A DNA stretch of 64,000 bases from an archaeon (GCA_021107855.1 JAIORZ010000011.1:199686-263685); one strand, 5' to 3'. Positions 1 through 64,000 are shown, counted from the stretch's first letter. Numbers and translations: made by a program. The notes: a model not told the origin generated them from the letters alone.

Positions 1-663
1 CATTAGATAGAAACTTCTTTCTTTAGTGGGGTAGTCTTTTTCTTTTTCTGTCATTCCGGCGTCTTCCATAATCTTTACGCATTTATTCTGGCTTCGGATT
101 TCCCAGAATTTTGATTTTATTTTTGAGAATTTCTCTTGTAGTGCGATGTATTCGGTGTCATCTCTTGTTTTGATGAGGTCTTTTATTTCTGTCGCTAGTT
201 CTGATATTTGGTCTTTCAGCTCGTCTTCTTCGCTGATGCCAAGTGCTACGAGGTTGTAGTCTAGGGTGTATAATTTTTCGGTATCTTCCTCTCGTTCTTC
301 GTAGTATTCTCTGTCTCGTCGGAAAAAGGAATGTGCTTCAAAGACTATGTAGAAGTCCTCGGTTTTGAATTTTTTTTCGTATTCTGGTTTGTAATAGTCT
401 CGCTTGTCTTCTTTATCGGTTTTTGTTAGGATGGATTTTATTTCGGTTTCTGTGAATGCTCGTTTGTGGTCTCGGTCGAGGTCTTCGTACATTTTGTTTC
501 TGGTATAGTCTATGTAGACAATTAGTTGTGGTGCGTTTAGTTCTCCTGAGTTGTATTCTGTGATGTATTCATCTATTTCGTTGAAATTTGATTGAAGGGA
601 TGCGGAAGTTAGAGGGAAGATTATTGTTAATGCTAAAAGTAGGGTCACCAATTCTTTTTTCAT
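1..663 (-). CDS. hypothetical secreted protein; C-terminal part runs off the window
   Basis: My translation of the minus strand from ATG (663..661) gives MKKELVTLLLALTIIFPLTSASLQSNFNEIDEY..., a signal-peptide-like N-terminus. The frame stays open for all 221 codons to position 1. It is absent from the ORF track because it is truncated. Confidence 0.55.
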   Translation of the reverse strand, partial: MKKELVTLLLALTIIFPLTSASLQSNFNEIDEYITEYNSGELNAPQLIVYIDYTRNKMYEDLDRDHKRAFTETEIKSILTKTDKEDKRDYYKPEYEKKFKTEDFYIVFEAHSFFRRDREYYEEREEDTEKLYTLDYNLVALGISEEDELKDQISELATEIKDLIKTRDDTEYIALQEKFSKIKSKFWEIRSQNKCVKIMEDAGMTEKEKDYPTKERSFYLM

Positions 664-707
664 TGGTTATTGTTGGGACTTGGGGTTTATATAGTTTTTT
701 CGTCGGG

Positions 708-3572
708 CTATATCTTCAAAGATATTATTTTTGAAATATTTTCTTGCATAGATACGCCGTAGATATTTGAGGCTTCGGAGATTAGGGTGTCGTTGTGGGT
801 GATGATGATGTATTGTCCTGTTGTCATGTATTTTTTGATTAGGGCAGATAGGAGTTCGGAGTTGTGTTTGTCTAGGGCGGCGTCTATTTCGTCGAATACG
901 TAGAAGCAGTAGGGTCGGTATTCTTGGATTGCGAAGATTAGGGAGAGTGCTACGAGGGTTTTTTCTCCGCCGGAGAGGGACGTGATGTCGAAATATCGTC
1001 CTCGGGATACTTTTACTAGGATGCTTAGTCCGCCGCTGAATGGGTCGGATTTGTTTTCTAGTTCTAAAGTGACCTCGCCTTTTCTTGAGAGTTGTGTGAA
1101 GTTTCGTGTGAAATATTGGTTTATTGCGTTTAGAGTTATTAGGAAAGATTTCTTTTTCTTTTTGTCTATTTCGGATATTATTTTTTCTATCTTTTCTTTT
1201 TCTTTAGAGATTATTATGACTTTTTCTTCTATTAATTCTACTTGTTTGCTTACTTCTTCGAAGACTTCTAGGGCTCGGAGGTTTACGTTTCCTAGGCGAG
1301 AGAGTCTGAATTGGGATTTTTGGAGACGTTCTTTGATTTGTTCGACTGGTAGGGCTAGGGTTTCGACTTGGTGGAATTCTGTTAGTTCGGATTTTAGAGA
1401 ATCTATTTGAGCTGAGGTTTGGGCTCGTTGTATTTTGAAGTAGTTGATTTTATCTTCGAGGTTTTTAATTGTGTGTTGGAGTCCGATGATGTCGGTTTCT
1501 AAAACTTTTTGTTGGTCTTGCAAATGGTTTCTTTCGTCGAAGAATTTTTGAGCTTTTTCGTAGAGTTTTTGTTCTTCAATTTCTTTTTTGATGGCTTCTT
1601 TATCTTTTTCGGTTATTCGTACTTCTATTTTTTTCAGTTCGATTTGGGAGTCTTCCATGTCTCTTGTGATTGATTTTATTTCTACTGAGAGACGGTTTAT
1701 TTCTCGTTGTTTGACTGTTATCTCGGTGTCTATGTCCATGTCTGCGAATGATATTTCTTGGAGGGAGAGTCTTGTTTCGTCGTATTTCTCTTCGATGTGG
1801 GCGAGTTTTTGGTATTCAGATTTTATTTTATGAAGTTGTTCGTTTGTTGAGGATAGTTCTTTTTTGGTTTCATCTTGATTGTTGGATATTTTTTTGATTT
1901 GTTCTTTTTTCTCATCTGAATTTTTTAGTTTGATTAGGTCGATACTGAGTTCGTTTGATTTTAGCTGGAGTTGTCCGAGTCTTTCTTTGAGGTGGTTTAT
2001 TTCTGTGGTGTTTTTGGTTTTTTCTATGAGGTTTTTTTGTATTTCTGAAGAGGCAGAGTTTATTTTGCCGTTTGCTGTTGTTGAAATTTTGTGTTTGTGT
2101 TTTTCGCCGACGTCTTGTTTGCATATTGGACAGGATTTTAGTTGTACTATGTCGGATTTTAACTTGTCTTCTCGTTTTACATCCATTTCCAATATAGCGT
2201 TTCTCTTTTCTTTCTCTAGGATTTCTTTCTCTAGAGAGGAGATTTTTTCTATTATATTTTTTAGTTTTTCTTCGGTTTCTAATTTTAGTTGTTCGTTTTC
2301 TGGGATTGATTTTGTGTATTTGATTTCTTGAAAAAGAGAGGTTATTGTTTGTTCGATTAATTGGACTTCTTTTTGAGATTCGATTAGGAATTTTTCTTTT
2401 GAGGTTTTTTGGTTTTCGAGTGTTGAAAGGTCGGATTTTAGCATGTAGAATTTTCTTCGTTGTTTTTCTAGGATATCGAATTTTTCTTGGAGGATTTTTT
2501 GCTGTTCTTGTTGTTTTTTTATCTCGGGGGATGCGGTTTGTATTTTTGATATTTCGAGTTCTAGTTTTTCTGTTTTTTCTTTTAGATGTGATGTTTTTTC
2601 TTGTCCTTGGGTGAGTCTGTTGTCGAAGTTTTCACGTCGCACGTCTAATCCTGCCAGCTCGGCTTTTAGGTCAGATATTTCTCTGTGTAAAGTTTCTTGT
2701 TCGTTGGAGGTTGAGGATTGGATTTGTTTGTTCGTTATTAGAATTTTGTTTTGGAATTCTTCGACTTTGAAGTTTTTTTCGGTTATTCGTTTTTTCAGTT
2801 TTTCTATTTGTTCGTTGTGTTCTGATATTGTTTTTTCAGTTTTTTCGATTTCTGTTTCTTTGAGGTTTTTTGTTTTAGATAGGAGGGTTTTTTTGCATCG
2901 CTTTATTGTGGTTTCTAATTTTTGATAAGAGACCGCCTCTTCTCGTTCTCTGTTTAAATTTTTTAAGTAAGAGGTTCTTTCTTTTAGGACGGAGGATACT
3001 TCTTTCAGTTTCTCTTCGGTTTTTGTGAGTTCTTTCAGGGATTTTTGTTTTCTTGTTTCGTAGACTGAGATTCCTGCGACTTCTTCGATTATTTTTCGTC
3101 GTTCTTCTGGGGTTGCTTTTACTAAGGATTGAATTTCTCCTTGGAGTACTATATTGAATCCGTTTGGGTCGACGCCGGCTTGGGCTAAAAGTTCTAGAAT
3201 TTCTTGACGGGTTTTTGTTTTGTTGTTGATTTTGTAAATGGATTGACCGGTTTTTCTTACGATTCTTTTAACTGTGACTTCTTTGTCGTCGATTGCGAAG
3301 GTTTTGTCTGCGTTGCAGAAGGTTAGGGTGACGGATGCTTCTTGGGAGCCTTTGTATATTTTGTTTCCGGAGAAGATGAGGTTCGCGGCTTTTGCGGCTC
3401 TTATGCTTTTGATGCTTAATCTTCCTAGTACGAAGCAGAGTGCGTCGGTGATGTTTGATTTTCCGGAGCCGTTTGGTCCGACGATGATGTTCATTGAGTT
3501 GTCTAGGGGGATTTCGGTTTTTTGGGCGAAGGACTTGAATCCTTTGAATATCATCCTCTTTATATGTGTCAT
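708..3572 (-). CDS. smc: SMC-family chromosome segregation ATPase, hinge-less, with central CxxC hook-like motif
   Basis: 954 aa. Heads are SMC-type: FKGFKSF, Walker A GPNGSGKSN, NIVLQGEI..PEERR, signature LSGGEKT, Walker B FYVFDEIDAALD. A long K/E/Q coiled coil lies between them. No globular hinge is visible; CPIC sits at residues 481-484 (nt 2121..2132), the midpoint. Confidence 0.85.
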   Translation of the reverse strand: MTHIKRMIFKGFKSFAQKTEIPLDNSMNIIVGPNGSGKSNITDALCFVLGRLSIKSIRAAKAANLIFSGNKIYKGSQEASVTLTFCNADKTFAIDDKEVTVKRIVRKTGQSIYKINNKTKTRQEILELLAQAGVDPNGFNIVLQGEIQSLVKATPEERRKIIEEVAGISVYETRKQKSLKELTKTEEKLKEVSSVLKERTSYLKNLNREREEAVSYQKLETTIKRCKKTLLSKTKNLKETEIEKTEKTISEHNEQIEKLKKRITEKNFKVEEFQNKILITNKQIQSSTSNEQETLHREISDLKAELAGLDVRRENFDNRLTQGQEKTSHLKEKTEKLELEISKIQTASPEIKKQQEQQKILQEKFDILEKQRRKFYMLKSDLSTLENQKTSKEKFLIESQKEVQLIEQTITSLFQEIKYTKSIPENEQLKLETEEKLKNIIEKISSLEKEILEKEKRNAILEMDVKREDKLKSDIVQLKSCPICKQDVGEKHKHKISTTANGKINSASSEIQKNLIEKTKNTTEINHLKERLGQLQLKSNELSIDLIKLKNSDEKKEQIKKISNNQDETKKELSSTNEQLHKIKSEYQKLAHIEEKYDETRLSLQEISFADMDIDTEITVKQREINRLSVEIKSITRDMEDSQIELKKIEVRITEKDKEAIKKEIEEQKLYEKAQKFFDERNHLQDQQKVLETDIIGLQHTIKNLEDKINYFKIQRAQTSAQIDSLKSELTEFHQVETLALPVEQIKERLQKSQFRLSRLGNVNLRALEVFEEVSKQVELIEEKVIIISKEKEKIEKIISEIDKKKKKSFLITLNAINQYFTRNFTQLSRKGEVTLELENKSDPFSGGLSILVKVSRGRYFDITSLSGGEKTLVALSLIFAIQEYRPYCFYVFDEIDAALDKHNSELLSALIKKYMTTGQYIIITHNDTLISEASNIYGVSMQENISKIISLKI

Positions 3573-3612
3573 GGGATGAAAGAGGGATGTGTTGTATATA
3601 AAGATTATTGGT

Positions 3613-4272
3613 TCAAAAGAGCTTTTTTTGGATGGGGTCTTTTGCTTTGATTAGTTTTTTGACTGTGTTCCAGGAGAAGCGGATTATGGGAGCGTATTTT
3701 TTGTCGTCGAAGTTTTCTTGAATGAATTCTTTTGTTTTTGGGTCAGCGGGGTAGCCTGAACCGAAGTCTATTTTGAGTTGGAGTTTTAGTTTGTAAATTT
3801 CCTCTTCTCTTTTTTCTTTTGCTAGAATTGAGGCGGCGGATACGATTGGGTGGTTTGCGTCTGCTTTGTGTTCGCATTGGAGGATTATGTTTTTGGGTTT
3901 GTTTAGGAGTTTTTGAACGTCGTTTGACCAGGCTTGGATGTTTACGGAGGGGCAGTCTACGATTGCCGTTGTTTTTCCCTTTAAGTTTTTTGTTAGGTGG
4001 TTGATGATGTTGGCGGTTTTTATTGCTTCGAGGTAGTTTAGGTTTGAGGAGCTGTCTATTTCTTTTGGGGAGGAGGTTTCGATGTGGTGTGTGAATTGTG
4101 GTCTTATTTTTTCGGCGATTGTTCTTCTTTGGAGTGGGGTTAGTAATTTTGAGTCTTTTGCGTTCCAGGATTTTAGGATTTTTTCGTTTTTTGGATCTGT
4201 GATTATACCCGCTAGTATCATTGGTCCGAGGACTGGGCCTCTTCCTGCGTCGTCGATTCCTATGAGTTTCAT
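3613..4272 (-). CDS. rnhB: ribonuclease HII
   Basis: 219 aa with N-terminal GIDDAGRGPVLGPM catalytic motif and overall RNase HII layout. Confidence 0.85.
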   Translation of the reverse strand: MKLIGIDDAGRGPVLGPMILAGIITDPKNEKILKSWNAKDSKLLTPLQRRTIAEKIRPQFTHHIETSSPKEIDSSSNLNYLEAIKTANIINHLTKNLKGKTTAIVDCPSVNIQAWSNDVQKLLNKPKNIILQCEHKADANHPIVSAASILAKEKREEEIYKLKLQLKIDFGSGYPADPKTKEFIQENFDDKKYAPIIRFSWNTVKKLIKAKDPIQKKLF

Positions 4273-4324
4273 AGGATTATAATATTAGTTAGATTTAAAA
4301 GTCTTGAGTTTAGTTTATTTATAT

Positions 4325-4400
4325 AGCGGGGTGGAGCAGTCTGGTCAGCTCGTGAGGCCCATAACCTCAAGGTCACGTGGTTCAAATCCCGTCTCCGCTA
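4325..4400 (+). tRNA. tRNA-Met (CAU), probably initiator
   Basis: Cloverleaf folded by hand: acceptor AGCGGGG/CTCCGCT with A1:U72 (archaeal initiator hallmark), D arm GAGC..GCTC, anticodon stem TGAGG/CCTCA, loop CCCATAA. The T arm has one extra nucleotide (ACGTGG vs CCCGT). No encoded CCA. Confidence 0.8.
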
Positions 4401-4457
4401 TTTTGTTTTTGGACGTGATTTGAACAAGTTCAAAACCCTGCTCGCAATTCACACTAA

Positions 4458-4492
4458 AATTTTGTCTTATAATTGAATAATCAGACAAAATT
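4458..4492. other. 10-bp A/T-rich hairpin downstream of tRNA-Met
   Basis: AATTTTGTCT (4458..4467) pairs perfectly with AGACAAAATT (4483..4492) around a 15-nt loop. Confidence 0.5.
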
Positions 4493-4571
4493 CGCGCAAA
4501 TTGTTCGTCCGCTATGTTGTTTTCTGTTTATATGCATAATTTTATAATCCCATTTGGTTGCTTATTTTTAT

Positions 4572-4656
4572 GTGGGGATGCCGGAGTGGCCAAACGGGCT
4601 GGACTTAAGATCCAGTGGCATCTTTGCCTACGGGGGTTCGAATCCTCCTCCCCACA
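4572..4656 (+). tRNA. tRNA-Leu (UAA)
   Basis: Acceptor GTGGGGA/TCCCCAC, anticodon stem CTGGA/TCCAG with loop CTTAAGA, long variable arm, T loop TTCGAAT. TATA-like TTTTATAAT lies about 25-30 nt upstream. Confidence 0.9.
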
Positions 4657-4708
4657 TTGTTAAGGGCGTTAGGGGTAGCTTTTTATAGGGAGAATTGCCT
4701 GATGTTTT

Positions 4709-5341
4709 ATGAAGAAAAGTATTAAATTGAAATTGTGGAGTTTTTTTTGGGTATTTGTAATTGTGTTTTTGTTTGTGCTGTTTTCGTATTTTATTCAGAC
4801 GAAGATGGGGTTTTTTGAGGGCTTGATTGTGGGGAGTTGGGTTGGAATGGTGGTTTATGTTTTGTTGAAAATTGTTGCTACGGTTTTTGCTCCGATTACG
4901 GTTTTGCCTTTGATTGTTTTGGCTACTGGTTTGTGGGGGGTTTGGGTGGCTGCGCTTTTGACTATAATAGGGTGGACGCTTGGGAGTGCTATTGCTTTTG
5001 GGTTGGCTAGAAAGTTTGGGGTTCCGATTGTTAAGCGGTTTATTTCTTTGGATGAGATTTATGAGTTTCAGGAGAGGGTTAATATCGGGAATGGTTTTTG
5101 GAGTGTTATTTTTTTGAGGATGATTGTTCCTGTCGATGTTTTGAGTTATGCCTTGGGCTTGTTTAGTAAGATTGGTTTTTGGACGTATGTTTTGGCGACT
5201 GTTATCGGTGTCATCCCGTTTGCTTTTGCTTTTGCTTATTTGGGTGAGGTGCATTATGTTTATCAAATTGTTTTAGGGCTTGTTTTTTTGATTGGGTTTT
5301 CAGGGTATTTGATTTTTAAGGAAGTTTTTCAGAAGAAGTGA
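4709..5341 (+). CDS. TVP38/TMEM64 (DedA-related) family membrane protein
   Basis: 210 aa, polytopic. The GWTLGSAIAFGLARKFG ... RMIVPVDVLSYALGL pattern resembles the VTT/SNARE-associated domain. Confidence 0.65.
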   Translation: MKKSIKLKLWSFFWVFVIVFLFVLFSYFIQTKMGFFEGLIVGSWVGMVVYVLLKIVATVFAPITVLPLIVLATGLWGVWVAALLTIIGWTLGSAIAFGLARKFGVPIVKRFISLDEIYEFQERVNIGNGFWSVIFLRMIVPVDVLSYALGLFSKIGFWTYVLATVIGVIPFAFAFAYLGEVHYVYQIVLGLVFLIGFSGYLIFKEVFQKK

Positions 5342-5383
5342 TTCCTAAGATTTATTAATGGATTAAATCATTCTTTTTTGTGT

Positions 5384-5538
5384 GCCTTCGTAGCTCAGGT
5401 GATAGAGCGCTTCACTCGTAATAGGCTCCCTCTTTTAGAAAAAGAGGTTCCCTGGAATCAGAAAACTTAGTTTCCAAAACTACGTTTTGATTTTAACGAG
5501 ACATGAAGAGGTCGCGGGTTTGACTCCCGTCGGAGGCT
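5384..5538 (+). tRNA. tRNA-Thr (CGU) with 82-nt intron at 37/38 (intron 5421..5502)
   Basis: Exons fold into a cloverleaf: acceptor GCCTTCG/CGGAGGC, anticodon stem CTTCA/TGAAG, loop CTCGTA|A, T arm GCGGG-TTTGACT-CCCGT. Intron 3' end ACGAG pairs with anticodon-loop CTCGT, giving a BHB-like helix. Confidence 0.85.
5422..5493 (+). repeat. 72-nt repeat element, copy 1 (inside the tRNA-Thr intron)
   Basis: TAGGCTCCCTCTTTTAGAAAAAGAGGTTCCCTGGAATCAGAAAACTTAGTTTCCAAAACTACGTTTTGATTT differs at one position from 21071..21142. Contains hairpins CTCTTTT-AGA-AAAAGAG and AAAAC-TAC-GTTTT. Confidence 0.85.
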
Positions 5539-5548
5539 TTAGGTGAAA

Positions 5549-5719
5549 TTATTTAGAAATTTTTTCCTTCAAATCTTCTCTGTGTTCTTTCTGGCAGGAT
5601 GAGCAAATATAAATCTTTTTTGAAGTTTCACCTTCTCCCGTTTTTATGACCGTGCCTACGATTTTGTCTAGGAATGTGGTTGTGATTTCTTTTTTGCAGA
5701 GTTGGCATTTGTGTGTCAT
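5549..5719 (-). CDS. small zinc-ribbon protein (56 aa)
   Basis: My translation: MTHKCQLCKKEITTTFLDKIVGTVIKTGEGETSKKIYICSSCQKEHREDLKEKISK, with two CxxC pairs. Below the ORF-track size cut-off. Codon style matches other minus-strand genes. Confidence 0.5.
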   Translation of the reverse strand: MTHKCQLCKKEITTTFLDKIVGTVIKTGEGETSKKIYICSSCQKEHREDLKEKISK

Positions 5720-5724
5720 GATAT

Positions 5725-5985
5725 ATGGAATTTAGTAAGATTTATAAGATATGTGGTTGTCTTATTAATATGAAGAAGGGATATGGGAGTTTTGTTTTGG
5801 TCGTTCTGGTTGGGTTAATTATGGCGTTGATTGTTTTGATGAAGCTTTTTTTCAAGCTTGATATTGATAGTGATTGGTTTTGGTTTTTGGCTGGGGTTGG
5901 GCTGATGTTTGAGGGTGTGATTTCCTATAGGCGTCAAAAAAGGATTAATAATAAGTATAAGGTTGTGGAGAGAGGAGCCAGGTGA
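5725..5985 (+). CDS. small membrane protein
   Basis: 86 aa with two hydrophobic helices. The start could also be the internal ATG (MKKGYGSF...). Confidence 0.5.
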   Translation: MEFSKIYKICGCLINMKKGYGSFVLVVLVGLIMALIVLMKLFFKLDIDSDWFWFLAGVGLMFEGVISYRRQKRINNKYKVVERGAR

Positions 5986-6071
5986 TTTTGGGCAAAGCTT
6001 AAAAGTAGAAATTTCTAAGATGTAAAATGGAAGTAGGTCGGTTTAACCTTCATACATTCCCGTAAACGAAA

Positions 6072-6275
6072 ATGGAGGGATTTGATTTAACGCGGTATCA
6101 GGAGGATGATGGTGAGCAGGCGAAGATTGCTAAGATTATGGGGAAGATGTTGTCGGGGCGGAGTGATTATGAGGCTGTTATTGAGAAGCGGGATGAGAAG
6201 GTGAAGAAGTGTGGGTGTGGTTGGCCGATTGATGCTGGGGCGAAGTTTTGTTGTGAGTGTGGGGCGAAGTGTTGA
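6072..6275 (+). CDS. small zinc-ribbon domain protein
   Basis: 67 aa; C-terminal CGCGWPIDAGAKFCCECGAKC; G/T-rich codon style typical of plus-strand genes. Confidence 0.55.
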   Translation: MEGFDLTRYQEDDGEQAKIAKIMGKMLSGRSDYEAVIEKRDEKVKKCGCGWPIDAGAKFCCECGAKC

Positions 6276-6317
6276 TTTTTAAGTTAGATTTAAAACTTGA
6301 GATTTGTTTTGATTTTT

Positions 6318-8039
6318 ATGAAGTTAGCGATTATTGATAGGGAAAAGTGTAAGCCGTCCGTTTGTGGTCGGGAGTGTAAGAAATATTGTCCGGTTGAGAA
6401 GCAGGAGGTGGATAGTTGTGTTATGATTGGGGAGAAATGTTTGATTGATGAGCATGCTTGTGTAGGGTGTAGTATTTGTGTGAAGCGGTGTCCGTTTGGG
6501 GCGATTAATGTTGTGAATTTGCCGTCGGTGTCGGAGAAAGATATTGTGCATCGGTATGGTGAGAATGGGTTTGCGCTTTATGGGTTACCGATTCCGAAAG
6601 AGGGGAGCGTTCTTGGTTTGCTTGGGAGAAATGGGATTGGGAAGAGCACGGCGGTTAGTATTTTAGCTGGGAATGAGAAAATGAATTTGGGGCGGAATGT
6701 GGCGAGTGAAGAAGATGTTAAGGAATTTTTTAAGGGGAATGAAATTTTGAGATATTTTGAGGGGCTTGGGGGCAAAAAGGTTTCTTATAAACCGCAGAAT
6801 TTGTCTAGTCTGGCGATTGATGTTGGAGTGATGGAGTTGTTGTTGAAGCGAGGTTCGGAAGATAAGATTAAAGAGTTGGCTGAAGTTTTGGGGGTTGGTC
6901 AGGTTTTGGGGAATAAGATGGATAAGTTGAGTGGCGGTGAGTTACAGAGGATTGCGATTTTGGCGGCTAGTTTGGGTGAGAGTGATATCTATTTTTTTGA
7001 TGAGCCTTTGGCGTTTTTGGATATTGGGGAGAGGTTGAGGGTTTCGGATTTTTTAAGGGAGTTGTCTAAGAACAAGACGTTGATTGTTGTTGAGCATGAT
7101 TTGTTGATTTTGGATTATTTGACTGATTATGTGAATGTGTTTTTTGGTGGGCAGGGGGCGTTTGGTTTGGTGAGTGGGGTTAAGAGTTCGAAGGTCGGGG
7201 TTAATGCTTATTTGGATGGGTTTTTGAAAGAGGAGAATATGAGGATTCGGGATAAAGCGTTGCGGTTTGATTTTACGCGGAATGCTTTGATGAGTGGTTT
7301 GAAAATTGCGGAGTGGCCGAATTTTAGTTTGGAGTTTGACAGTGGGTTTAAATTAGATGTTAAAGGTGGAAAAATTCATGAGAATCATGTTATTGGGGTT
7401 TTGGGGAAGAATGGGACGGGGAAGACGAGTTTTGTTAAAGCTTTGGCGGGGGAGTTGGAGACGGATAAGGGTAAGTTAGATTTGAAACTAGACATTTCGT
7501 ATAAGGAGCAGTATTTGTTTTCGGAGAGCGAAGGGTTGGTTAGGGATGTTTGTTTTAAGGAGAAGATTAGTAAGAGGTTGAAGAGTACTTTTAATTTGGG
7601 AGTTTTGGAAGGGAAGCAGATTAAGAATTTGTCTGGTGGGGAGTTGCAGAGGTTTTCGGTTGCTCGGTGTTTGGCGAAGGATGCGGATGTTTATTTGATT
7701 GATGAGCCTAGTGCTTATTTGGATGTTGAGGAGAGGATTTCGGTCGCGAAGGCGATTAAGGATATCATGGTTGAGAGGGGGAAGACGGCGTTTGTTGTTG
7801 ACCATGATTTGTTGGTTGTTTCGTATTTGGCGGATTCGATTATTAATTTTGATGGCGAGGGTGGGGTTAAGGGAGAGGCTGGTGAGGTTGTGGAGTTTGA
7901 GGAGGGCGTTTCTAATCTTTTGAAGAGTTTGGATGTTACGTTGAGGAAGGATAAGGAGAGTGGGAGGCCGAGGATTAATAAGAGAGGGAGCGTTTTAGAT
8001 AGGGAGCAGAAGGCGAAAGGGAAGTGGGCTGTTTTTTAG
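6318..8039 (+). CDS. abce1: ABCE1 / RNase L inhibitor-type ribosome recycling ATPase
   Basis: N-terminal 2x[4Fe-4S] ferredoxin Cys clusters (CKKYCP, CVGCSICVKRCP) and two ABC cassettes (GRNGIGKST, GKNGTGKTS; two LSGGELQR). The ORF track starts at a TTG; the ATG at 6318 (MKLAIIDREKC) is the likely start. Confidence 0.92.
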   Translation: MKLAIIDREKCKPSVCGRECKKYCPVEKQEVDSCVMIGEKCLIDEHACVGCSICVKRCPFGAINVVNLPSVSEKDIVHRYGENGFALYGLPIPKEGSVLGLLGRNGIGKSTAVSILAGNEKMNLGRNVASEEDVKEFFKGNEILRYFEGLGGKKVSYKPQNLSSLAIDVGVMELLLKRGSEDKIKELAEVLGVGQVLGNKMDKLSGGELQRIAILAASLGESDIYFFDEPLAFLDIGERLRVSDFLRELSKNKTLIVVEHDLLILDYLTDYVNVFFGGQGAFGLVSGVKSSKVGVNAYLDGFLKEENMRIRDKALRFDFTRNALMSGLKIAEWPNFSLEFDSGFKLDVKGGKIHENHVIGVLGKNGTGKTSFVKALAGELETDKGKLDLKLDISYKEQYLFSESEGLVRDVCFKEKISKRLKSTFNLGVLEGKQIKNLSGGELQRFSVARCLAKDADVYLIDEPSAYLDVEERISVAKAIKDIMVERGKTAFVVDHDLLVVSYLADSIINFDGEGGVKGEAGEVVEFEEGVSNLLKSLDVTLRKDKESGRPRINKRGSVLDREQKAKGKWAVF

Positions 8040-8078
8040 TATATAAATTTTTATAAGGATTATTTGTTGTTGTTGCTG

Positions 8079-8417
8079 ATGGGCTTGGTTGAGAAATTGA
8101 TTTGTAATAGTAGTGTTGTTTTCAGCAGAGAGCGTTATGATGATGGGACGCCGGAAGAGCCGGATGTTATTATTGATAATGTTTGGGCTGAGGTTATTGG
8201 TTGTTATGGTTTTACTGGACAGTTTGCTTTAGATATCGTTGTTTATTTGAATAAGGGAAATGATAAGGAGATTTGGGCTGATAGTTGTGAAGAGTTGTAT
8301 AGAATGCCTTTTGTTGAGGATTTAGATATTTTGGAAACTTTGCTTAAGGAAGCTCAGAAGCAATCTCATGTTGTTGCTAGGGAGAGAGGCAAGCCTTATT
8401 CTGATTATGATTTCTAA
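8079..8417 (+). CDS. hypothetical protein
   Basis: ATG about 25 nt after TATA-like TTTTTATAAGG; acidic 112-aa product; no recognisable motif. Confidence 0.5.
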   Translation: MGLVEKLICNSSVVFSRERYDDGTPEEPDVIIDNVWAEVIGCYGFTGQFALDIVVYLNKGNDKEIWADSCEELYRMPFVEDLDILETLLKEAQKQSHVVARERGKPYSDYDF

Positions 8418-8470
8418 AATTTAATAAACGATGAGGAAGGTTTTTTATAATAGGTTTGTCTTGTTATTTA

Positions 8471-8671
8471 ATGGAGATAAGTAAATGGAATCATTTAATT
8501 GATATTTTGCTTTTAATTAGTTTCGTTATTGTTGCTGTTACGGGGGTCCTATTGTTACTGGACATAAAGGGGGTTTTTATTTTTAGGTCTCATGGTCTTT
8601 CTGGAATTGTAAGTATTGGGCTTGTTCTCGTCCATGTTGTTTTACACAAGAGAGAGCTGTTGGCGAAGTAG
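8471..8671 (+). CDS. small membrane protein
   Basis: Two predicted TM helices (ILLLISFVIVAVTGVLLLL; GIVSIGLVLVHVVL). First ATG in the ORF is at 8471. Confidence 0.5.
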   Translation: MEISKWNHLIDILLLISFVIVAVTGVLLLLDIKGVFIFRSHGLSGIVSIGLVLVHVVLHKRELLAK

Positions 8672-8710
8672 AACATAAAGTTTAATAAATTACGATTTTT
8701 ATTTTATATT

Positions 8711-10438
8711 ATGAAAGAAGTTGTTGTTAAGTTGATTGCAAAGGAAGTTAGTCTGGATGTTTCTGAGGTTGAAAATTCGATTGAGGTTCCGCCTAAGTCG
8801 GAGATGGGGGATTTTGCGTTCCCTTGTTTTGGGTTGGCTAAGTCAGAGAAGAAACCTCCGGTTATGATTGCTCGGGATTTGGTTGGGAAGTTTATGGTAA
8901 ATTTGCCGAAAGAAATTGAGAGGGTTGATGTTGATGGGGCTTATGTGAATTTTTTTGTTGATAAAAAGATTCTGGCTGGTGAGGTTTTGAAAAAGGTTGA
9001 GGAGAAGGGTTTTGGGAAGTTGGATTTGGGGAAGGGGAAGAAAAGACTTGTTGAGTATTCGCAGCCGAACACGCATAAGGCGTTTCATGTTGGTCATATA
9101 AGGGGGACTTCTTTGGGCGAGAGTTTGGCTCGGATTTTTAGAGCTTGTGGGGAGAAAGTCGTTCAGATGAATTATAGTGGGGATAGTGGGATGCATATTG
9201 CGAAGTGGATTTGGTGTTATCGGAAATATCATAAGAAGGAAAAATTGAGCGATGATGAATCTTGGATTGCCGGAATTTATGTTGATGCGGTTAAGGGGAT
9301 TAGTGAAAATGAAGAGTTTCAAGAGGAGGTTGATAAGATTAATAGGAAGATAGAGAGTGGAGGAGATAAGGCGATTAATGCTTTGTGGAAGAAGACTCGG
9401 GCGATGTCGATTAAGTCTTGGAAGAGAATTTATGATGAGTTGGGTGCGCATTTTGATGTTAGTTTTTTTGAGAGTGAGTTTGAGGAGGCTGGGAAAGATG
9501 AGTCGCTTAAGTTGTTAGAAAAGGGAATTGCGAAGAAGGATGATGCGATTTTTATGGATTTGAAGGATTTTGGACTTGGGGCTTGGGTTTTGTTGAGGAA
9601 GGACGGGACGGTTTTGTATTCAGCGAAGGATATTGCTTTGGCTTTGAGGAAGTTTAAGGATTATAAGAGTGATAATTATTTGATTTGTATTGGAAATGAG
9701 CAGAAGTTGCATTTTGAGCAGTTGGTTAAGACGTTAGAGTTAATGGGGTTGAAGGACGAGGCTTCGAGGTATGGGGTTTTGCCGTTTGGGATGGTTCGGT
9801 TTCCTGAGGGGAAGATGAGTTCTAGGAGTGGTGCGAATGTTTTGTATTCGGATTTTTTTAAAGAGGTTGTTAAAGTTGCTAAGGATGGGCTTAAGAAGAG
9901 GGGACATGAGGGTAATGATATTGATAAAAGAGCTTTGAAGATTGCGGTTGCTTCGGTTAAGTATTCGATGTTGAAGCAGGGGCCAAAGAAGACGATGATT
10001 TTTGACCCTAGGGCGGATGTTGCGTTTGAAGGGGATACCGGTCCTTATTTGTTGTATTCGTATGCTCGGGCTTCTAGTATTATTAGAAAGGTTAAGAGTG
10101 CACGTAATAGTGTACCCTCTAAGGTGGGCACTGGTGTGCCGTCTTTATCGGGCAAAGCCAAAGTTAAGATTAGTAAGTTGGAGGATTCTGAGGTTAAGTT
10201 GGTTAAGAAAATTGATGGATTTGAGGATGTTGTTGGTCGGGCTTATGAGGGGTTGGCGCCGAATTTGATTGCGAATTATTGTTTCGAACTGGCGAAGGAT
10301 TTTAATGAGTTTTATCATGCGTGTCCGGTTTTGGGGAGTGAGAGTGAGGGATTTCGATTGGCGCTTGTTGGGGCGTTTCGGTTAACATTAGGAAAAGGAT
10401 TGGAATTATTAGGAATAGAGAAATTAGAAAAAATGTAA
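8711..10438 (+). CDS. argS: arginyl-tRNA synthetase
   Basis: 575 aa with class I HIGH-like motif HVGHIRG, KMSKS-like MSSRSG, and a C-terminal DALR-type anticodon-binding region. Confidence 0.9.
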   Translation: MKEVVVKLIAKEVSLDVSEVENSIEVPPKSEMGDFAFPCFGLAKSEKKPPVMIARDLVGKFMVNLPKEIERVDVDGAYVNFFVDKKILAGEVLKKVEEKGFGKLDLGKGKKRLVEYSQPNTHKAFHVGHIRGTSLGESLARIFRACGEKVVQMNYSGDSGMHIAKWIWCYRKYHKKEKLSDDESWIAGIYVDAVKGISENEEFQEEVDKINRKIESGGDKAINALWKKTRAMSIKSWKRIYDELGAHFDVSFFESEFEEAGKDESLKLLEKGIAKKDDAIFMDLKDFGLGAWVLLRKDGTVLYSAKDIALALRKFKDYKSDNYLICIGNEQKLHFEQLVKTLELMGLKDEASRYGVLPFGMVRFPEGKMSSRSGANVLYSDFFKEVVKVAKDGLKKRGHEGNDIDKRALKIAVASVKYSMLKQGPKKTMIFDPRADVAFEGDTGPYLLYSYARASSIIRKVKSARNSVPSKVGTGVPSLSGKAKVKISKLEDSEVKLVKKIDGFEDVVGRAYEGLAPNLIANYCFELAKDFNEFYHACPVLGSESEGFRLALVGAFRLTLGKGLELLGIEKLEKM

Positions 10439-10484
10439 GGCTCCCTTTTAGAAAAAGGTTCCCTGGAATCAAAACTTGGTTAGC
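10438..10484 (+). repeat. repeat element, copy 2 (degenerate/partial), abutting the argS stop codon
   Basis: AGGCTCCCTTTTAGAAAAAGGTTCCCTGGAATCAAAACTTGGTTAGC aligns to the 5' two-thirds of the 72-nt element with small deletions. Confidence 0.65.
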
Positions 10485-10531
10485 TATAATTAAAAATCAA
10501 TTTTTTATGAAAAATCAATTTTTAATTATAG
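10484..10531. terminator. long A/T hairpin between convergent argS and trmB-like genes
   Basis: CTATAATTAAAAAT (10484..10497) pairs perfectly with ATTTTTAATTATAG (10518..10531). The loop can extend the pairing. Confidence 0.45.
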
Positions 10532-10539
10532 TATTTAAT

Positions 10540-10601
10540 GCAAATTAAAATTTCTTGACGGTTCCGTCCAAAGGACACCTGAACCTAAAATTTTAATTTG
10601 C
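10540..10601. other. 14-bp perfect stem enclosing a 34-nt structured loop (terminator or small RNA)
   Basis: GCAAATTAAAATTT (10540..10553) pairs with AAATTTTAATTTGC (10588..10601). The loop holds a nested GGTTC..GTCC-AAA-GGAC..GAACC pairing. Confidence 0.45.
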
Positions 10602-10668
10602 GGACTTGTCCAGATAAAGAATTAATATTGTATTGTTGAAATTTATTTACTAGAAGAAGGAAATCGTT

Positions 10669-11475
10669 TTATTTAACAACCTTAAAATTTTTCCAGGCAA
10701 TTTCAAATAAACTTTCCATTGCTTGTGCGAAGTATTCGGTGTTTAGCCAAATCCCAACGTCGTAAGTTGGGTGGACATCTTCATCGTTTAGGAGCATAAA
10801 CATTAGTTGTTCGCTATCCACTAGCATGAATCTTGCGTTGAGACCTTGAACATTTTTTACTTCTGCCACTTTCGCAAAATCTTTTGCCACTTTCGCATTG
10901 TCTGCATTTATTGGAGCCGCTATTCTAATTTTTACTCCTCGTTTTTTTGCTTTTTCTAAGGATGGCAGAAGAACTTCTAGTTTTCGGCTTAAGCCGTCTG
11001 CGGTTGTTACGAGTGTGATTGTGCGTTGGGATTCTCGGACTAGCATATCTAGGTGGTTGTAGATGTTTTGTCGTGATTTTAATGCGCCGGAGAGTTCTGT
11101 TGGTTCGATGTATTTGATTCCATCGGAAAATAGTGTTGTTAATTCTTCTAAAACTTCATCACCTTTTAGTTTTTCCAGCCTTTTTGATTTATCTTTTGCG
11201 TTGATTATTAGGTTTCTTTTTACTCGTTCGATTACTTCTTCGGGTTTCAGTGCGATGAAATTGATTGGTTTTCCTAGTTTCATTACGATGAAACCTTTTT
11301 TCTCGAGGGATTCTAGGATGTCATAGGTTCGGGATCGTGGGACGTCAGAAATGCTTGAGAGTTCGCCTGCGGTTGATGTGCCTCGGGAGAGTAATGCTGT
11401 CCAGACTTTTACTTCGTATAGATTTAAGTCGAATATCTTTCTGAGTCTGCTTAAGAACTCCTCTTTGACTATCAT
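10669..11475 (-). CDS. TrmB-family transcriptional regulator
   Basis: 268 aa with N-terminal wHTH LYEVKVWTALLSRGTSTAGELSSISDVPRSRTYDILESLEKKGFI, typical of TrmB. Confidence 0.75.
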   Translation of the reverse strand: MIVKEEFLSRLRKIFDLNLYEVKVWTALLSRGTSTAGELSSISDVPRSRTYDILESLEKKGFIVMKLGKPINFIALKPEEVIERVKRNLIINAKDKSKRLEKLKGDEVLEELTTLFSDGIKYIEPTELSGALKSRQNIYNHLDMLVRESQRTITLVTTADGLSRKLEVLLPSLEKAKKRGVKIRIAAPINADNAKVAKDFAKVAEVKNVQGLNARFMLVDSEQLMFMLLNDEDVHPTYDVGIWLNTEYFAQAMESLFEIAWKNFKVVK

Positions 11476-11559
11476 AGTTGTTAGAGTTTGAAGTAGTATT
11501 TAAATGTTTCTTCGAATTGTCCGATTATCAAGGGGTAAAATAGAGTTTTATCGTCGGTG

Positions 11560-14442
11560 TTATAATTTATTGAATCTTATTTTGAACTTTTTGTCCTTTA
11601 TTTTTCCTTCTTTGGAGTGACTAAATTTTTTATTGGATTTATCTAAATTGATTGATGTGGCGCCGACTTTCTTTTTTATGGTGTCGATTTGGGATTCTAG
11701 GAGGCTGTTAAGGTCTGAGGTGATTTCTAGTTCTATTGTGTCTGATTTTACGAGGTTGGCTTCTTTCCTTGTTGCTTGTATTTTTCGTGAGATTTCTCTG
11801 ACGTAGCCTTCGGTTTCGAGTTCTGGGGTGATTTTTGTGTTTAGTTTGACTTCTAATTTTTCGGATTTTTGGTATTCTATTTCTTTGATGTTGAGTTCTT
11901 CTTTGATTATTTGGGAAAGTTCTTCGTCTGGTTGGGTCGGGGTTGAGACGGTTGCTTTTGATAGGGGCCATTTTATTCCGATTTGTTCTTTGTCTCTTTG
12001 TTGCAAAGCTGTTGAAACTATTTTTCTTGTGGTTTCCATTTCTGTTTCGAGTTCTTTGTTGATTAGGGATTCGTCTGCTTTGGGGTAGTCTTGGAGGTGG
12101 ACTGAGTTTTCTTGTCCATTAATGTCCTGATATATTTTTTCTGTTACGAATGGGATTAGTGGGGCTAGGATTTTGGAGAGCTTATTTAGGATGTAGTAAG
12201 TCGTTTTTCTTGCGAATTTGTCTTCTCTGTTGAATCGGTTTCGGGAGTTTCGGATGTACCAAGTTGAGAGGTCGTCGATGTATTTTTTCGTGAAGGCGCA
12301 GACTTTTATTGTTTCGTATTTTTCTAGGTCTTCTTGGACGACTTTATTTAGTTCTTCGGTTCTTGAGATTATCCAATTGTCCATGATGTTTTGGGAGCTT
12401 TCGAATTTTTTGTCGTCTTCTTGTTGGTATTCGGAATAGAATCGTGCGACGTTGTAAAGTAGAACTGTGATTTTTTTGTAGGTTTCCTGGAGGCCTTTTT
12501 CTGAAAAACTCGCGTCTTCGGCTGCGATTACTGGGGATGCTAGCAGGTAAAATCGGAGAGTGTCTGCTCCGTATTCGTTTATCATTTTTAATGGGTCTGG
12601 GTAGTTATTTAGGGATTTTGACATTTTTCTTCCGTCTTCGCCTAGTAGGTTCCCGGTTGTTAGGACGTTTTCGAATGGCATTTTGTCGAAGAGAATTGTG
12701 GATAATGCCATCATGTAATAGAACCATGCTCGTGTTTGTCCGATGTATTCTACAACGAATTGGGCTGGGAAGTTTTTGTCGAAGAATTCTTTGTTTTCAA
12801 ATGGGTAGTGGAATTGTGCGAATGTCATTGCGCCCGATTCGAACCAGCAGTCTAGAACTTCGGGAATTCTTGTGTATTCTTCTCCGTCTATTTCGAGTTT
12901 GATTGAGTCTAGAAAATCTTTGTGGAGGTCTATTTCTTTTTTGGGTAAGCTGGTTGCGTGTTCTTTTAGTTCTTCGATTGAGCCGATTACCTTGATTTTT
13001 CCGGACTTTGATTTCCAGATTGGGATTGCGCTTGCCCAGTATCTGTTTCTTGTGACGTTCCAGTCTGGTGCGGTCGAGATGTTATGTTGGACTTGTCCTT
13101 CTTTCAGGTGGGATGGAATCCAGTTGATGCCGAGGTTGAGTTCGAGGAATCTTTCTTTGATTTTTTGAATGTTGACGAACCACGCAGGCAGGGCTCTGTA
13201 GATTAGTTTTGTGTCGCAGCGGTAGCAGAATGGATATTCGTGTTCGATTTTTCGTGATGAGATTGCTTTGTGTGCAGTTTTTAGGTCGATTACGATTTGT
13301 TTGTTTGTGTCGTGGACTAGCTGACCTTTGTAGTCTTTGACTTCCGAGGTGAAGAGCCCTGTTTCATCGACTGGTTGAACTGAGGGTATTCCGTATTTTT
13401 TACAGATTGTGTTGTCTTCTTCCCCGAATGCTGGGGCGGTGTGGACGATTCCGGTTCCTTCTTCAGCTGTTACGAAGTCTGCTACTAGGAATTTGAAGGA
13501 GTTTGGGTTGTCTTTGAAGTAGGGGAAGAGTGGTTCGTATTGTTTTCCTTCGAGTTCTTTTCCTTTTAACTCTTTTATAATTTCGTATTCTTTTTTGGAT
13601 TTGTAGAATTTTTCGAGTAGGTCTTTTGCGAGGACATATGTGTTGTTGTCGGATTTGTCTTTTGCGTAAACGTAGGTTAGTTCTGGGTGGACTGTTAGTG
13701 CGAGGTTGCTTGGGAGGGTCCATGGCGTTGTTGTCCAGGCGAGTGCGTAGGTGTTTTCTTCGTCTTTTAGTTTGAGTTTTACTGTGATGCTTATGTCTTT
13801 TATGATTTTGTAGGAATTGTCCATTGCGATTTCGAATTTTGCTAGGGGAGTTGAGCATCGTGGGCAGTAGAGTAGGACTTTTTCGCCTTCGTAGAGGTAG
13901 TCTTTGTTGTAGAGTTGCTTGAATGCCCACCAGACGGATTCGATGTATTTTGTGTCCATTGTTTTGTAGCCTTTTTCCCAGTCTACCCATCGTCCGACTT
14001 TTTCGATGTAGTGTCGCCATTCTTTGTCGTAGGTTAGAACTTTGCTTCTGCAGTAGTTGTTGAATTTTTTGACGCCCATTTTTTCGATTTCGTCTTTGGA
14101 GTTGATTTTGAGGTCTTTTTCTGCGATTGATTCGATTGGTAGTCCGTGGCAGTCCCATCCCCATGTTCGTTCTACGTATCGACCTTGCATTGTGAAGAAT
14201 CTTGGGAAGACGTCTTTTAGGATGGATGGGAGTAGGCTTCCGTAGTGTGGGAGGCCGGTTGCGAAAGGGGGTCCGTCGTAGAAGATGTAGGGTTTGCCGT
14301 TTTTGGTTTTTTCTAGGGAGGCTTCGAATATTTTGTTGTCTTTCCAGTATTTGGAGATTGCTTCTTCGGTTTTTTGGATGTTGGATTTAGTGTCCGATTT
14401 TTTTACATCTTTAGTTCGTGTTTTTGATTTTTTGTTTGTCAT
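11560..14442 (-). CDS. ileS: isoleucyl-tRNA synthetase
   Basis: 960 aa. PPFATGLPHYGS (HIGH region), KMSKS, a CP1 editing-domain-sized insertion, and WFESG motifs. Confidence 0.92.
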   Translation of the reverse strand: MTNKKSKTRTKDVKKSDTKSNIQKTEEAISKYWKDNKIFEASLEKTKNGKPYIFYDGPPFATGLPHYGSLLPSILKDVFPRFFTMQGRYVERTWGWDCHGLPIESIAEKDLKINSKDEIEKMGVKKFNNYCRSKVLTYDKEWRHYIEKVGRWVDWEKGYKTMDTKYIESVWWAFKQLYNKDYLYEGEKVLLYCPRCSTPLAKFEIAMDNSYKIIKDISITVKLKLKDEENTYALAWTTTPWTLPSNLALTVHPELTYVYAKDKSDNNTYVLAKDLLEKFYKSKKEYEIIKELKGKELEGKQYEPLFPYFKDNPNSFKFLVADFVTAEEGTGIVHTAPAFGEEDNTICKKYGIPSVQPVDETGLFTSEVKDYKGQLVHDTNKQIVIDLKTAHKAISSRKIEHEYPFCYRCDTKLIYRALPAWFVNIQKIKERFLELNLGINWIPSHLKEGQVQHNISTAPDWNVTRNRYWASAIPIWKSKSGKIKVIGSIEELKEHATSLPKKEIDLHKDFLDSIKLEIDGEEYTRIPEVLDCWFESGAMTFAQFHYPFENKEFFDKNFPAQFVVEYIGQTRAWFYYMMALSTILFDKMPFENVLTTGNLLGEDGRKMSKSLNNYPDPLKMINEYGADTLRFYLLASPVIAAEDASFSEKGLQETYKKITVLLYNVARFYSEYQQEDDKKFESSQNIMDNWIISRTEELNKVVQEDLEKYETIKVCAFTKKYIDDLSTWYIRNSRNRFNREDKFARKTTYYILNKLSKILAPLIPFVTEKIYQDINGQENSVHLQDYPKADESLINKELETEMETTRKIVSTALQQRDKEQIGIKWPLSKATVSTPTQPDEELSQIIKEELNIKEIEYQKSEKLEVKLNTKITPELETEGYVREISRKIQATRKEANLVKSDTIELEITSDLNSLLESQIDTIKKKVGATSINLDKSNKKFSHSKEGKIKDKKFKIRFNKL

Positions 14443-14619
14443 AGTTATATTTTGTTAAGTGGTTATTTAAATTTGTGGTAGCGCTGGCTACGAGTTAGAT
14501 GATGATGGCGGTTGAGATGTCGTTTGCCATGGATTGTTTGGGGGTATTGCTTATTTAAGGGTTTTGTCTATTGGGGCGTTATTAATAATATTTAAATAGT
14601 TGTTTTGTGTAATATTTTT

Positions 14620-14979
14620 ATGAAGCAAGTGGTGATTAATTTATCGGACAAATTGTATTTTACGTTGTTAGCGGCTGTTTTTGTGTGTTTGTTGGGGATT
14701 GGGGTTTATGCTTATGGGACGTCTGACCCCGTTATGTTTGGGCATAGTTCCGAGGAGATTGAGAGCATAAATTGGAGTCAGATTTCTGGAATTCCTATAG
14801 ATATTGCGGATGGGGATAATGATTCGGCGTTGGGAACAGATTGTTATTGGACTGGTATAGCGAAATGTTATGGTTATCCGACTTGTCCTAGCGGGTATTA
14901 TGTTGCGGGTGTAGGGACGAGTTATGATCGTGCGAATTGTGCGGGGATGTTTGGTGTTGCGTTGTATTGTTGTAGGTAG
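14620..14979 (+). CDS. secreted Cys-rich protein, conserved-leader family member A
   Basis: Leader LSDKLYFTLL..TM..VYAYGTSDPVMFGHSSEEI is shared with 15791, 44932 and 53874. The C-terminus has 6 Cys. The ORF track starts at a TTG; the first ATG is at 14620. Confidence 0.7.
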   Translation: MKQVVINLSDKLYFTLLAAVFVCLLGIGVYAYGTSDPVMFGHSSEEIESINWSQISGIPIDIADGDNDSALGTDCYWTGIAKCYGYPTCPSGYYVAGVGTSYDRANCAGMFGVALYCCR

Positions 14980-14986
14980 GGTATAA

Positions 14987-15703
14987 TTAGTTTTCTAGCA
15001 TTTCTTTTTCGATATGATTTAAGTTGTTTGGGATAATTAAGCAGAATGGCATTGGGATATTTTTGTTTTGTAGATTTTGAGGTGCATCGTAGAAGATTTT
15101 TTGCTGGCTAGTTCCGGCGTGGGAAATTGCGATTATTTTTTTTGGAAGTTTCAAATTTTCTTTTTTTGTAGATTCTATAAGTTGCTCAATTGCGTTTTTA
15201 ATTTCTAATCCGATGTCGGTTAGGATTAGGGAGTGAGCGTCGATTGAGAGATTTTGTTTTATGTAGTTGATGAACGAGGTCGGCTTGTTTGTGTGTTCTG
15301 CCCAGTTTGGCATTGAGGTTGTTTTCCCGAATTTGTAGAGTGATAGTCCGGTTTCTGCTATTGTTGTTAGGATTGAGGCGTTGTGGTAGATTTTGTATGG
15401 GATGTTTTGTTTTTTGGCTTCGAGGATTAGTTGCATGTGGGTTGTTGCGGAGAGTGAGTCGCCATAAACTAAGAGTGCGATGTTTTGGGATTTTGCTTCT
15501 TGGAGGATTGATTCGTTTTCAACTTGCTGGCGTGAGAGTTCTTGGATTTTAATGTTGTAATTTTTTTCTAGTTCTTCTTTTGGATATGGGAAGTTTACGG
15601 TGTAGTTTTCTAAGTAGATTTTGTCGGCGGTTTTTAGGGTTTCGAGGGCGTCTGCTGAGATTGAGTTTTGGGTCATGCCGGTTCCGATGAGGTGGAGTGT
15701 CAT
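14987..15703 (-). CDS. dph5: diphthine synthase
   Basis: 238 aa tetrapyrrole-methylase fold. N-terminal LHLIGTG and VYGDSLSATTH motifs are typical of archaeal DphB/Dph5. Confidence 0.85.
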   Translation of the reverse strand: MTLHLIGTGMTQNSISADALETLKTADKIYLENYTVNFPYPKEELEKNYNIKIQELSRQQVENESILQEAKSQNIALLVYGDSLSATTHMQLILEAKKQNIPYKIYHNASILTTIAETGLSLYKFGKTTSMPNWAEHTNKPTSFINYIKQNLSIDAHSLILTDIGLEIKNAIEQLIESTKKENLKLPKKIIAISHAGTSQQKIFYDAPQNLQNKNIPMPFCLIIPNNLNHIEKEMLEN

Positions 15704-15790
15704 GGATATGGGGGTGAGAAGGGGGTTTTAAGGTTTTTGATGGGAATGCAGAGTATTTATAAGGAATAGTCCATTGATTAGTTTGTTAAG

Positions 15791-16639
15791 ATGGTGAAGG
15801 GAATTAAGATTGGTATGTCGAATAAGTCGTTTTATTCGTTGATTGTGATAGGTGTTTTGATTTTGGTGGGGTCGGTTTATGCTTATGGGACTTCTAGTCC
15901 TTCGGTGATGGGGCATAGTGTTGGTGAGTTGAATATGGGCCCAATTAGGGTTTCTGGAAATAGTGTTGGAATTGGGACGAGTAGTCCGATGCATGATTTG
16001 GATATTGTTAATCCTTCTGGTCCTGCGAATATAAATATTTATGCGAATCCTTCACATTCTAGTAGTGTTACTTTTCTTACAAGTAGGGCTGGTTCGGGTG
16101 TTTTGGGACAGTCAAGTGCTGCGGGGTGGATTATGTATGGAAGGGGGGTTAGTTATGCAGCAGAACCGCATACTTTTGGGATGAATTTTTGGAATGGTGC
16201 TAATTGGCTTCCTCACACACCTCTTAGAATTGATCCGGCTAGTGGATATGTTGGCATAGGCCAACTCCCAAGAATGGGGGTGGGCGCGGGTCCAGTTTAT
16301 TGGGTTGGAGCCCCGGGTTGGCTTACTGCTATAAATCCTTCATCGCGGGAGTATAAGGAGAATATCGAGCCTATGCCGAATTTAAAAGAGGAGAGAATTT
16401 TTGATTTGGAGCTAAAGAGTTTTACTTGGAAAGAGGATCAACAAAATGATTTTGGGTATATAGCTGAGGAAGTTCAAAATGTTTTGCCTGAATTATATGA
16501 AGAGGACGAACATGTCACAGGCTACCAAAAGGATAAACTTATTTTTTATGTTATTGAATTAGTTAAATCTCAACAAGAACAGATTGATAAACTTGAAAAA
16601 GATAATGAAGAGTTGAGAGATTTTTTGTATAGGGAGTAG
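15791..16639 (+). CDS. secreted tail-fibre-like protein with C-terminal peptidase S74 intramolecular chaperone domain; leader family member B
   Basis: Leader MSNKSFYSLIVIGVLILVGSVYAYGTSSPSVMGHSVGEL. It has an NSVGIGTSSP..LD repeat typical of fibre proteins. The C-terminus SSREYKENIEPM..FTWKED..GYIAEEVQNVLPELY plus coiled coil matches the endosialidase-chaperone pattern. Confidence 0.7.
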   Translation: MVKGIKIGMSNKSFYSLIVIGVLILVGSVYAYGTSSPSVMGHSVGELNMGPIRVSGNSVGIGTSSPMHDLDIVNPSGPANINIYANPSHSSSVTFLTSRAGSGVLGQSSAAGWIMYGRGVSYAAEPHTFGMNFWNGANWLPHTPLRIDPASGYVGIGQLPRMGVGAGPVYWVGAPGWLTAINPSSREYKENIEPMPNLKEERIFDLELKSFTWKEDQQNDFGYIAEEVQNVLPELYEEDEHVTGYQKDKLIFYVIELVKSQQEQIDKLEKDNEELRDFLYRE

Positions 16640-16858
16640 TTATATTTTATACCAGATGTAGGTTGTGATTAAGAGGAAGGTTAGGGTGAGTGTTATTTGT
16701 TTGTTTTGGGAGGCGAAGATTGCGATTAGGATTGCGAGGATTTTTATAAAGAGCGGGAAGTATTGGGGTTTTGTGTAGATGTTTTTTTCGTCTGATGTGG
16801 TTTTGGCGAGGGCGATGCCGAGTGGGATTGCTAGGATTAGAAGAAAGTATTCTATCAT
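16640..16858 (-). CDS. small membrane protein
   Basis: 72 aa with two TM helices and minus-strand codon style. Confidence 0.5.
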   Translation of the reverse strand: MIEYFLLILAIPLGIALAKTTSDEKNIYTKPQYFPLFIKILAILIAIFASQNKQITLTLTFLLITTYIWYKI

Positions 16859-16945
16859 TAGTTTTTTAAGGAAGGCGAGTTTATAGGTTTTGTTAAAGTT
16901 TGTAAAACTTTACAAGACGGAATCTTCTCAGTCATATTTAAAAAT

Positions 16946-17773
16946 ATGGTTTCCGAAATTCATCTTATGAAATTAGTTGATGTGCATTGTCATTTGAATC
17001 ATGGCAGGTTTGGGAAGGATTTGGACGAGGTTGTTGAGAGATTTAGGAAAGCGGGCGGGGAGATTCTTGTGACTTCGGGTGTGAATAAGGGTTCGAATCG
17101 GGAGGCTTTGGAGCTTGCTGAGAGGTATGATGTTGTCCGGGCTTCGTTTGGGATTTATCCTGTGGATGCTTTGGCGAAGGAGTGCGAGGTTGGTGAAGCG
17201 GATGGTTTTAGGGATTTGGTGGAGTTTGATGTTGATGAGGAGTTGGCTTGGATTGAGGCGCATGCGGATGATTGTGTTGCGGTTGGGGAGATTGGGTTGG
17301 ATTATAATTGGAAAGAGTTTCAGAGCGAGGAGATGAGGGAGGCGCAGAAGAAGGTTTTTAGGAAATGTTTGAAGTTAGCGAAGAAGATTGGGAAGGTGGT
17401 TGTGATTCATTCGAGGAAGGCTGAGGCGGATGCGATTGAGATTTTGGAGGAGATGAAGATGGAGCGCGTTATCATGCATTGTTTTAATGGGAAAAAAGCT
17501 TTGATTCGTCGGTGTGTTGAGAATGGTTGGTCGTTTAGTGTGCCGGCTGTGATTACGAGGTTGGAGCATTTTAAGATGTTGGTTGAGATGGTTCCGTTGG
17601 GGCAGTTGTTGACGGAGACTGATGCGCCGTATTTGAGTCCGGTTGCTGGGGAGAGGAATGAGTCGGCGAATGTTGCTGTTACGCTGAAGGAGATTGCGAG
17701 GATTAAGGGGTTGGATGTTGAGGAAGTTGGAGAGAAGGTTTTTGAGAATATGAAAAATATGTTTCAGTTGTAG
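16946..17773 (+). CDS. tatD: TatD-family metal-dependent hydrolase/DNase
   Basis: VDVHCHL, EIGLDY, VIHSR, HCF and TETDAPYL motifs. An alternative start is the ATG at 16967 (MKLVDVHCH). Confidence 0.85.
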   Translation: MVSEIHLMKLVDVHCHLNHGRFGKDLDEVVERFRKAGGEILVTSGVNKGSNREALELAERYDVVRASFGIYPVDALAKECEVGEADGFRDLVEFDVDEELAWIEAHADDCVAVGEIGLDYNWKEFQSEEMREAQKKVFRKCLKLAKKIGKVVVIHSRKAEADAIEILEEMKMERVIMHCFNGKKALIRRCVENGWSFSVPAVITRLEHFKMLVEMVPLGQLLTETDAPYLSPVAGERNESANVAVTLKEIARIKGLDVEEVGEKVFENMKNMFQL

Positions 17774-17834
17774 TGGGCTGTAGAGTGTAGCGACTAAGAT
17801 GTTTATAATTTAAAAAATTAGGAATTTTGGGTAA

Positions 17835-18053
17835 TTACTTTTTACACCAACAGTTGCTTCCAGATAATAGGGTGATTGCAGCTGCGATTGTTATTACGAT
17901 TTGTGCCCACATCTCAGCAGGTTTCCACCATACTAATGCTATTATTATCAGTGCTAAAAATCCTTTGCAGTGATGAGATTCTTCTGTTGCGCAAGATGTT
18001 ATTGGTTCAGGTATTACTTTTTTTACTGCTTTTTTCTTTGCTTTTTTTGCCAT
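17835..18053 (-). CDS. small membrane protein with basic N-terminus
   Basis: 72 aa: MAKKAKKKAVKK..., then two hydrophobic segments and several Cys. Overlaps the K-rich tail of the korB ORF. Confidence 0.45.
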   Translation of the reverse strand: MAKKAKKKAVKKVIPEPITSCATEESHHCKGFLALIIIALVWWKPAEMWAQIVITIAAAITLLSGSNCWCKK

Positions 18054-18984
18054 ATTTATGCTCCTTTTGTTTAGTTGGGGTTGACTTTTTAGGTGGAATT
18101 GGTTTTTTGGTCAAAATTGGTTTTTTAATTGGAATTAACTTGCTTTGTATTTTTGGTCTTCTTGTTGTGTTGATTCTTTTCTTGTATTGTTTTTTGAGTT
18201 GTGGCCATTTTTCTTCTAGTGACTTTTCTTCTGATTGGTAAATTACGCCTATTGGTATTTTTCCGGATTTTGAGTTATAGTCGAATTCGTCTGCTAGTCT
18301 TTCTGCTTTTTTTAGGTCCTCGTTATCTTGAATTTTGTGCATTAGGTTGTCTTTGCTGTTTGTTTCTATGTTGAAGACGAGGCAGTCTTGGATTATTTCG
18401 ACGAATGAGAAGCCGTTGTGGTTTATTGCTTTTGTGAGTGTTTCGACCATGTGAGGGGTGTCTTTGGCTGAGGTTCTCGCTACGAATGTCGCGTTTGAGG
18501 CTAGGGCGAGTTTTATCGGGTTGAATGGTCGGTCGAATGTTCCGAGGGGTGAGGCTTTTGAGATATAGCCTTGTTGTGAAGTTGGGGTTGGTTGTCCGGT
18601 TGTTAGGGAGAAGGATTGGTTGTCGTGGAGGACGAGGGTCATGTTGGCGTTATATTTGAATGCGTGGATGAAATGTGCCATTCCTTCTGAATACATTGCT
18701 CCGTCTCCTACGAAGGCCAGGACTTTTAGGTTTGGGTTTCCGAGTTTCATTCCGATTGCTGTTGGAAGGGCTCGTCCGTGGAGGCAATAGATTCCGGAGA
18801 GGTTTAGGTAGTCGAAGATTTTTGCGTGGCATCCGATGTCGGTTGTTATTGCGAAATCTTTTTGTGTATATTTTTTGTGTTTGATGAAATTTGTGATGGT
18901 TTCTTTTGTCGCGGCTAGAATCATGTGGTTTGGACAGCCAGGGCACCAGGTGATTTCGGATTTTGTGTCTAGGTTTATTTTCAT
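18007..18984 (-). CDS. korB: 2-oxoacid:ferredoxin oxidoreductase, beta subunit
   Basis: Start MKINLDTKSEITWCPGCPNH (ATG 18984..18982). TPP-binding FVGDGAMYSEG. A K/P-rich C-terminal tail runs to the first stop. The ORF track's longer N-terminus lies inside the upstream gene. Confidence 0.8.
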   Translation of the reverse strand: MKINLDTKSEITWCPGCPNHMILAATKETITNFIKHKKYTQKDFAITTDIGCHAKIFDYLNLSGIYCLHGRALPTAIGMKLGNPNLKVLAFVGDGAMYSEGMAHFIHAFKYNANMTLVLHDNQSFSLTTGQPTPTSQQGYISKASPLGTFDRPFNPIKLALASNATFVARTSAKDTPHMVETLTKAINHNGFSFVEIIQDCLVFNIETNSKDNLMHKIQDNEDLKKAERLADEFDYNSKSGKIPIGVIYQSEEKSLEEKWPQLKKQYKKRINTTRRPKIQSKLIPIKKPILTKKPIPPKKSTPTKQKEHKYGKKSKEKSSKKSNT

Positions 18985-19550
18985 TTTGATATTATATTGT
19001 AAAGGTATATAGGGAAGCCAATTAAAATTGACCAGCCTAGTATTACTACTATATTTATGTTTAATATGTTTAGTGATGTGAAGGGGATTGTGTATACCCA
19101 ATCTGTTGAGAAGAGATTTGGTATTTCCCAGATAATTATTCCTAATATCATTGATAGAACGAATGCGTATGTTTTATTTATACGAAGTTTGATTGATTCG
19201 AACATTTCTCTGAAGGAAAAGAGGATAAATGGATAAAATAATAGTATTGCTAGTTCCATTGGAATGCTGTTTATATTTGGGTAGTCCCATAAATTTAATA
19301 TGAATCTCCCCACTATTTCTATTGTAGCACCTAGTAGAAACATTAATAGATATAGATTGAAGAACTTTATCTTGTCTTTTTTTAGTATTTGTAGAGTTGT
19401 GTTTTTATTTTTTTGGCTAGAAAGAGTATCAAATATTAGCCATATACCGATTGTTGCTGTGAAATACCAGTTGTTTATTTTATAGAATGCTGCCGCTATT
19501 GATGGAATTGCTATCAGTAGTCCTATGATGAATGTTGTTTTGTTTTTCAT
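18981..19550 (-). CDS. polytopic membrane protein inserted between korA and korB
   Basis: Start MKNKTTFIIGLL (ATG 19550..19548); 189 aa; about 5 TM helices. ATGA overlaps with both the korA stop and the korB start. Confidence 0.65.
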   Translation of the reverse strand: MKNKTTFIIGLLIAIPSIAAAFYKINNWYFTATIGIWLIFDTLSSQKNKNTTLQILKKDKIKFFNLYLLMFLLGATIEIVGRFILNLWDYPNINSIPMELAILLFYPFILFSFREMFESIKLRINKTYAFVLSMILGIIIWEIPNLFSTDWVYTIPFTSLNILNINIVVILGWSILIGFPIYLYNIISK

Positions 19551-21070
19551 ATTAAACTTTTGATTAGTCTGTTTAGTTCGTCGGTGTGGAATGGTCGTCC
19601 GTTGTATTTTAGGAGTCGGTTTCGGATTTCGATTCCGGTTTGCTCTCTGATTAATCTTCCAAGTTGCCCGGTGACGTTGCATTCTACTAGGATTACGTTA
19701 TCGGCGTTTTGTATTTCTTTTTTGATTTGTTGTGAAAGTGGTTTGCAGTATATAACTTGGAGGAATTTTGCGTCAAGGTTGTGAATCGCGTCTTTGATTG
19801 CTCCTGAGGTTGAACCCCAGCCGACAATTAGGTTTCTTGATTTTTTCTTTCCGTGGATTTTTATCATCTCGAAATTTTCTCTCACGTATTTTTGTATGTC
19901 ATTATATTTTTTTAGTCGATTGTCTGTATTTCGTTCTGTTAGTGTGTATGATTCTGTCGAGTTGCCGAATTTATCGGTTTCGTAGGAGGATTTTTTTACT
20001 ATGTTTTTTCCTGGGATTAGTCTTTTTATTTTGAAGTCTGGTGTTTTGTTGGGTTTGTTTATCGAGGAGAATTCCGATTCTGCTAAGTGTTTGTCGGAGA
20101 GGATTATTGAAAGTGTTTTGAATTTTTCTGCTAGGAATAATGCTTCGGAGGTTTTTTCGATTGCTTCTGTTGGGTTTCCTGGCGCTATTACTACTCTAGG
20201 TGCTTCTCCGTGGCCGGCTCTTAATGCTATGTCTAAATCTGATTGTGCGGTGTAAGTTGGGACGCCTGTCCCTGGTCCGGGACGTGAAGCTAGATATACC
20301 GTTAAGGGAATTTCGGATATTCCTTGGAGAGATAGAGTTTCTCCCATCAGGTCAAAGCCGCCACCGGAAGTTCCTGTCATTACTTTGGTTCCTGCGAATG
20401 AAGCTCCGAGCGCCATCGACGCTGCCGAGATTTCGTTTTCGGCTTGGAATACCATGAGGTTATTTTTGAGTTGGTCTTTCGCTAGTTCGTGCATTGCGTT
20501 TGTCGCTGGGGTCATTGGGTATGCGATGTAGAGTTGAAGTCTGGAGTTTATTGCGCCGATTGCGATTGCTTGGGAGCCTGCGAGTATCGTTGGGTGATTT
20601 TTTAGTTTTGGTAGCTCGTGAGATGTTCTGTAAGTTTTATATCCTTTTTCCGCTGCCTCTAATGCTTCGGTGGGTTTTTTGAATTGGGATTTGATTTCGC
20701 TTTCTAATGCTGAAAGTGGTATACCTAATATTTTTGTTAGTGCTCCTGCGAGTGCTACATTTATGTTTCGTCCTAGGTCTTTGAATTGGTCTCCAGTGAT
20801 TAGTATACCGTTTTTCTTTAGTGCTTGTTTGTGGGTTTTTATGCTTCGTTTATCCATAGCTACGAGAATGTCTGCGTGTGCGTCGTGTGATTCTATTAGT
20901 ATGTTGGAAACTGCTAGTGTGTTGAAATTGTGGCCACCTCGGATTAGGGACGCGTAGTCTCGGTAGTTGAATGTAAAGTATCCATGTTCACTTAGGACGT
21001 TTGAGAAAATTTGGGAGACCTTGTTTATTCCTTGTCCCGCCGCTCCGCCTATAATTATATTCAATTTCAT
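19547..21070 (-). CDS. korA: 2-oxoacid:ferredoxin oxidoreductase, alpha subunit (gamma-alpha fusion)
   Basis: 507 aa with an N-terminal gamma-like IIIGGAAGQG domain followed by an alpha domain (AYPMTPAT, GTSGGGF). Confidence 0.82.
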   Translation of the reverse strand: MKLNIIIGGAAGQGINKVSQIFSNVLSEHGYFTFNYRDYASLIRGGHNFNTLAVSNILIESHDAHADILVAMDKRSIKTHKQALKKNGILITGDQFKDLGRNINVALAGALTKILGIPLSALESEIKSQFKKPTEALEAAEKGYKTYRTSHELPKLKNHPTILAGSQAIAIGAINSRLQLYIAYPMTPATNAMHELAKDQLKNNLMVFQAENEISAASMALGASFAGTKVMTGTSGGGFDLMGETLSLQGISEIPLTVYLASRPGPGTGVPTYTAQSDLDIALRAGHGEAPRVVIAPGNPTEAIEKTSEALFLAEKFKTLSIILSDKHLAESEFSSINKPNKTPDFKIKRLIPGKNIVKKSSYETDKFGNSTESYTLTERNTDNRLKKYNDIQKYVRENFEMIKIHGKKKSRNLIVGWGSTSGAIKDAIHNLDAKFLQVIYCKPLSQQIKKEIQNADNVILVECNVTGQLGRLIREQTGIEIRNRLLKYNGRPFHTDELNRLIKSLI

Positions 21071-21142
21071 TAGGCTCCCTCTTTTAGAAAAAGAGGTTCC
21101 CTGGAATCAGAAAACTTATTTTCCAAAACTACGTTTTGATTT
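21071..21142 (+). repeat. 72-nt repeat element, copy 3 (between acs stop and korA start)
   Basis: Identical to 5422..5493 except one position (CTTATTTTCC vs CTTAGTTTCC). Confidence 0.85.
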
Positions 21143-21151
21143 GTCGCCATA

Positions 21152-23086
21152 TTAAGAATTTTCGTTGATTATTGTTTTTATTTTGTCGACGGATGTTGGG
21201 TTTACAAGGGTCATCAATCCTTCTGGTTTTTCTTTAATTAAGAGAGCTTTTAGGATTCGTCGCATGATTTTTCCGGATCTTGTTTTTGGTAGGTCTGGTA
21301 CGAAGAAGATTCTTGCAGGTCTTGCTGTTGGTCCAATTTTTATGTCTACATGTTTTCTTAGTTTTTGTTCTAGTTTTTTGGATGGCTCCCCTCTTTTTAA
21401 TACGACGAATGCGATTGGGACTTGTCCTCTTATTTTATCTGGCATTGGTACGACTGCCACGTCGCTGACCTTTCTATTGTCGTGGATTGCGTTTTCTACT
21501 TCTGCTGTTGCAAGTCTGTGTCCTGCTACTTTCATTACATCGTCGGTTCTTCCCGTGATTCGTACTAGTCCGTCTTGAAGGTAGGCTCCGTCGGATGTGT
21601 CGTACATGGTTTTAAATTTTTTCCAATATGTATCTACATATTTTTTGTGATTATTGAATACGCCGTGAAGCATTCCTGGCGCGAATGGACTTTTTTGTGC
21701 GAGGAATCCCTGTCTTCCTTTCGGCATCGGCTTTCCTTTGTTGTCGACTATTACGTGCTTGATTCCTGGGAAACTTTTTCCTGATACTGTTGGAACGAAT
21801 GGTCCGATTCCTGGGATTGTATTAATGAGAGTTCCGCCTGTTTCGGTTTGCCACCATGTGTCGATTATTGGGCAACGTGAGCCTCCGATGGTTTTGAAAT
21901 ACCACATCCATGTTTCTTTATCTATCGGTTCGCCCACGGTTCCTAGGATTTTTAGTGAGGAGAGGTCGTGTTTTGTAATCCATTTTTGTTGGATTTTCAT
22001 GAACATTCTGATGGCTGTCGGTGCGGTGTAGAAGACGTTTACTTTGTGGTCTTGGATTATTTTCCACCATCGTCCTGGATTTGGGAAATCCGGTCCGCCT
22101 TCGTAGATTAGTGTCGTTGCGCCTGTTAGTAGCGGTCCGTACATTGCGTAGGTGTGTCCTGTTATCCAGCCTATGTCTGCTGTGCACCACATTACGTCTT
22201 CGGGGTGTAGGTCGAAATTCCATTTGCATGTCCAGTAGGCTTGTGTCGCGTATCCTCCAGTGTCGTGGATTACGCCTTTTGGTTTTCCTGTTGTTCCGGA
22301 TGTGTAGAGCAGAAACATTGTGTCTTCGGAGTTCATCATTTCGGGTTCGCAATGAGATGGCGCTTTTTCTAATTCCTCGTCGAAGTTTAGGAACTTTCCT
22401 CCTTTGACTTTTTTACCAATTCTATTTACCACAATTATTTTTTTTATGGTTGTTCTCCTGGTTGCTTTTTTTGCTTTTTTCAAGAGGTCTTCTGGTTTTC
22501 CTCTTCGATAATATCCATCGGATGTGATTAGGATTTTCGCTTTACCGTCTTGGATTCTTGCTTTTAATGCATCTGCGGAGAATGCGGAGAATACGACGGA
22601 ATGGATTGCGCCTATCCTTGTGCATGCTAGCATTGCGATTAGGGCTTGCGGTATCATTGGTAGGTAGATTGAGACTACGTCGCCTTTTTTTACTCCGTTT
22701 GCTTTTAGGACGTTGGCGAATTTGTTGATTTTGTCGTAGAGTTCCGCGTATGAGAATTTGATTGGTTTTTCGTTGTTTGGTTCGGGCACCCAGATTAGTG
22801 CGGTTTTGTTTGGGTCGTGTAAATGTCTATCGACGCAGTTTACGGAAAAGTTTAGCTTGCCGCCTTTGAACCATTGGAAGTATGGAAGTTTTTCGGTATA
22901 AGGCTTGTCCCATTCTTTGTCCCATGTTAGACCTTCCCTCGCGAGATTCTCCCAGAATTTGATTGGGTCTTTCGCGGCTTTGTCATAGATTTTTGTATCG
23001 GTTATGTTGGCGATTTTTTTTAGTTCTTCACTAGGGTAGAATTTGTTGTTTTTTCTGACTACGTATTTTATGCCTCTTTTTTTCAT
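21152..23086 (-). CDS. acs: acetyl-CoA synthetase (AMP-forming)
   Basis: 644 aa with AMP-binding motif YTSGTTGKPKG, WWQTETGG, and C-terminal PKTRSGKIMRR. Confidence 0.92.
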   Translation of the reverse strand: MKKRGIKYVVRKNNKFYPSEELKKIANITDTKIYDKAAKDPIKFWENLAREGLTWDKEWDKPYTEKLPYFQWFKGGKLNFSVNCVDRHLHDPNKTALIWVPEPNNEKPIKFSYAELYDKINKFANVLKANGVKKGDVVSIYLPMIPQALIAMLACTRIGAIHSVVFSAFSADALKARIQDGKAKILITSDGYYRRGKPEDLLKKAKKATRRTTIKKIIVVNRIGKKVKGGKFLNFDEELEKAPSHCEPEMMNSEDTMFLLYTSGTTGKPKGVIHDTGGYATQAYWTCKWNFDLHPEDVMWCTADIGWITGHTYAMYGPLLTGATTLIYEGGPDFPNPGRWWKIIQDHKVNVFYTAPTAIRMFMKIQQKWITKHDLSSLKILGTVGEPIDKETWMWYFKTIGGSRCPIIDTWWQTETGGTLINTIPGIGPFVPTVSGKSFPGIKHVIVDNKGKPMPKGRQGFLAQKSPFAPGMLHGVFNNHKKYVDTYWKKFKTMYDTSDGAYLQDGLVRITGRTDDVMKVAGHRLATAEVENAIHDNRKVSDVAVVPMPDKIRGQVPIAFVVLKRGEPSKKLEQKLRKHVDIKIGPTARPARIFFVPDLPKTRSGKIMRRILKALLIKEKPEGLMTLVNPTSVDKIKTIINENS

Positions 23087-23182
23087 TTATGTAGTTCAGC
23101 TAATGCTGTATCACCTGATAGTTATTGTTGGTTTGTCTTTATAAGTTTTTGTGAGAATAAAATTTTTTAAAATAGAAAAATA

Positions 23183-23488
23183 TTACATTAATCCTTGTTC
23201 GTCGATTCCTGATTCGTCATTGTCGATTCGTTCTTCGATGTTCTGAGTATCTTGTTGTTTTTCTGATTTTTGTGTTGAAAGGTCGTTTGGGTCAATTGAG
23301 TTGATTATTTTTTTGAAGTCTTCGAATTTTTCTGCTTTGATTCTGACGCCAGCTTTTGTGAATCCTGTGTATCGTTCGGATTTTACGAATTCTCGAATTG
23401 TTAATCCGGGTTGTCCGCCGAAGTCGTCGATTCGTATTATTATTTTTGTTTCTTCGTTTTTTTGTATTTCCCCAATATCTTTTTCCAT
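23183..23488 (-). CDS. PC4/YdbC-like ssDNA-binding protein
   Basis: 101 aa. IRIDDFGGQPGLTIREFVKSERYTGFTKAGVRI..EKFEDFKKII matches the PC4 C-terminal domain pattern. Acidic tail. Confidence 0.5.
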   Translation of the reverse strand: MEKDIGEIQKNEETKIIIRIDDFGGQPGLTIREFVKSERYTGFTKAGVRIKAEKFEDFKKIINSIDPNDLSTQKSEKQQDTQNIEERIDNDESGIDEQGLM

Positions 23489-23592
23489 GAATATGTTTTG
23501 CGTTGTCTGTTTATAATATTTTGTATGGTGTAAACAAAAAGGAGGTTAATTAGTAGAAGCCAAACGTTTAATTCCGGAGGAAAGAGTATAAA

Positions 23593-23624
23593 GGAGAGTA
23601 ATGATTTTTACTTCATTACTCTCC
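23593..23624. other. perfect 12-bp hairpin in an unassigned non-coding region
   Basis: GGAGAGTAATGA (23593..23604) pairs with TCATTACTCTCC (23613..23624) around an 8-nt loop. Flanked by direct repeats GAAGCCAAA at 23556..23564 and 23634..23642. Confidence 0.6.
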
Positions 23625-23782
23625 AATTTGACCGAAGCCAAATATTCAATTTAAATAAAATCAACCGAAGTTGACAGGATGTAAATTGAACAAATATGGA
23701 TGGTTATCGAGGGTTATAAAGTTTTCTTACTATTGTTTAGGTGTTGCAAAGGGTCCCATATTTTTTATTGTTAGATAGAGTT

Positions 23783-24040
23783 GTAGGCCGGCAAGAGCTC
23801 AAATTCATAACAACAGAGGTCATCAATTTTTCTCAGTTTCGCAACCCTCTAAGCACCTAAACCTTAACTTAGGGCTGCTTCATTCCTGACCTGACCCAAT
23901 TCATCAAGGCAAGATCAAAAAGGACGAAACCTCAACGTCAAACCGATAACGTGTGAAACTTCATATCACTTGCTTGCCTTGCAGTTCGCCATAAAGCCCA
24001 TTTGCGTTACAGCGTGGGGCTAGCACGCCAACCTGCCTAC
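23783..24040 (-). ncRNA. SRP (7S) RNA
   Basis: The minus strand reads GGGTCAGGTCAGGAATGAAGCAGCCC, the universally conserved helix-8 (domain IV) motif. 5' GTAGGC pairs with 3' GCCTAC. Alu-domain-like GCGTGCTAGCCCCACGC/GTAAC hairpins are present. Base composition is balanced, unlike the coding DNA. TATA-like CTTTTAAAG lies about 25 nt upstream. Confidence 0.8.
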
Positions 24041-24146
24041 AGAGAAAAACAGAGAAAAACCTTTAAAAGAGTTGGCATTCTCCAAATTACATGCTCACAT
24101 CGCATAAAGTAACATTCAAAATGTTTCATGAATGCAGTGTTCAGAA

Positions 24147-24227
24147 GCTCACATCGCATAATGGTATTGCACCGCCCTGCTAAGGCGGACCCTTCGGGGT
24201 ACCCAGGTTCGATTCCTGGTGTGAGCG
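24147..24227 (+). tRNA. tRNA-Ser (GCU)
   Basis: Acceptor GCTCACA/TGTGAGC, anticodon stem CCGCC/GGCGG, loop CTGCTAA, long variable arm ACCCTTCGGGGTAC, T arm CCAGG-TTCGATT-CCTGG. Confidence 0.88.
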
Positions 24228-24235
24228 TTACAGAA

Positions 24236-24262
24236 TTTCGCTAGTTTTATAAAGTTGTTGGG
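24236..24262 (+). promoter_or_regulatory. pilin promoter/5' region, copy 1 (TATA TTTTATAAA)
   Basis: The 27 nt TTTCGCTAGTTTTATAAAGTTGTTGGG are identical to 24918..24944. The ATG follows about 29 nt after the TATA. Confidence 0.6.
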
Positions 24263-24274
24263 TTTTTGTTTGGA

Positions 24275-24916
24275 ATGAGAAAGAGTGATATCGTAGATGT
24301 TTCATTTGTCAATCCTAATAATAGAATTAACAAGAGGGCGCAGTTTTTTTTGTTGGCGGCTGTGATAATTTCGTCGGTTGTGATTAGTTTGGGGATGACT
24401 GGGAATCGGGCGATTGTGAATGAGGAACCGGAGGATATTTACAGTTTTGGTTATGAGGTGAAGAAGGAGGCGGGGGCGATTTTGAATTATGGGGTCTATA
24501 CGAATTTTAGCGAGGGTGTGAATTTGTCGGAGTTCGTGGATTCGTTGGCTGAGGAGATTGAGGAGAGGAGTCCGGGGTCGGATTTTATTTTTATTTATGG
24601 GACTCGTGGGAATATGACATTGAAGAATTATGGGTCGGAGAGTATCTATATGGATAGGATAGAGATTAAGGGAAGAAAGGGTGTTACTAGTAGGATTTGT
24701 CTTAATCATTTGTGTCAGTATGTCGACGAGAATATTACGAATTTTGCGGATATAAACACGACTACTGCTCCTATAGATCCTACTAGGACCACAAGTGATG
24801 ATGTTTTAGTTGAGATTGAGGGGAATGAGTATACGTTTCCTTTGACGGATTATAGGCAGGTGATTTTTGTGTTGCAGAAAGAGGTCGGGGGAGATAGATA
24901 TATTATAGTTGAGTAG
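24275..24916 (+). CDS. pilin-like protein with class III-type signal
   Basis: N-terminal ..NKRAQFFLLAAVIISSVVISLG (basic residues, then a hydrophobic helix). First ATG at 24275. Confidence 0.6.
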   Translation: MRKSDIVDVSFVNPNNRINKRAQFFLLAAVIISSVVISLGMTGNRAIVNEEPEDIYSFGYEVKKEAGAILNYGVYTNFSEGVNLSEFVDSLAEEIEERSPGSDFIFIYGTRGNMTLKNYGSESIYMDRIEIKGRKGVTSRICLNHLCQYVDENITNFADINTTTAPIDPTRTTSDDVLVEIEGNEYTFPLTDYRQVIFVLQKEVGGDRYIIVE

Positions 24917-24917
24917 G

Positions 24918-24944
24918 TTTCGCTAGTTTTATAAAGTTGTTGGG
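24918..24944 (+). promoter_or_regulatory. pilin promoter/5' region, copy 2
   Basis: Identical 27-mer to 24236..24262. Similarity continues to the ATG at 24957. Confidence 0.6.
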
Positions 24945-24956
24945 GTTTTGTTGGGG

Positions 24957-25427
24957 ATGAGTGGGATTAAGAAGAGGGGGCTTAGTAATTTGGTCGCGTA
25001 TGTTTTGTTGATTACGATTACGATTTCTCTTTCAGTGTTTGTTTATGGATGGTTGAAAACTTATGTCAGTGGAGAGGAGGTTGAGACGTGTCCCAGTAAT
25101 GTGAATATAATTATTAGTGGTTATGAGTGTGTTTCGGGTGTTAGTGGGAATTTGAGTGTGAAGTTGAAGAATAAGGGGTTGTTTAATGTGGATGGGTATG
25201 TGCTTCGGGTTCATGACCGTTTGGATGCTGAGTTTGGATTTTTTGTCTTGGATAATACTGGGGCGGCTATTGCGCCGGGGGATGAGATTAATATTACCTA
25301 TAATTTTACGGATTATCCCGGAGAGCCCTTGACTGACGTAACGTTTATTGAGGTTCAGCTGTTTATTTTGGAAGATGGCAGGGTTGCTTGTGAGACTCAT
25401 GCTTCTCAGAAGGCTGTTTGTAGTTGA
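24957..25427 (+). CDS. archaeal type IV pilin (class III signal peptide)
   Basis: MSGIKKRG|LSNLVAYVLLITITISLSVFVY matches the archaeal Pilin_N pattern. Confidence 0.7.
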   Translation: MSGIKKRGLSNLVAYVLLITITISLSVFVYGWLKTYVSGEEVETCPSNVNIIISGYECVSGVSGNLSVKLKNKGLFNVDGYVLRVHDRLDAEFGFFVLDNTGAAIAPGDEINITYNFTDYPGEPLTDVTFIEVQLFILEDGRVACETHASQKAVCS

Positions 25428-25430
25428 GGA

Positions 25431-26954
25431 TTATGCTAGTCCGTATTTTTTTAAAACTACTTGTGGAGTTTTCGCGTAATCATTAATTACTCTTTGGACA
25501 TCTTCGTAGCTTAGGACTTTGTTTTGAAACAGTGCGTAGATTAGTCGCGTTCTGGTTTCGAATTCTTTTTGTAATGCTTCTTTGCTTAGTCCGTATTTTT
25601 CTCCAATTTTATCGAAAAGTTTGCTTCCGGTTGCATAGTAAAATTTATCATCGGCTGGGTTCCATTTGAGCGGTGTGTTTGTGACTGCGGTTCCTTTTTC
25701 GTCGATGCTTACGACTTCGACGACCTCTCGTAATCGTCGGGTTTCTTTTCCTTCTACAACTGCATGTGTCATAATCGCCATGATATCTAATCCGTTAACG
25801 AGCATTGGGCTGAGGTTGATAGGTGGGGTCATTAGTCTACGGGTAATTGAATCAACCGAGTCACCGTGCATTGTGGAAATTGAAGCATGTCCCGAGGCCA
25901 TTCCTTGGAATAAAACGCTTGCCTCTTCGCCTCGCACTTCACCTACAATTACGTAGTCTGGATTCTGTCTGAAAGAGGCTTTTAGTAGACTAAACATGTC
26001 GACGTTTCCGACGCCTGCGCTTGAGACCCCAGACCGGACTACAGATGGTAGCCAGTTTTCTCTTGGTAGGTTTAGCTCTCGTGTGTCTTCGATTGAGACG
26101 ACTCTGTTTTCTTGTGGGATGAAAAATGCTAGGGCGTTTAGCAGGGTTGTTTTTCCTGACGCTGTTCCTCCGACGATCATTAGGTTGGATTGGTATTGTA
26201 GGGCTACCCAGAAGTAGGCTAACATTTCGGGGCTAAGTGTGTGGAAGCCGACTAGTTGTGTTGGGGTCCATGGTGTTTTTGTGAATTTACGGATAGTGAA
26301 GGTTGGACCTTTTGAGGAGATGTCTTGGGTGTATGTTGCGTTGACTCTTGACCCGTCTGGCAGGCTTCCGTCTAGAATTGGACTTGCGTAGGAGATGTAA
26401 CGTCCTGTTTTTTGTGCTAGTTTCTCGACGAAGCTTGATAGTTTTTCCATGTCGTTGAATTTTGTTGTTGTTTTGATGTTTCGGAATACTCGATGTACGA
26501 TATACATGTTCTCGCCCATGCCGTTACATTCTACATCTTCAATAAAATAATCTTTCATCATTGGTTCGATTTCATTTAATCCGACAAAATTTCTATATAA
26601 ATAATAAAACATTTTGTCATATGCTTCTTCGCTAGTTTTCATTCCTAATTCTGAAATAATCAGTTTTGCTGTTTTGTCTACATAATCCAGTAATGCTTCG
26701 ACGCTGTTGTCATCTCCAGTCATATTTACGTTTACAACTTCTCTCATCGCGGCTTCAATTCTGTCCAAATTTTTCTTATCTTCCTCGTTGAGCATCGGTT
26801 CTTCTAGGTCGTAAATTACTTCGCCGAGATTGGCATCGTAATAAATATGAACTGAAACGTATGGTGCAATAACCATATATCTCACGTCGATTTTTGTTTT
26901 ATCGTCAAATTTCGGAAGTGCCGGAACCTGTGGATTCAAATTTATTTTGGCCAT
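25431..26954 (-). CDS. type II/IV secretion-family (PilB/FlaI/VirB11-like) pilus assembly ATPase
   Basis: 507 aa with Walker A GGTASGKTT, Asp box SIEDTRELNLP, Walker B DYVIVGEVRGEEA and His box GHASISTMHG. Confidence 0.85.
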   Translation of the reverse strand: MAKINLNPQVPALPKFDDKTKIDVRYMVIAPYVSVHIYYDANLGEVIYDLEEPMLNEEDKKNLDRIEAAMREVVNVNMTGDDNSVEALLDYVDKTAKLIISELGMKTSEEAYDKMFYYLYRNFVGLNEIEPMMKDYFIEDVECNGMGENMYIVHRVFRNIKTTTKFNDMEKLSSFVEKLAQKTGRYISYASPILDGSLPDGSRVNATYTQDISSKGPTFTIRKFTKTPWTPTQLVGFHTLSPEMLAYFWVALQYQSNLMIVGGTASGKTTLLNALAFFIPQENRVVSIEDTRELNLPRENWLPSVVRSGVSSAGVGNVDMFSLLKASFRQNPDYVIVGEVRGEEASVLFQGMASGHASISTMHGDSVDSITRRLMTPPINLSPMLVNGLDIMAIMTHAVVEGKETRRLREVVEVVSIDEKGTAVTNTPLKWNPADDKFYYATGSKLFDKIGEKYGLSKEALQKEFETRTRLIYALFQNKVLSYEDVQRVINDYAKTPQVVLKKYGLA

Positions 26955-27032
26955 TATGAATTTATATCACCCATAACACATCCAAACAATTACATTATAT
27001 AAAACTATTTCTCAGAAAGTTGTTGGCTTGAT

Positions 27033-27560
27033 TTATGCTTCTCTAAAATCTACGATGATATTCCCGTCTTCGTTTTTTCCTGCGTTCTCAATTACTAATC
27101 TGTATGGGGTTGGTGCTACGTCGAATTGTTTTTCCCCGAGGGTGCTGTTGTCAAATCTTATGTCCATCCGATATCCTACTTTTAATTCGACTTTGTATTC
27201 TCCGTCTTCTGTTGTTGTTACGTTCATGTTCCCGAATGGCACCGTCATCCCAATTTCACTGTAGGCAAAAGTTGATTTTAAAACCCAAGAGACTGTGTCG
27301 TCTGCAGAATTAATGACTAGAGTTCCTTTTTTTATGTCTAAATTTACGACTCTTCGGTTCCCTGGTGCTCGTGATACTTCGTAAACTTTACTGTCGATGC
27401 TTCCTAATGCTTCGATAGATTGCCCAATCATGACTTCGTCTTTTTTTGCGTTTATCTTCGGTAAAGCTCCTGCCAAAACCAAACCAATAATTGCCAGTCC
27501 GATTAATGTATAGATTACTGTTTCAATCCAGACTTGTCCGCGTTCGTTCAACCTCCTCAT
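27033..27560 (-). CDS. type IV pilin-like protein
   Basis: MRRLNERG|QVWIETVIYTLIGLAIIGLVL: prepilin-type cleavage motif with Glu at +5. Confidence 0.7.
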   Translation of the reverse strand: MRRLNERGQVWIETVIYTLIGLAIIGLVLAGALPKINAKKDEVMIGQSIEALGSIDSKVYEVSRAPGNRRVVNLDIKKGTLVINSADDTVSWVLKSTFAYSEIGMTVPFGNMNVTTTEDGEYKVELKVGYRMDIRFDNSTLGEKQFDVAPTPYRLVIENAGKNEDGNIIVDFREA

Positions 27561-27609
27561 GTTTTTAAAACATAAGAGTTCTTTATAATCTTTTCCAAAA
27601 AATTCAAAA

Positions 27610-27622
27610 GGCCAAAAAGGCC
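27610..27622 (-). terminator. GGCC-loop-GGCC hairpin followed by a T-run (on the minus strand)
   Basis: The minus strand reads TTTTTTTGGCCTTTTTGGCCTTTTGAATTTTTT immediately after the stop of the 27633 pilin gene. Confidence 0.4.
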
Positions 27623-27632
27623 AAAAAAATAA

Positions 27633-28118
27633 TTAACAAGCTTTTACTATTATAGGGCTTAAAGCTTCACAGGCTTCAGTAGTGTCTCCAACGACTACTA
27701 TAGGGGCTATATTAACTGTATCGATATCTGCGGCGTTAGTTGTCATATTGACATCCGGAATTAGAAAAGTTTTTTCTTCATTGGTTCCTGGAAGATCTGC
27801 GAGTGAGATACCGGTAATATCTGCTACGAGATTAATAGATTCTGTGGTTCCGTTAGAGGAGATTAAAACTTGAATATCCGCTAAATCAAAATCTGTAGCT
27901 CCGTGTCCGATTTGAATTTTTAAATCGCTTCCTTCTACGCATGTATATCCTTTATTTTCAATGCTTAATTGGGAAATTGCATCCAAACAGATGGTGCCTT
28001 TGCTTAATTGATTATTAATCATAGGAATAATAGCGGCCCAGATAATTGTGACGGCAGCGACGGTAATTAATATTATTAGAACAGTAGCTACGACGGCACT
28101 TATACCTTTTTTTTCCAT
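27633..28118 (-). CDS. archaeal type IV pilin (class III signal peptide)
   Basis: MEKKG|ISAVVATVLIILITVAAVTIIW. ATG at 28118, preceded by GGAGGT. Confidence 0.72.
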   Translation of the reverse strand: MEKKGISAVVATVLIILITVAAVTIIWAAIIPMINNQLSKGTICLDAISQLSIENKGYTCVEGSDLKIQIGHGATDFDLADIQVLISSNGTTESINLVADITGISLADLPGTNEEKTFLIPDVNMTTNAADIDTVNIAPIVVVGDTTEACEALSPIIVKAC

Positions 28119-28143
28119 TATTAAACCTCCTTTCATTAACATT

Positions 28144-28593
28144 TTAAATGACTACTCCTGAATCTAGGCAAGTGAATACGCTGTTGGAACTTGCCTCTTT
28201 TACGTTTCCGATTAGTGCAGGGTAAGCTATAATTTTGTCTGGGGTTTGTCCGTCTATCTCTAATGTCATGTGACTTTCGACTGATTTTCCTGCATCAATG
28301 GCTAAATCGAATTTACTTATTTTCGAGTCTCCGTCTTTGAACATTTTGATGTCTAGGTGTCTGATGTCGACGTTGCCCCTATTGACGACCTCTACTCTGC
28401 TTCCGTCTCTGTAGACTTCGAAATTTATTTTTTCGCAAACGTCTTCAATCGGTCCTCCGAATTTTTCTATCTGTTCCGCGATGAAGCCTCGGCTCCATAA
28501 AAATATCATACTTGCTAAAACTAGAACTAATAGAATCATTAACATGCTTGCAATTACTGGGGACAGCCCGTGCTTCCCAACGCCTCTTTTCAT
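28144..28593 (-). CDS. archaeal type IV pilin (class III signal peptide)
   Basis: MKRGVGKHG|LSPVIASMLMILLVLVLAS; the GLSPVIA motif is typical of archaeal Pilin_N. Confidence 0.72.
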   Translation of the reverse strand: MKRGVGKHGLSPVIASMLMILLVLVLASMIFLWSRGFIAEQIEKFGGPIEDVCEKINFEVYRDGSRVEVVNRGNVDIRHLDIKMFKDGDSKISKFDLAIDAGKSVESHMTLEIDGQTPDKIIAYPALIGNVKEASSNSVFTCLDSGVVI

Positions 28594-28652
28594 ATAGTTA
28601 TTTATTTCTATATTTTATAAATGTAGGTATTTTGGAGTAAGGAGATTCGGTA

Positions 28653-28976
28653 TTAAAGTTTCTGGTCTAGCCATTGTTTGATTGTGGATTCTGGTTGTGC
28701 GCCCACGAATTCGTCTACGATTTTACCGTTTTTGAAAAGTTTTACTGAAGGAATTGACATGACTCCGAATTTGGATGCCGCTTCGTGGTTGTCGTCTGTC
28801 GCTGCTTTTGCTAAAATGAATTTTCCTTGATATTCTTCTGTGATTTTTTCTAGGGTTGGTCCCAGCATCATGCAAGGTCCACACCAGCTCGCCCAGAAAT
28901 CTACTAGGACTGGCGTTTCTTGGGATTTTTCTATTACTTCTTTTTGGAAGTTTGCATCGGTTACTTCGATTTCCAT
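28653..28976 (-). CDS. trxA: thioredoxin
   Basis: 107 aa with WCGPC active site and the thioredoxin-fold length and pattern. Confidence 0.88.
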   Translation of the reverse strand: MEIEVTDANFQKEVIEKSQETPVLVDFWASWCGPCMMLGPTLEKITEEYQGKFILAKAATDDNHEAASKFGVMSIPSVKLFKNGKIVDEFVGAQPESTIKQWLDQKL

Positions 28977-29169
28977 GATTTCTTCAAATAATTATTTTTT
29001 ATAAAGGTTTGGAAAGAGTGTTTACAATTTTTGAAAGTGGTATGTTTTATTAATATTCGGGTGGGCAAAGATTTATATAGGTGTTTTTTGATTTTTAATT
29101 ATAAGTTAGAGTCCTTAGGCTTTGGTCATGGGGATTCAGGTCTGAGATTAGTTCTTGGGAATTTATGAA

Positions 29170-30594
29170 ATGGAAAAATTCGAGAGTCGCTTTAAAAAAG
29201 CTCACTTCCAATTTATTCCGAAAAGACAAATGGAAAAATTCGAAAAGTTAGGTCTTTGCGAACATGTTTTGAAAGTTGTTTCAAACAAAAAGTTTGTGAA
29301 ACCGTCGGAGATTCAGGAGAAAACGATTCCGTTGATTCTGGATGGTAAGGATGTCGTCGCTGGCTCTGCTACCGGTTCTGGGAAGACGTTGGCGTTTGGT
29401 GCGGGGATGATTAAGAATGTTTTGAAGGGTAAGGGTATTCAGGGTTTGGTTTTGACACCGACTCGTGAGTTGGCTGAGCAGGTTGCGGAGGCCTTGGGTG
29501 AGTTTGGTTATTATAAAGGGCTGGAAGTTGTTCCGGTATACGGTGGTGTTTCGATTGGGCATCAGAAGAAGAAGTTGGTATACGCGGATATTGTTGTTGC
29601 GACTCCTGGTAGACTGTTGGATCACTTGAAGCAGAGGTCGGTTGATTTGTCTAAAGTTGGTTTTTTAGTTTTGGATGAGGCGGATAGAATGTGGGATATG
29701 GGTTTTAAGTATGATGTTGGTAAAATTGTTGCTGCTTGCCCGAGGAAAAGACAGACCTTGCTTTTTTCGGCTACGATTAGTGGGGATTTAGCGGATTTTA
29801 GTGATAAGTACATGAAGGCGCCGGTCGAGGTTTTGGTTGATAATCATGTTGATACGAGTAAGTTGAGGCAGATTTATTATGATGTTCGCGACGGGGAGAA
29901 GTTTTCGTTGATGGTGCATTTGTTGAAGAGTGATAATGGTAGGTTGTCGATGGTGTTTTGTAATACTCGGAGGAACGCGGATTTTGTTGAGAAGAATTTG
30001 AGGGGAAATGGTGTTGATGCTAGGGTGATTCATGGGGGGATGGACCAGAGGAAGCGGATTAGGGTTTTGAAGGAATTTAGCGAGGGGCGGGTTTCTGTGA
30101 TTGTTTGTACTGACGTCGCTGCGAGGGGGCTTGATATTCAGGGAGTTAGTCATATTTATAATTATGATTTGCCGAGTGACCCGAAGGATTATATTCATAG
30201 GATTGGGAGGACGGCTCGGGCGGGAGAGAGTGGTTTGGCTGTTAATATTGTTGCAAGTCGGGATTATGATAATTTCTCGAATGTTTTGAGGAGGAATGAT
30301 GGGCTTAAGGTTGCTCGGGTTGAGACGCCTAGGTTTGATAGGGTGCGGATTGAGATGATAGAGAGGAAGCCGATGAGGAAAGGAAATTTTCGTGGTAATT
30401 CTAGGGGCGGTCCAAAAAGTAAGGGTTCATATAATAATAGAGGACGAGCGTCTTCGAGGACTGACGTGGGGCAGAGGACGATGCGTAAGAGCAGAGGGAG
30501 TCGTGATGGTCGAAGTAGAAGTCCAGTTAGGAAATCTAAGAGTGGATTTAGGGGCAGTGGTAGAAATACTAAGAATAGGGTTTCTCGGAGATAG
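29170..30594 (+). CDS. DEAD-box ATP-dependent RNA helicase with R/G/S-rich tail
   Basis: Q-motif region FVKPSEIQ, motif I AGSATGSGKT, VLDEADRM, SAT, HRIGRTARAG. The alternative start 29233 (MEKFEKLGL) lies in a 16-nt direct repeat of the first start region. Confidence 0.88.
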   Translation: MEKFESRFKKAHFQFIPKRQMEKFEKLGLCEHVLKVVSNKKFVKPSEIQEKTIPLILDGKDVVAGSATGSGKTLAFGAGMIKNVLKGKGIQGLVLTPTRELAEQVAEALGEFGYYKGLEVVPVYGGVSIGHQKKKLVYADIVVATPGRLLDHLKQRSVDLSKVGFLVLDEADRMWDMGFKYDVGKIVAACPRKRQTLLFSATISGDLADFSDKYMKAPVEVLVDNHVDTSKLRQIYYDVRDGEKFSLMVHLLKSDNGRLSMVFCNTRRNADFVEKNLRGNGVDARVIHGGMDQRKRIRVLKEFSEGRVSVIVCTDVAARGLDIQGVSHIYNYDLPSDPKDYIHRIGRTARAGESGLAVNIVASRDYDNFSNVLRRNDGLKVARVETPRFDRVRIEMIERKPMRKGNFRGNSRGGPKSKGSYNNRGRASSRTDVGQRTMRKSRGSRDGRSRSPVRKSKSGFRGSGRNTKNRVSRR

Positions 30595-30655
30595 GGTTGG
30601 ATATTAGAGATTGAAGTGCAATAATTCTTATAAAGATTTTTGGGTCTTGTCTTGG

Positions 30656-32377
30656 ATGCGAAAGGAGTTAGTTGATTTTGTTTTGAAGAATGAGTTGTCG
30701 CCGTTTAGTTTGAGTAAGACGTTGATTAAGAAGAGTGGGAGTATTTATAGGACGAAGGATGCGCGGAGTATTCATTCGAAGGTTTTAGCGAAGCTGTCGA
30801 GTGGGTTTGTTTTTGGAGAGAGTTCTAATTTGTGGAGTTGTTTTGGGCTTGATGGCGATTTGGATGAGGTGAAAAAGCGGCAGGAGTTTTTTTCTGGGTT
30901 GAAAAGTGAGAGTGGGGATTTTTTGAAGGAATTGAATAAACCGAGGGCTAGTTGGAAGCCGCGGTATGATGTTGTGATTGTGACCGAAGACGAGGGGACT
31001 TTTGTGAGTTTGAATAAACTGGGTTGTGGGGTTGTTTTGTTAACGAGCCAGAATGATGTTGCGGAGTTGGAGCGGTATGATGTTGTGCAGGTTGTTGATT
31101 GTGGGGATTTTAAGGGTGTTTTGGAGAGGTTGCCGCAGAGTGTTTTTTTGGAGAGTGCCGACGATGCTTATTTGGAAAGGTTCTTGGAGGAGCTGAGTGG
31201 TTGGCGGGAGAATTTTGCGGTTCTGAATGGGGCAAAAGTTTCTTCTGGTGTTCGTGAATGTTTAGATTCTTTGATGGAGAGTTTCGCTTTGTTAGAGAAT
31301 AAAGAGGGGAAGATTATTAGTGAGAGTGAGGTCGAGAGGGTTTTGGAGGAGGTGAATGAAGAGGTTGGGGAGAAAATTAAAGAGATGACGATTTCTGGTG
31401 AGGGGTTGATGAAGATGTTGGGGGAGGGGAAAATGCCGTCGGGGATTTTGGAGATTGTTCGGAGTGCGATTGAGAGGAGCGGGATTAGTGAACACGTTTT
31501 TAATTTTGGGGTGCCGGTGACGATTGATTATAAGGAGTTGGAGCATCAGGTTAAGGTGCAGAGTGCGAATGAGTTTACTGATGTTGCCGAGAGGATTAAG
31601 AGAAGTGCTTCGAAATTGAAAGGTATACCAGGGATTTTGAGGAGGCTTGAGGCGGAGATTGTTGTAGAGGATTTTTGCAATGGTGTTTGTGAATATATGT
31701 CGGAGCGAATGGAGTTTCCGAATTTTGGGAATGATTTATTTTTAGGCGATTGTTTGAATATGTTTTTGAGGGATGCTAAGCCGATTAGTTTTATTTTGGA
31801 TAGCGAGGTGAAGTGTTCGATTTTGACTGGGGCGAATTCTGGGGGGAAGACGACTTTGCTTGAGCATGTGTTGCAGAATATTAGTTTGTTTAGAATGGGT
31901 TTGCCTGTTATGGGGGAGTTTCGGAGTTTGATGTTTGACGAGGTTTATTATTTTGCGAAAACGAAGGGCTCGACGAGTAAGGGGGCTTTTGAGATGTTGT
32001 TGACGCAGATGGCTGGGATTAAGTCTGGAAAAAACACGCTTATTTTGGCGGATGAGATTGAGGCGGTGACGGAGCCTGGTGTTGCTGGGCGGATTATTGG
32101 GGCAACTGCTGAGTATTTTGTTGGAAAGGGTTGTTTTGTTATTTTGGCGACGCATTTGGGTGCGGAGATTGCTAAGGCTTTGCCCGAGGGTGCGAGGGTT
32201 GATGGGATTGAGGCGAGTGGTTTGGATGAGGATTTTAATTTGATTGTGAATCATAATCCGGTTTTAGGGAGGCTGGCTAGTTCGACGCCGGAGTTGATTG
32301 TGGAGAGGATGGCTGGTTCTATTGGCGGAGAGTATTTTGAGCATTTACTTGAGAAGATTAAGAAAAAGAATTTATAG
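30656..32377 (+). CDS. MutS-like ATPase (MutS domain V only; archaeal MutS2-like)
   Basis: Walker A GANSGGKTT, Walker B ILADEIEAVTEP, ATH. The ORF-track TTG start includes a TATA box (TTCTTATAAAG), so the ATG at 30656 is preferred. Confidence 0.65.
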   Translation: MRKELVDFVLKNELSPFSLSKTLIKKSGSIYRTKDARSIHSKVLAKLSSGFVFGESSNLWSCFGLDGDLDEVKKRQEFFSGLKSESGDFLKELNKPRASWKPRYDVVIVTEDEGTFVSLNKLGCGVVLLTSQNDVAELERYDVVQVVDCGDFKGVLERLPQSVFLESADDAYLERFLEELSGWRENFAVLNGAKVSSGVRECLDSLMESFALLENKEGKIISESEVERVLEEVNEEVGEKIKEMTISGEGLMKMLGEGKMPSGILEIVRSAIERSGISEHVFNFGVPVTIDYKELEHQVKVQSANEFTDVAERIKRSASKLKGIPGILRRLEAEIVVEDFCNGVCEYMSERMEFPNFGNDLFLGDCLNMFLRDAKPISFILDSEVKCSILTGANSGGKTTLLEHVLQNISLFRMGLPVMGEFRSLMFDEVYYFAKTKGSTSKGAFEMLLTQMAGIKSGKNTLILADEIEAVTEPGVAGRIIGATAEYFVGKGCFVILATHLGAEIAKALPEGARVDGIEASGLDEDFNLIVNHNPVLGRLASSTPELIVERMAGSIGGEYFEHLLEKIKKKNL

Positions 32378-32638
32378 AAGTCTGTTGTAGAGTTTGGCGA
32401 AGAGCCATGTTAGGATGAATGTGTCGATGCCGACGTAGAGTGCGCCAAGGAGTGAACCGCTGAGAGAGAGACTGTAGCCGAGTGGTCCGTAGAGAGTTTG
32501 GAGGAATGGGGTTATTGTGAGAATGTCCGGACTGATTAAAGCTAGGGTTGTTGCGAAGAGTGCTGTTGCTGAAGTGATTGCTGTTGCTGCGAAGGCGAGT
32601 TTTGTTGGTTCGAATTTTTTAGAGTTTTCTTTTTTCAT
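32372..32638 (-). CDS. small membrane protein
   Basis: 88 aa with two to three hydrophobic segments. Confidence 0.5.
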   Translation of the reverse strand: MKKENSKKFEPTKLAFAATAITSATALFATTLALISPDILTITPFLQTLYGPLGYSLSLSGSLLGALYVGIDTFILTWLFAKLYNRLL

Positions 32639-32674
32639 GGTTGTTTAAGGGTGTGCGGGTTTTTATAATTTTGT

Positions 32675-33244
32675 TTATTGATTTTGAAGGTCGTCTAATT
32701 TTAATAAAGCTTGGTGTCCCAGTAATGTCTTTTTAATTTTGAAATTCCAGTTTTGTAAAAAGTTGGTCGGGTCATCTTCGGGTTCTCTTCTTCCCCATCC
32801 TGTGTGTATGTGGGTGTATCCTTTTGTGCTTGATTTTATGAATTCTTCAAAAAGAGGATATGCGAGAACCCTGTTTTTTCTTTGTATTTTTATGTGGATA
32901 GATGCGATTTTGTTTTTTTCTTTGGGGTTTATGCTTATGCCGTTTATCCATATGCCTCCAGTTATGTATTGTTCCTCTGGAGAATTTATTTCCAGTGTTA
33001 TTATTGGATACCTTAGAAATCTTCTTCTTTCGTCTTGTTCTTCTCCGGTTGATAGAGTGTATTCATCTGTTTTTGAGAAGGGGACGCAATATAGGTTCCA
33101 GAATTCGAGGATTTTTTTGTCAAAACATGGCTTTTCTTTTTGAATCCATTTTTGTTTTTGGGCAGATGTTGTTAGATTATATAGTGCTTCATGTATGTTT
33201 ACATGTGCGTTTTCTCCAATCTGTATTTTTTGTAATATTGTCAT
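32675..33244 (-). CDS. hypothetical protein
   Basis: 189 aa; non-repetitive, ordinary-looking sequence; no motif recognised. Confidence 0.55.
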   Translation of the reverse strand: MTILQKIQIGENAHVNIHEALYNLTTSAQKQKWIQKEKPCFDKKILEFWNLYCVPFSKTDEYTLSTGEEQDERRRFLRYPIITLEINSPEEQYITGGIWINGISINPKEKNKIASIHIKIQRKNRVLAYPLFEEFIKSSTKGYTHIHTGWGRREPEDDPTNFLQNWNFKIKKTLLGHQALLKLDDLQNQ

Positions 33245-33319
33245 AATTTTTTAGTGGTATTTGTTTTTTAAAGGTTGTTGATTCGGCAGGTATTTAATGT
33301 GTTTTTGGGTTTATTCTGG

Positions 33320-34339
33320 ATGGTAAGAGTTAGGTATTCGTTTGGAAGTCGGCATACTGGTAGGATTGAGAATATTAAGAAGCAGCGGGCGAAGTATCCG
33401 GATGTGATGAAGAATGTGATAGAGATTTCGGATATTGTTTTGGAGATTTTGGACGCGAGGTTTGTTGAGGAGACGCGGAATTTGGCTGTTGAGGAGGATG
33501 TTTTGAAGTCGGGGAAGAAGTTGATTTATGTTTTTAATAAGTGCGATTTGGTTAGTCTTCGGAAGTTGGAGAAGAATTTGCCGAGGTGGATGAGGCCGTA
33601 TGTTTTTGTTTCGGCGACGAAGGGAATTGGGCTTGGGGATTTGAAGTCTCGGATTAAGATGGAGGCGAAGCGGATTTTGACTGCGCGGAAATCTAGTGGT
33701 GAGATGAGGGCTGTTGGGGATGGTGAGAAGAAGAAGCATGGGGTTGCTAGGAAGAGAGTGACGCAGGTGGAGAAGATGGCGATGGGAAAGAGGGATGAGA
33801 ATTGGGAGAGGGTTCATGTTGGGGTGATTGGGGTTCCGAATGCGGGGAAGAGTTCTGTGATTAATTTTGTTACGAGGAAAGGGGTTGCGAAGGTTGGGGG
33901 GAAGGCTGGGTTTACTAAGGGGATGCAGAAGATTAGGATGTCGGAGAATATTTTGATTTTGGATACGCCTGGGGTGATTCCGGAGAGTCGGTATACCACG
34001 GAGAAAAAGGGTTTTGCTGCTGATGTTAAGATTGGGGCGAGGAGTTATGGTGATGTTCGGGACCCTGAGGGTGCGGTTGCTTATTTGATTATGGCGCCAC
34101 CGCCGGTTGATGAAGAAAATTTGACTGAGGATGAGATTGCGACGATTAATGAGTGTGAGAGAAATGCTAAGGTAATTGATAAGTTTTATGGGATTGATGC
34201 TCGGGGGGATAGTGAGGTTTTGATTGAGGAGCTTGGGAGGAAGAAGGGGTTTTTGGGGAAGGGGGGGGTTGTTGATGAGGATAGGGCAGCAAGGTTGGTT
34301 TTGAGGGATTGGCAGGAAGGGAATATTAAAGTTAAATGA
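33320..34339 (+). CDS. circularly permuted GTPase (YlqF/YawG family)
   Basis: G4 NKCDL precedes G1 GVPNAGKSS and G3 DTPG, the permuted order. ATG at 33320. Confidence 0.75.
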   Translation: MVRVRYSFGSRHTGRIENIKKQRAKYPDVMKNVIEISDIVLEILDARFVEETRNLAVEEDVLKSGKKLIYVFNKCDLVSLRKLEKNLPRWMRPYVFVSATKGIGLGDLKSRIKMEAKRILTARKSSGEMRAVGDGEKKKHGVARKRVTQVEKMAMGKRDENWERVHVGVIGVPNAGKSSVINFVTRKGVAKVGGKAGFTKGMQKIRMSENILILDTPGVIPESRYTTEKKGFAADVKIGARSYGDVRDPEGAVAYLIMAPPPVDEENLTEDEIATINECERNAKVIDKFYGIDARGDSEVLIEELGRKKGFLGKGGVVDEDRAARLVLRDWQEGNIKVK

Positions 34340-34399
34340 AGTATAATAATTTTTAAATAGGATATATTCTTAAGAGTGATACTTTGGAGTTTTAAAAAA

Positions 34400-34996
34400 A
34401 TGTATAAATTTAGTAAAGGAGAGTGGGACAAAGTAACGGAAGGTTCTTCTAAGGCAGGTGTTTGCTGGAATTGTAATAATAAGGTGGCTTCAGAAAAATA
34501 TTATTGTTCTTATTTTGCAGGAAGCCCCATCAGTTATATTTATATTTGTCCTCATTGTAATGCTCCAATTATAATCGATGGAGAGAGTAAGAAAATATTA
34601 CTACCGTTGCCAGGAACAGAAATAAAGAATCTTCCGAAGGATATCGAGATGATTTATTTTGAAATTAGGAGATGTGTGCAATCTGGATGTTCTAATGGGG
34701 CTATAATGCTAATGAGAAAATTGATTATGCATGTTGCCGTTGAAGAGGGTGCCGATGAGGGGAAAAGTTTTGTTAAATATGTAGATTATTTATATGATAA
34801 TGGAATTGTCCCAAAAAAAAGCAAGAAGAAAGTAGATTCTGTAAGGACAATCGGAAATTCTGCTAATCATGAGATAGAAGGTCGTACCTTAGAGGAGGCT
34901 CAAAATTCTTTTGAATTTATAGAGTTATTATTGAAAGTGAATTATGAGTTTGCAGATAAAGAGCTGGAAGAAGAAGTTGTGGGCAATCAAAGTTAA
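34400..34996 (+). CDS. DUF4145-like protein with N-terminal zinc ribbon
   Basis: CWNCNN..CPHCNAP, then the C-terminal pattern AIMLMRKLIMHV..VDYL..GIVP..VDSVRTIGNSANHE. The coding strand is A-rich, atypical for plus-strand genes here. Confidence 0.55.
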   Translation: MYKFSKGEWDKVTEGSSKAGVCWNCNNKVASEKYYCSYFAGSPISYIYICPHCNAPIIIDGESKKILLPLPGTEIKNLPKDIEMIYFEIRRCVQSGCSNGAIMLMRKLIMHVAVEEGADEGKSFVKYVDYLYDNGIVPKKSKKKVDSVRTIGNSANHEIEGRTLEEAQNSFEFIELLLKVNYEFADKELEEEVVGNQS

Positions 34997-35030
34997 ATAG
35001 TTTTATATAGGGAGAAATTTATTTTATAAG

Positions 35031-35387
35031 ATGGCATTTGGAAAATTTAAGGACAAGTCGAAGCCGAATAAGGCGAAGGTTTTTGTTAATGGCGAGGAGA
35101 AGGTCGTTCGTGTGAAGTTGCCGAAGGGTCGTGAGGTTATTGGGATTATTGCGCAGAGGTGTGGGGCTTCTAGGATGTTGGTTTCGTGTATGGACGGGAA
35201 GACGAGGAATTGTAGGGTGCCGGGGAGGAAGAGGCGGGGGCTTTGGTTGAGAGAGGGGAATGCGATTATTATTGAGCCGTGGGAGTTTGATGATGAGAAG
35301 GGAGATGTTTTGTTTAAGTATACGGATAATCAGGTTGTTAAACTCAAAGAAATGGGAAAATTGACTACAGATGAGAGTGAGTTCTAG
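35031..35387 (+). CDS. eif1a: translation initiation factor aIF-1A
   Basis: 118 aa S1-like OB fold: GREVIGIIAQRCGASRMLVSCMDGKTRNCRVPGRKRRGLWLREGNAIIIEPW. Confidence 0.88.
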   Translation: MAFGKFKDKSKPNKAKVFVNGEEKVVRVKLPKGREVIGIIAQRCGASRMLVSCMDGKTRNCRVPGRKRRGLWLREGNAIIIEPWEFDDEKGDVLFKYTDNQVVKLKEMGKLTTDESEF

Positions 35388-35472
35388 TTAAAATTATAAA
35401 GTTGAAAGTTGTTAATTTTTTCGGCGTTAAGAAATTTAAAGTTTTTAAATTGAATTTAGGATGGTATGTGCA

Positions 35473-36114
35473 TTATTTCTTAGATTTCACCTTATCAATA
35501 ATAAATCCTATAGCTGAAAGAATAAAAGTGATAAGTGACCCCCAGAATAATATAATAATTGGGAGTAATAAAATTAGACCATCCCCATCTGAGATAGGGG
35601 CTATAATTAGAAAAAGAACCATTGATAAAATTATTGTTAAGATTATTCCCCAGGTTAAAAAGCCAAAAGTTAATTTTTGTTTTTTATAAAATAGTGAGTC
35701 TCCCCACAATTTGTAAGAGAGATAAGACATGAATATTGTAGGGATTAAAAACCAAAGATTGACCAATGAATCTGTATCTGCAATATAACCTATAGATAAT
35801 ATTTGAGAAACAGTTAAATAAATCATAGAAGCTAAAATTATTATTCCTGTCAAAGATGCTAAACTTACTATTGTTAAAGCTACCTTTTCTTTCTTGATGA
35901 GAAAAACAAAACTAAGCAATAAACCAATAATTACTAAAGCTACAATCCAGAAAAATATATAAGTAGAATTAGTAAAAATGGATGCATTCTCTTTCTCATA
36001 AGCATCTATTGTATCAACTTGTGGCTCTTGTAATTGTGGTGGTGCTTCAGGGATGGCTATTACAAAATTGGTTAAAATGATTAAAAATAAGAACATTGAG
36101 AATAATTGTTTCAT
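35473..36114 (-). CDS. polytopic membrane protein with signal peptide
   Basis: 213 aa, about 6 TM helices. Coding strand is T-rich, so the + strand is locally A-rich and breaks the window-wide skew. Confidence 0.6.
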   Translation of the reverse strand: MKQLFSMFLFLIILTNFVIAIPEAPPQLQEPQVDTIDAYEKENASIFTNSTYIFFWIVALVIIGLLLSFVFLIKKEKVALTIVSLASLTGIIILASMIYLTVSQILSIGYIADTDSLVNLWFLIPTIFMSYLSYKLWGDSLFYKKQKLTFGFLTWGIILTIILSMVLFLIIAPISDGDGLILLLPIIILFWGSLITFILSAIGFIIDKVKSKK

Positions 36115-36337
36115 ATAATCTTGATAACTATTTTATTTAAATAATTTTCTTTTTCGGGTATCGTTTAAGTGGGGATTAGATATAAGAGATTCAAATTTTA
36201 GCCGAAGAAAAAAATTTATTGAACATTGAGGTATACTAAATTTTCCACTTGTTTCATAGGTTTTCAGTAGAAATGACATTGTTTCTTGTGGAGGATGAAA
36301 GAGCAATCTTATAAAGTTGAGAGGTGTCTGGTTTTTT

Positions 36338-36886
36338 ATGAGAAGCGTTGCTGTTGCGAACATGAAAAAGATTAAGCGGGCTGTGCCTAGCATTGAGAAT
36401 AAAGTTAAGGTTAAAATTGGGGTTGGTGATAGGAGGAAAAAGATTGCTGGTGGGTCGGTGAGTATTAAGGGAAGTGAGTTGAATGAGTTTTTGGTCGAGC
36501 AGATTATTCGGGCGATTGATTTTGGATTTGATATTGAGGATGCGATGTTGTTGTTAGATGAGGAGTTTGTTTTGGAGTTTGTTGGCGTGAAGGGGAATAC
36601 GAGGAGGAAGAATTTGAAGGATGTTCGGAGTCGGATTATTGGGACGGAGGGGCGGGCGAAGCGAACGATTGAGAAATTGACTGGAGCTGAGATTGTGATT
36701 AGTGGGAATATGATTGGGGTTATTGTTGATGCGGACCATTTGAGTGCGACGATTCAGGGGATTGAGGGGTTGATTGGTGGGTCGAAGCATGGGAATGTGT
36801 TTGGGTTTTTGGAGAGGCAGGGGTCTAAAATTGGTAGGATGGATAGTGATTTGGGGTTGAAGGATGGGGTCGGGTCGGAGAAGTGA
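36338..36886 (+). CDS. KH-domain RNA-binding protein
   Basis: IIGTEGRAKRTIEKLTGAEIVI (KH GxxG-type loop) and a second KH-like segment. ATG lies 28 nt after TATA CTTATAAAG. Confidence 0.65.
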   Translation: MRSVAVANMKKIKRAVPSIENKVKVKIGVGDRRKKIAGGSVSIKGSELNEFLVEQIIRAIDFGFDIEDAMLLLDEEFVLEFVGVKGNTRRKNLKDVRSRIIGTEGRAKRTIEKLTGAEIVISGNMIGVIVDADHLSATIQGIEGLIGGSKHGNVFGFLERQGSKIGRMDSDLGLKDGVGSEK

Positions 36887-36934
36887 TTGTTAGTAGTTAG
36901 TTTTAAAAATGGAGTGTAATTTTAATTGTTATGT

Positions 36935-37007
36935 GTCTCGGTAGCTCAGCAGGTAGAGCGCACGGCTGTTAACCGTGATGTCGAAGGTTCGAGTCCTTCC
37001 CGAGACG
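36935..37007 (+). tRNA. tRNA-Asn (GUU)
   Basis: Acceptor GTCTCGG/CCGAGAC, anticodon stem CACGG/CCGTG, loop CTGTTAA, T arm GAAGG-TTCGAGT-CCTTC. Confidence 0.9.
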
Positions 37008-37209
37008 TGTTTTGTTTTTAGAGGACTGAACCTTGAAGGTTTTCTCTGGGAACGACCGCGTTTTATTTGGCTGTCGAGTTTTTTCTGAGACGTTGATTTT
37101 GAAAGAGCCGGTTTCCTGATTTTTGACTTGTTTTTGTCAGAAAATGTGTTATTATTGTATAATTTAACATAAAGCTTATAAAGAAACCTCGTTATTTAGG
37201 TGTATTCTG

Positions 37210-37290
37210 ATGTTAAGATTAGAAAGGTTTAAGAACGAGAATTTGAGGGGCTTGGTTCTTGGGAGTTTGAAATGGAGAAAGACGAAATGA
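37210..37290 (+). CDS. 26-codon leaderless ORF preceding the racemase (candidate leader or precursor peptide)
   Basis: The ATG at 37210 sits at the usual about 30-nt spacing from TATA CTTATAAAG (37175..37183). It encodes MLRLERFKNENLRGLVLGSLKWRKTK. Its TGA overlaps ATG 37287 as ATGA, the coupling pattern used elsewhere in the window. Confidence 0.4.
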   Translation: MLRLERFKNENLRGLVLGSLKWRKTK

Positions 37291-38093
37291 AAATTGTAGG
37301 CATTGTTGGCGGAGTTGGTCCTGAAGCTTCCAATAAATTTTGTGAACTTTTAATTAAGAATACTCCTGCTAGAAAAGATCAAGATAATATTCCGTTTTTG
37401 CATTTTTGTAATCCTCAAATTCCGGATAGGACAGATTATATCGTTGGAGTCGGAGAAGATCCTGTTGGTGAGTTGATTGAGACTTCCAGGGCTCTTGAGA
37501 ATGCGGGAGCAGATTTTTTGGTTATTCCCTGCAATACAGCGCATTATTTTTTGTCACAGGTTCAAGAGGAGGTTTCTGTTCCTATTGTTGATATGACTAA
37601 AGTTTTGGTCAAGAGTGTCTTATCTAAGTGCCCTCCAATTCGGAAGATTGGTCTTTTGGCTACGACTGGGAGTATTCGTGGCGAGATTTATCAAGATTAT
37701 TTTAGTAGTGTTGGGGTAGAGGTTGTTTTGCTTGATGACGAGGATCAAGAGAAGTTGGTGATGGATGCAATTTATGGGGAAAATGGTGTTAAGGCGGGTA
37801 AAAAAAATTTTCCTAGGAAAAAACTGAAGGAGGCTGTTGATAAGTTGGTTGATATGGGAGCTGAAGCTATTGTTTTGGGATGTACTGAGATTCCGCTTGT
37901 TCTGAATCAGAAAGATTTTGATGTTAAGTTGTATGACCCTATGGATTTGACGGCGAAAGAGATTGTTAATTATGTTTGTGGGGATGTTAATAATGATTTT
38001 GTTAGCGTTGAGTTTGTTTTGGAGGATTTTGCTCGTAGCGTTGGGCGAGTTCTGTCTGAAGGTGCTGTGGGAGTGGAGGTTGTCTCGGGATGA
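37287..38093 (+). CDS. aspartate/glutamate racemase family protein
   Basis: MKIVGIVGGVGPEAS, catalytic Cys motifs IPCNTAH and LGCTE. An in-frame upstream ATG at 37272 is the ORF-track start. Confidence 0.82.
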   Translation: MKIVGIVGGVGPEASNKFCELLIKNTPARKDQDNIPFLHFCNPQIPDRTDYIVGVGEDPVGELIETSRALENAGADFLVIPCNTAHYFLSQVQEEVSVPIVDMTKVLVKSVLSKCPPIRKIGLLATTGSIRGEIYQDYFSSVGVEVVLLDDEDQEKLVMDAIYGENGVKAGKKNFPRKKLKEAVDKLVDMGAEAIVLGCTEIPLVLNQKDFDVKLYDPMDLTAKEIVNYVCGDVNNDFVSVEFVLEDFARSVGRVLSEGAVGVEVVSG

Positions 38094-39016
38094 AAGTTGG
38101 GATTTTGCATCATGATTTAGAGGAACAAGAAAAAGTTCTTAGGGACGAATTGATTAGCCATGGTTTTGAAGTGACTCTTTATGATGTTAGGGCGGTTTCT
38201 GTTTCTGATTTGAAGAGTAACAATGTTGTTTTGAATAGGGTTTTTGCGAGTGTTGCTAATAGAAATTATAAGGATAATTTGTTGGCCCTAAGTGTTTTGA
38301 AAAAATTAAAAGAGGATGGAGTTTGTTGTATTAATTCTTATTTTACTACTAGGTGCGACTATTCTAAATATTTTTCTTTTTTGGCTATGAAAAAAGCTAG
38401 AGTTTTAACGCCAGAAACTTTTTTTATTGGAGGGCTAAAGGGCTTAGATGATGTCATTGATTTTTCACGGAAAGTTGGATTTGATTTTGGGTCTCCGGTA
38501 GTTTTGAAAAGAGATATTGGGGGCAGAGGTAAGGAGATACATCTTGTCAAATCCGAAGAGGATATGGTTGGTTTGTTGAAAAATCTTATAGAGGAAGATC
38601 AAGATGATGGTTATGCGGGGGGTTATGTTGTTCAAGAGTTTATTAAGAGTGTCTTGGATTATGATTATAGAGTTTCTATGGTTAATGGGAAAATTGTATA
38701 TTCAATGACTCGTTCTTTTATTAAGGATGATTCAGGGGAAAAGTGGATTGCTAGTATGACTTTAGGATCTAAAGAAAGGCGAATTGAATTGCCGAAGAGT
38801 ATTAGCAGTATTTCTTTAGCTGCTACTAAATCAATTGGCGGATTTTTTAATGACGTGGATATTATGGTGGGAAATAGGGGGGCGTATGTGATTGAGAATA
38901 ATCCTACGCCTAATTTTGCTAAGAGACAAAAGGGAAGTGAAAGCGAAAAGATGAATATTGTTATTAATGAGTTGGTTAAGGAGATTGTGGAGATTGGAGA
39001 TGAGAAACAATTTTAG
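38090..39016 (+). CDS. ATP-grasp (RimK-like) ligase 1
   Basis: VVLKRDIGGRGKEIHLV, YVVQEFI, DYRVSMVNGKIV, DVDIMV..YVIENNPTPNF. ATGA overlap with the racemase stop. Confidence 0.75.
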   Translation: MKVGILHHDLEEQEKVLRDELISHGFEVTLYDVRAVSVSDLKSNNVVLNRVFASVANRNYKDNLLALSVLKKLKEDGVCCINSYFTTRCDYSKYFSFLAMKKARVLTPETFFIGGLKGLDDVIDFSRKVGFDFGSPVVLKRDIGGRGKEIHLVKSEEDMVGLLKNLIEEDQDDGYAGGYVVQEFIKSVLDYDYRVSMVNGKIVYSMTRSFIKDDSGEKWIASMTLGSKERRIELPKSISSISLAATKSIGGFFNDVDIMVGNRGAYVIENNPTPNFAKRQKGSESEKMNIVINELVKEIVEIGDEKQF

Positions 39017-39980
39017 GTTAGGCTTAGTGGCAGAAATGGAAAACGGGAAAACGGGGAATTCAAGGGCTATTAAGTCCGAGGATTGGAAGTATCTATTTAA
39101 TTTTTTTAGATCTAAAGGAGAGGTCGTGTTGTTCGATTGGAAAAACATGGGAAGTGATTTTAGAGTCTCTGAATATATGGAAGGAACAGAGGGTTTTTTT
39201 GGTGTTTCCAGAAAAACATCTGATATTCGAAATTTATGCGATGTTGTTTATATTGGACAATTGGGCAAGATTTATGAAAGGAAAGAGGAATTCTTGAAAT
39301 TTTTAGATATTATGGAAGAATTTCCTGGGCAGGTCGTCAACCCAATTAAAACTATTAGAAGTAATTTGTCTAAAGATTATTTGTTAAAATTGCAAAGCAG
39401 GGGAGTTCGAGTTGTTCCAACTTTAGAAGTTGAAGAGGGGTGTTCTCTTGCAGAGTTAAGGCGGTTGAATTTTTCTAATTATGAGAGACCTATAGATGAT
39501 TTGGTTTTGAAGCCGAAAGTTTTTGGAGAACAAGGGGATGGTGTTCTTAGGGTTAGTGAGATTAGAAGAGATGAAGATTTGCAGAGTTATTTGAAAACTC
39601 ATGGGAAGATGATTGTTCAACCATTGATAAGCGATATTTATACTCGAGGGGAAAATTCATTCATTTTTACTGGTAGGAATTTTAGTCATGGGTTAAATAA
39701 GACTACGGGGAAGTTTAAAATTAATCTTTGTGATTCGGTTAAATATTCTCCGATAGACCCTACGGAGTCTGAGGTGGAGTTGTGTCAGTTGGTTTTTGAT
39801 CTTTGGCCAACTGATTTCGGGTATTGTAGAGTAGATATTATTCCTTCGGATAAGCCGTTGGTTGCAGAGGTAGAGATGGTTAATCCTGCTGGATATTTAG
39901 CGGAAGTCAATGCATTTGAAAAATATTCATTGAGGTTAGAAGATAGATTAAAAGATATTTGTGATGGAAAATGGAACTAA
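39000..39980 (+). CDS. ATP-grasp ligase 2
   Basis: LVLKPKVFGEQGDGVLRV, MIVQPLI, CRVDII..VAEVEMVNP. The start is either 39000 (17-nt overlap) or 39036 (MENGK). Confidence 0.7.
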   Translation: MRNNFRLGLVAEMENGKTGNSRAIKSEDWKYLFNFFRSKGEVVLFDWKNMGSDFRVSEYMEGTEGFFGVSRKTSDIRNLCDVVYIGQLGKIYERKEEFLKFLDIMEEFPGQVVNPIKTIRSNLSKDYLLKLQSRGVRVVPTLEVEEGCSLAELRRLNFSNYERPIDDLVLKPKVFGEQGDGVLRVSEIRRDEDLQSYLKTHGKMIVQPLISDIYTRGENSFIFTGRNFSHGLNKTTGKFKINLCDSVKYSPIDPTESEVELCQLVFDLWPTDFGYCRVDIIPSDKPLVAEVEMVNPAGYLAEVNAFEKYSLRLEDRLKDICDGKWN

Positions 39981-40918
39981 AGTGGATGGTTAGTGCTGGC
40001 AGGATTGAGTCTATTCAGACTAGGGCTGAACATGTGAATCCAGCTAGATATGATGCCTTTGTTGATGCCTTTGGGATTAATAACGTAGGTTTGGTTTCTA
40101 TGGATAATGTTGTTAAGGAGATTAAAACTGGTGAACCTGCGTTTGTTTATTTATTGGGTAGAGATTTAGAGGTTAAGTTGTCGGATGAACGAGGGGTGCA
40201 GGGAAAATTATTTTTGGCTAGTGGATTTGATTTGGGCAGGGGAAAAATGTCTGGGCGCAAGGATTTAGAGAGGGTTATGGGTTATTTAGATTCTCAAATA
40301 GAGAAGGGGAATATTGGCAGGGTTGTTAACTCTAGATATTCTACTTTGTTTGAAGATAAGAAATCTTTTGTTGGCTTAAAAGGAGATGGGTTTTCAGTTC
40401 CAAAAACTTATCATTTTGAAAAGAATAAAGATTTTGTTAATTTTTTTGTGCAAAATGGAAAACATGTTGTGAAGCATCGATTTGGATATGACGGAGTTAA
40501 TAATTTTTTGATTGATTTGTCTAATATTAATTCTTTTGTGGAAAACGAGAAAATATCTGATTATGTCGTTCAAGAGGTTCTTCCCATTATTAGTGAAACT
40601 CGCTTGATTTTTTATAAAGATGAGTTTTTGGGTGCCAGAAAGATTATGGATAGAACTAGGCCCTGGGAGAAAGAATCCAGTACAAAAAGAAAGCATTTAG
40701 TCGAAGCATGTTCCCCGTCTATTAAAGATATTGATAGTGCTAGGCAAATGTTTCGACATTCTAGAGCTGTGATTGGGGGAGTGGATACTGTTCAATTGGA
40801 AAGCGGGGAAGATAAAGTGCTTGAATTTAATGGGGTCTCTACGGGTTTGGGGTATCCTGGGGGAGTTTATGATTTGAATTCTGTGGTTGCTCAAAGATTG
40901 AAAGAATTGGATTCTTAG
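39971..40918 (+). CDS. ATP-grasp ligase 3
   Basis: HVVKHRFGYDGVNNFLI, YVVQEVLP, ETRLIFYKDEFLGAR, GGVDTVQLESGEDKVLEFNG. Overlaps the previous gene's end. Confidence 0.7.
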   Translation: MELKWMVSAGRIESIQTRAEHVNPARYDAFVDAFGINNVGLVSMDNVVKEIKTGEPAFVYLLGRDLEVKLSDERGVQGKLFLASGFDLGRGKMSGRKDLERVMGYLDSQIEKGNIGRVVNSRYSTLFEDKKSFVGLKGDGFSVPKTYHFEKNKDFVNFFVQNGKHVVKHRFGYDGVNNFLIDLSNINSFVENEKISDYVVQEVLPIISETRLIFYKDEFLGARKIMDRTRPWEKESSTKRKHLVEACSPSIKDIDSARQMFRHSRAVIGGVDTVQLESGEDKVLEFNGVSTGLGYPGGVYDLNSVVAQRLKELDS

Positions 40919-40963
40919 TGTTTTAATGGCTAATTTTATAAACTTCTTAATCTGTTCTGTATT

Positions 40964-41533
40964 ATGAAACTCAGAGATGCGATTGAGAAGAGAAAAGATG
41001 TTAAGGTTTATGATTTGAAGGCGCCGGATTGGAGAGCGGTTGTCCGAGCGATTGACGCAGCGCGGTTTGCAACGAGTGCTGGGAGTCATTTTTCTGCTCG
41101 GTTTATTTTGGTTAGTGATAAAAAGGTTATTAAGAAATTGACGGATGTTTGTCAGCAGAGTTTTGTCGGGAAGGCGAGTTATCTTGTGGTTGCTGTGAGT
41201 GACCCTTCGGGTTTAATTAGGAGTTATGGGGATAGGGGCGAGGGTTATTGTGCTAAGCAGATTGGTTCGGCTGTTCAGAATTTTTTGTTGGCGTTGGAGG
41301 AGGAGAAGTTGGTGACGAGTTGGGTTTGGTATTTTGATGATGAGCAGGTTAAGAACCTTTTGGATATTCCTGAGAGTGCTAGAGTTGAGGGGATTTTCCC
41401 GATTGGTAGAGAGATTAGGATTAAGAAGAGACCTCATAGGGGGGCTGTTAAGTTGGATAATATTTTGTTTTTTGAGAAGTATGGGGAGAAGAAGATGAAG
41501 GGTGAGATTAAGCATAGCAGGGATGCCGTTTAG
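40964..41533 (+). CDS. nitroreductase-family protein
   Basis: 189 aa. N-terminal AIEKRKDVKVYD..P....V..I.DAARFATSAG pattern and length fit the nitroreductase fold. Confidence 0.6.
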   Translation: MKLRDAIEKRKDVKVYDLKAPDWRAVVRAIDAARFATSAGSHFSARFILVSDKKVIKKLTDVCQQSFVGKASYLVVAVSDPSGLIRSYGDRGEGYCAKQIGSAVQNFLLALEEEKLVTSWVWYFDDEQVKNLLDIPESARVEGIFPIGREIRIKKRPHRGAVKLDNILFFEKYGEKKMKGEIKHSRDAV

Positions 41534-41548
41534 GTTTAAGAATTTTAG

Positions 41549-41568
41549 TCCTCGTCTTCCGACGAGGA
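41549..41568. terminator. GC-rich 8-bp hairpin between convergent genes
   Basis: TCCTCGTC-TTCC-GACGAGGA, followed by an A/T run. Confidence 0.5.
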
Positions 41569-41599
41569 ATATAAAAATAAAATAAAAATTTGTTTTTGT

Positions 41600-42679
41600 T
41601 TAGCTTAGGTCGTCGAGTCCGAGTTCGTTTACACTTATCGTATCTTCTTGGTCGAATTGGCTTGAGCTTTTTCCTAGGATGTAAGGGGATTTTACTCCGG
41701 TCATAATTGTTATGACTCTTACTCTTCCTTGGAATTCTTTGTTAACTCGTGCGCCGATGATGACCTGTGCTTCTGGAGATAGATTTTCCGTGACTAGTCG
41801 TCCGATGCTGTCGAATTCTTCTAGTTTCATGTCGGGTCCGCATGTGATGTGGATTAGTGCGCCCGTCGCGCCCCTGTAATCTACGTCGAGAAGTGGGTGC
41901 GTTAGTGCTTGTTGTACTGCTGCGTCCACTCGTGCGTTTGAGTTGTCTTCACCGATTCCGATTACTGCGACGTCCCCATTTTTCATGATGGCTGATACGT
42001 CGGCGTAGTCTAGGTTGATTAGGGAAGGTATTGTGATACACTCTACGATTCCTTTAATCATGGTTGAGACTAACTCGTTTGCTACCGCGAAAGCTTGTTC
42101 CATAGGTAGCGAACCTGCGATGTCTACTAGTCGGTTGTTGTCTAAGACGATGACCGTGTCGACTGTTTCTCGAAGTTCTTGTAGTCCGAATTCTGCTTTG
42201 TCGATTCTTGCTTTTTCTGCCTCGAAAGGCATTGTCACGACTGCGATAACTACTGCGCCTGCTTCTTTTGCTAGTTGAGCTACTACCGGGATAGATCCAG
42301 TACCGGATCCGCCTCCCATTCCAGCCAGAACGAAAACCATATCCGAATTCGCTACGGATTTCTTCAGGTCGGTTAAGGATTCTTTGGCAGCTTCTCTTCC
42401 TCTTTTAGGGTATCCTCCGCATCCTAGTCCACGAGTTAATTCTTTTCCTATTAGGATTTTCTCGTCGGCTTTTGTGATGGATAGGTGTAGTGCGTCAGTA
42501 TTTATTCCGTAAATTGTCGCACCGTTGATACCTTTATTAAATAGCCAGGTCGCCATGTTACATCCGCATCCTCCGCATCCGAAAACTTTGATTGAGGCTT
42601 TCCCCGCTCTTAGTTCGTCGAAGTTGATTGAGTTTGCTTCCGCAGTTTCTATTGCTTCTTTTGCAAAATCTAATGGCAT
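41600..42679 (-). CDS. ftsZ: cell division protein FtsZ
   Basis: 359 aa with tubulin signature GMGGGSGTGS, NTD, and VFGCGGCGCN N-terminal Rossmann start. Confidence 0.92.
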   Translation of the reverse strand: MPLDFAKEAIETAEANSINFDELRAGKASIKVFGCGGCGCNMATWLFNKGINGATIYGINTDALHLSITKADEKILIGKELTRGLGCGGYPKRGREAAKESLTDLKKSVANSDMVFVLAGMGGGSGTGSIPVVAQLAKEAGAVVIAVVTMPFEAEKARIDKAEFGLQELRETVDTVIVLDNNRLVDIAGSLPMEQAFAVANELVSTMIKGIVECITIPSLINLDYADVSAIMKNGDVAVIGIGEDNSNARVDAAVQQALTHPLLDVDYRGATGALIHITCGPDMKLEEFDSIGRLVTENLSPEAQVIIGARVNKEFQGRVRVITIMTGVKSPYILGKSSSQFDQEDTISVNELGLDDLS

Positions 42680-42805
42680 TTTCTTTTTTTGTTAAACCTC
42701 CTTTCAAGTTTCATGGTAATTCGAGAGTATTTTTATTTAAAAGAATATGTGTGGTTTGTAAGATATTAGAGTTAGTTTTTTATATCATGAAGTTGTTGAT
42801 ATTTT

Positions 42806-43420
42806 ATGAAAAGTGTTGATTTTGAGAGGTTTTTACGGTGGTTTATTGTTGGGTTGTTTGTTGTTTCCGGAGCTATTTCTTTTTGGTATGGGGAATGGGT
42901 TTATGTTTTTATTTCTTTGATTGCGCTTATCCCGGTGATTTATCCTAGAGGGCGTATGACGATGCGTGGCGTTTCTTTTTCTAATGGATTGAACTTGTTT
43001 ATTTTGTTGTTTGTTTATGCGGCCATTTTTTTGGGGGAGTTGCATCAATTTTATGTTAGATTTTGGTGGTGGGATATTTTGTTGCATTCTTTTTCTGCAA
43101 TAGTTTTGGGTCTTCTTGGTTTTTCGATTGTTTATTTTTTGAATAGTGAGGATAGGTGTCCGAATCTTAGTCCGTTGTTTGTTGCTATTTTTGGATTTTC
43201 TTTTTCTATTATGATTGGTGTGCTTTGGGAAATTTTTGAGTTTTCGGTGGATTATTTTTTGGGATTTAATATGCAGAAATCTGGTGTTGTGGATACTATG
43301 ACTGATTTGATTGTTAATGGGCTGGGGGCGCTTGTTGTTTCGTGTTGGGGTTATCTTTCATTGAAGGGGAATTTTAAAGAGACGTTTGATTTTTTTAGAA
43401 GTATTATTATTAAAAGTTAG
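42806..43420 (+). CDS. polytopic membrane protein (possibly YjdF/DUF2238-like)
   Basis: 204 aa, 6 TM helices. The family guess rests on the WEIFEFSVDY...VDTMTDLIVNG motif only. Confidence 0.55.
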   Translation: MKSVDFERFLRWFIVGLFVVSGAISFWYGEWVYVFISLIALIPVIYPRGRMTMRGVSFSNGLNLFILLFVYAAIFLGELHQFYVRFWWWDILLHSFSAIVLGLLGFSIVYFLNSEDRCPNLSPLFVAIFGFSFSIMIGVLWEIFEFSVDYFLGFNMQKSGVVDTMTDLIVNGLGALVVSCWGYLSLKGNFKETFDFFRSIIIKS

Positions 43421-44421
43421 TTTTTTTCTATGTAGTCTTTGATATTCTGTTTGAATTTTTCTAGGTCTTTTGCTAGAATTTGTCCGCCTGATGCTCTTGG
43501 GTGTCCGCCACATTTTACGTCTTTTAGATTTTTTGTTGTAGCTTCTAATAATATGTTGACTCCAATTTTTTCTGTCTGGTCTCTGGCGGAGATATTGACG
43601 TATTTTCCTTTTGGGGATAAGAAGAGGTGGATTTTTCCTGGGTATTTTCTTGTGATGATGTTGATTAGTGGTTTGTTAATTGGGAATTTGGGTTTGTAGT
43701 AGAAAAAAGAGATGCCATCAAATTCTTCTTTTTCTTTCTCGTATCTTTTCTCGTATCTTGCAATTTCTTTTTCTATTTTGTCCGAGTATTTTTTTAGTTT
43801 TTTTAGTTTTTTTAGTGATGATATTTTTGAGAGGAGGGGAAATATTTTTTCTGGGGTTTTTTTGAGGCAGATGATTGTGTCTGAGAGGGGGTATACGTAT
43901 TTTGTTTGGAATTCTTCTAGGGTTAGGTTGTTTTCTTTTAGGAAGTCGTTGATGAATTGGTCGTTTTCTTTGTAGAGGTCGGCTGAGTCTGAGATTGTTC
44001 CGATTAGGGCGAGCCATTTTTTTTGCCCGAGGAGTTCGTATGTGGTTCTGCTTGATGGAATGTAGCCTTCGTCTGTGGTTATGAGTTGGAGTATTTCTTC
44101 TGGTAGTGGGAATTTTGGGTGGTGGTCTGTGTAGAGGATTTGTTTGTCTTTTATTGTTTTGATGCTGCCGTTTATTCTTTTTGTTGCTATGTCGGTTATT
44201 ATTATTTTGTTGAAAGGTTTTAGGGGGAGATTTTCTATTTTGGTTTTGGAGTGGTTGTAATGGAATGTTTTGGTTTTTGCTCCGTTTGAAATGCAGTGGT
44301 CGTAGAAAAGAATTGCGGAACAGAAGCCGTCTCCGTCGTCATGATGGATTATTGCGACCTTGTCTTTTTTTGAAATTTCATTTAAAAATTCCTTTGCTTG
44401 TTCCTGATTTATTTGTGGCAT
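43417..44421 (-). CDS. DHH/DHHA1 phosphoesterase (NrnA/RecJ-like)
   Basis: IIHHDDGDGFCSA, YTDHHP (DHH motif) and CGGHPRASGG (DHHA1). Confidence 0.78.
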   Translation of the reverse strand: MPQINQEQAKEFLNEISKKDKVAIIHHDDGDGFCSAILFYDHCISNGAKTKTFHYNHSKTKIENLPLKPFNKIIITDIATKRINGSIKTIKDKQILYTDHHPKFPLPEEILQLITTDEGYIPSSRTTYELLGQKKWLALIGTISDSADLYKENDQFINDFLKENNLTLEEFQTKYVYPLSDTIICLKKTPEKIFPLLSKISSLKKLKKLKKYSDKIEKEIARYEKRYEKEKEEFDGISFFYYKPKFPINKPLINIITRKYPGKIHLFLSPKGKYVNISARDQTEKIGVNILLEATTKNLKDVKCGGHPRASGGQILAKDLEKFKQNIKDYIEKN

Positions 44422-44454
44422 TTCTTAAGAATGGCGGGGGGTTAATAAGTGTTG

Positions 44455-44844
44455 TTACTTTACGACCCATGTTTGGATAACTATGAATATTATTGCGATT
44501 AGACTTATAATTCCTTTGACTGCGAGGAAGGCGGGGTTTTGAATGTTGATTTGCGGGAGGGATAGGGTTCCGGCTACGACTGCGAGGGCTCCGATTATGA
44601 AGGTTGTTGTTGCTGTGAAATTTCTTTCTTCTAGGCGGTTTCTGATTCTGTGGAAGAGTTGGACTGGGTTTGCTTCTATGATGAATCCTAGTCCGAGGAT
44701 TATTAGCCAGAGAGTTTCGACGTATGCCTGTGTGTCTATAGTGAAAAAAGTGTAGGTGATTATACTTATGAAGCCGAGAATTGAGATAATTGCTAGAATG
44801 CTGACGAAGGCTTTTGAAATGTTGGTTTCTCGTGGATTGCTCAT
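44455..44844 (-). CDS. membrane protein
   Basis: 129 aa with 4 TM helices. Confidence 0.55.
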   Translation of the reverse strand: MSNPRETNISKAFVSILAIISILGFISIITYTFFTIDTQAYVETLWLIILGLGFIIEANPVQLFHRIRNRLEERNFTATTTFIIGALAVVAGTLSLPQINIQNPAFLAVKGIISLIAIIFIVIQTWVVK

Positions 44845-44931
44845 CTAAGATATAAGATTAGGAGGTTTATAAAATTGTGGAAATTTGAGAATAAGACAAA
44901 CAATTATAAAGATTGGTTTGTTTAATAAAAA

Positions 44932-45561
44932 ATGGTGAAGAGGATTCGGGTTGATATGTCTGATAGGTTATTTTATACGCTTGTCGTGGTTGGGTTGACG
45001 ATTTTGTCGGTGGCTGTGGTTTATGGTTATGGGACCTTTGAGCCTGCTGTATTTGGACATAGTTTAGGGGAACTGAATCTTGGTGTTTATGATTGTAATG
45101 GGAATGCTATTACAAAGATTAATTTTAGTGATGGGAGTGTTACTTGCGTGGGAGCTGGGGCTGGATTTGATTTGCTTTATGGGGCACATAGCAGTGAGCA
45201 GTGTACTAATTTAGCTGGAACGGTGGTTGATGCTGGAGCGGGAGATATTTGTAAGTTCCCGAGTAGTTCTTGTCCTGCAGGCTGGGCACAATATGGGAGT
45301 TGGAGCACGACCACTAGTAATTCAGCTGATTGTGATGCTCATCGTCTTTATGTTGGTGATGATACGACTTGCTCAAGGCGTCCTTATGAAGGACCAATCT
45401 GTTATACTGGTGGGCACGCATTTAGTGATACGGCAAGGGAATCATGTACATCTACTTATAATTTAGTAGGATGGGATGTTAGTGCTCATTGTGCTCCAGG
45501 ATGTACAGGTCCTAATTTTGTTACAGCTTATGCCCACATAACTGAGATGGGTTGTTATTGA
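44932..45561 (+). CDS. secreted Cys-rich protein, conserved-leader family member C
   Basis: MVKRIRVDMSDRLFYTLVVVGLTILSVAVVYGYGTFEPAVFGHSLGEL, followed by a 150-aa domain with many Cys. Confidence 0.7.
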   Translation: MVKRIRVDMSDRLFYTLVVVGLTILSVAVVYGYGTFEPAVFGHSLGELNLGVYDCNGNAITKINFSDGSVTCVGAGAGFDLLYGAHSSEQCTNLAGTVVDAGAGDICKFPSSSCPAGWAQYGSWSTTTSNSADCDAHRLYVGDDTTCSRRPYEGPICYTGGHAFSDTARESCTSTYNLVGWDVSAHCAPGCTGPNFVTAYAHITEMGCY

Positions 45562-46890
45562 TTATTTGAAATCTTTTGCTAGCTTGAAAAGTAGTTCTTC
45601 TTGGAATTGTGGGGCGATGATTTGGAGTCCGACGTGTTTTTTGTCGATTTGTCCTGCTGGGATTGAGATTGCTGGGAGTCCGGCGATTGAGGCGAGGACG
45701 GTTGTGACGTCGTAATTGTACATTTCTTGAACGGATATTGTTCCTCCTATTTTGTGTGGGAGTTTTGGGGATGTTGGGAGGATTATTGCGTCTATGTCTT
45801 CGAATATTTTTTTGAATTGGAGTTTAATGTAGTTTCTTGCTTTTAGGGCTTCTCTATAATATTTTCCGTCGTGTTCGGCTTTTGTTATTTCGGAACCGCC
45901 AATGATTCTTCTAAGGACTTCTGGTCCGGCTGAGTCTTCGATTTTTTTGCCGAATCTTCTTCCGTCGTATTTTCGTGTGTTGGAGAAGAATTCGGTATAG
46001 ACGATTATGTAGTAGGTTTCTAAGGCGATGTCTAGGGGGAGGTTTATTTTTTTGATTTTCCAGTTATGTTGTTTTGCGATTTTTTTGGTTTGTTCTTCGA
46101 TTAGGTTTGCGATTTTTTTGTCAGCGAAGTCTTTGATGTTGACTAGTCCTATTGTATTTTTGTGAGTTGGGGATTTTTCTGGTGCATCTTTTGATGCTTG
46201 GTCGAAGTTATCTTGTCCTTTGACTACGTTGAAAATTAATTTGCAGTCTTCTGGGGTTTTTGCCATTGGCCCGATTACGTCGAAGGACATTGCTAGGTCG
46301 AGAAGGCCGTATCTTGAGACTGTGCCGTATGTTGGTTTTAGTCCTGTGACTCCGCAGTGTGATGCTGGGTTTCGGATTGAGCCTCCTGTGTCGGAGCCTA
46401 GTGTGAAGTCGGCGAGGTCTGCGGCTATTGCGGCTGCTGGTCCTGAGGATGAGCCTCCTGTGATTAGTTCTGGGTTTGTTGGGTTTTTTGTTGGTCCGAA
46501 TGCTGAGGTTTCGCCGGATGCTCCGCATGCGAATTCGTCCATGTTTAGAATTCCTAATAGGATTGCGTCTTCGGCTAGGAGTTTATTTATGACTGTTGCG
46601 TTGAATGGTGCGGTGTAGTTTTCTAGGGTTTTTGATGCGCAGGAAATTGTCATGTGTTTTGCTGAGATGTTGGCTTTTATTGCGAAGCAGAGTCCGGCGA
46701 GTTTTCCTGCTTTTTTTTGTTTGATTTTTTTGTCAATTGCTTTGGCTTGGTCGATTGCGTTTTCGTTTAAAGAGAGGAAGATGTTTAGGTCTTTGGATTT
46801 TGGTGTTGCGATTTTTTTTGAGAATTGGAGGAGGTTTTCTAGGGCTGTGAATTTTCCTTGTTGGATTTGTTTTAGTTTGGATTTTAACAT
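45562..46890 (-). CDS. gatA: Asp/Glu-tRNA amidotransferase subunit A
   Basis: 442 aa with amidase signature GGSSSGPAAAIAA..GSDTGGSIR. Confidence 0.88.
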   Translation of the reverse strand: MLKSKLKQIQQGKFTALENLLQFSKKIATPKSKDLNIFLSLNENAIDQAKAIDKKIKQKKAGKLAGLCFAIKANISAKHMTISCASKTLENYTAPFNATVINKLLAEDAILLGILNMDEFACGASGETSAFGPTKNPTNPELITGGSSSGPAAAIAADLADFTLGSDTGGSIRNPASHCGVTGLKPTYGTVSRYGLLDLAMSFDVIGPMAKTPEDCKLIFNVVKGQDNFDQASKDAPEKSPTHKNTIGLVNIKDFADKKIANLIEEQTKKIAKQHNWKIKKINLPLDIALETYYIIVYTEFFSNTRKYDGRRFGKKIEDSAGPEVLRRIIGGSEITKAEHDGKYYREALKARNYIKLQFKKIFEDIDAIILPTSPKLPHKIGGTISVQEMYNYDVTTVLASIAGLPAISIPAGQIDKKHVGLQIIAPQFQEELLFKLAKDFK

Positions 46891-47306
46891 TTTATGTCTC
46901 CTTTTTCTATTAAGAATTGTGTGTAGGGTGAGACTTTATGTTTCCATTCGTCGATTTCTTTTAGGTCGAGCCATTTGATTTCTATTGTCGAGCCCATTGG
47001 TTTTATTTCGTCTTTGTTTTTTAGTTTTGCTAGGTAACTTGTTAGGATGATTGTCATTTTTTCTTTTGTTTGTGGGTTCTCCCAGAGAATTTTTGGGTGA
47101 AGGGGTTTGATTATTTCTATTTCTCCGTTAATTTCTTCTTTGACTTTTTCGTGGCATGCTTTTTCTAAGTCTCTTACTTCTTTACTGATTGAACCTCCTG
47201 GAATTTTGTAGAAATCGTCTTTATCGTCTTTATTTACAAGGAGTTTTCCATCTTCTATTATTACTGGTCCCGAGGCTATTAGATATTTTCCTTCAAGGAT
47301 TCCCAT
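46884..47306 (-). CDS. NUDIX-like hydrolase embedded between gatC and gatA
   Basis: Degenerate Nudix box PGGSISKEVRDLEKACHEKVKEEING. TAATG overlap with the gatC stop and 7-nt overlap with the gatA start. Confidence 0.55.
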   Translation of the reverse strand: MGILEGKYLIASGPVIIEDGKLLVNKDDKDDFYKIPGGSISKEVRDLEKACHEKVKEEINGEIEIIKPLHPKILWENPQTKEKMTIILTSYLAKLKNKDEIKPMGSTIEIKWLDLKEIDEWKHKVSPYTQFLIEKGDIKC

Positions 47307-47569
47307 TATTTTTTCCAAGCTCCTTTTTCTGCTACGATTGTGTTGTCTTCTATGAAGGGTGCGTTTGCGAATGTTGTGTTTCGGAATTCTTCGTCGGTTT
47401 GCCAGCCGTCGCCTTCTTCTCGTGTTCCTGTTTCGTTTTCGTGATGACCTTCAGGGGCTTTGATTTTGGAGAGTTTTGCGGCGAATTCGTTTAGGAGTTT
47501 TTTGGAGTCTTGTTTGATTTGTTGTTTTTCTTCTTCGGTGACTTCGTGCCAGAGGGAGTTGGGTTTCAT
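47306..47569 (-). CDS. gatC: Asp/Glu-tRNA amidotransferase subunit C (probable)
   Basis: 87 aa. Position upstream of gatA plus a C-terminal ...FIEDNTIVAEKGAWKK-type tail. Weak sequence evidence. Confidence 0.5.
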   Translation of the reverse strand: MKPNSLWHEVTEEEKQQIKQDSKKLLNEFAAKLSKIKAPEGHHENETGTREEGDGWQTDEEFRNTTFANAPFIEDNTIVAEKGAWKK

Positions 47570-47619
47570 GTATTTTGATGTGTGGAAGAGTTTATAAAAT
47601 TAGGGATATTTATTGTTTT

Positions 47620-47958
47620 ATGGTAGAAGATTGTATTTTTTGTGAGGTCGTTGCAGGAAGGTCGCCGAGTACGAAGTTTTATGAGGATGAGGATTTTGTT
47701 GTGATTAAGAATATTTATCCTGTTATTGAGGGGCATTTGTTGGTTGTGTCGAAGAAACATTATGATAGTTTTTTGGATATGCCGAGTGAGCTTTATGGGA
47801 AGGCGTTGATTGTTGCGAAGAAAGTGTCTGAGAAGGAAGAGATTAAGGATTTTAATTTGGTTGTTAATCAGGGGAGGATTGCGGGGCAGATAATTTCGCA
47901 TTTTCATTTGCATATTTTGCCGAGGAAGGATGGGGATGGGTTTAGGTTTATGGCATGA
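47620..47958 (+). CDS. HIT-family hydrolase
   Basis: CIFCEVV N-terminus and histidine triad HFHLHILP. The ATG lies about 25 nt after TATA GTTTATAAAA. Confidence 0.85.
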   Translation: MVEDCIFCEVVAGRSPSTKFYEDEDFVVIKNIYPVIEGHLLVVSKKHYDSFLDMPSELYGKALIVAKKVSEKEEIKDFNLVVNQGRIAGQIISHFHLHILPRKDGDGFRFMA

Positions 47959-49234
47959 TTCTGTCTCGGTCTCGTGGGAACATGCAAACTTCTCTTATGT
48001 TTGACATTTCGAGTAGGACTTGCGTGAATCTTTCTATTCCAATTGACCAGCCTGCGTGTGGTGGTGCGCCGAAACGGAAGGAATCGATATAGGGAGTGAA
48101 GTCTTTTGGATTTAAATCGTTCGCCTCCAATCTTTTTTCTAAGAGTTCTGGGATGTGGATTCGTTGTCCGCCGGAGCTGATTTCCATTCCTTTGTAGATT
48201 GCGTCGAAGCCTTCGCTTAGTTCGGCATTTGGGTCTTCGTTTTTTGGCATGATGTAGAATGGTTTTCCTTTCATTGGCCAGTCGGTTACGAAGGTGATTG
48301 TGTTTGGGAATAATTCGTTGAGTTTTTTCTCGGCTTCTCCTGTTAGGTCGTTTTCTAGGATTTTGACTCCGTTTTCTTCTAGTAGTTTTTTTGTTTCGGT
48401 GAAGGTTAGGTATTTTGTTTTTGGGATTTTTAGTTTTAGTTTTAGAACCTCTAGTTCTTCGGCGTTTTTTTCTATTACTTGTTTTACGATGTGTTGGATT
48501 GCTTTGCCCATTTCTTCTAGGACTGTTTTTGAATCTGTGAAGGCCATTTCGATATCCATTTGTCGGCATTCGTTTAGGTGTCTTGTTGTGTTGTGTTTTT
48601 CGGCTCGCCAGACTGGGGTTATTGTTACCATGTTTTCCATTGAGCATGCTATCATTTGCTTATAGAGTTGTGGGGATTGTGCGAGGAAAACTTCTTTTTC
48701 AAAATATTTTGCTTTGAATAATTCTGTCCCGCCTTCTGAGGATGCTGATATGATTGATGGTGGGTGGGCGTAGGTGAAGCCTTTTTTTATGAAGTAGTTT
48801 AGGAATTCTGCTCCTATAGTTGATTGGATTTTGAAGATGGCTTGGGTTCTCACGGAATGGAGGTCCAAGAATCTGTTGTCGAGTCGGAGTGGGAGTTCGG
48901 TTTTTGAGTAGTCAGATGCGTCGATTGGGAGAGGGTTTTTTGCTTCTGCGATTATTTCGATTGAGTCCGGGATTAATTCTTCCCCGCTTGGGGCTTGTTC
49001 ACATTTTTTTAGAGCTCCTGTTACTTGGACTACGGATTCGCGATTTAGGTTGTCTAGGAGTTCGAAAGTTTCAGGATTAGTTTTCCCGTCGATTCCTGTT
49101 ACTTGGATTCTTCCGGATTTGTCTTTTAGGATTAGGAATCGGACTTTTTTGAGGTCTCGTGTTTCGTGGACCCAGCCTTTTAGGAAGACTGTGTTTGTTT
49201 TTTTGAACGCGTCTTTGATTAGGGTTCGTTGCAT
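47948..49234 (-). CDS. aspS: aspartyl-tRNA synthetase (archaeal type)
   Basis: 428 aa with N-terminal OB fold, class II motif 2 WRAEKHNTTRHLNE and motif 3 GAPPHAGWSIGIER. Confidence 0.92.
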   Translation of the reverse strand: MQRTLIKDAFKKTNTVFLKGWVHETRDLKKVRFLILKDKSGRIQVTGIDGKTNPETFELLDNLNRESVVQVTGALKKCEQAPSGEELIPDSIEIIAEAKNPLPIDASDYSKTELPLRLDNRFLDLHSVRTQAIFKIQSTIGAEFLNYFIKKGFTYAHPPSIISASSEGGTELFKAKYFEKEVFLAQSPQLYKQMIACSMENMVTITPVWRAEKHNTTRHLNECRQMDIEMAFTDSKTVLEEMGKAIQHIVKQVIEKNAEELEVLKLKLKIPKTKYLTFTETKKLLEENGVKILENDLTGEAEKKLNELFPNTITFVTDWPMKGKPFYIMPKNEDPNAELSEGFDAIYKGMEISSGGQRIHIPELLEKRLEANDLNPKDFTPYIDSFRFGAPPHAGWSIGIERFTQVLLEMSNIREVCMFPRDRDRIMP

Positions 49235-49316
49235 TTTATTGTATATTGATTGGGGTTTTTAAAATTGTGGGGTGGAGTACAATAATTTTTATAAAGTCTA
49301 GTTGGGTTTTGGGATT

Positions 49317-49550
49317 ATGGTAGAAGATAGAATAGAAGACAAAAGGATTTTGCGGAAAGTGGGGAGTGATTTTTTGACTAATCGTCCGATGTATGGAGAC
49401 TATAGGACTAGGTCTTTTGATGGTGATGGACCGTGTTCCCTGAGGAGAATGCATAGGCGAGTTGATAAAGGGAAGTCTGTTGCGGCTTTTACTAAGGTTT
49501 TTCCTAGATATGTAAATCATTATTGTAATGCACTTTGTTCTGCTAGATAG
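49317..49550 (+). CDS. hypothetical small protein
   Basis: 77 aa from the first ATG; TATA TTTTTATAAAG about 28 nt upstream. Confidence 0.45.
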   Translation: MVEDRIEDKRILRKVGSDFLTNRPMYGDYRTRSFDGDGPCSLRRMHRRVDKGKSVAAFTKVFPRYVNHYCNALCSAR

Positions 49551-49580
49551 GTTTTTATAGTGAAAGGATTTTTGGTGGTT

Positions 49581-49736
49581 ATGAAGAGGCGAGAATTTTG
49601 GACTGGGGCTTTGGGTGGTACTGTTGGTGGTTGTCTTGGTGCTGTTTGTGGTTCTAATAGTTTGTTTGTCGTCGGTGCCGTCGGTGCATCTATGGGATTC
49701 TTGACCGTTTGGTTGGTCAGTGGATTTTTTAAATAG
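49581..49736 (+). CDS. small glycine-zipper membrane protein (51 aa)
   Basis: My translation: MKRREFWTGALGGTVGGCLGAVCGSNSLFVVGAVGASMGFLTVWLVSGFFK. TATA GTTTTTATAG about 25 nt upstream. Below the ORF-track cut-off. Confidence 0.45.
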   Translation: MKRREFWTGALGGTVGGCLGAVCGSNSLFVVGAVGASMGFLTVWLVSGFFK

Positions 49737-50261
49737 TTATTCTGATTCTATTCCGTGTCCTGGACAGAGTATTTCGAATTTCAGTTTGGAGAGTTTTTCT
49801 AGGGATTTTCTCATTTCGTTTTCGTCGCTTCCTGGGAGGTCGGTTCGTCCTATTGTGCCGCGGTGGAAAAGGGTGTCGCCAGAGAAGAGGATGTCTTTGT
49901 ATAGGATGCAGATTCCGCCTTTGGAATGGCCAGGGGTGTTTATGATTTTGAGTTCTGGGATTTTGAGGGTGTGGATGTCGTGAAGGTTTTCTCCGAAGTC
50001 TTTTTTGGATGCGTAGAATTTTGCGTTTGGGAAAAGGTCCATTCCGCCGGTGTGGTCCCAGTGGTTGTGGGTGAGGATAACGATATCGATTACTGTTGGC
50101 GAGAGTTTTAGTTCGTGAAGGTGGGAGATTAGTTCTTCGGCGTTTTCTGGCGATGAGGTGTCGATTATGATGTTTTTGTTTTCGAGTTGGAGGAGGTATA
50201 CGTAGGAGCCGAAGCTTTGGAATGAGATTTTATAGACGTTGGGTTTGATTTTTCTTATCAT
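49737..50261 (-). CDS. metallo-beta-lactamase fold hydrolase (glyoxalase II-like)
   Basis: THNHWDHTGG (HxHxDH), TPGHSKG, SGDTLF. Start MIRKIKPN at 50261. Confidence 0.8.
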   Translation of the reverse strand: MIRKIKPNVYKISFQSFGSYVYLLQLENKNIIIDTSSPENAEELISHLHELKLSPTVIDIVILTHNHWDHTGGMDLFPNAKFYASKKDFGENLHDIHTLKIPELKIINTPGHSKGGICILYKDILFSGDTLFHRGTIGRTDLPGSDENEMRKSLEKLSKLKFEILCPGHGIESE

Positions 50262-50329
50262 TTTGATTAGAGGTGTGGTGTATTGAAAAAGGTTTTGTAT
50301 TTTATATAAGTTGTGCGGGCATCTTGCTG

Positions 50330-50698
50330 TCATTCATTTTTTTGGAGAAGAAGTGTTTCGTCTATTCCAGATATAGACCAAAGTCGGCCTTTCAAAATTT
50401 GATTTGGGCTGTAGATACCTTTTTTTGCTCCCATTTGGCTCATATTATAATCTCCTGTTCCATTGCTTTCCAGCATGAATGTTTCGTTTACAAATACTGT
50501 GATGTCTGGTACGGGACTAAGGTTTATTCTTAAAAAAGTTTGAAATGGGACTAGGAGATTTTCCTCTTTCATAATAAAAAAGTATTTTGGTCCTTCAAAT
50601 ATATTGTCAGCCTGGGGTCCATCGTGTTTTCTCAAATAAACTTTTAAGTCTCCTCTAATTTCTGGAGAATATGGCTTAAATAAGTCGTAGTAGTTCAT
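50330..50698 (-). CDS. hypothetical protein translationally coupled to gatE
   Basis: 122 aa with ATGA overlap to the gatE stop. No motif recognised. Confidence 0.55.
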   Translation of the reverse strand: MNYYDLFKPYSPEIRGDLKVYLRKHDGPQADNIFEGPKYFFIMKEENLLVPFQTFLRINLSPVPDITVFVNETFMLESNGTGDYNMSQMGAKKGIYSPNQILKGRLWSISGIDETLLLQKNE

Positions 50699-52116
50699 AA
50701 TAATTCCTTTAGTGTGTCGCTCACATCTTTCCCCGAGACTTGTCCTTTGAATTTTTGCATTAGTAGCCCCATGTAGGCTCCTTGAGAAAGATTAGGTTTT
50801 TGTTTTATGATTTTTTGTGCTTCGGATTTTAGGTCGATGTCGGATTTTTCCATGGCTTTTTCTAAGGGGATTCCTTGTGTGATTTTTTGTAAGATTAATT
50901 TCACATCATTGGCGGATATTTTTTTGTCGACTTGTTCGAGGATGGCTTCGAGAGTGTGAGGATTTAAGATTGTTATTATTTCTTCTAGTGGTTTGTTCTC
51001 TTTTTTGGCGATTTCTTTTGGGAAGATTGTTAGGGATTTTGCGATTAGTTCGTGGTTGGGAATTGTTTTTGCGAGTATTTTGAATTCTTCTATTTTGTTT
51101 CGTTTTAGTATTAATCTTATTAGTTCGTCGTTTAATCGGAATTCTTTTAGGTAGGATGAATTTTGGGATGCTAGTTTCGGTAGGTTCTTTTTGGTTTCGT
51201 CGATTAGGTTTCGGGGGATTTTTAAGAGAGGGTGGTCGGTTTCGGGATACATTCGTGCAGCGCCTGGCATTGGTCTTAGGAATTCTGTTGTTCCGTCGGG
51301 TAGGGCGTTTCTGACTTCATTTTTGCAGATTTTTTCTTTGACGCATTTTTCTTGTCTTGCGATTTCTATGTCTATTGTTTTTATCATCATCTTTGGATTT
51401 TGGAATCCTTTTATTTCTACTCGTTTGCTTCCGGTGATTGAGATGTTAACGTCTTGGCGGATTGTTCCGAGTCCTCGTTTGACTTTGCAGGCTCGTAGTA
51501 TTTCTCCGATTTTTAGGGCGACTTCTTTTATTTCTTCGGGTGTGTGCATGTGTGGTCCGGTTGCGATTTCGACTAGGGGGATTCCTAATCTATCTAGTTT
51601 GTAGGTTGTTTTGGAATCTGGGGTTTTTCTGGCGGAGTCTTCTTCTAGCATTAGGTAGTCGATTGCGATTTTTTTGCCGGATGATATTTCGATGTAACCG
51701 TCGTGGGCGATTAGTGCTGTTCGTTGGAAGCCGGAAGTGTTGGATCCGTCGGTTACGGTTTTTCTCATGATTTGTGTGACTGGGAAAATTTTGCAGTTTA
51801 GGAGATGGGCGATTTGGAGTGAGATTTTTATGGCTTCTTGATTTATTGTGTGGGGCGGTTCTTCGTCGAGTTCTACTAGGCAGTTTGTGTCGTAGACTTG
51901 GTAGGTGAAGTCTTTGTTTTGGGTTGCTTCGTGTGCTACGGCTCGGTCTATTTTTCCGGTTTCTCCGATGACTGGATTGAGGGTTCGGTGGATTTCGTAT
52001 TGGGGTTCGTCTTGTCGGAGGAGAGAGGGGCAGTCGCAAAATAATTTGTGGGTGTCTAACTGTTGGTGAATTTCCAATCCGGATTTTAGGCCTAATTTTT
52101 TGTAGTCGTGTTCCAT
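50695..52116 (-). CDS. gatE: Glu-tRNA(Gln) amidotransferase subunit E, short form
   Basis: GLKSGLEIHQQLDTHKLFCDCP, DGSNTSGFQR, RGLGTIRQDVNISI, LPDGTTEFLRPMPGAARMYPETD. Only 473 aa. Confidence 0.75.
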   Translation of the reverse strand: MEHDYKKLGLKSGLEIHQQLDTHKLFCDCPSLLRQDEPQYEIHRTLNPVIGETGKIDRAVAHEATQNKDFTYQVYDTNCLVELDEEPPHTINQEAIKISLQIAHLLNCKIFPVTQIMRKTVTDGSNTSGFQRTALIAHDGYIEISSGKKIAIDYLMLEEDSARKTPDSKTTYKLDRLGIPLVEIATGPHMHTPEEIKEVALKIGEILRACKVKRGLGTIRQDVNISITGSKRVEIKGFQNPKMMIKTIDIEIARQEKCVKEKICKNEVRNALPDGTTEFLRPMPGAARMYPETDHPLLKIPRNLIDETKKNLPKLASQNSSYLKEFRLNDELIRLILKRNKIEEFKILAKTIPNHELIAKSLTIFPKEIAKKENKPLEEIITILNPHTLEAILEQVDKKISANDVKLILQKITQGIPLEKAMEKSDIDLKSEAQKIIKQKPNLSQGAYMGLLMQKFKGQVSGKDVSDTLKELL

Positions 52117-52178
52117 GGGTATGAAGATATGTTAAGGTTTAAATAAGTTGTTTTCTTGAGTGAGGGAAGGAGGTAAAG

Positions 52179-52439
52179 ATGAAGTTAACTAAAATTAATT
52201 ATGGGTCGGCTGTGTTTTTCGGGCTTATTGCTTTTGCTATGTATCTGGCTGTAGGAATTTTGCAATGGAGTTTGCGAGAGGTTTTGCTTGGTCAAGGAAT
52301 GATGGTTACTGCGGTTTCGTCCTTTGTTTACGGCCCAATTATTGGTGGTATCGTTGGATATTTGAGCGCGCTTGCTGTGATTGCGATTTATAATCTTGTA
52401 GCGAAAAAATACCCGATTGCTTGGACAATCAAAAAGTAA
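52179..52439 (+). CDS. small membrane protein
   Basis: 86 aa with 3 hydrophobic helices. Confidence 0.55.
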   Translation: MKLTKINYGSAVFFGLIAFAMYLAVGILQWSLREVLLGQGMMVTAVSSFVYGPIIGGIVGYLSALAVIAIYNLVAKKYPIAWTIKK

Positions 52440-52457
52440 TTTTTAATCTCGATTTTT

Positions 52458-52520
52458 AGCGTAAATTTCTTGGTAAAAAATTTCTTATGTGTGTTTGCAC
52501 ACGGCGAAATTTTTTACGCT
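52458..52520. terminator. A/T-rich hairpin with two alternative left arms and an inner GTGTG/CACAC hairpin
   Basis: GTAAAAAATTTC (52473..52484) pairs with GAAATTTTTTAC (52506..52517). AGCGTAAA (52458..) can alternatively pair with TTTACGCT (..52520). Lies between convergent genes. Confidence 0.45.
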
Positions 52521-52578
52521 TTGAAATTTTCTGCTATAAATCAAAATTGTTGTTTTTATTTATCTCATTAGAGATTTT

Positions 52579-53793
52579 TTAGAGTTTTTCTTTTGGGTTC
52601 CAGGTTTTGTGTCCTAGAATCCATCCGAGTTTTACGTATGCGGTTTCGGTTGTTTCGTTTAGGAAGATGATGCCGGTTTTTTGGAGGTCTCGACCTGGGG
52701 TGTATACGTTTGGGTTGAGGAGTCCGTATGTTGTCTGTGCTGTTGCGACCATGGTTACTCCGTTTTGAATAGATTTTTTTATTTTTGGAATCCAGTTTGC
52801 TCGAGATTCTTTAGTTGGGACGTGTCCTAATCCTGTTGCTTCTAAAATTATTCCCTTGTAGCCTTCTTTTTGGTAGTAGTCTAATATTGAGGGGTTTTGT
52901 CCAGGGTGGATTTTTATTATGGCGATTTTGTCTGAGAATTTTGTGTCGATTTTTGGCTTTGAGTTTGAGCGGGCGTTGAATGTTTTTAGGATTTCAATTT
53001 TGTTTGGTGTGATTCTTGCTATCGGTGTTGCGTTGATTGGTTTGAATGTGTCTCTGCGGGAGGTGTGCATTTTTTTTGCTTTGGATGCTGGGATTGCTAG
53101 GCAGGATGAGTCGTCTTGGTTTTCGTGTCCGATTAATGCGATTTCTGCAATGTCGGATGTTGCGTATTTTGCTGCGCAGATTAGGTTGAAGGCGGCGTCT
53201 GTTGAGGCTCGGTCGATGGAACGTTGGGAGTAGGTTAGGGCTATTGGTTTGTTTAGGTTTTGGATGAAAAAGTGTAGTGCGGCTCCGGTATAGTGGAGGG
53301 TGTCGGTTCCGTGGGTTAGGATGATTCCTGAGATTGAGTCGTCGTTTAGGTATTTTTCGCAGGTTTCGGCGATTGTTTTCCAGTCTTGTGGGTCCATGTC
53401 TTCGGAGGATTTCATGAAGGGGCTTTCGATTATTGGATTGCAGATTTCTTTTAGTTCGGGTGCGATTGTGAGGATTGTTTCTTTGTCTGTTGAGATAACG
53501 CCGCCTGATTTTGGGTCGAGTCGGGAGGATATTGTCCCTCCTGTTATTATTATTGCGACGTTGGGTAAATTAGAATTTGGAGCTTGTGTTTGTGTTTCGC
53601 TTGTTGGCTTTTCGGATTTTTTTATGATAGTTGCGTTTAGGATTTCTGATTCGCGGATTCCGATGTTGTAGCCGGATTTTATTTTTAGGAGGATTATTTC
53701 TGGGTCGTGGGATTCTAGGGCGTGGCCTTCCCATGTTTTTGTTTTTGTTTGGAGTTTGATTTTGTCTCCGGGGTGGAAGGTTTTTGTTTTCAT
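52579..53793 (-). CDS. gatD: Glu-tRNA(Gln) amidotransferase subunit D
   Basis: 404 aa with asparaginase-type motifs ITGGTISS and THGTDTL. Confidence 0.88.
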   Translation of the reverse strand: MKTKTFHPGDKIKLQTKTKTWEGHALESHDPEIILLKIKSGYNIGIRESEILNATIIKKSEKPTSETQTQAPNSNLPNVAIIITGGTISSRLDPKSGGVISTDKETILTIAPELKEICNPIIESPFMKSSEDMDPQDWKTIAETCEKYLNDDSISGIILTHGTDTLHYTGAALHFFIQNLNKPIALTYSQRSIDRASTDAAFNLICAAKYATSDIAEIALIGHENQDDSSCLAIPASKAKKMHTSRRDTFKPINATPIARITPNKIEILKTFNARSNSKPKIDTKFSDKIAIIKIHPGQNPSILDYYQKEGYKGIILEATGLGHVPTKESRANWIPKIKKSIQNGVTMVATAQTTYGLLNPNVYTPGRDLQKTGIIFLNETTETAYVKLGWILGHKTWNPKEKL

Positions 53794-53873
53794 GGTTGGT
53801 TAAGTTTGATAAGATATAAAAAGGTTTGGAGGTTTTTCATTACATTTATATAATAGTTTTTGTTGTATTGGAG

Positions 53874-54398
53874 ATGGTGAAAGTTAATTTTAATGTATAT
53901 AGGCGGGATTTTGTTTGGATTGGTTTGTTGGTTGTTGTTGTTGGTTTTGGTCTTGTTTATGCCGATAATCCTATTGTTGATCCCAATATTCATGGTCATC
54001 CGAGTGATATTTTGACGTATGTTGATGGTCAGTTGTGTAATTCTGCTAGTTGTGTGGAGATTGGAACTGGTGAGAGTGGCGCAAGTACGTATGAAGGAGA
54101 TGGTGGATGTTATTCCGGTGATGTTGCGATTGCGTATAGGAGAGAGGCTCGTACTTGTGTGGGGACGGAAGATGGCTATACTCGTATAGTTGGTGACGAT
54201 AATACTTTTGATGTTTCTTGCACAGGTGCTACTTCTTGTACTACTGCTGAGGATGTGGAATGGTTAGATGTATTGCCTTCACCGCATACATGTAATTATG
54301 TGTCTGAGCGTGCTGTGGTTAGTACGTGGATTCAAAGATGTGAGACGGATACATTGGTTTGTAGTTCAGAGTTGAAAGTTCTTTGTGAAAGACAGTAG
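53874..54398 (+). CDS. secreted Cys-rich protein, divergent conserved-leader family member D
   Basis: MVKVNFNVYRRDFVWIGLLVVVVGFGLVYADNPIVDPNIHGHPSDIL, then a Cys-rich domain. The ATG lies about 28 nt after TATA TTTATATAA. Confidence 0.65.
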   Translation: MVKVNFNVYRRDFVWIGLLVVVVGFGLVYADNPIVDPNIHGHPSDILTYVDGQLCNSASCVEIGTGESGASTYEGDGGCYSGDVAIAYRREARTCVGTEDGYTRIVGDDNTFDVSCTGATSCTTAEDVEWLDVLPSPHTCNYVSERAVVSTWIQRCETDTLVCSSELKVLCERQ

Positions 54399-54452
54399 TC
54401 TGGAAAGTTTATTTTTCAATAACTTTTTATATGAACTTCTCTAATTTTGCTC

Positions 54453-55889
54453 ATGATGGGGAAGCGTAAAAACATGTCTTTTAAAAAGGAAGTTGGGGAT
54501 TCATCCTCGTCGGATAAAGCGTTTCCGGTCAAGATTGGGTTGGAGGTTCATGGGTATTTGGATAGTCGGGAGAAGTTGTTTTGTATGTGTCGGACGGATT
54601 TTTTGGAGTCGGAGGCGAATAGCAGGATTTGTCCGATTTGTACGGGGACGCCGGGGTCGAAGCCGATGGCTGTGAATTTGGAGGCGGTGCGGAAGATGGT
54701 GCAGATTGCGATTGTTTTTGGGTCGAAGATTAATCTTGAGACGACTTGGCAGAGGAAGCATTATGATTGGGCGGATTTGCCGAAGGGGTATCAGACGACG
54801 ATGTCGGGGGCGCACGCGAAGGTGAACGCGGTTGGGGGGAAGTTTCGGGGGATTAATATTACGGAGTTGCATTTGGAGGAGGACCCGGCGCAATGGAATC
54901 CGGATTCGGGGAGGATTAATTATAATCGGAGCGGGTTGCCGTTGATTGAGATTGTGACGGAGCCGGAGTTTAGTGATAGTGAGCAGGTTGTTGAGTGGTT
55001 GAAGGGTTTGCTTTTGTCTCTTAGTTATATTAAGGCGGTGCGGAAGAATGCGGGGATTAAGGTTGATGTGAATGTTTCGACTTATGGGGAGCGGGTTGAG
55101 ATGAAGAATTTGAATTCGTTGGAGAAGATTAGGAAGGCGATTGATTATGAGGTTGTTCGGCAGGTTGAGGCTTACGATGCTGGTAAAACCCAGCCCAGAG
55201 AGACGATGGCTTATGATGAGTCGAAGGGGATTACGGTTAAGATGAGGTCGAAAGAGGGGGCTGCTGATTATAGGTTTGTTCCTGACCCGGATTTGCCAGT
55301 GATGAAGATAGATGAGAAGATGGTGAAGGAGATAAGGGCTGGGATGCCGGAGATGCCGGAGGTTAAGCTGGAGAGGTTGTTGAAAAAGTATGAGGTTGGG
55401 GAGAAAGATGCGAAGATTTTGACGAGGAATTTGGAGCTTGTTGATTTTTTTGAGAGGTTGGCTGGGAATGGGATTAACGCTAAGAAAAATATAAGTTGGA
55501 TTACAATTGAGTTGATTAGGGTTTTGAATTATAATAAGAAGAGTTTGGAGGATGCGGATGTTGAGATTTTGCCGGAGCATTTGGCGGAGTTGATTGAGGC
55601 GGTTGAGGCTGGGGATATTACGGTTTTGAAGGGGAAGCAGATTATGAATGATTTTGTGCCGAGGAGTTTTTCGTTGAGGGAGCATAAGGGGGAGATTGGG
55701 AATATTGATGAGGCGGCGGTTGAGAATTTGTGTAGGCAGGTGATTAGTGAGAATGCGCATGTTGTTGAGGAGTATAGGGCGGGGAAGGTGGCTTCTCTTA
55801 ATTTTTTGATTGGGGGAGTTATGCGGTTGAGTGAGAGAAGGGCGGATTTTAAGGTGGCGGGGGATTGTTTGAAGAGGTTGATTGGATGA
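54453..55889 (+). CDS. gatB: Asp/Glu-tRNA amidotransferase subunit B
   Basis: KIGLEVHGYL..KLFCMC, LHLEEDPAQ, GIKVDVNVS, and a C-terminal YqeY-like LIGGVMRLSERRADFK. Confidence 0.88.
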   Translation: MMGKRKNMSFKKEVGDSSSSDKAFPVKIGLEVHGYLDSREKLFCMCRTDFLESEANSRICPICTGTPGSKPMAVNLEAVRKMVQIAIVFGSKINLETTWQRKHYDWADLPKGYQTTMSGAHAKVNAVGGKFRGINITELHLEEDPAQWNPDSGRINYNRSGLPLIEIVTEPEFSDSEQVVEWLKGLLLSLSYIKAVRKNAGIKVDVNVSTYGERVEMKNLNSLEKIRKAIDYEVVRQVEAYDAGKTQPRETMAYDESKGITVKMRSKEGAADYRFVPDPDLPVMKIDEKMVKEIRAGMPEMPEVKLERLLKKYEVGEKDAKILTRNLELVDFFERLAGNGINAKKNISWITIELIRVLNYNKKSLEDADVEILPEHLAELIEAVEAGDITVLKGKQIMNDFVPRSFSLREHKGEIGNIDEAAVENLCRQVISENAHVVEEYRAGKVASLNFLIGGVMRLSERRADFKVAGDCLKRLIG

Positions 55890-55913
55890 GTGAGTGAGTT
55901 GTAGGCAGTAGAA

Positions 55914-56228
55914 TTAATATTTAAATTTCTTTTCATATGTTTTATGGTTTACCCAATCTAAGATAATTACTACAACCACAGCTTTCCCTCCTTGTATGGA
56001 GTAAAGGAGTCTCCATGCTCCAGGAAGGTTATATTTCCATAAATTATTATTATTTTTATATTCTTTTGGAATTTGTTTCTTGGGAATTTGTATTCCACAG
56101 AAAGGATTTTTTTCAATTTCACACAGGGCACTATCTATTTGTTTTCTTAGGGACTCTTTGGTGTCTATTTGTTGATAACTTTTTTGTATTTTTTTATCTA
56201 CAAATTGTATTTTACAGGGCTTATCCAC
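55914..56228 (-). CDS. RelE/ParE-superfamily toxin-like protein
   Basis: 104 aa. The C-terminal half NLWKYNLPGAWRLLYSI..VVVIILDWVNHKTYEKKF fits the RelE-like pattern. Confidence 0.6.
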   Translation of the reverse strand: MDKPCKIQFVDKKIQKSYQQIDTKESLRKQIDSALCEIEKNPFCGIQIPKKQIPKEYKNNNNLWKYNLPGAWRLLYSIQGGKAVVVVIILDWVNHKTYEKKFKY

Positions 56229-56508
56229 TTTCTTTTTGTCCCCTCCATGCCAAATGCGCTTTTTTAAGTCTTTTTTCTGATTCTTCTGGATAAAATATCC
56301 AACCTATTTTCCCTTCACTATCTACAGAAATCTTTCCAGAAACCAGAAGGTAATCTATGATTGTGCTATATGTTTGGTACATCATTTTCTTAGGCAAATT
56401 TTCCCACATTTTCTTTTTTTTATATTCTCCATCATTTTCTTTTATGAATTTTTCCACCATTAAGACAGTATCTAGTCTAGGTGACCGCGAAAGAGTTTTG
56501 CTTCCCAT
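56221..56508 (-). CDS. putative antitoxin / wHTH protein
   Basis: 95 aa from ATG 56508. 8-nt overlap with the downstream toxin-like gene. Confidence 0.5.
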   Translation of the reverse strand: MGSKTLSRSPRLDTVLMVEKFIKENDGEYKKKKMWENLPKKMMYQTYSTIIDYLLVSGKISVDSEGKIGWIFYPEESEKRLKKAHLAWRGQKESG

Positions 56509-56581
56509 TATTTTTAACTCCACTCTTTTTCCTAAAAACTCCTAGGGCACCTCCCTCTCTTCATCATCACCATCTCCATAG

Positions 56582-56601
56582 GGTATATCATATGATATAC
56601 C
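56582..56601. promoter_or_regulatory. perfect 20-nt palindrome upstream of the toxin-antitoxin pair (candidate operator)
   Basis: GGTATATCATATGATATACC, about 75 nt upstream of the antitoxin start. Confidence 0.5.
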
Positions 56602-56656
56602 TTATAAACCTTTCTGTTTATATAAAATATTATAAAGTTGTAATATCTGTAATAAT

Positions 56657-56980
56657 ATGGGTATATTTTTCAAAAAGAAAAAGAAGCCTGGCATGGTTTA
56701 TCTCGGGGAGGTTACTTGTAAGAATGATTCTAAAAAAATATATACTGGTATGACTCGCAGGGCTGTTAAAGTAAGAACTAGTGAGCATGCGAGGTCGCAG
56801 AATGCTAAAAAGAAAAAGACTTGGGTGAGTAAACAGAAAGATTACAAGTTGAAGGGGGCTTTCTGCAGTAGGAATCCGGAGAAAGCGGAAAGGACTGTTA
56901 AAAAATTAAAGCCGCATCAGAAAAGATATTTGGCGCGAGGAGCGGCGATGAAATATAGGCGAAGGATGAAGAAGATATAG
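56657..56980 (+). CDS. small GIY-YIG domain protein
   Basis: MVYLGEV....KIYTGMTRRAVKVRTSEH fits GIY..YIG..R..EH spacing. Very basic C-terminus. Confidence 0.55.
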   Translation: MGIFFKKKKKPGMVYLGEVTCKNDSKKIYTGMTRRAVKVRTSEHARSQNAKKKKTWVSKQKDYKLKGAFCSRNPEKAERTVKKLKPHQKRYLARGAAMKYRRRMKKI

Positions 56981-57015
56981 ATTAATTATTTAAACCTCAA
57001 TCTCCTACACAACCC

Positions 57016-57183
57016 ATGGCAAAAAAGAAAAAAGAGGACAAATCTGGCTTGTTCATTCCGGCTGGTCTTTTCTTGGGTCTTGGTTGGGGCGCTTTGTATG
57101 ACAACTATTCGGCTGGCGTTTTGCTTGGGCTTGGCGTCGGGTTTTTAGGGATGGCGATTGCTAGTTTTTGGGGACGGAAGTGA
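57016..57183 (+). CDS. small membrane protein (55 aa)
   Basis: My translation: MAKKKKEDKSGLFIPAGLFLGLGWGALYDNYSAGVLLGLGVGFLGMAIASFWGRK. TGATG overlap with the next ORF. Confidence 0.45.
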   Translation: MAKKKKEDKSGLFIPAGLFLGLGWGALYDNYSAGVLLGLGVGFLGMAIASFWGRK

Positions 57184-57365
57184 TGGACTTGAGAGAATTG
57201 ATATTTAAGGAACAAAAGGGAGACGGTGTTTTGGCGATTGTGTTTTTGGTTATTGCTTTGGGTCTTGCGGTTGTTGGTTATGTGAGAGGTGAGGGTGTTT
57301 GGTATATTAGGACGGGGATATTTTGTGTTGCTGTTTTGTTTTTGTTGTGGAGGCGGGGGCGATAA
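57183..57365 (+). CDS. small membrane protein
   Basis: MDLRELIFKEQKGDGVLAIVFLVIALGLAVVGY... with two TM helices. Confidence 0.45.
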   Translation: MDLRELIFKEQKGDGVLAIVFLVIALGLAVVGYVRGEGVWYIRTGIFCVAVLFLLWRRGR

Positions 57366-57382
57366 TTTAGAATCAGTCCAGA

Positions 57383-57700
57383 TTAAACTTCTTTTGAAAT
57401 TCTTTTGATTAAATCTTCTTTGTGTTCGGGCTTACAATATAAAACGATGCCTTCTTTGTATCTTGCTAGTTTTTCTTTAGTGTGACAGTGGGCGTCTCCG
57501 CCGATTACCCAGATTCTTGAATTTGTTTTTGGGTCGGAATAGATGTCGTAGGGGTGGGTGTAGAGACCATTCTTTTCTACGAGGTTGAAAGGGAAGCCAA
57601 TAGTGGCTTGTGCCTTTAACATATTTCTGAGATGGTTTCTTGGGAACATTAGTCCTGTTCCGCCTTCGGTTTCGTAGTCGAAAAATTGTTTTTCTGTCAT
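57383..57700 (-). CDS. hypothetical protein, tandem paralog 2
   Basis: Shares FDYET..GTGLMF.RN...FPF.L.EKN.L..HPYDIY.DPKTNS.IWV.G.DAHCH..EK...YKEGI..YC.P.HK.DLIK with 57715..58038. Confidence 0.65.
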   Translation of the reverse strand: MTEKQFFDYETEGGTGLMFPRNHLRNMLKAQATIGFPFNLVEKNGLYTHPYDIYSDPKTNSRIWVIGGDAHCHTKEKLARYKEGIVLYCKPEHKEDLIKRISKEV

Positions 57701-57714
57701 GGCTTTTGGTTGTT

Positions 57715-58038
57715 TTAAAAACAACTCACCCTCAAAATTTTTTTAATCAAATCTTTTTTATGTTTGGGCTCACAGTAGATGCCGATTCCTTCTTTGTATT
57801 CCCATTGTTTTTCCCCAACATGGCAGTGGGCGTCGTTTCCCATTACCCAGATTTCTGAGTTTGTTTTTGGGTCGGTGTAGATATCATAAGGGTGACTAAG
57901 GAGGTCGTTTTTTTCTGTTAGGTCGAAAGGGAATTTCGTGGCCCATTTTAGATTCGACTTGTTCCTGAACTGGTTTCTTATGAACATTAGTCCGGTTTTG
58001 CATTTGGTTTCGTAGTCAAAGGAGATTTTGTCTGTCAT
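57715..58038 (-). CDS. hypothetical protein, tandem paralog 1
   Basis: See 57383..57700. The paralogy supports both as real genes. Confidence 0.65.
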   Translation of the reverse strand: MTDKISFDYETKCKTGLMFIRNQFRNKSNLKWATKFPFDLTEKNDLLSHPYDIYTDPKTNSEIWVMGNDAHCHVGEKQWEYKEGIGIYCEPKHKKDLIKKILRVSCF

Positions 58039-58170
58039 GATGTTTGGGGGGCTTTGGGGTTTTTAAAAATTATTGTGGTTTAAAATCAATTCGAGACTCC
58101 GTGTAAAATCGTCCGAGAGATGTTAGCCCAATATAGCAATCCTTAAATTGTCGGAGTTTGTTTATTTTTT

Positions 58171-58956
58171 ATGGGGGATTGGAATAAGCGTGAGGCGTTG
58201 TATCATTTGGCGTTGTTGGAGGAGGGGAATGGCAATGGAGATTTGAGGAGTGCTCTTATTCATAGGACTAGCGGTGGCTTTGAGGAGGTTTGGACGGGGT
58301 CGCTTAATAGGCGGGAGATTAAAATGTTGCCTCTTATGTTGAGGAATGAGGGTTTTCGTCCTGCGGTGAGGGCTATTTCTGGTGTTGATTTTAGGGCTCT
58401 TGGAATTAATGGTCGGAGGTTTCCTGATGCTTTGAGAGATGTGGAGTGTTCTTCGCCTGTGGTTTATTTTCAGGGGGATGAGGATTTGTTTTATCGTGAT
58501 GTGGTTTGTGTGAAGGGGGCTTATAGGGCGGAGGAGAAAATTCGTGCGGAGGATTTTCGTGATGTTGATTTGGTGTGGGAGGGGTATGTTAAGGAGGTGT
58601 TTGATTCTACTCTTGGGATGGTGAAGAATGGGTATACTATTGCTGCGGAGGTTTTTGGGGATACTCATAATATTGCGCTTAATACTGCTATGAAGTATGG
58701 GGGTGGGAAGATGATTGGGATTGTGAAGGATGGGTTGGATGGGTGGATTGATTCGAGATTGAAGGCTAGGATTTTGGAGAAGGGGTTGCTTGTTTCTGAT
58801 GTTCCCGTCGGGGTGAGGGAATTGTTTGGGAAAGATAAGAGGTTTAGTTCTATGTCAAAGTTTTCTGATATTGAAATGTATTTGGGGAATTATGGGGTTA
58901 AGTGGCATTCTGTTCCGAAGTTGGATAAGAAAAATAGACCTAACACATATCTTTGA
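58171..58956 (+). CDS. dprA: DprA/Smf-like (SLOG Rossmann) protein, divergent
   Basis: FPDALRDVECSSPVVYFQGDEDLF matches the DprA YP..L..i..pP.vLy.kG pattern. The Rossmann part is GYTIAAEVFGDTHNIALNTAMKYGGGKMIGIVKDGLDG..GLLVSDVPVG. The canonical GID..AH is altered. Confidence 0.5.
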   Translation: MGDWNKREALYHLALLEEGNGNGDLRSALIHRTSGGFEEVWTGSLNRREIKMLPLMLRNEGFRPAVRAISGVDFRALGINGRRFPDALRDVECSSPVVYFQGDEDLFYRDVVCVKGAYRAEEKIRAEDFRDVDLVWEGYVKEVFDSTLGMVKNGYTIAAEVFGDTHNIALNTAMKYGGGKMIGIVKDGLDGWIDSRLKARILEKGLLVSDVPVGVRELFGKDKRFSSMSKFSDIEMYLGNYGVKWHSVPKLDKKNRPNTYL

Positions 58957-59212
58957 ATTTTGTTTTGGGAAATCTTTTTTCAAATTTTTTGCTTACTTTG
59001 GCTCTGACTTCTGGCCATTTCTTTTTTTCTTTTGCTCCTACGATTGAGGCTAGGGCGCACCTGCATAAGGACGGGTCTTTCTTTTTTAGTTTGTTAAATA
59101 TTTCGTATGGGTCTTGTTTTAGGAAGTCAGATTTCCCTTTGATGCCTATACCCTTTAGTTTTTTAGCTATTATTTTCCCAACGTTTTGTAAGTCTTCTAA
59201 ATCGTCTTTCAT
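58940..59212 (-). CDS. TfoX C-terminal (HhH) domain-like protein
   Basis: LEDLQNVGKIIAKKLKGIGIKGKSDFLKQDPYEIFNKL....LCRCALASIVGAKEKKKW fits the TfoX_C pattern. Confidence 0.5.
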   Translation of the reverse strand: MKDDLEDLQNVGKIIAKKLKGIGIKGKSDFLKQDPYEIFNKLKKKDPSLCRCALASIVGAKEKKKWPEVRAKVSKKFEKRFPKTKFKDMC

Positions 59213-59222
59213 TTTTCTGTTT

Positions 59223-59510
59223 CTAAAACCAACCCCAGCCTTGCATCGCCCTAAAAAGAATATAAAACCAACTCAAAACTCCGTGTAAAATTGCCCATAA
59301 AACCGAGGCGCTTCTTTCATAAGATAAAATCATTGCTAGGGCGGAGCCGAAGACCCAGAAGCCTGAGCAGTGGTTGCAGGATGTTTTCTTTTTTGGTTCG
59401 CACATGTCTCCTAGTTTGTCTAGGTTTCTTACTTTGATGTCGATGTCTGGGTGGGAGGATTTGAATTTCTTTTTTGTTGCTTTCTTTTTTATCACTTTCT
59501 TTTTTGGCAT
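59223..59510 (-). CDS. small membrane protein with basic N-terminus
   Basis: 95 aa: MPKKKVIKKKATKKK..., then two TM helices. Confidence 0.5.
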   Translation of the reverse strand: MPKKKVIKKKATKKKFKSSHPDIDIKVRNLDKLGDMCEPKKKTSCNHCSGFWVFGSALAMILSYERSASVLWAILHGVLSWFYILFRAMQGWGWF

Positions 59511-59580
59511 GGTTTTGGAAGGGGAGGGATGTATTTAAGGTTTTGGAAAGTTCTAAAAATGGTGAGGTTTAGGGAATTGG

Positions 59581-60084
59581 ATGGTGTCGGATAAAATTAT
59601 TTGGAAGGGTGACGAGGTGAGCAACACTTGGGTGAGGGTTTCTTCTTATGGTTCTTTGAGTCCTGTTTGTCAGGTTTCTGGATTTTGTTTTGACAGCGAG
59701 GGGAAGGTTTTGTTAGTTAGGGAGCCGGGGGAGGATTTTTGGATGTTGCCTGGGGGGACTCCTGAGGACGGTGAGAGTTTTGAGGAGACGTTGGTTAGGG
59801 AATTGGATGAGGAGGCGTCTTGTGATATTGGCGAGCCTTCTTTGCTTGGTGCTATTAAGGTACATTATCCTAATAATCCGAAGAAGGAACAGGGGGAGAA
59901 TTTTTTTCAGTTGAGATTTGTGGCTCGGATAAGTAAGGTTAAGGAATTGACGAATGACCCGGATAGGGGAGTGAAGCATGAAAGGATTTTTGTTGCGCCG
60001 GAGGATTTTTGTGATTATGCGACTTGGAAGAAGATGGGGAAGGTGATGATGAGGGATGCGGTTGAGTTGGTTGGGGAGATTTAG
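59581..60084 (+). CDS. NUDIX hydrolase
   Basis: Canonical Nudix box GGTPEDGESFEETLVRELDEEASC. Confidence 0.82.
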   Translation: MVSDKIIWKGDEVSNTWVRVSSYGSLSPVCQVSGFCFDSEGKVLLVREPGEDFWMLPGGTPEDGESFEETLVRELDEEASCDIGEPSLLGAIKVHYPNNPKKEQGENFFQLRFVARISKVKELTNDPDRGVKHERIFVAPEDFCDYATWKKMGKVMMRDAVELVGEI

Positions 60085-60153
60085 GGTCGGATTGTTGAGT
60101 AAGTAGTAATTTTAAAGTAGAAACATTTTTAAGTTATAACTCTATAGAACATT

Positions 60154-61287
60154 ATGAAACAAGATGTTGTTATTTTTGGGGCTACTGGGAAGGTAGGGAA
60201 GATTTTGGTTGACCAAATTTTGGATAAAGATGCTGATAAGCGGAGAATAACTGGAGTTGTTTCAAGTCAGAATTGGCTGTATGATCCGAATGGGTTAGGT
60301 TATAAATTAGCTTTGGATTTTTCGGGAGGAGTTGTTGATGGATATTCATATGGTGGAGATCATAGTATGTTGCTTGATGAGATAAGGAAGTTACAGAAAG
60401 TACCTACGAGTTTTGTTGATGTTACTGCTTCGACAGATATGATTCCTACTCATCTTAGGGTGGTCGGAGATTCTTTTTATGATGGCATGGTTACTGCAAA
60501 TAAAAATCCTTTAGTCAAGGATATTGAGACATTCGAAAAATTAACTGCCAATAATGGGAAGTATCAATTTCAGTGTTCTGTTATGGCTGGTGCAGGGGCG
60601 ATAGAGAAAGTTGATGAGGCTTATGAGTTGGGGGATGAGGTTAAGGAGATAAGTGGTTGTTTCTCGGGGACATTGGCTTATTTGTGTGACCAGATGCGTA
60701 AGGGCAAGAAGTTTTCGGAGGCATTGTTTGATGCGCGGTCTCCTGAAAGAGGGTATACGGAGCCGGATGAAAGAGATGATTTGTGGGGTTTTGATGTTGG
60801 GAGAAAGTTACTTATTCTAGCTAGGAGAGCAGGAAAAAAAGTTAATTTAGAAGATGTGAACATTTCCCCCTTTTTGCCTAATATGGCATTTGGTAAGGAA
60901 GAGTCTCTAGAGAAATTTAGGGGGAAACTCCAAACATATGATGTTTATTTTGAGGAGAGGATAAAGCTTGCCGAGTCAGAAGGAAAGACGATACAATATA
61001 TTGCAAAAATGAGTACTCCTTCTGTGGATGATTTGTTAGAAAAAGGAGTTTCCGAAATTCCGATTCCAATCCCGATGAGTCTCGAGGTAGGTTTGAAGAA
61101 AATTCCTAAGTCTCATCTGCTGGGGGGATTGGAGGGGACTTTAAATGGATTTGAAATAATTACTAAAGAAAGGTACCCGAAAGGGTCTTCTTTGGTTATA
61201 ACTGCTTCGGGAGCTGGTTTGAAAGTTACTGCGGGGAATGTGAGAGTTGGTTTGAATAATTTGATGAGATATGACAGGAGGACATAA
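60154..61287 (+). CDS. hom: homoserine dehydrogenase-like oxidoreductase
   Basis: N-terminal VVIFGATGKVG dinucleotide fold. C-terminal TEPDERDDLWGFDVGRKLLILAR matches the homoserine dehydrogenase catalytic domain pattern. Confidence 0.7.
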   Translation: MKQDVVIFGATGKVGKILVDQILDKDADKRRITGVVSSQNWLYDPNGLGYKLALDFSGGVVDGYSYGGDHSMLLDEIRKLQKVPTSFVDVTASTDMIPTHLRVVGDSFYDGMVTANKNPLVKDIETFEKLTANNGKYQFQCSVMAGAGAIEKVDEAYELGDEVKEISGCFSGTLAYLCDQMRKGKKFSEALFDARSPERGYTEPDERDDLWGFDVGRKLLILARRAGKKVNLEDVNISPFLPNMAFGKEESLEKFRGKLQTYDVYFEERIKLAESEGKTIQYIAKMSTPSVDDLLEKGVSEIPIPIPMSLEVGLKKIPKSHLLGGLEGTLNGFEIITKERYPKGSSLVITASGAGLKVTAGNVRVGLNNLMRYDRRT

Positions 61288-61372
61288 ATTCTTATAAATT
61301 GGGAGGAGGAGAAAGAATTAGGAAAATTTAGATAAACGTGCATTTTATAAAGATTAAATTCTTACGTATTAC

Positions 61373-61948
61373 GTGGCAAAGGGTAAAAAGAGTGATGTCG
61401 GGTTGAATTTTAAGGATGCTTTTGGGTATTCGTTTAAGCGGGCTAAGGGGTTGTTGAATATTTTGTGGGTGTTTTTACCGATTTTCGGTTGGTTTGCTTT
61501 GGGTGGATATAGTATTAGGATTATTAAGGAATTTTGCGATGGGAAATTTAAGAAATTGCCTGTTATGAAGTTTAGCAGTGATATGAAGTTTGGATTCTTT
61601 ATGTTTTTGAAGGCGATTCCGTTTATTTTGGCGTATATTATTGTGACTTCGATTTTGGGCGCGATAAGTGATTCGCTCGGAGGTTTTGTTGAATTTTTGT
61701 TGGCGATATTTGTAGTTCCGATGTTGGCTATAAATTTTATGAAGAAGGAAACTATTGAGTCGTTCTTTGAGTTTGAGGTTTTGAGGGCTGTTGTTGATAA
61801 TTTTAAAGATTATATTATAGTTGTTTTGAAGAGTATCGGTTTAGCGATTATATTTATTCTTATGATGATTGTTTTGGTTGGGATTCCGGCTGCTGCTTTT
61901 ACGAGGAATATATTTTTAGCAGACTTTTATAGAAGAAGAGTTAAATAA
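61373..61948 (+). CDS. DUF4013-like membrane protein
   Basis: GTG start 25 nt after TATA TTTTATAAAG. The LNILWVFLPIFGWFALGGYSIRII pattern and 4 TM helices fit the family. Confidence 0.55.
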   Translation: MAKGKKSDVGLNFKDAFGYSFKRAKGLLNILWVFLPIFGWFALGGYSIRIIKEFCDGKFKKLPVMKFSSDMKFGFFMFLKAIPFILAYIIVTSILGAISDSLGGFVEFLLAIFVVPMLAINFMKKETIESFFEFEVLRAVVDNFKDYIIVVLKSIGLAIIFILMMIVLVGIPAAAFTRNIFLADFYRRRVK

Positions 61949-61960
61949 AAAGAGGTGGAA

Positions 61961-62167
61961 ATGAATTTAATAAAATGGATTGAGAAGTCAATAAAGAAAA
62001 TGAAGTGGCATGATATATCGCTTATTAAGCTTTCGACGTTTTTTGCGACTTTGTTTTTGATTACGGCTTGGCCGGCGTTTCGAGAACTTGTGATGCGATT
62101 TGATTGGTATGTGTATTTGATTCTGATGATTGTGTTTGCGATTCCGGTTATGAAGAAAACGTTTTGA
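61961..62167 (+). CDS. small membrane protein
   Basis: 68 aa from the ATG, with two TM helices. Confidence 0.5.
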   Translation: MNLIKWIEKSIKKMKWHDISLIKLSTFFATLFLITAWPAFRELVMRFDWYVYLILMIVFAIPVMKKTF

Positions 62168-62203
62168 GGTAAGGTTTTTATAGCTTGAAAGTTTGATTTG
62201 GTT

Positions 62204-62362
62204 ATGAAAAGGTTATCGGTATTTTGGAGTGTTGTTTTGATATTTGGGATGATTTGGTTTGGGAAGGAGATTGGGTGGATTTCTTATAATTTTGATTTTC
62301 CTTGGATTCCGTCGATTTTGATTCTTTTTGCTTTGGGTGCTTTGATTAAGAGGGCGAGGTAG
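62204..62362 (+). CDS. small membrane protein (52 aa)
   Basis: My translation: MKRLSVFWSVVLIFGMIWFGKEIGWISYNFDFPWIPSILILFALGALIKRAR. TATA GTTTTTATAG about 25 nt upstream. Confidence 0.45.
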   Translation: MKRLSVFWSVVLIFGMIWFGKEIGWISYNFDFPWIPSILILFALGALIKRAR

Positions 62363-62429
62363 ATTTTTGTTTTGGATTTGTAGGGTGTATGATATAAATT
62401 GTTAAAAGGGTTTATTTGTTTGGGGTTGG

Positions 62430-62888
62430 ATGTATAAGATTGTTAGTATTAAGGGGGAGACTTCTCTTCGTGGGGAAGATTGGGAAGCTGGGAAGCTGGA
62501 GAGGGTTATGGGTTTTCTTGAGAGGTGGTATTCTGGTGGATTGAAGAGGGATAATGGGGTTAGGGTTGGGACTGGGAAACTTAAGCTTGCTGGCTTGATT
62601 CTTTCTGGTTCTGGGATTCCGTTGACTCCTGTTCTCACTTATGGGATAACTCTTCAAGATGTTATGTATGATAATGAAAGTGCTTTAGTATCGGGGGCTG
62701 TTGTTACCTATTCTAAAAGAAGGGAGTTTCTTCCTAAGCCTAAGAAAATTTTGGAAGTGGTTCCCGAGTTGCCACCTCTTCGGGTTTCTAAAGGTATGCC
62801 TAAGCATATATTGACTATTGTTGCGGGGAAACCTGATATGATTTTGGATGTCGCGAAGCAATTGAGGGTTTTTAGGAAAATATTATAA
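62430..62888 (+). CDS. hypothetical protein
   Basis: 152 aa, plus-strand codon style, no motif recognised. Confidence 0.55.
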   Translation: MYKIVSIKGETSLRGEDWEAGKLERVMGFLERWYSGGLKRDNGVRVGTGKLKLAGLILSGSGIPLTPVLTYGITLQDVMYDNESALVSGAVVTYSKRREFLPKPKKILEVVPELPPLRVSKGMPKHILTIVAGKPDMILDVAKQLRVFRKIL

Positions 62889-62910
62889 ATTTGGAGTTCT
62901 TTGGATAGTT

Positions 62911-63831
62911 ATGGTTTTTAAGAATGAGTTTTCGTGGTCGAAGTCGCGGGATGGGACGTTTGGGGAATGTAAGAGGAAGTATTTTTTTAATCATTATGGA
63001 TTTTGGGATGGATGGATTGCGAGTGAGGACGATAGGATTAAGCGAATTTATTATTTGAAGAAGTTGGCGACGAAGGAACTTTGGATGGGGAGTGTTGTGC
63101 ATGGGGTGATTGAGTTTATTTTGAGGAGGTTTCGTGTTGGGGAGGAGGTGAGTTTGGGGCATGCTTTGGCGGTTTTAAGGAAGAGGATGGAGAGTGATTT
63201 TGCGATTTCGAAATTGAAGGAGTATACTGGGTTTATGAGTAAGGCGCATCGGTTTTTTGAGGATGAGTATGGGATTGAGATTAGTGATGAGGAGAGGAAG
63301 GGCTTGGGGCAGAAGGCGGAGAAGTGTTTGAGGAATTTTTATAATTCGGATATTTTTATGGAGATTCGGCGGACTCCTGTTGAGGATTGGATTACTTTGG
63401 AGGATTTTTTGTCGTTTGATTTTGAAGGGACACAGGTTTATCTTAGTATTGATTTTGCGATGAAGGTTGGGGATGAGGTGATTCTTTATGATTGGAAGAC
63501 TGGTGGCGAGAGGAAGGCTGATTATAAGTTGCAGTTAAGTTTGTATGCGCTTTATGTTTCTGAGAAGCTTGGTATACCGGCTGATAGGATTAAGGCGAGG
63601 ATGTTTTATTTGGCTTTGGGGGAGTCGGGGAAGGTGGACTCTTTTGAGGTGGACTCTGAGGGGCTTGAGGAGGTGAGGGAGTATTTGCGGGCGTCGGTTT
63701 TGGAGATGAAGAAATTATTAGTGGACGTGACGGAGAACGAGGCTGTGGAGGAGGACTTTGAGAAGTCGGAGGGGTTTTGGTGTTCGCGGTGTAATTTCCG
63801 GAAGGTTTGCTTGGAGGGGTGGGGGACTTAG
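62911..63831 (+). CDS. PD-(D/E)XK (Cas4/RecB-like) nuclease with Cys cluster
   Basis: IDFAM..ILYDWKTG (D..D/ExK), QLSLYALY (QxxxY), one N-terminal Cys (ECKRKY) plus C-terminal CSRCNFRKVC. Confidence 0.7.
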   Translation: MVFKNEFSWSKSRDGTFGECKRKYFFNHYGFWDGWIASEDDRIKRIYYLKKLATKELWMGSVVHGVIEFILRRFRVGEEVSLGHALAVLRKRMESDFAISKLKEYTGFMSKAHRFFEDEYGIEISDEERKGLGQKAEKCLRNFYNSDIFMEIRRTPVEDWITLEDFLSFDFEGTQVYLSIDFAMKVGDEVILYDWKTGGERKADYKLQLSLYALYVSEKLGIPADRIKARMFYLALGESGKVDSFEVDSEGLEEVREYLRASVLEMKKLLVDVTENEAVEEDFEKSEGFWCSRCNFRKVCLEGWGT

Positions 63832-64000
63832 GGACAGGGGGTGCTTGTTTTTGATTTATTTCTGTCACATATTTTTTTACTTTATCTCCTGAGGTGACTG
63901 GTGTGACGCCGTTCTTTTTTCTTGTGAAGAAGAAGATAACTAAGGCTATAATTATTATAAGAAGAGTTGCGGGGATTGTTATCCAAAGTAGAGAGGATGT
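63590..64000 (-). CDS. possible membrane protein; N-terminus off window, P/T/S-rich tail antisense to the nuclease gene
   Basis: The minus frame is open from the window edge: ..LLWITIPATLLIIIIALVIFFFTRKKNG.. (clear TM helix). No stop occurs until 63590, so the last about 80 codons overlap the convergent gene and may be a stop-poor artefact. Confidence 0.3.
   Translation of the reverse strand, partial: TSSLLWITIPATLLIIIIALVIFFFTRKKNGVTPVTSGDKVKKYVTEINQKQAPPVPKSPTPPSKPSGNYTANTKTPPTSQSPPPQPRSPSRPLIISSSPKPTPANTPSPPQAPQSPPQKSPPSPTPPKPNKTSSP

What the first reader, a model, noticed from the sequence alone, without database searches (positions are those of the whole stretch)
37287..40918. Operon of an Asp/Glu racemase and three different ATP-grasp ligases next to tRNA-Asn
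Four tightly packed genes encode one racemase (PCNTAH/GCTE catalytic cysteines) and three mutually divergent ATP-grasp enzymes. The gene junctions show an ATGA overlap or short overlaps.

The known precedent for this logic is the racemase plus ATP-grasp D-aspartate ligase pair in Enterococcus, and more generally RimK-type or L-amino-acid-ligase peptide formation. Three successive ligases plus a D-amino-acid supplier suggest stepwise, non-ribosomal assembly or tailing of a D-Asp/D-Glu-containing peptide or polymer. Candidates include an envelope component, a cofactor tail, an osmolyte or a modified carrier. This is unexpected in a genome otherwise dominated by informational genes.

The block has weaker strand skew than its neighbours and starts about 200 nt after tRNA-Asn, consistent with acquisition. 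The product and substrates are unknown; this is inference.
Basis: partly seen in the sequence, partly recalled or inferred. Interest (0 to 1): 0.68.

Follow-up and report, generated by a model that had tools for sequence, protein, structure and literature searches.

The report
Archaeal D-aspartate peptide-ligase gene cassette
A small archaeon carries a tightly packed operon, also found in a few dozen other archaeal lineages, that pairs an aspartate racemase with three very different ATP-dependent ligases; it most likely builds a short peptide containing D-aspartate whose identity and role nobody has yet determined.

Summary
Window 37272-40918 (+) holds four overlapping genes:
- a PLP-independent aspartate racemase, about 50% identical to the Pyrococcus horikoshii enzyme;
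- G1, a RimK/LysX/ArgX-like ATP-grasp ligase;
- G2, an ATP-grasp with no Pfam family, closest to DcsG and GshB;
- G3, an ATP-grasp with no Pfam family, closest to graspetide ligases and RimK.

None of the ligases reaches any equivalog cutoff (LysX, MptN, CofF, RimK, DcsG). The order racemase-G1-(G2)-G3 recurs in about 16 lineages with unrelated flanks (Woesearchaeota, Pacearchaeota, Thorarchaeota).

New facts:
- Most relatives carry a fifth gene, an S66 LD-carboxypeptidase, which this window lacks.
- One lineage fuses the racemase to G1.
- G2 is an optional insert.
- Some lineages have a divergent tandem Lrp/AsnC regulator.

Best reading (inference): ribosome-independent, stepwise assembly of a short D-Asp-containing peptide, with S66 as the matching hydrolase of an L-D terminal bond. 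Product and role are unknown. I found no published description. I rate it a new variant of a known kind, of moderately high interest. The claim of recent acquisition is weak: the block sits at the same locus in a diverged relative.

The parts
36934..37008 (+). tRNA-Asn (GTT). It marks the upstream boundary of the cassette locus and is not shown to be functionally linked.
   Evidence: ARAGORN and Rfam tRNA at 72 bits. The same tRNA-Asn precedes the cassette in the syntenic relative L001.
37150..37271 (+). Conserved promoter and leader region, with a TATA-like TTATAAA at 37176-37182. It contains a possible 26-codon upstream ORF (37210-37290).
   Evidence: The alignment with L001 is more conserved here than just after the tRNA, and the ATG at 37272 aligns with the L001 start. 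There is no Rfam family and no significant RNA fold (z -0.64). The promoter role is inference.
37272..38093 (+). PLP-independent aspartate-type racemase (273 aa; alternative start at 37287). It has a C-terminal extension of about 40 aa beyond the P. horikoshii enzyme.
   Evidence: PF01177 at 1.8e-43. TIGR00035 at 208.6 bits against a cutoff of 93.1, and the CuyB model at 219 against 190. PDB 1jfl aspartate racemase at 4.7e-56, aligned over 222 residues with the PCNTAH and GCTE motifs.
38090..39016 (+). G1: an ATP-grasp ligase of the RimK/LysX/ArgX/MptN superclade (308 aa). It is fused to the racemase in one lineage.
   Evidence: Pfam RimK at 2.7e-14. rimK_fam scores 101.7 bits against a cutoff of 143.4; MptN scores 82 and LysX 77, both far below cutoff. 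The family profile matches RimK 7qys at 1e-17 and ArgX 3vpb at 2e-17. The fusion in L009 is shown.
39000..39980 (+). G2: an ATP-grasp ligase of an unnamed family (326 aa), DcsG/GshB-like. It is an optional member of the cassette.
   Evidence: No Pfam hit. DcsG model at 59 bits against a cutoff of 360. AF2 pLDDT 87.6. Foldseek matches DcsG 6jil with TM 0.70/0.76 and then GshB 1gsa. The profile hits only DcsG in the PDB, at 5e-16. Only 17 clusters were found among 5.8 billion proteins. It is absent from L012/18/19, L027/29 and L030.
39971..40918 (+). G3: an ATP-grasp ligase of an unnamed, rare family (315 aa). It is always present in the cassette.
   Evidence: No Pfam hit. AF2 pLDDT 90.3. Foldseek matches PsnB, MdnC, RimK and ArgX with TM about 0.6. 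The profile hits only the graspetide ligases CdnC and MdnC in the PDB. It has 14 clusters in 5.8 billion proteins and 32 representatives at E<=1e-30 among 1.84 billion.
40919..40963 (.). A 45-nt spacer at the position where relatives carry the fifth cassette gene (S66 LD-carboxypeptidase). That gene is absent from this window.
   Evidence: L001 has S66 between G3 and the nitroreductase. tblastn with S66 finds nothing in the window.

Best explanation
The four genes form one operon for ribosome-independent, ATP-driven assembly of a short peptide, or a peptide-like amide, that contains D-aspartate.

Proposed steps:
1. The racemase converts L-Asp to D-Asp.
2. G1 joins D-Asp to a partner carboxylate through an acyl-phosphate intermediate. 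G1's closest relatives (RimK, LysX/ArgX, MptN) all use the alpha-amino group of an acidic amino acid as nucleophile.
3. G3, and G2 where present, add or close further amide bonds. G3's only sequence relatives with solved structures activate side-chain carboxylates of peptides. G2's closest relatives act on a D-amino-acid derivative (DcsG) or a dipeptide (GshB).
4. In most lineages an S66 LD-carboxypeptidase then cleaves the L-D terminal bond, for turnover, length control or self-protection. This window's lineage has lost that gene.

Shown: the gene identities, the ATP-grasp folds, the conserved order, the fusion and the S66 partnership. Inferred: D-Asp as a building block, the order of the steps, the bond types and the product.
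For: - Racemase identity and Asp-type specificity.
- All three ligases are ATP-grasp enzymes that keep the catalytic positions.
- Overlapping stop and start codons point to co-translation.
- The same order, racemase-G1-(G2)-G3-(S66), occurs in about 16 lineages in at least 8 different genomic contexts.
- A racemase::G1 fusion in L009 ties the D-amino-acid supply directly to the first ligase.
- An S66 peptidase follows G3 in most lineages, often overlapping it. It carries the Ser/Glu/His motifs GYSD, FLEE and FGHT. Characterised S66 enzymes remove a C-terminal D-residue from an L-D bond (LdcA) or cleave an aspartyl amide (MccF); this is established family knowledge.
- A divergent tandem Lrp/AsnC-type (amino-acid-sensing) regulator is present in L003, L026, L027 and L029.
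- No ligase qualifies as a member of a known pathway.
Against: - No product, substrate or activity has been measured for any member.
- The racemase also passes the NCBIfam cysteate-racemase (CuyB) cutoff, so the D-amino acid could be another small acidic one.
- One lineage (L013) lacks the racemase next to the ligases.
- S66 is missing here and in L009, L011 and L016/17, so it is not essential.
- G1's and G3's nearest relatives mostly modify proteins or peptides rather than free amino acids. The acceptor could therefore be a protein.
- No transporter or carrier gene is conserved with the cassette, so the product's destination is open.
Confidence: 0.5

Rival explanations
1. Writer/eraser tailing of a protein. 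The ligases add D-Asp and other residues to the C-terminus or a side chain of a specific protein, as RimK does on ribosomal protein S6 or LysX/ArgX on LysW. S66 removes the tail.
For: - G1's profile is closest to RimK, ArgX and LysX, all of which act on protein C-termini.
- G3's closest structures and only PDB sequence relatives act on peptides: PsnB, MdnC, CdnC and RimK.
- From my own knowledge, pairing of a ligase with a peptidase is seen in rimABK and in tubulin TTLL/CCP systems.
Against: - No conserved small carrier or target gene (for example LysW-like) sits inside or next to the cassette, and flanks differ between lineages.
- A free-amino-acid racemase fused to G1 fits either model.
- G2's relatives DcsG and GshB act on small molecules.
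Confidence: 0.15
2. The product is part of the cell envelope. It would be a murein-like stem peptide or glycopeptide built by ATP-grasp ligases instead of Mur ligases, with S66 (and YkuD-type enzymes) acting on its terminal L-D bond.
For: - S66 is the murein tetrapeptide LD-carboxypeptidase family.
- In three lineages S66 is fused to DUF1861, a domain I recall as a beta-propeller related to glycoside hydrolases/phosphorylases.
- A YkuD L,D-transpeptidase gene lies about 5 kb from the cassette in L003.
- The bacterial precedent is the D-Asp cross-bridge made by a racemase plus the D-aspartate ligase (PMC13631041).
Against: - No lipid-carrier transferase, flippase or glycosyltransferase is conserved with the cassette.
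- All cassette proteins look cytoplasmic.
- YkuD is seen in one context only.
- The DUF1861 function is recalled from memory, and the paper search turned up nothing useful on it.
Confidence: 0.1
3. The cassette makes a toxic antimetabolite, and S66 is the producer's immunity enzyme. The product would be a D-amino-acid-derived small molecule in the manner of D-cycloserine or dipeptide antibiotics, and S66 would act as MccF does for microcin C.
For: - G2's closest relative is the D-cycloserine synthetase DcsG.
- S66 matches MccF nearly as well as LdcA.
- The distribution is patchy.
- Modules are swapped at one and the same locus (L006, L013, L030).
- tRNA genes border the cassette, and its composition is atypical.
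Against: - No exporter is present.
- Several lineages, including this window, keep the ligases without S66, which would be self-harming under this model.
- The cassette sits stably among housekeeping genes in two diverged relatives.
Confidence: 0.1
4. Salvage rather than synthesis. S66 and the racemase process scavenged D-amino-acid-containing peptides (for example bacterial murein peptides), and the ligases re-use the pieces.
For: - From my own knowledge, S66 together with an epimerase occurs in bacterial murein-peptide recycling clusters (ykfABCD, LdcA/Mpl).
- From general knowledge, DPANN archaea are auxotrophs that depend on scavenging.
Against: - Two or three ATP-consuming ligases form the invariant core, while S66 is the dispensable part.
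- The racemase is fused to a ligase, not to the peptidase.
Confidence: 0.07
5. Either a graspetide (RiPP) system, or three unrelated known pathway enzymes (LysX, CofF/MptN, RimK) that merely sit side by side.
For: G3 resembles graspetide macrocyclases, and G1 hits the RimK domain.
Against: - There is no room for a precursor gene inside the cassette, and no conserved small ORF in the flanks. The only candidate upstream ORF has no acidic residue in L001.
- All equivalog scores are far below cutoff.
- Linkage is conserved across phyla.
Confidence: 0.03

Closest known systems
Enterococcus faecium aspartate racemase plus D-aspartate ligase Aslfm/AslA (peptidoglycan cross-bridge)
   Same: An Asp racemase is encoded next to an ATP-grasp ligase that consumes the D-Asp. 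It is the only well-established pathway that uses D-Asp as a building block through an ATP-grasp enzyme (PMC13631041).
   Different: That system has one ligase, whose acceptor is UDP-MurNAc-pentapeptide. These archaea have no murein pathway in view. Here there are two or three ligases of other ATP-grasp families plus an S66 peptidase.
RimK, LysX/ArgX and MptN/CofF (RimK-type alpha-L-glutamate or carrier-protein ligases)
   Same: G1 carries the Pfam RimK ATP-grasp domain, and its family profile is closest to RimK, ArgX and LysX. These enzymes use an acidic amino acid as nucleophile.
   Different: G1 is below the rimK_fam subfamily cutoff and far below every equivalog cutoff. There is no S6 or LysW-type acceptor gene. 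G1 is linked, and once fused, to a racemase, which no characterised member is.
DcsG (D-cycloserine synthetase) and GshB (bacterial glutathione synthetase)
   Same: These are G2's best structural and only sequence matches (TM 0.70/0.76 to 6jil; 1gsa comes next). DcsG acts on a D-amino-acid derivative, and GshB extends a dipeptide. In L013 the G2 slot is filled by a ligase with the GshB-type Pfam domain.
   Different: Identity is 19%, and the score is 59 bits against a cutoff of 360. No other dcs or gsh genes are present.
Graspetide macrocyclases (PsnB, MdnC, CdnC)
   Same: These are G3's top Foldseek matches and its only PDB profile hits.
   Different: TM is only about 0.6 and identity 10-16%. 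There is no precursor peptide gene. G3 sits in a cassette with a free-amino-acid racemase.
S66 peptidases LdcA (murein tetrapeptide LD-carboxypeptidase) and MccF (microcin C immunity)
   Same: The fifth cassette gene in relatives has both S66 domains and the Ser/Glu/His motifs.
   Different: It scores 71-74 bits against 378 for the LdcA equivalog. It is shorter than MccF. It is archaeal and coupled to ligases. It is absent from this window.

Membership tests
PLP-independent aspartate racemase (PF01177 / TIGR00035) | Family HMM score above the curated cutoff | tested here: met
   PF01177 scores 149 bits against a cutoff of 31. TIGR00035 scores 208.6 bits against 93.1.
PLP-independent aspartate racemase (PF01177 / TIGR00035) | Two catalytic cysteines in the PCNTAH and GCTE motifs, and close similarity to a characterised Asp racemase | tested here: met
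   Both motifs align with P. horikoshii AspR (1jfl), E 4.7e-56 over 222 residues.
PLP-independent aspartate racemase (PF01177 / TIGR00035) | Racemisation of L-Asp to D-Asp | not testable with these tools
   This needs an enzyme assay.
Cysteate racemase CuyB (NF052483) | Equivalog HMM score above cutoff | tested here: met
   219.4 bits against a cutoff of 190.
Cysteate racemase CuyB (NF052483) | Genomic association with the D-cysteate sulfo-lyase CuyA (PLP enzyme, PF00291), as described in PMC11193023 | tested here: not met
   No such gene lies next to the racemase in the window or in any fetched locus.
RimK family alpha-L-glutamate ligases (TIGR00768) | Subfamily HMM score above cutoff (for G1) | tested here: not met
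   101.7 bits against a cutoff of 143.4. The Pfam RimK ATP-grasp domain itself is met, at 53.7 bits against 21.
MptN, LysX, CofF and RimK proper (NCBIfam equivalogs) | Equivalog HMM score above cutoff for any of G1, G2 or G3 | tested here: not met
   G1 scores: MptN 82 against 350, LysX 77 against 276, CofF 44.5 against 300, RimK 23 against 331. G2 scores 25 and G3 16 against MptN.
LysX/ArgX carrier-protein pathway | A LysW-type small acidic carrier protein encoded with the ligase | tested here: not met
   No small conserved ORF lies within or beside the cassette. The 85-aa ORF after tRNA-Gln in L009 and L011 has no LysW-like acidic C-terminal tail.
D-cycloserine synthetase DcsG (NF058666) | Equivalog HMM score above cutoff (for G2) | tested here: not met
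   59.1 bits against a cutoff of 360. The fold resemblance is TM 0.70/0.76.
ATP-grasp superfamily (G2 and G3) | The three-domain ATP-grasp fold | tested here: met
   The AF2 models (pLDDT 87.6 and 90.3) match many ATP-grasp structures with Foldseek E 1e-14 to 1e-17 and probability 1.0.
ATP-grasp superfamily (G2 and G3) | Conserved ATP- and Mg-binding residues (Lys in the central domain, Gln/Glu hinge, Asp/Glu-x-Asn) | tested here: met
   G2: K171, Q207-P208, D279, E290, E292 and N295 are invariant. G3: K168, Q201-E202, D272, E285 and N287 are invariant. Assigning these positions to ATP and Mg binding is by analogy.
Graspetide (RiPP) systems | A precursor peptide gene with an Asp/Glu plus Ser/Thr/Lys core next to the ligase | tested here: not met
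   The cassette genes overlap and the flanks are not conserved. The only candidate upstream ORF (37210-37290) has a counterpart in L001 with no acidic residue.
D-aspartate ligase Aslfm | Sequence orthology to Aslfm and a UDP-MurNAc-pentapeptide acceptor | not tested
   No Aslfm sequence or model was available in the tools. No Mur pathway genes are seen in the window.
Peptidase S66 (LD-carboxypeptidase) - the fifth gene in relatives | Both S66 domains and the Ser-Glu-His catalytic motifs | tested here: met
   PF02016 and PF17676 both hit in L001, L003, L006, L007, L010, L012, L013 and L026-30. GYSD, FLEE and FGHT align to 6uuk. The LdcA equivalog scores only 71-74 bits against 378. The gene is absent from the window.

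The most novel reading that the evidence does not exclude
The cassette defines a previously unknown D-aspartate-containing peptide metabolite, or envelope or protein modification, of DPANN and Asgard archaea. It would be made by two or three ATP-grasp ligases from families with no described member and trimmed by an archaeal LD-carboxypeptidase. This would be the first defined biosynthetic sink for D-Asp in Archaea. It would also be a fully ATP-grasp-based alternative to Mur-ligase or NRPS peptide assembly.
Probability: 0.4. Interest if true: 0.78.

Novelty: new variant of a known kind. Interest (0 to 1): 0.62.

Why it matters
Archaea have long been known to possess aspartate racemases, but as far as I could find no pathway that consumes D-Asp has been defined in them. 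This cassette offers a concrete, testable candidate: four or five small soluble enzymes that can be expressed and reconstituted.

It also adds two ATP-grasp families without any Pfam model or characterised member. These organisms have tiny genomes, so keeping a five-gene biosynthetic block implies a real physiological need.

The variable make-up of the cassette gives a natural experiment for assigning steps. The variants are with or without G2, with or without S66, the racemase fusion, and the S66-DUF1861 fusion.

Tried and rejected
- Orthology of the three ligases to separate known pathways was rejected. All NCBIfam equivalog scores are far below cutoff.
- A graspetide system was rejected. 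There is no precursor gene, and the upstream ORF at 37210-37290 has a counterpart in L001 with no acidic residues.
- A riboswitch or structured leader upstream of the racemase is not supported. There is no Rfam match, the fold z-score is -0.64, and there is no covariation, with only two sequences available.
- Recent horizontal acquisition at tRNA-Asn is not supported. The same locus and the same tRNA are present in a relative with 55-80% protein identity, which shows the same weaker skew.
- A functional link to the adjacent nitroreductase or FtsZ was rejected. They are neighbours only in the window and its syntenic relative.
- The 85-aa ORF after the cassette in L009 and L011 was considered as a possible carrier protein and rejected on reading its sequence: it has no LysW-like acidic C-terminal tail.
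- The AsnB-Dph6 fusion after S66 in L027/L029 was considered as an amidation step. It is seen in one lineage only and matches housekeeping equivalogs.
- Plasmid search: there is no G3 homologue, and only distant (22-28% identical) G2-like ORFs in bacteria.
- Literature searches for a description of this cassette found nothing. The Iyer/Aravind 2009 amidoligase survey, which may mention related neighbourhoods, is not held in the library.

Full report
**1. What is in the window**

ORF listing shows four consecutive + strand genes:
- 37272-38093, with an alternative ATG at 37287;
- 38090-39016;
- 39000-39980 (the mechanical ORF starts at a TTG at 38958, but all homologues start at the equivalent of the ATG at 39000);
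- 39971-40918.

The junctions were read directly. The racemase and G1 share an ATGA overlap, G1 and G2 overlap by 17 nt, and G2 and G3 overlap by 10 nt. tRNA-Asn lies at 36934-37008, 263 nt upstream. After G3 there is a 45-nt spacer and then a nitroreductase-family gene (40964-41533), followed by ftsZ on the other strand. The surroundings are archaeal housekeeping genes: aIF-1A, a DEAD helicase, a GTPase, a DHH phosphoesterase and an amidase. The exact G3 protein is on record as NCBI MCD4771585.1, from an unclassified 'archaeon' MAG.

**2. Identity of the four proteins**

*Racemase.*
- Pfam Asp_Glu_race scores 1.8e-43.
- TIGR00035 scores 208.6 bits against a cutoff of 93.1. The glutamate racemase model reaches only 41 bits against 147.
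- The best solved structure is P. horikoshii aspartate racemase 1jfl, at E 4.7e-56 and roughly half the residues identical over 222 positions. The PCNTAH and GCTE cysteine motifs are aligned.
- It also passes the NCBIfam cutoff for cysteate racemase CuyB (219 against 190). CuyB works with the sulfo-lyase CuyA (PMC11193023), and no such gene accompanies the racemase here or in any relative. Asp is therefore the likeliest substrate, and another small acidic amino acid cannot be excluded.

*G1.*
- It has the Pfam RimK domain (2.7e-14) but falls below the rimK_fam subfamily cutoff (101.7 against 143.4).
- It is far below the MptN, LysX, CofF and RimK equivalog cutoffs.
- A profile of 25 family members is closest to RimK (7qys, 1e-17), ArgX (3vpb, 2e-17) and LysX.

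*G2.*
- It has no Pfam family.
- Its only sequence relative in the PDB is the D-cycloserine synthetase DcsG (profile E 5e-16). The NCBIfam DcsG model gives 59 bits against 360.
- Its AlphaFold2 model (pLDDT 87.6) matches DcsG with TM 0.70/0.76, then E. coli glutathione synthetase and ArgX.

*G3.*
- It has no Pfam family.
- Its profile hits only the graspetide ligases CdnC and MdnC in the PDB (7.7e-5 and 9.5e-4).
- Its model (pLDDT 90.3) matches PsnB, MdnC, RimK and ArgX at TM about 0.6 and 10-16% identity.

Both G2 and G3 keep invariant residues at the positions expected for ATP and Mg binding.

The three ligases show no significant BLASTP similarity to one another. Profile-profile comparison links G1 to G3 (95.5%) and G1 to G2 (93.6%), but G2 to G3 only weakly (51%). 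So the observation of one racemase plus three mutually divergent ATP-grasp enzymes is correct.

**3. Is the linkage conserved?**

Yes.

*Rarity of the families.*
- G2 has 17 clusters and G3 has 14 clusters among 5.8 billion proteins.
- An exhaustive HMM search finds only 32 G3 representatives at E<=1e-30 among 1.84 billion.

*Gene order.* Context look-ups and collection scans, analysed with tblastn and family HMMs, give about 16 distinct lineages. Almost all have the order racemase-G1-G2-G3 with overlapping or abutting genes.

*Different flanks:*
- KH protein and tRNA-Asn ... nitroreductase and FtsZ (window, L001/2);
- UvrC and an Lrp-like regulator ... NUDIX or Bax1-I (L003-5, L026);
- Elp3 ... 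GTPase ... ribosomal proteins (L006, L013, L030);
- RIO kinase ... tRNA-Gln and S15 (L009; the same tRNA-Gln/S15 downstream side is seen in L011 and L016/17);
- a toxin-antitoxin pair and GH43 (L010);
- ribosomal protein S2 (L012);
- a tRNA synthetase and an Lrp-like regulator ... AsnB-Dph6 (L027, L029).

*Named sources.* These are Woesearchaeota (L011, L013), Pacearchaeota (L012) and Thorarchaeota (L007). One contig (L026) is labelled Patescibacteria, but its syntenic relative L003 carries an archaeal-type ThrRS editing domain. Only 3 of 185,579 reference species genomes were found with the pattern-based scan.

**4. What the window alone does not show**

(a) In most lineages a fifth gene follows G3, often overlapping it. 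It is a Peptidase_S66 LD-carboxypeptidase with the GYSD, FLEE and FGHT motifs aligned to a solved muramoyltetrapeptide carboxypeptidase. It is absent from the whole window, and also from L009, L011 and L016/17.

(b) In L009 the racemase and G1 form one 548-aa protein. This fusion ties the D-amino-acid supply to the first ligase.

(c) G2 is optional.
- L012/18/19 have racemase-G1-G3-S66.
- L027/29 and L030 have racemase-G1-(remote G3-like)-S66.
- In L013 the racemase is missing, and the G2 slot holds a different ligase with the GshB-type Pfam domain.
- The core is therefore racemase + G1 + G3(-like) + S66.

(d) In L006, L013 and L014 the S66 peptidase is fused to DUF1861.

(e) L003, L026, L027 and L029 have a divergently transcribed regulator of about 320 aa made of two Lrp/AsnC-type modules. 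These are amino-acid-sensing regulators.

**5. Mechanism**

*Established family knowledge.* ATP-grasp ligases phosphorylate a carboxylate and let an amine (or hydroxyl) attack the acyl phosphate.
- RimK, MptN, CofF and LysX/ArgX use the alpha-amino group of an acidic amino acid as nucleophile.
- GshB extends a dipeptide.
- DcsG closes an amide from the carboxylate of a D-amino-acid derivative.
- Graspetide ligases activate side-chain carboxylates of Asp or Glu within peptides.
- S66 enzymes release a C-terminal D-residue from an L-D bond (LdcA) or cleave an aspartyl amide (MccF).

*Best-supported model.* Combining this with the anatomy gives the following pathway:
1. L-Asp is racemised to D-Asp.
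2. G1 couples D-Asp to a carboxylate partner.
3. G3, and G2 where present, add or close further amide bonds.
4. S66 hydrolyses the resulting L-D terminal bond, for turnover, length control or protection.

Everything after the gene identities and their linkage is inference. I put the general model, stepwise ATP-grasp assembly of a D-Asp-containing peptide, at about 0.5.

*Rivals.*
- Tailing of a protein acceptor in the RimK/LysX manner (0.15). This is favoured by the relatives of G1 and G3, but there is no conserved acceptor gene.
- An envelope peptide or glycopeptide (0.10). It is supported by the S66 family, the DUF1861 fusions and one nearby YkuD gene, but no membrane steps are conserved.
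- An antimetabolite with S66 as immunity (0.10). It is supported by the DcsG and MccF resemblances and by patchy, modular evolution. However, S66 is dispensable and no exporter is present.
- Salvage of D-peptides (0.07).
- A graspetide system, or unrelated known pathways side by side (0.03). Both were tested and failed.

**6. The acquisition claim**

The whole window has an extraordinary strand asymmetry: G 17429 against C 8181, and T 23902 against A 14488. At third codon positions the GC skew is +0.80 for + strand genes and -0.68 for - strand genes measured on their own coding strand.

The four cassette genes are indeed less skewed and poorer in GC3 than most neighbours. But L001, whose cassette proteins are 55-80% identical, has the cassette at the same place, after the same tRNA-Asn, and with the same weaker skew. 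So this is not a recent arrival. The difference may instead reflect expression level or an older transfer.

Across phyla, several features are compatible with lateral spread of the cassette over longer times. The distribution is patchy, the contexts differ, and tRNA genes border the cassette repeatedly: Asn, Gln, and Glu twice.

**7. Comparison with known systems and novelty**

The closest functional precedent is the enterococcal racemase plus D-aspartate ligase pair (PMC13631041). The closest sequence and structure relatives are RimK/LysX/ArgX (G1), DcsG/GshB (G2) and graspetide ligases/RimK (G3). The closest relatives of the fifth gene are LdcA and MccF.

No ligase meets the membership criteria of any named family beyond 'ATP-grasp' and, for G1, the RimK-type domain. 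Four literature searches found no description of this cassette. The 2009 amidoligase survey by Iyer et al. could not be read.

I classify it as a new variant of a known kind: ATP-grasp peptide assembly coupled to a racemase. It has two undescribed ligase families and an archaeal LD-carboxypeptidase partner.

**8. Verdict**

The product is unknown but directly testable. Interest is 0.62.

Noticed in passing
window 1-64000 (also L001): There is extreme, orientation-independent strand asymmetry. The + strand has G 17429 against C 8181 (GC skew +0.36) and T 23902 against A 14488. GC skew at third codon positions is +0.80 in + strand genes and -0.68 in - strand genes on their own coding strand. Every 4-kb bin is positive. 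The syntenic relative L001 shares the asymmetry, whereas several other cassette-bearing contigs (e.g. L003, L006, L009) show none. This looks like a very strong replication- or repair-linked mutational bias, which is unusual for an archaeon.
   Followed up: partly
window 36934-37008; L009 4322-4394; L011 4287-4361; L016 7994-8069; L007 4529-4601; L013 10795-10869: A tRNA gene borders the cassette in several independent contexts, and all are for acidic or amide amino acids: tRNA-Asn upstream, tRNA-Gln just after G3, and tRNA-Glu after S66 in a Thorarchaeote and in a Woesearchaeote. This could mark integration sites, be chance in dense genomes, or be something functional.
   Followed up: partly
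window 37150-37290: The roughly 120 nt before the racemase are better conserved with L001 than the sequence just after the tRNA. They hold a TATA-like box and a short upstream ORF (26 codons here, 19 in L001) that ends at or over the racemase start. There is no Rfam family and no significant fold.
   Followed up: partly
L006 8936-10744; L013 8929-10725; L014 1225-3024: In three lineages the S66 peptidase is fused to a DUF1861 domain. From memory this is a beta-propeller related to glycoside hydrolases/phosphorylases, which hints that the substrate might carry a sugar. The one paper that mentions DUF1861 was not informative.
   Followed up: partly
L006, L013, L030 (upstream Elp3-like radical SAM/GNAT and MMR_HSR1 GTPase genes): One and the same genomic locus holds three different versions of the cassette: the full five genes with S66-DUF1861; a version with no racemase and a GshB-type second ligase; and a two-ligase version with a remote G3. 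This shows module swapping in place.
   Followed up: partly
L003 4249-5235 (-); L026 5136-6089 (-); L027 5210-6175 (-); L029 5210-6232 (-): A regulator of about 320 aa, made of two Lrp/AsnC-type modules, is transcribed divergently from the racemase in several lineages. The three copies aligned (L003, L026, L027) are 36-53% identical. There is no counterpart in the window.
   Followed up: partly
window 37968-38093 (racemase residues about 233-273): Most cassette racemases carry roughly 15-50 extra residues compared with the 228-aa P. horikoshii enzyme. In this window the extra part is a C-terminal extension of about 40 aa. In the L009 fusion this segment is replaced by a direct join to G1, so it might be a docking element.
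   Followed up: no
window 30611-32377 (+) and 32675-33244 (-): Two sizeable ORFs (588 and 189 aa) have no Pfam family at E<=1e-4.
   Followed up: no
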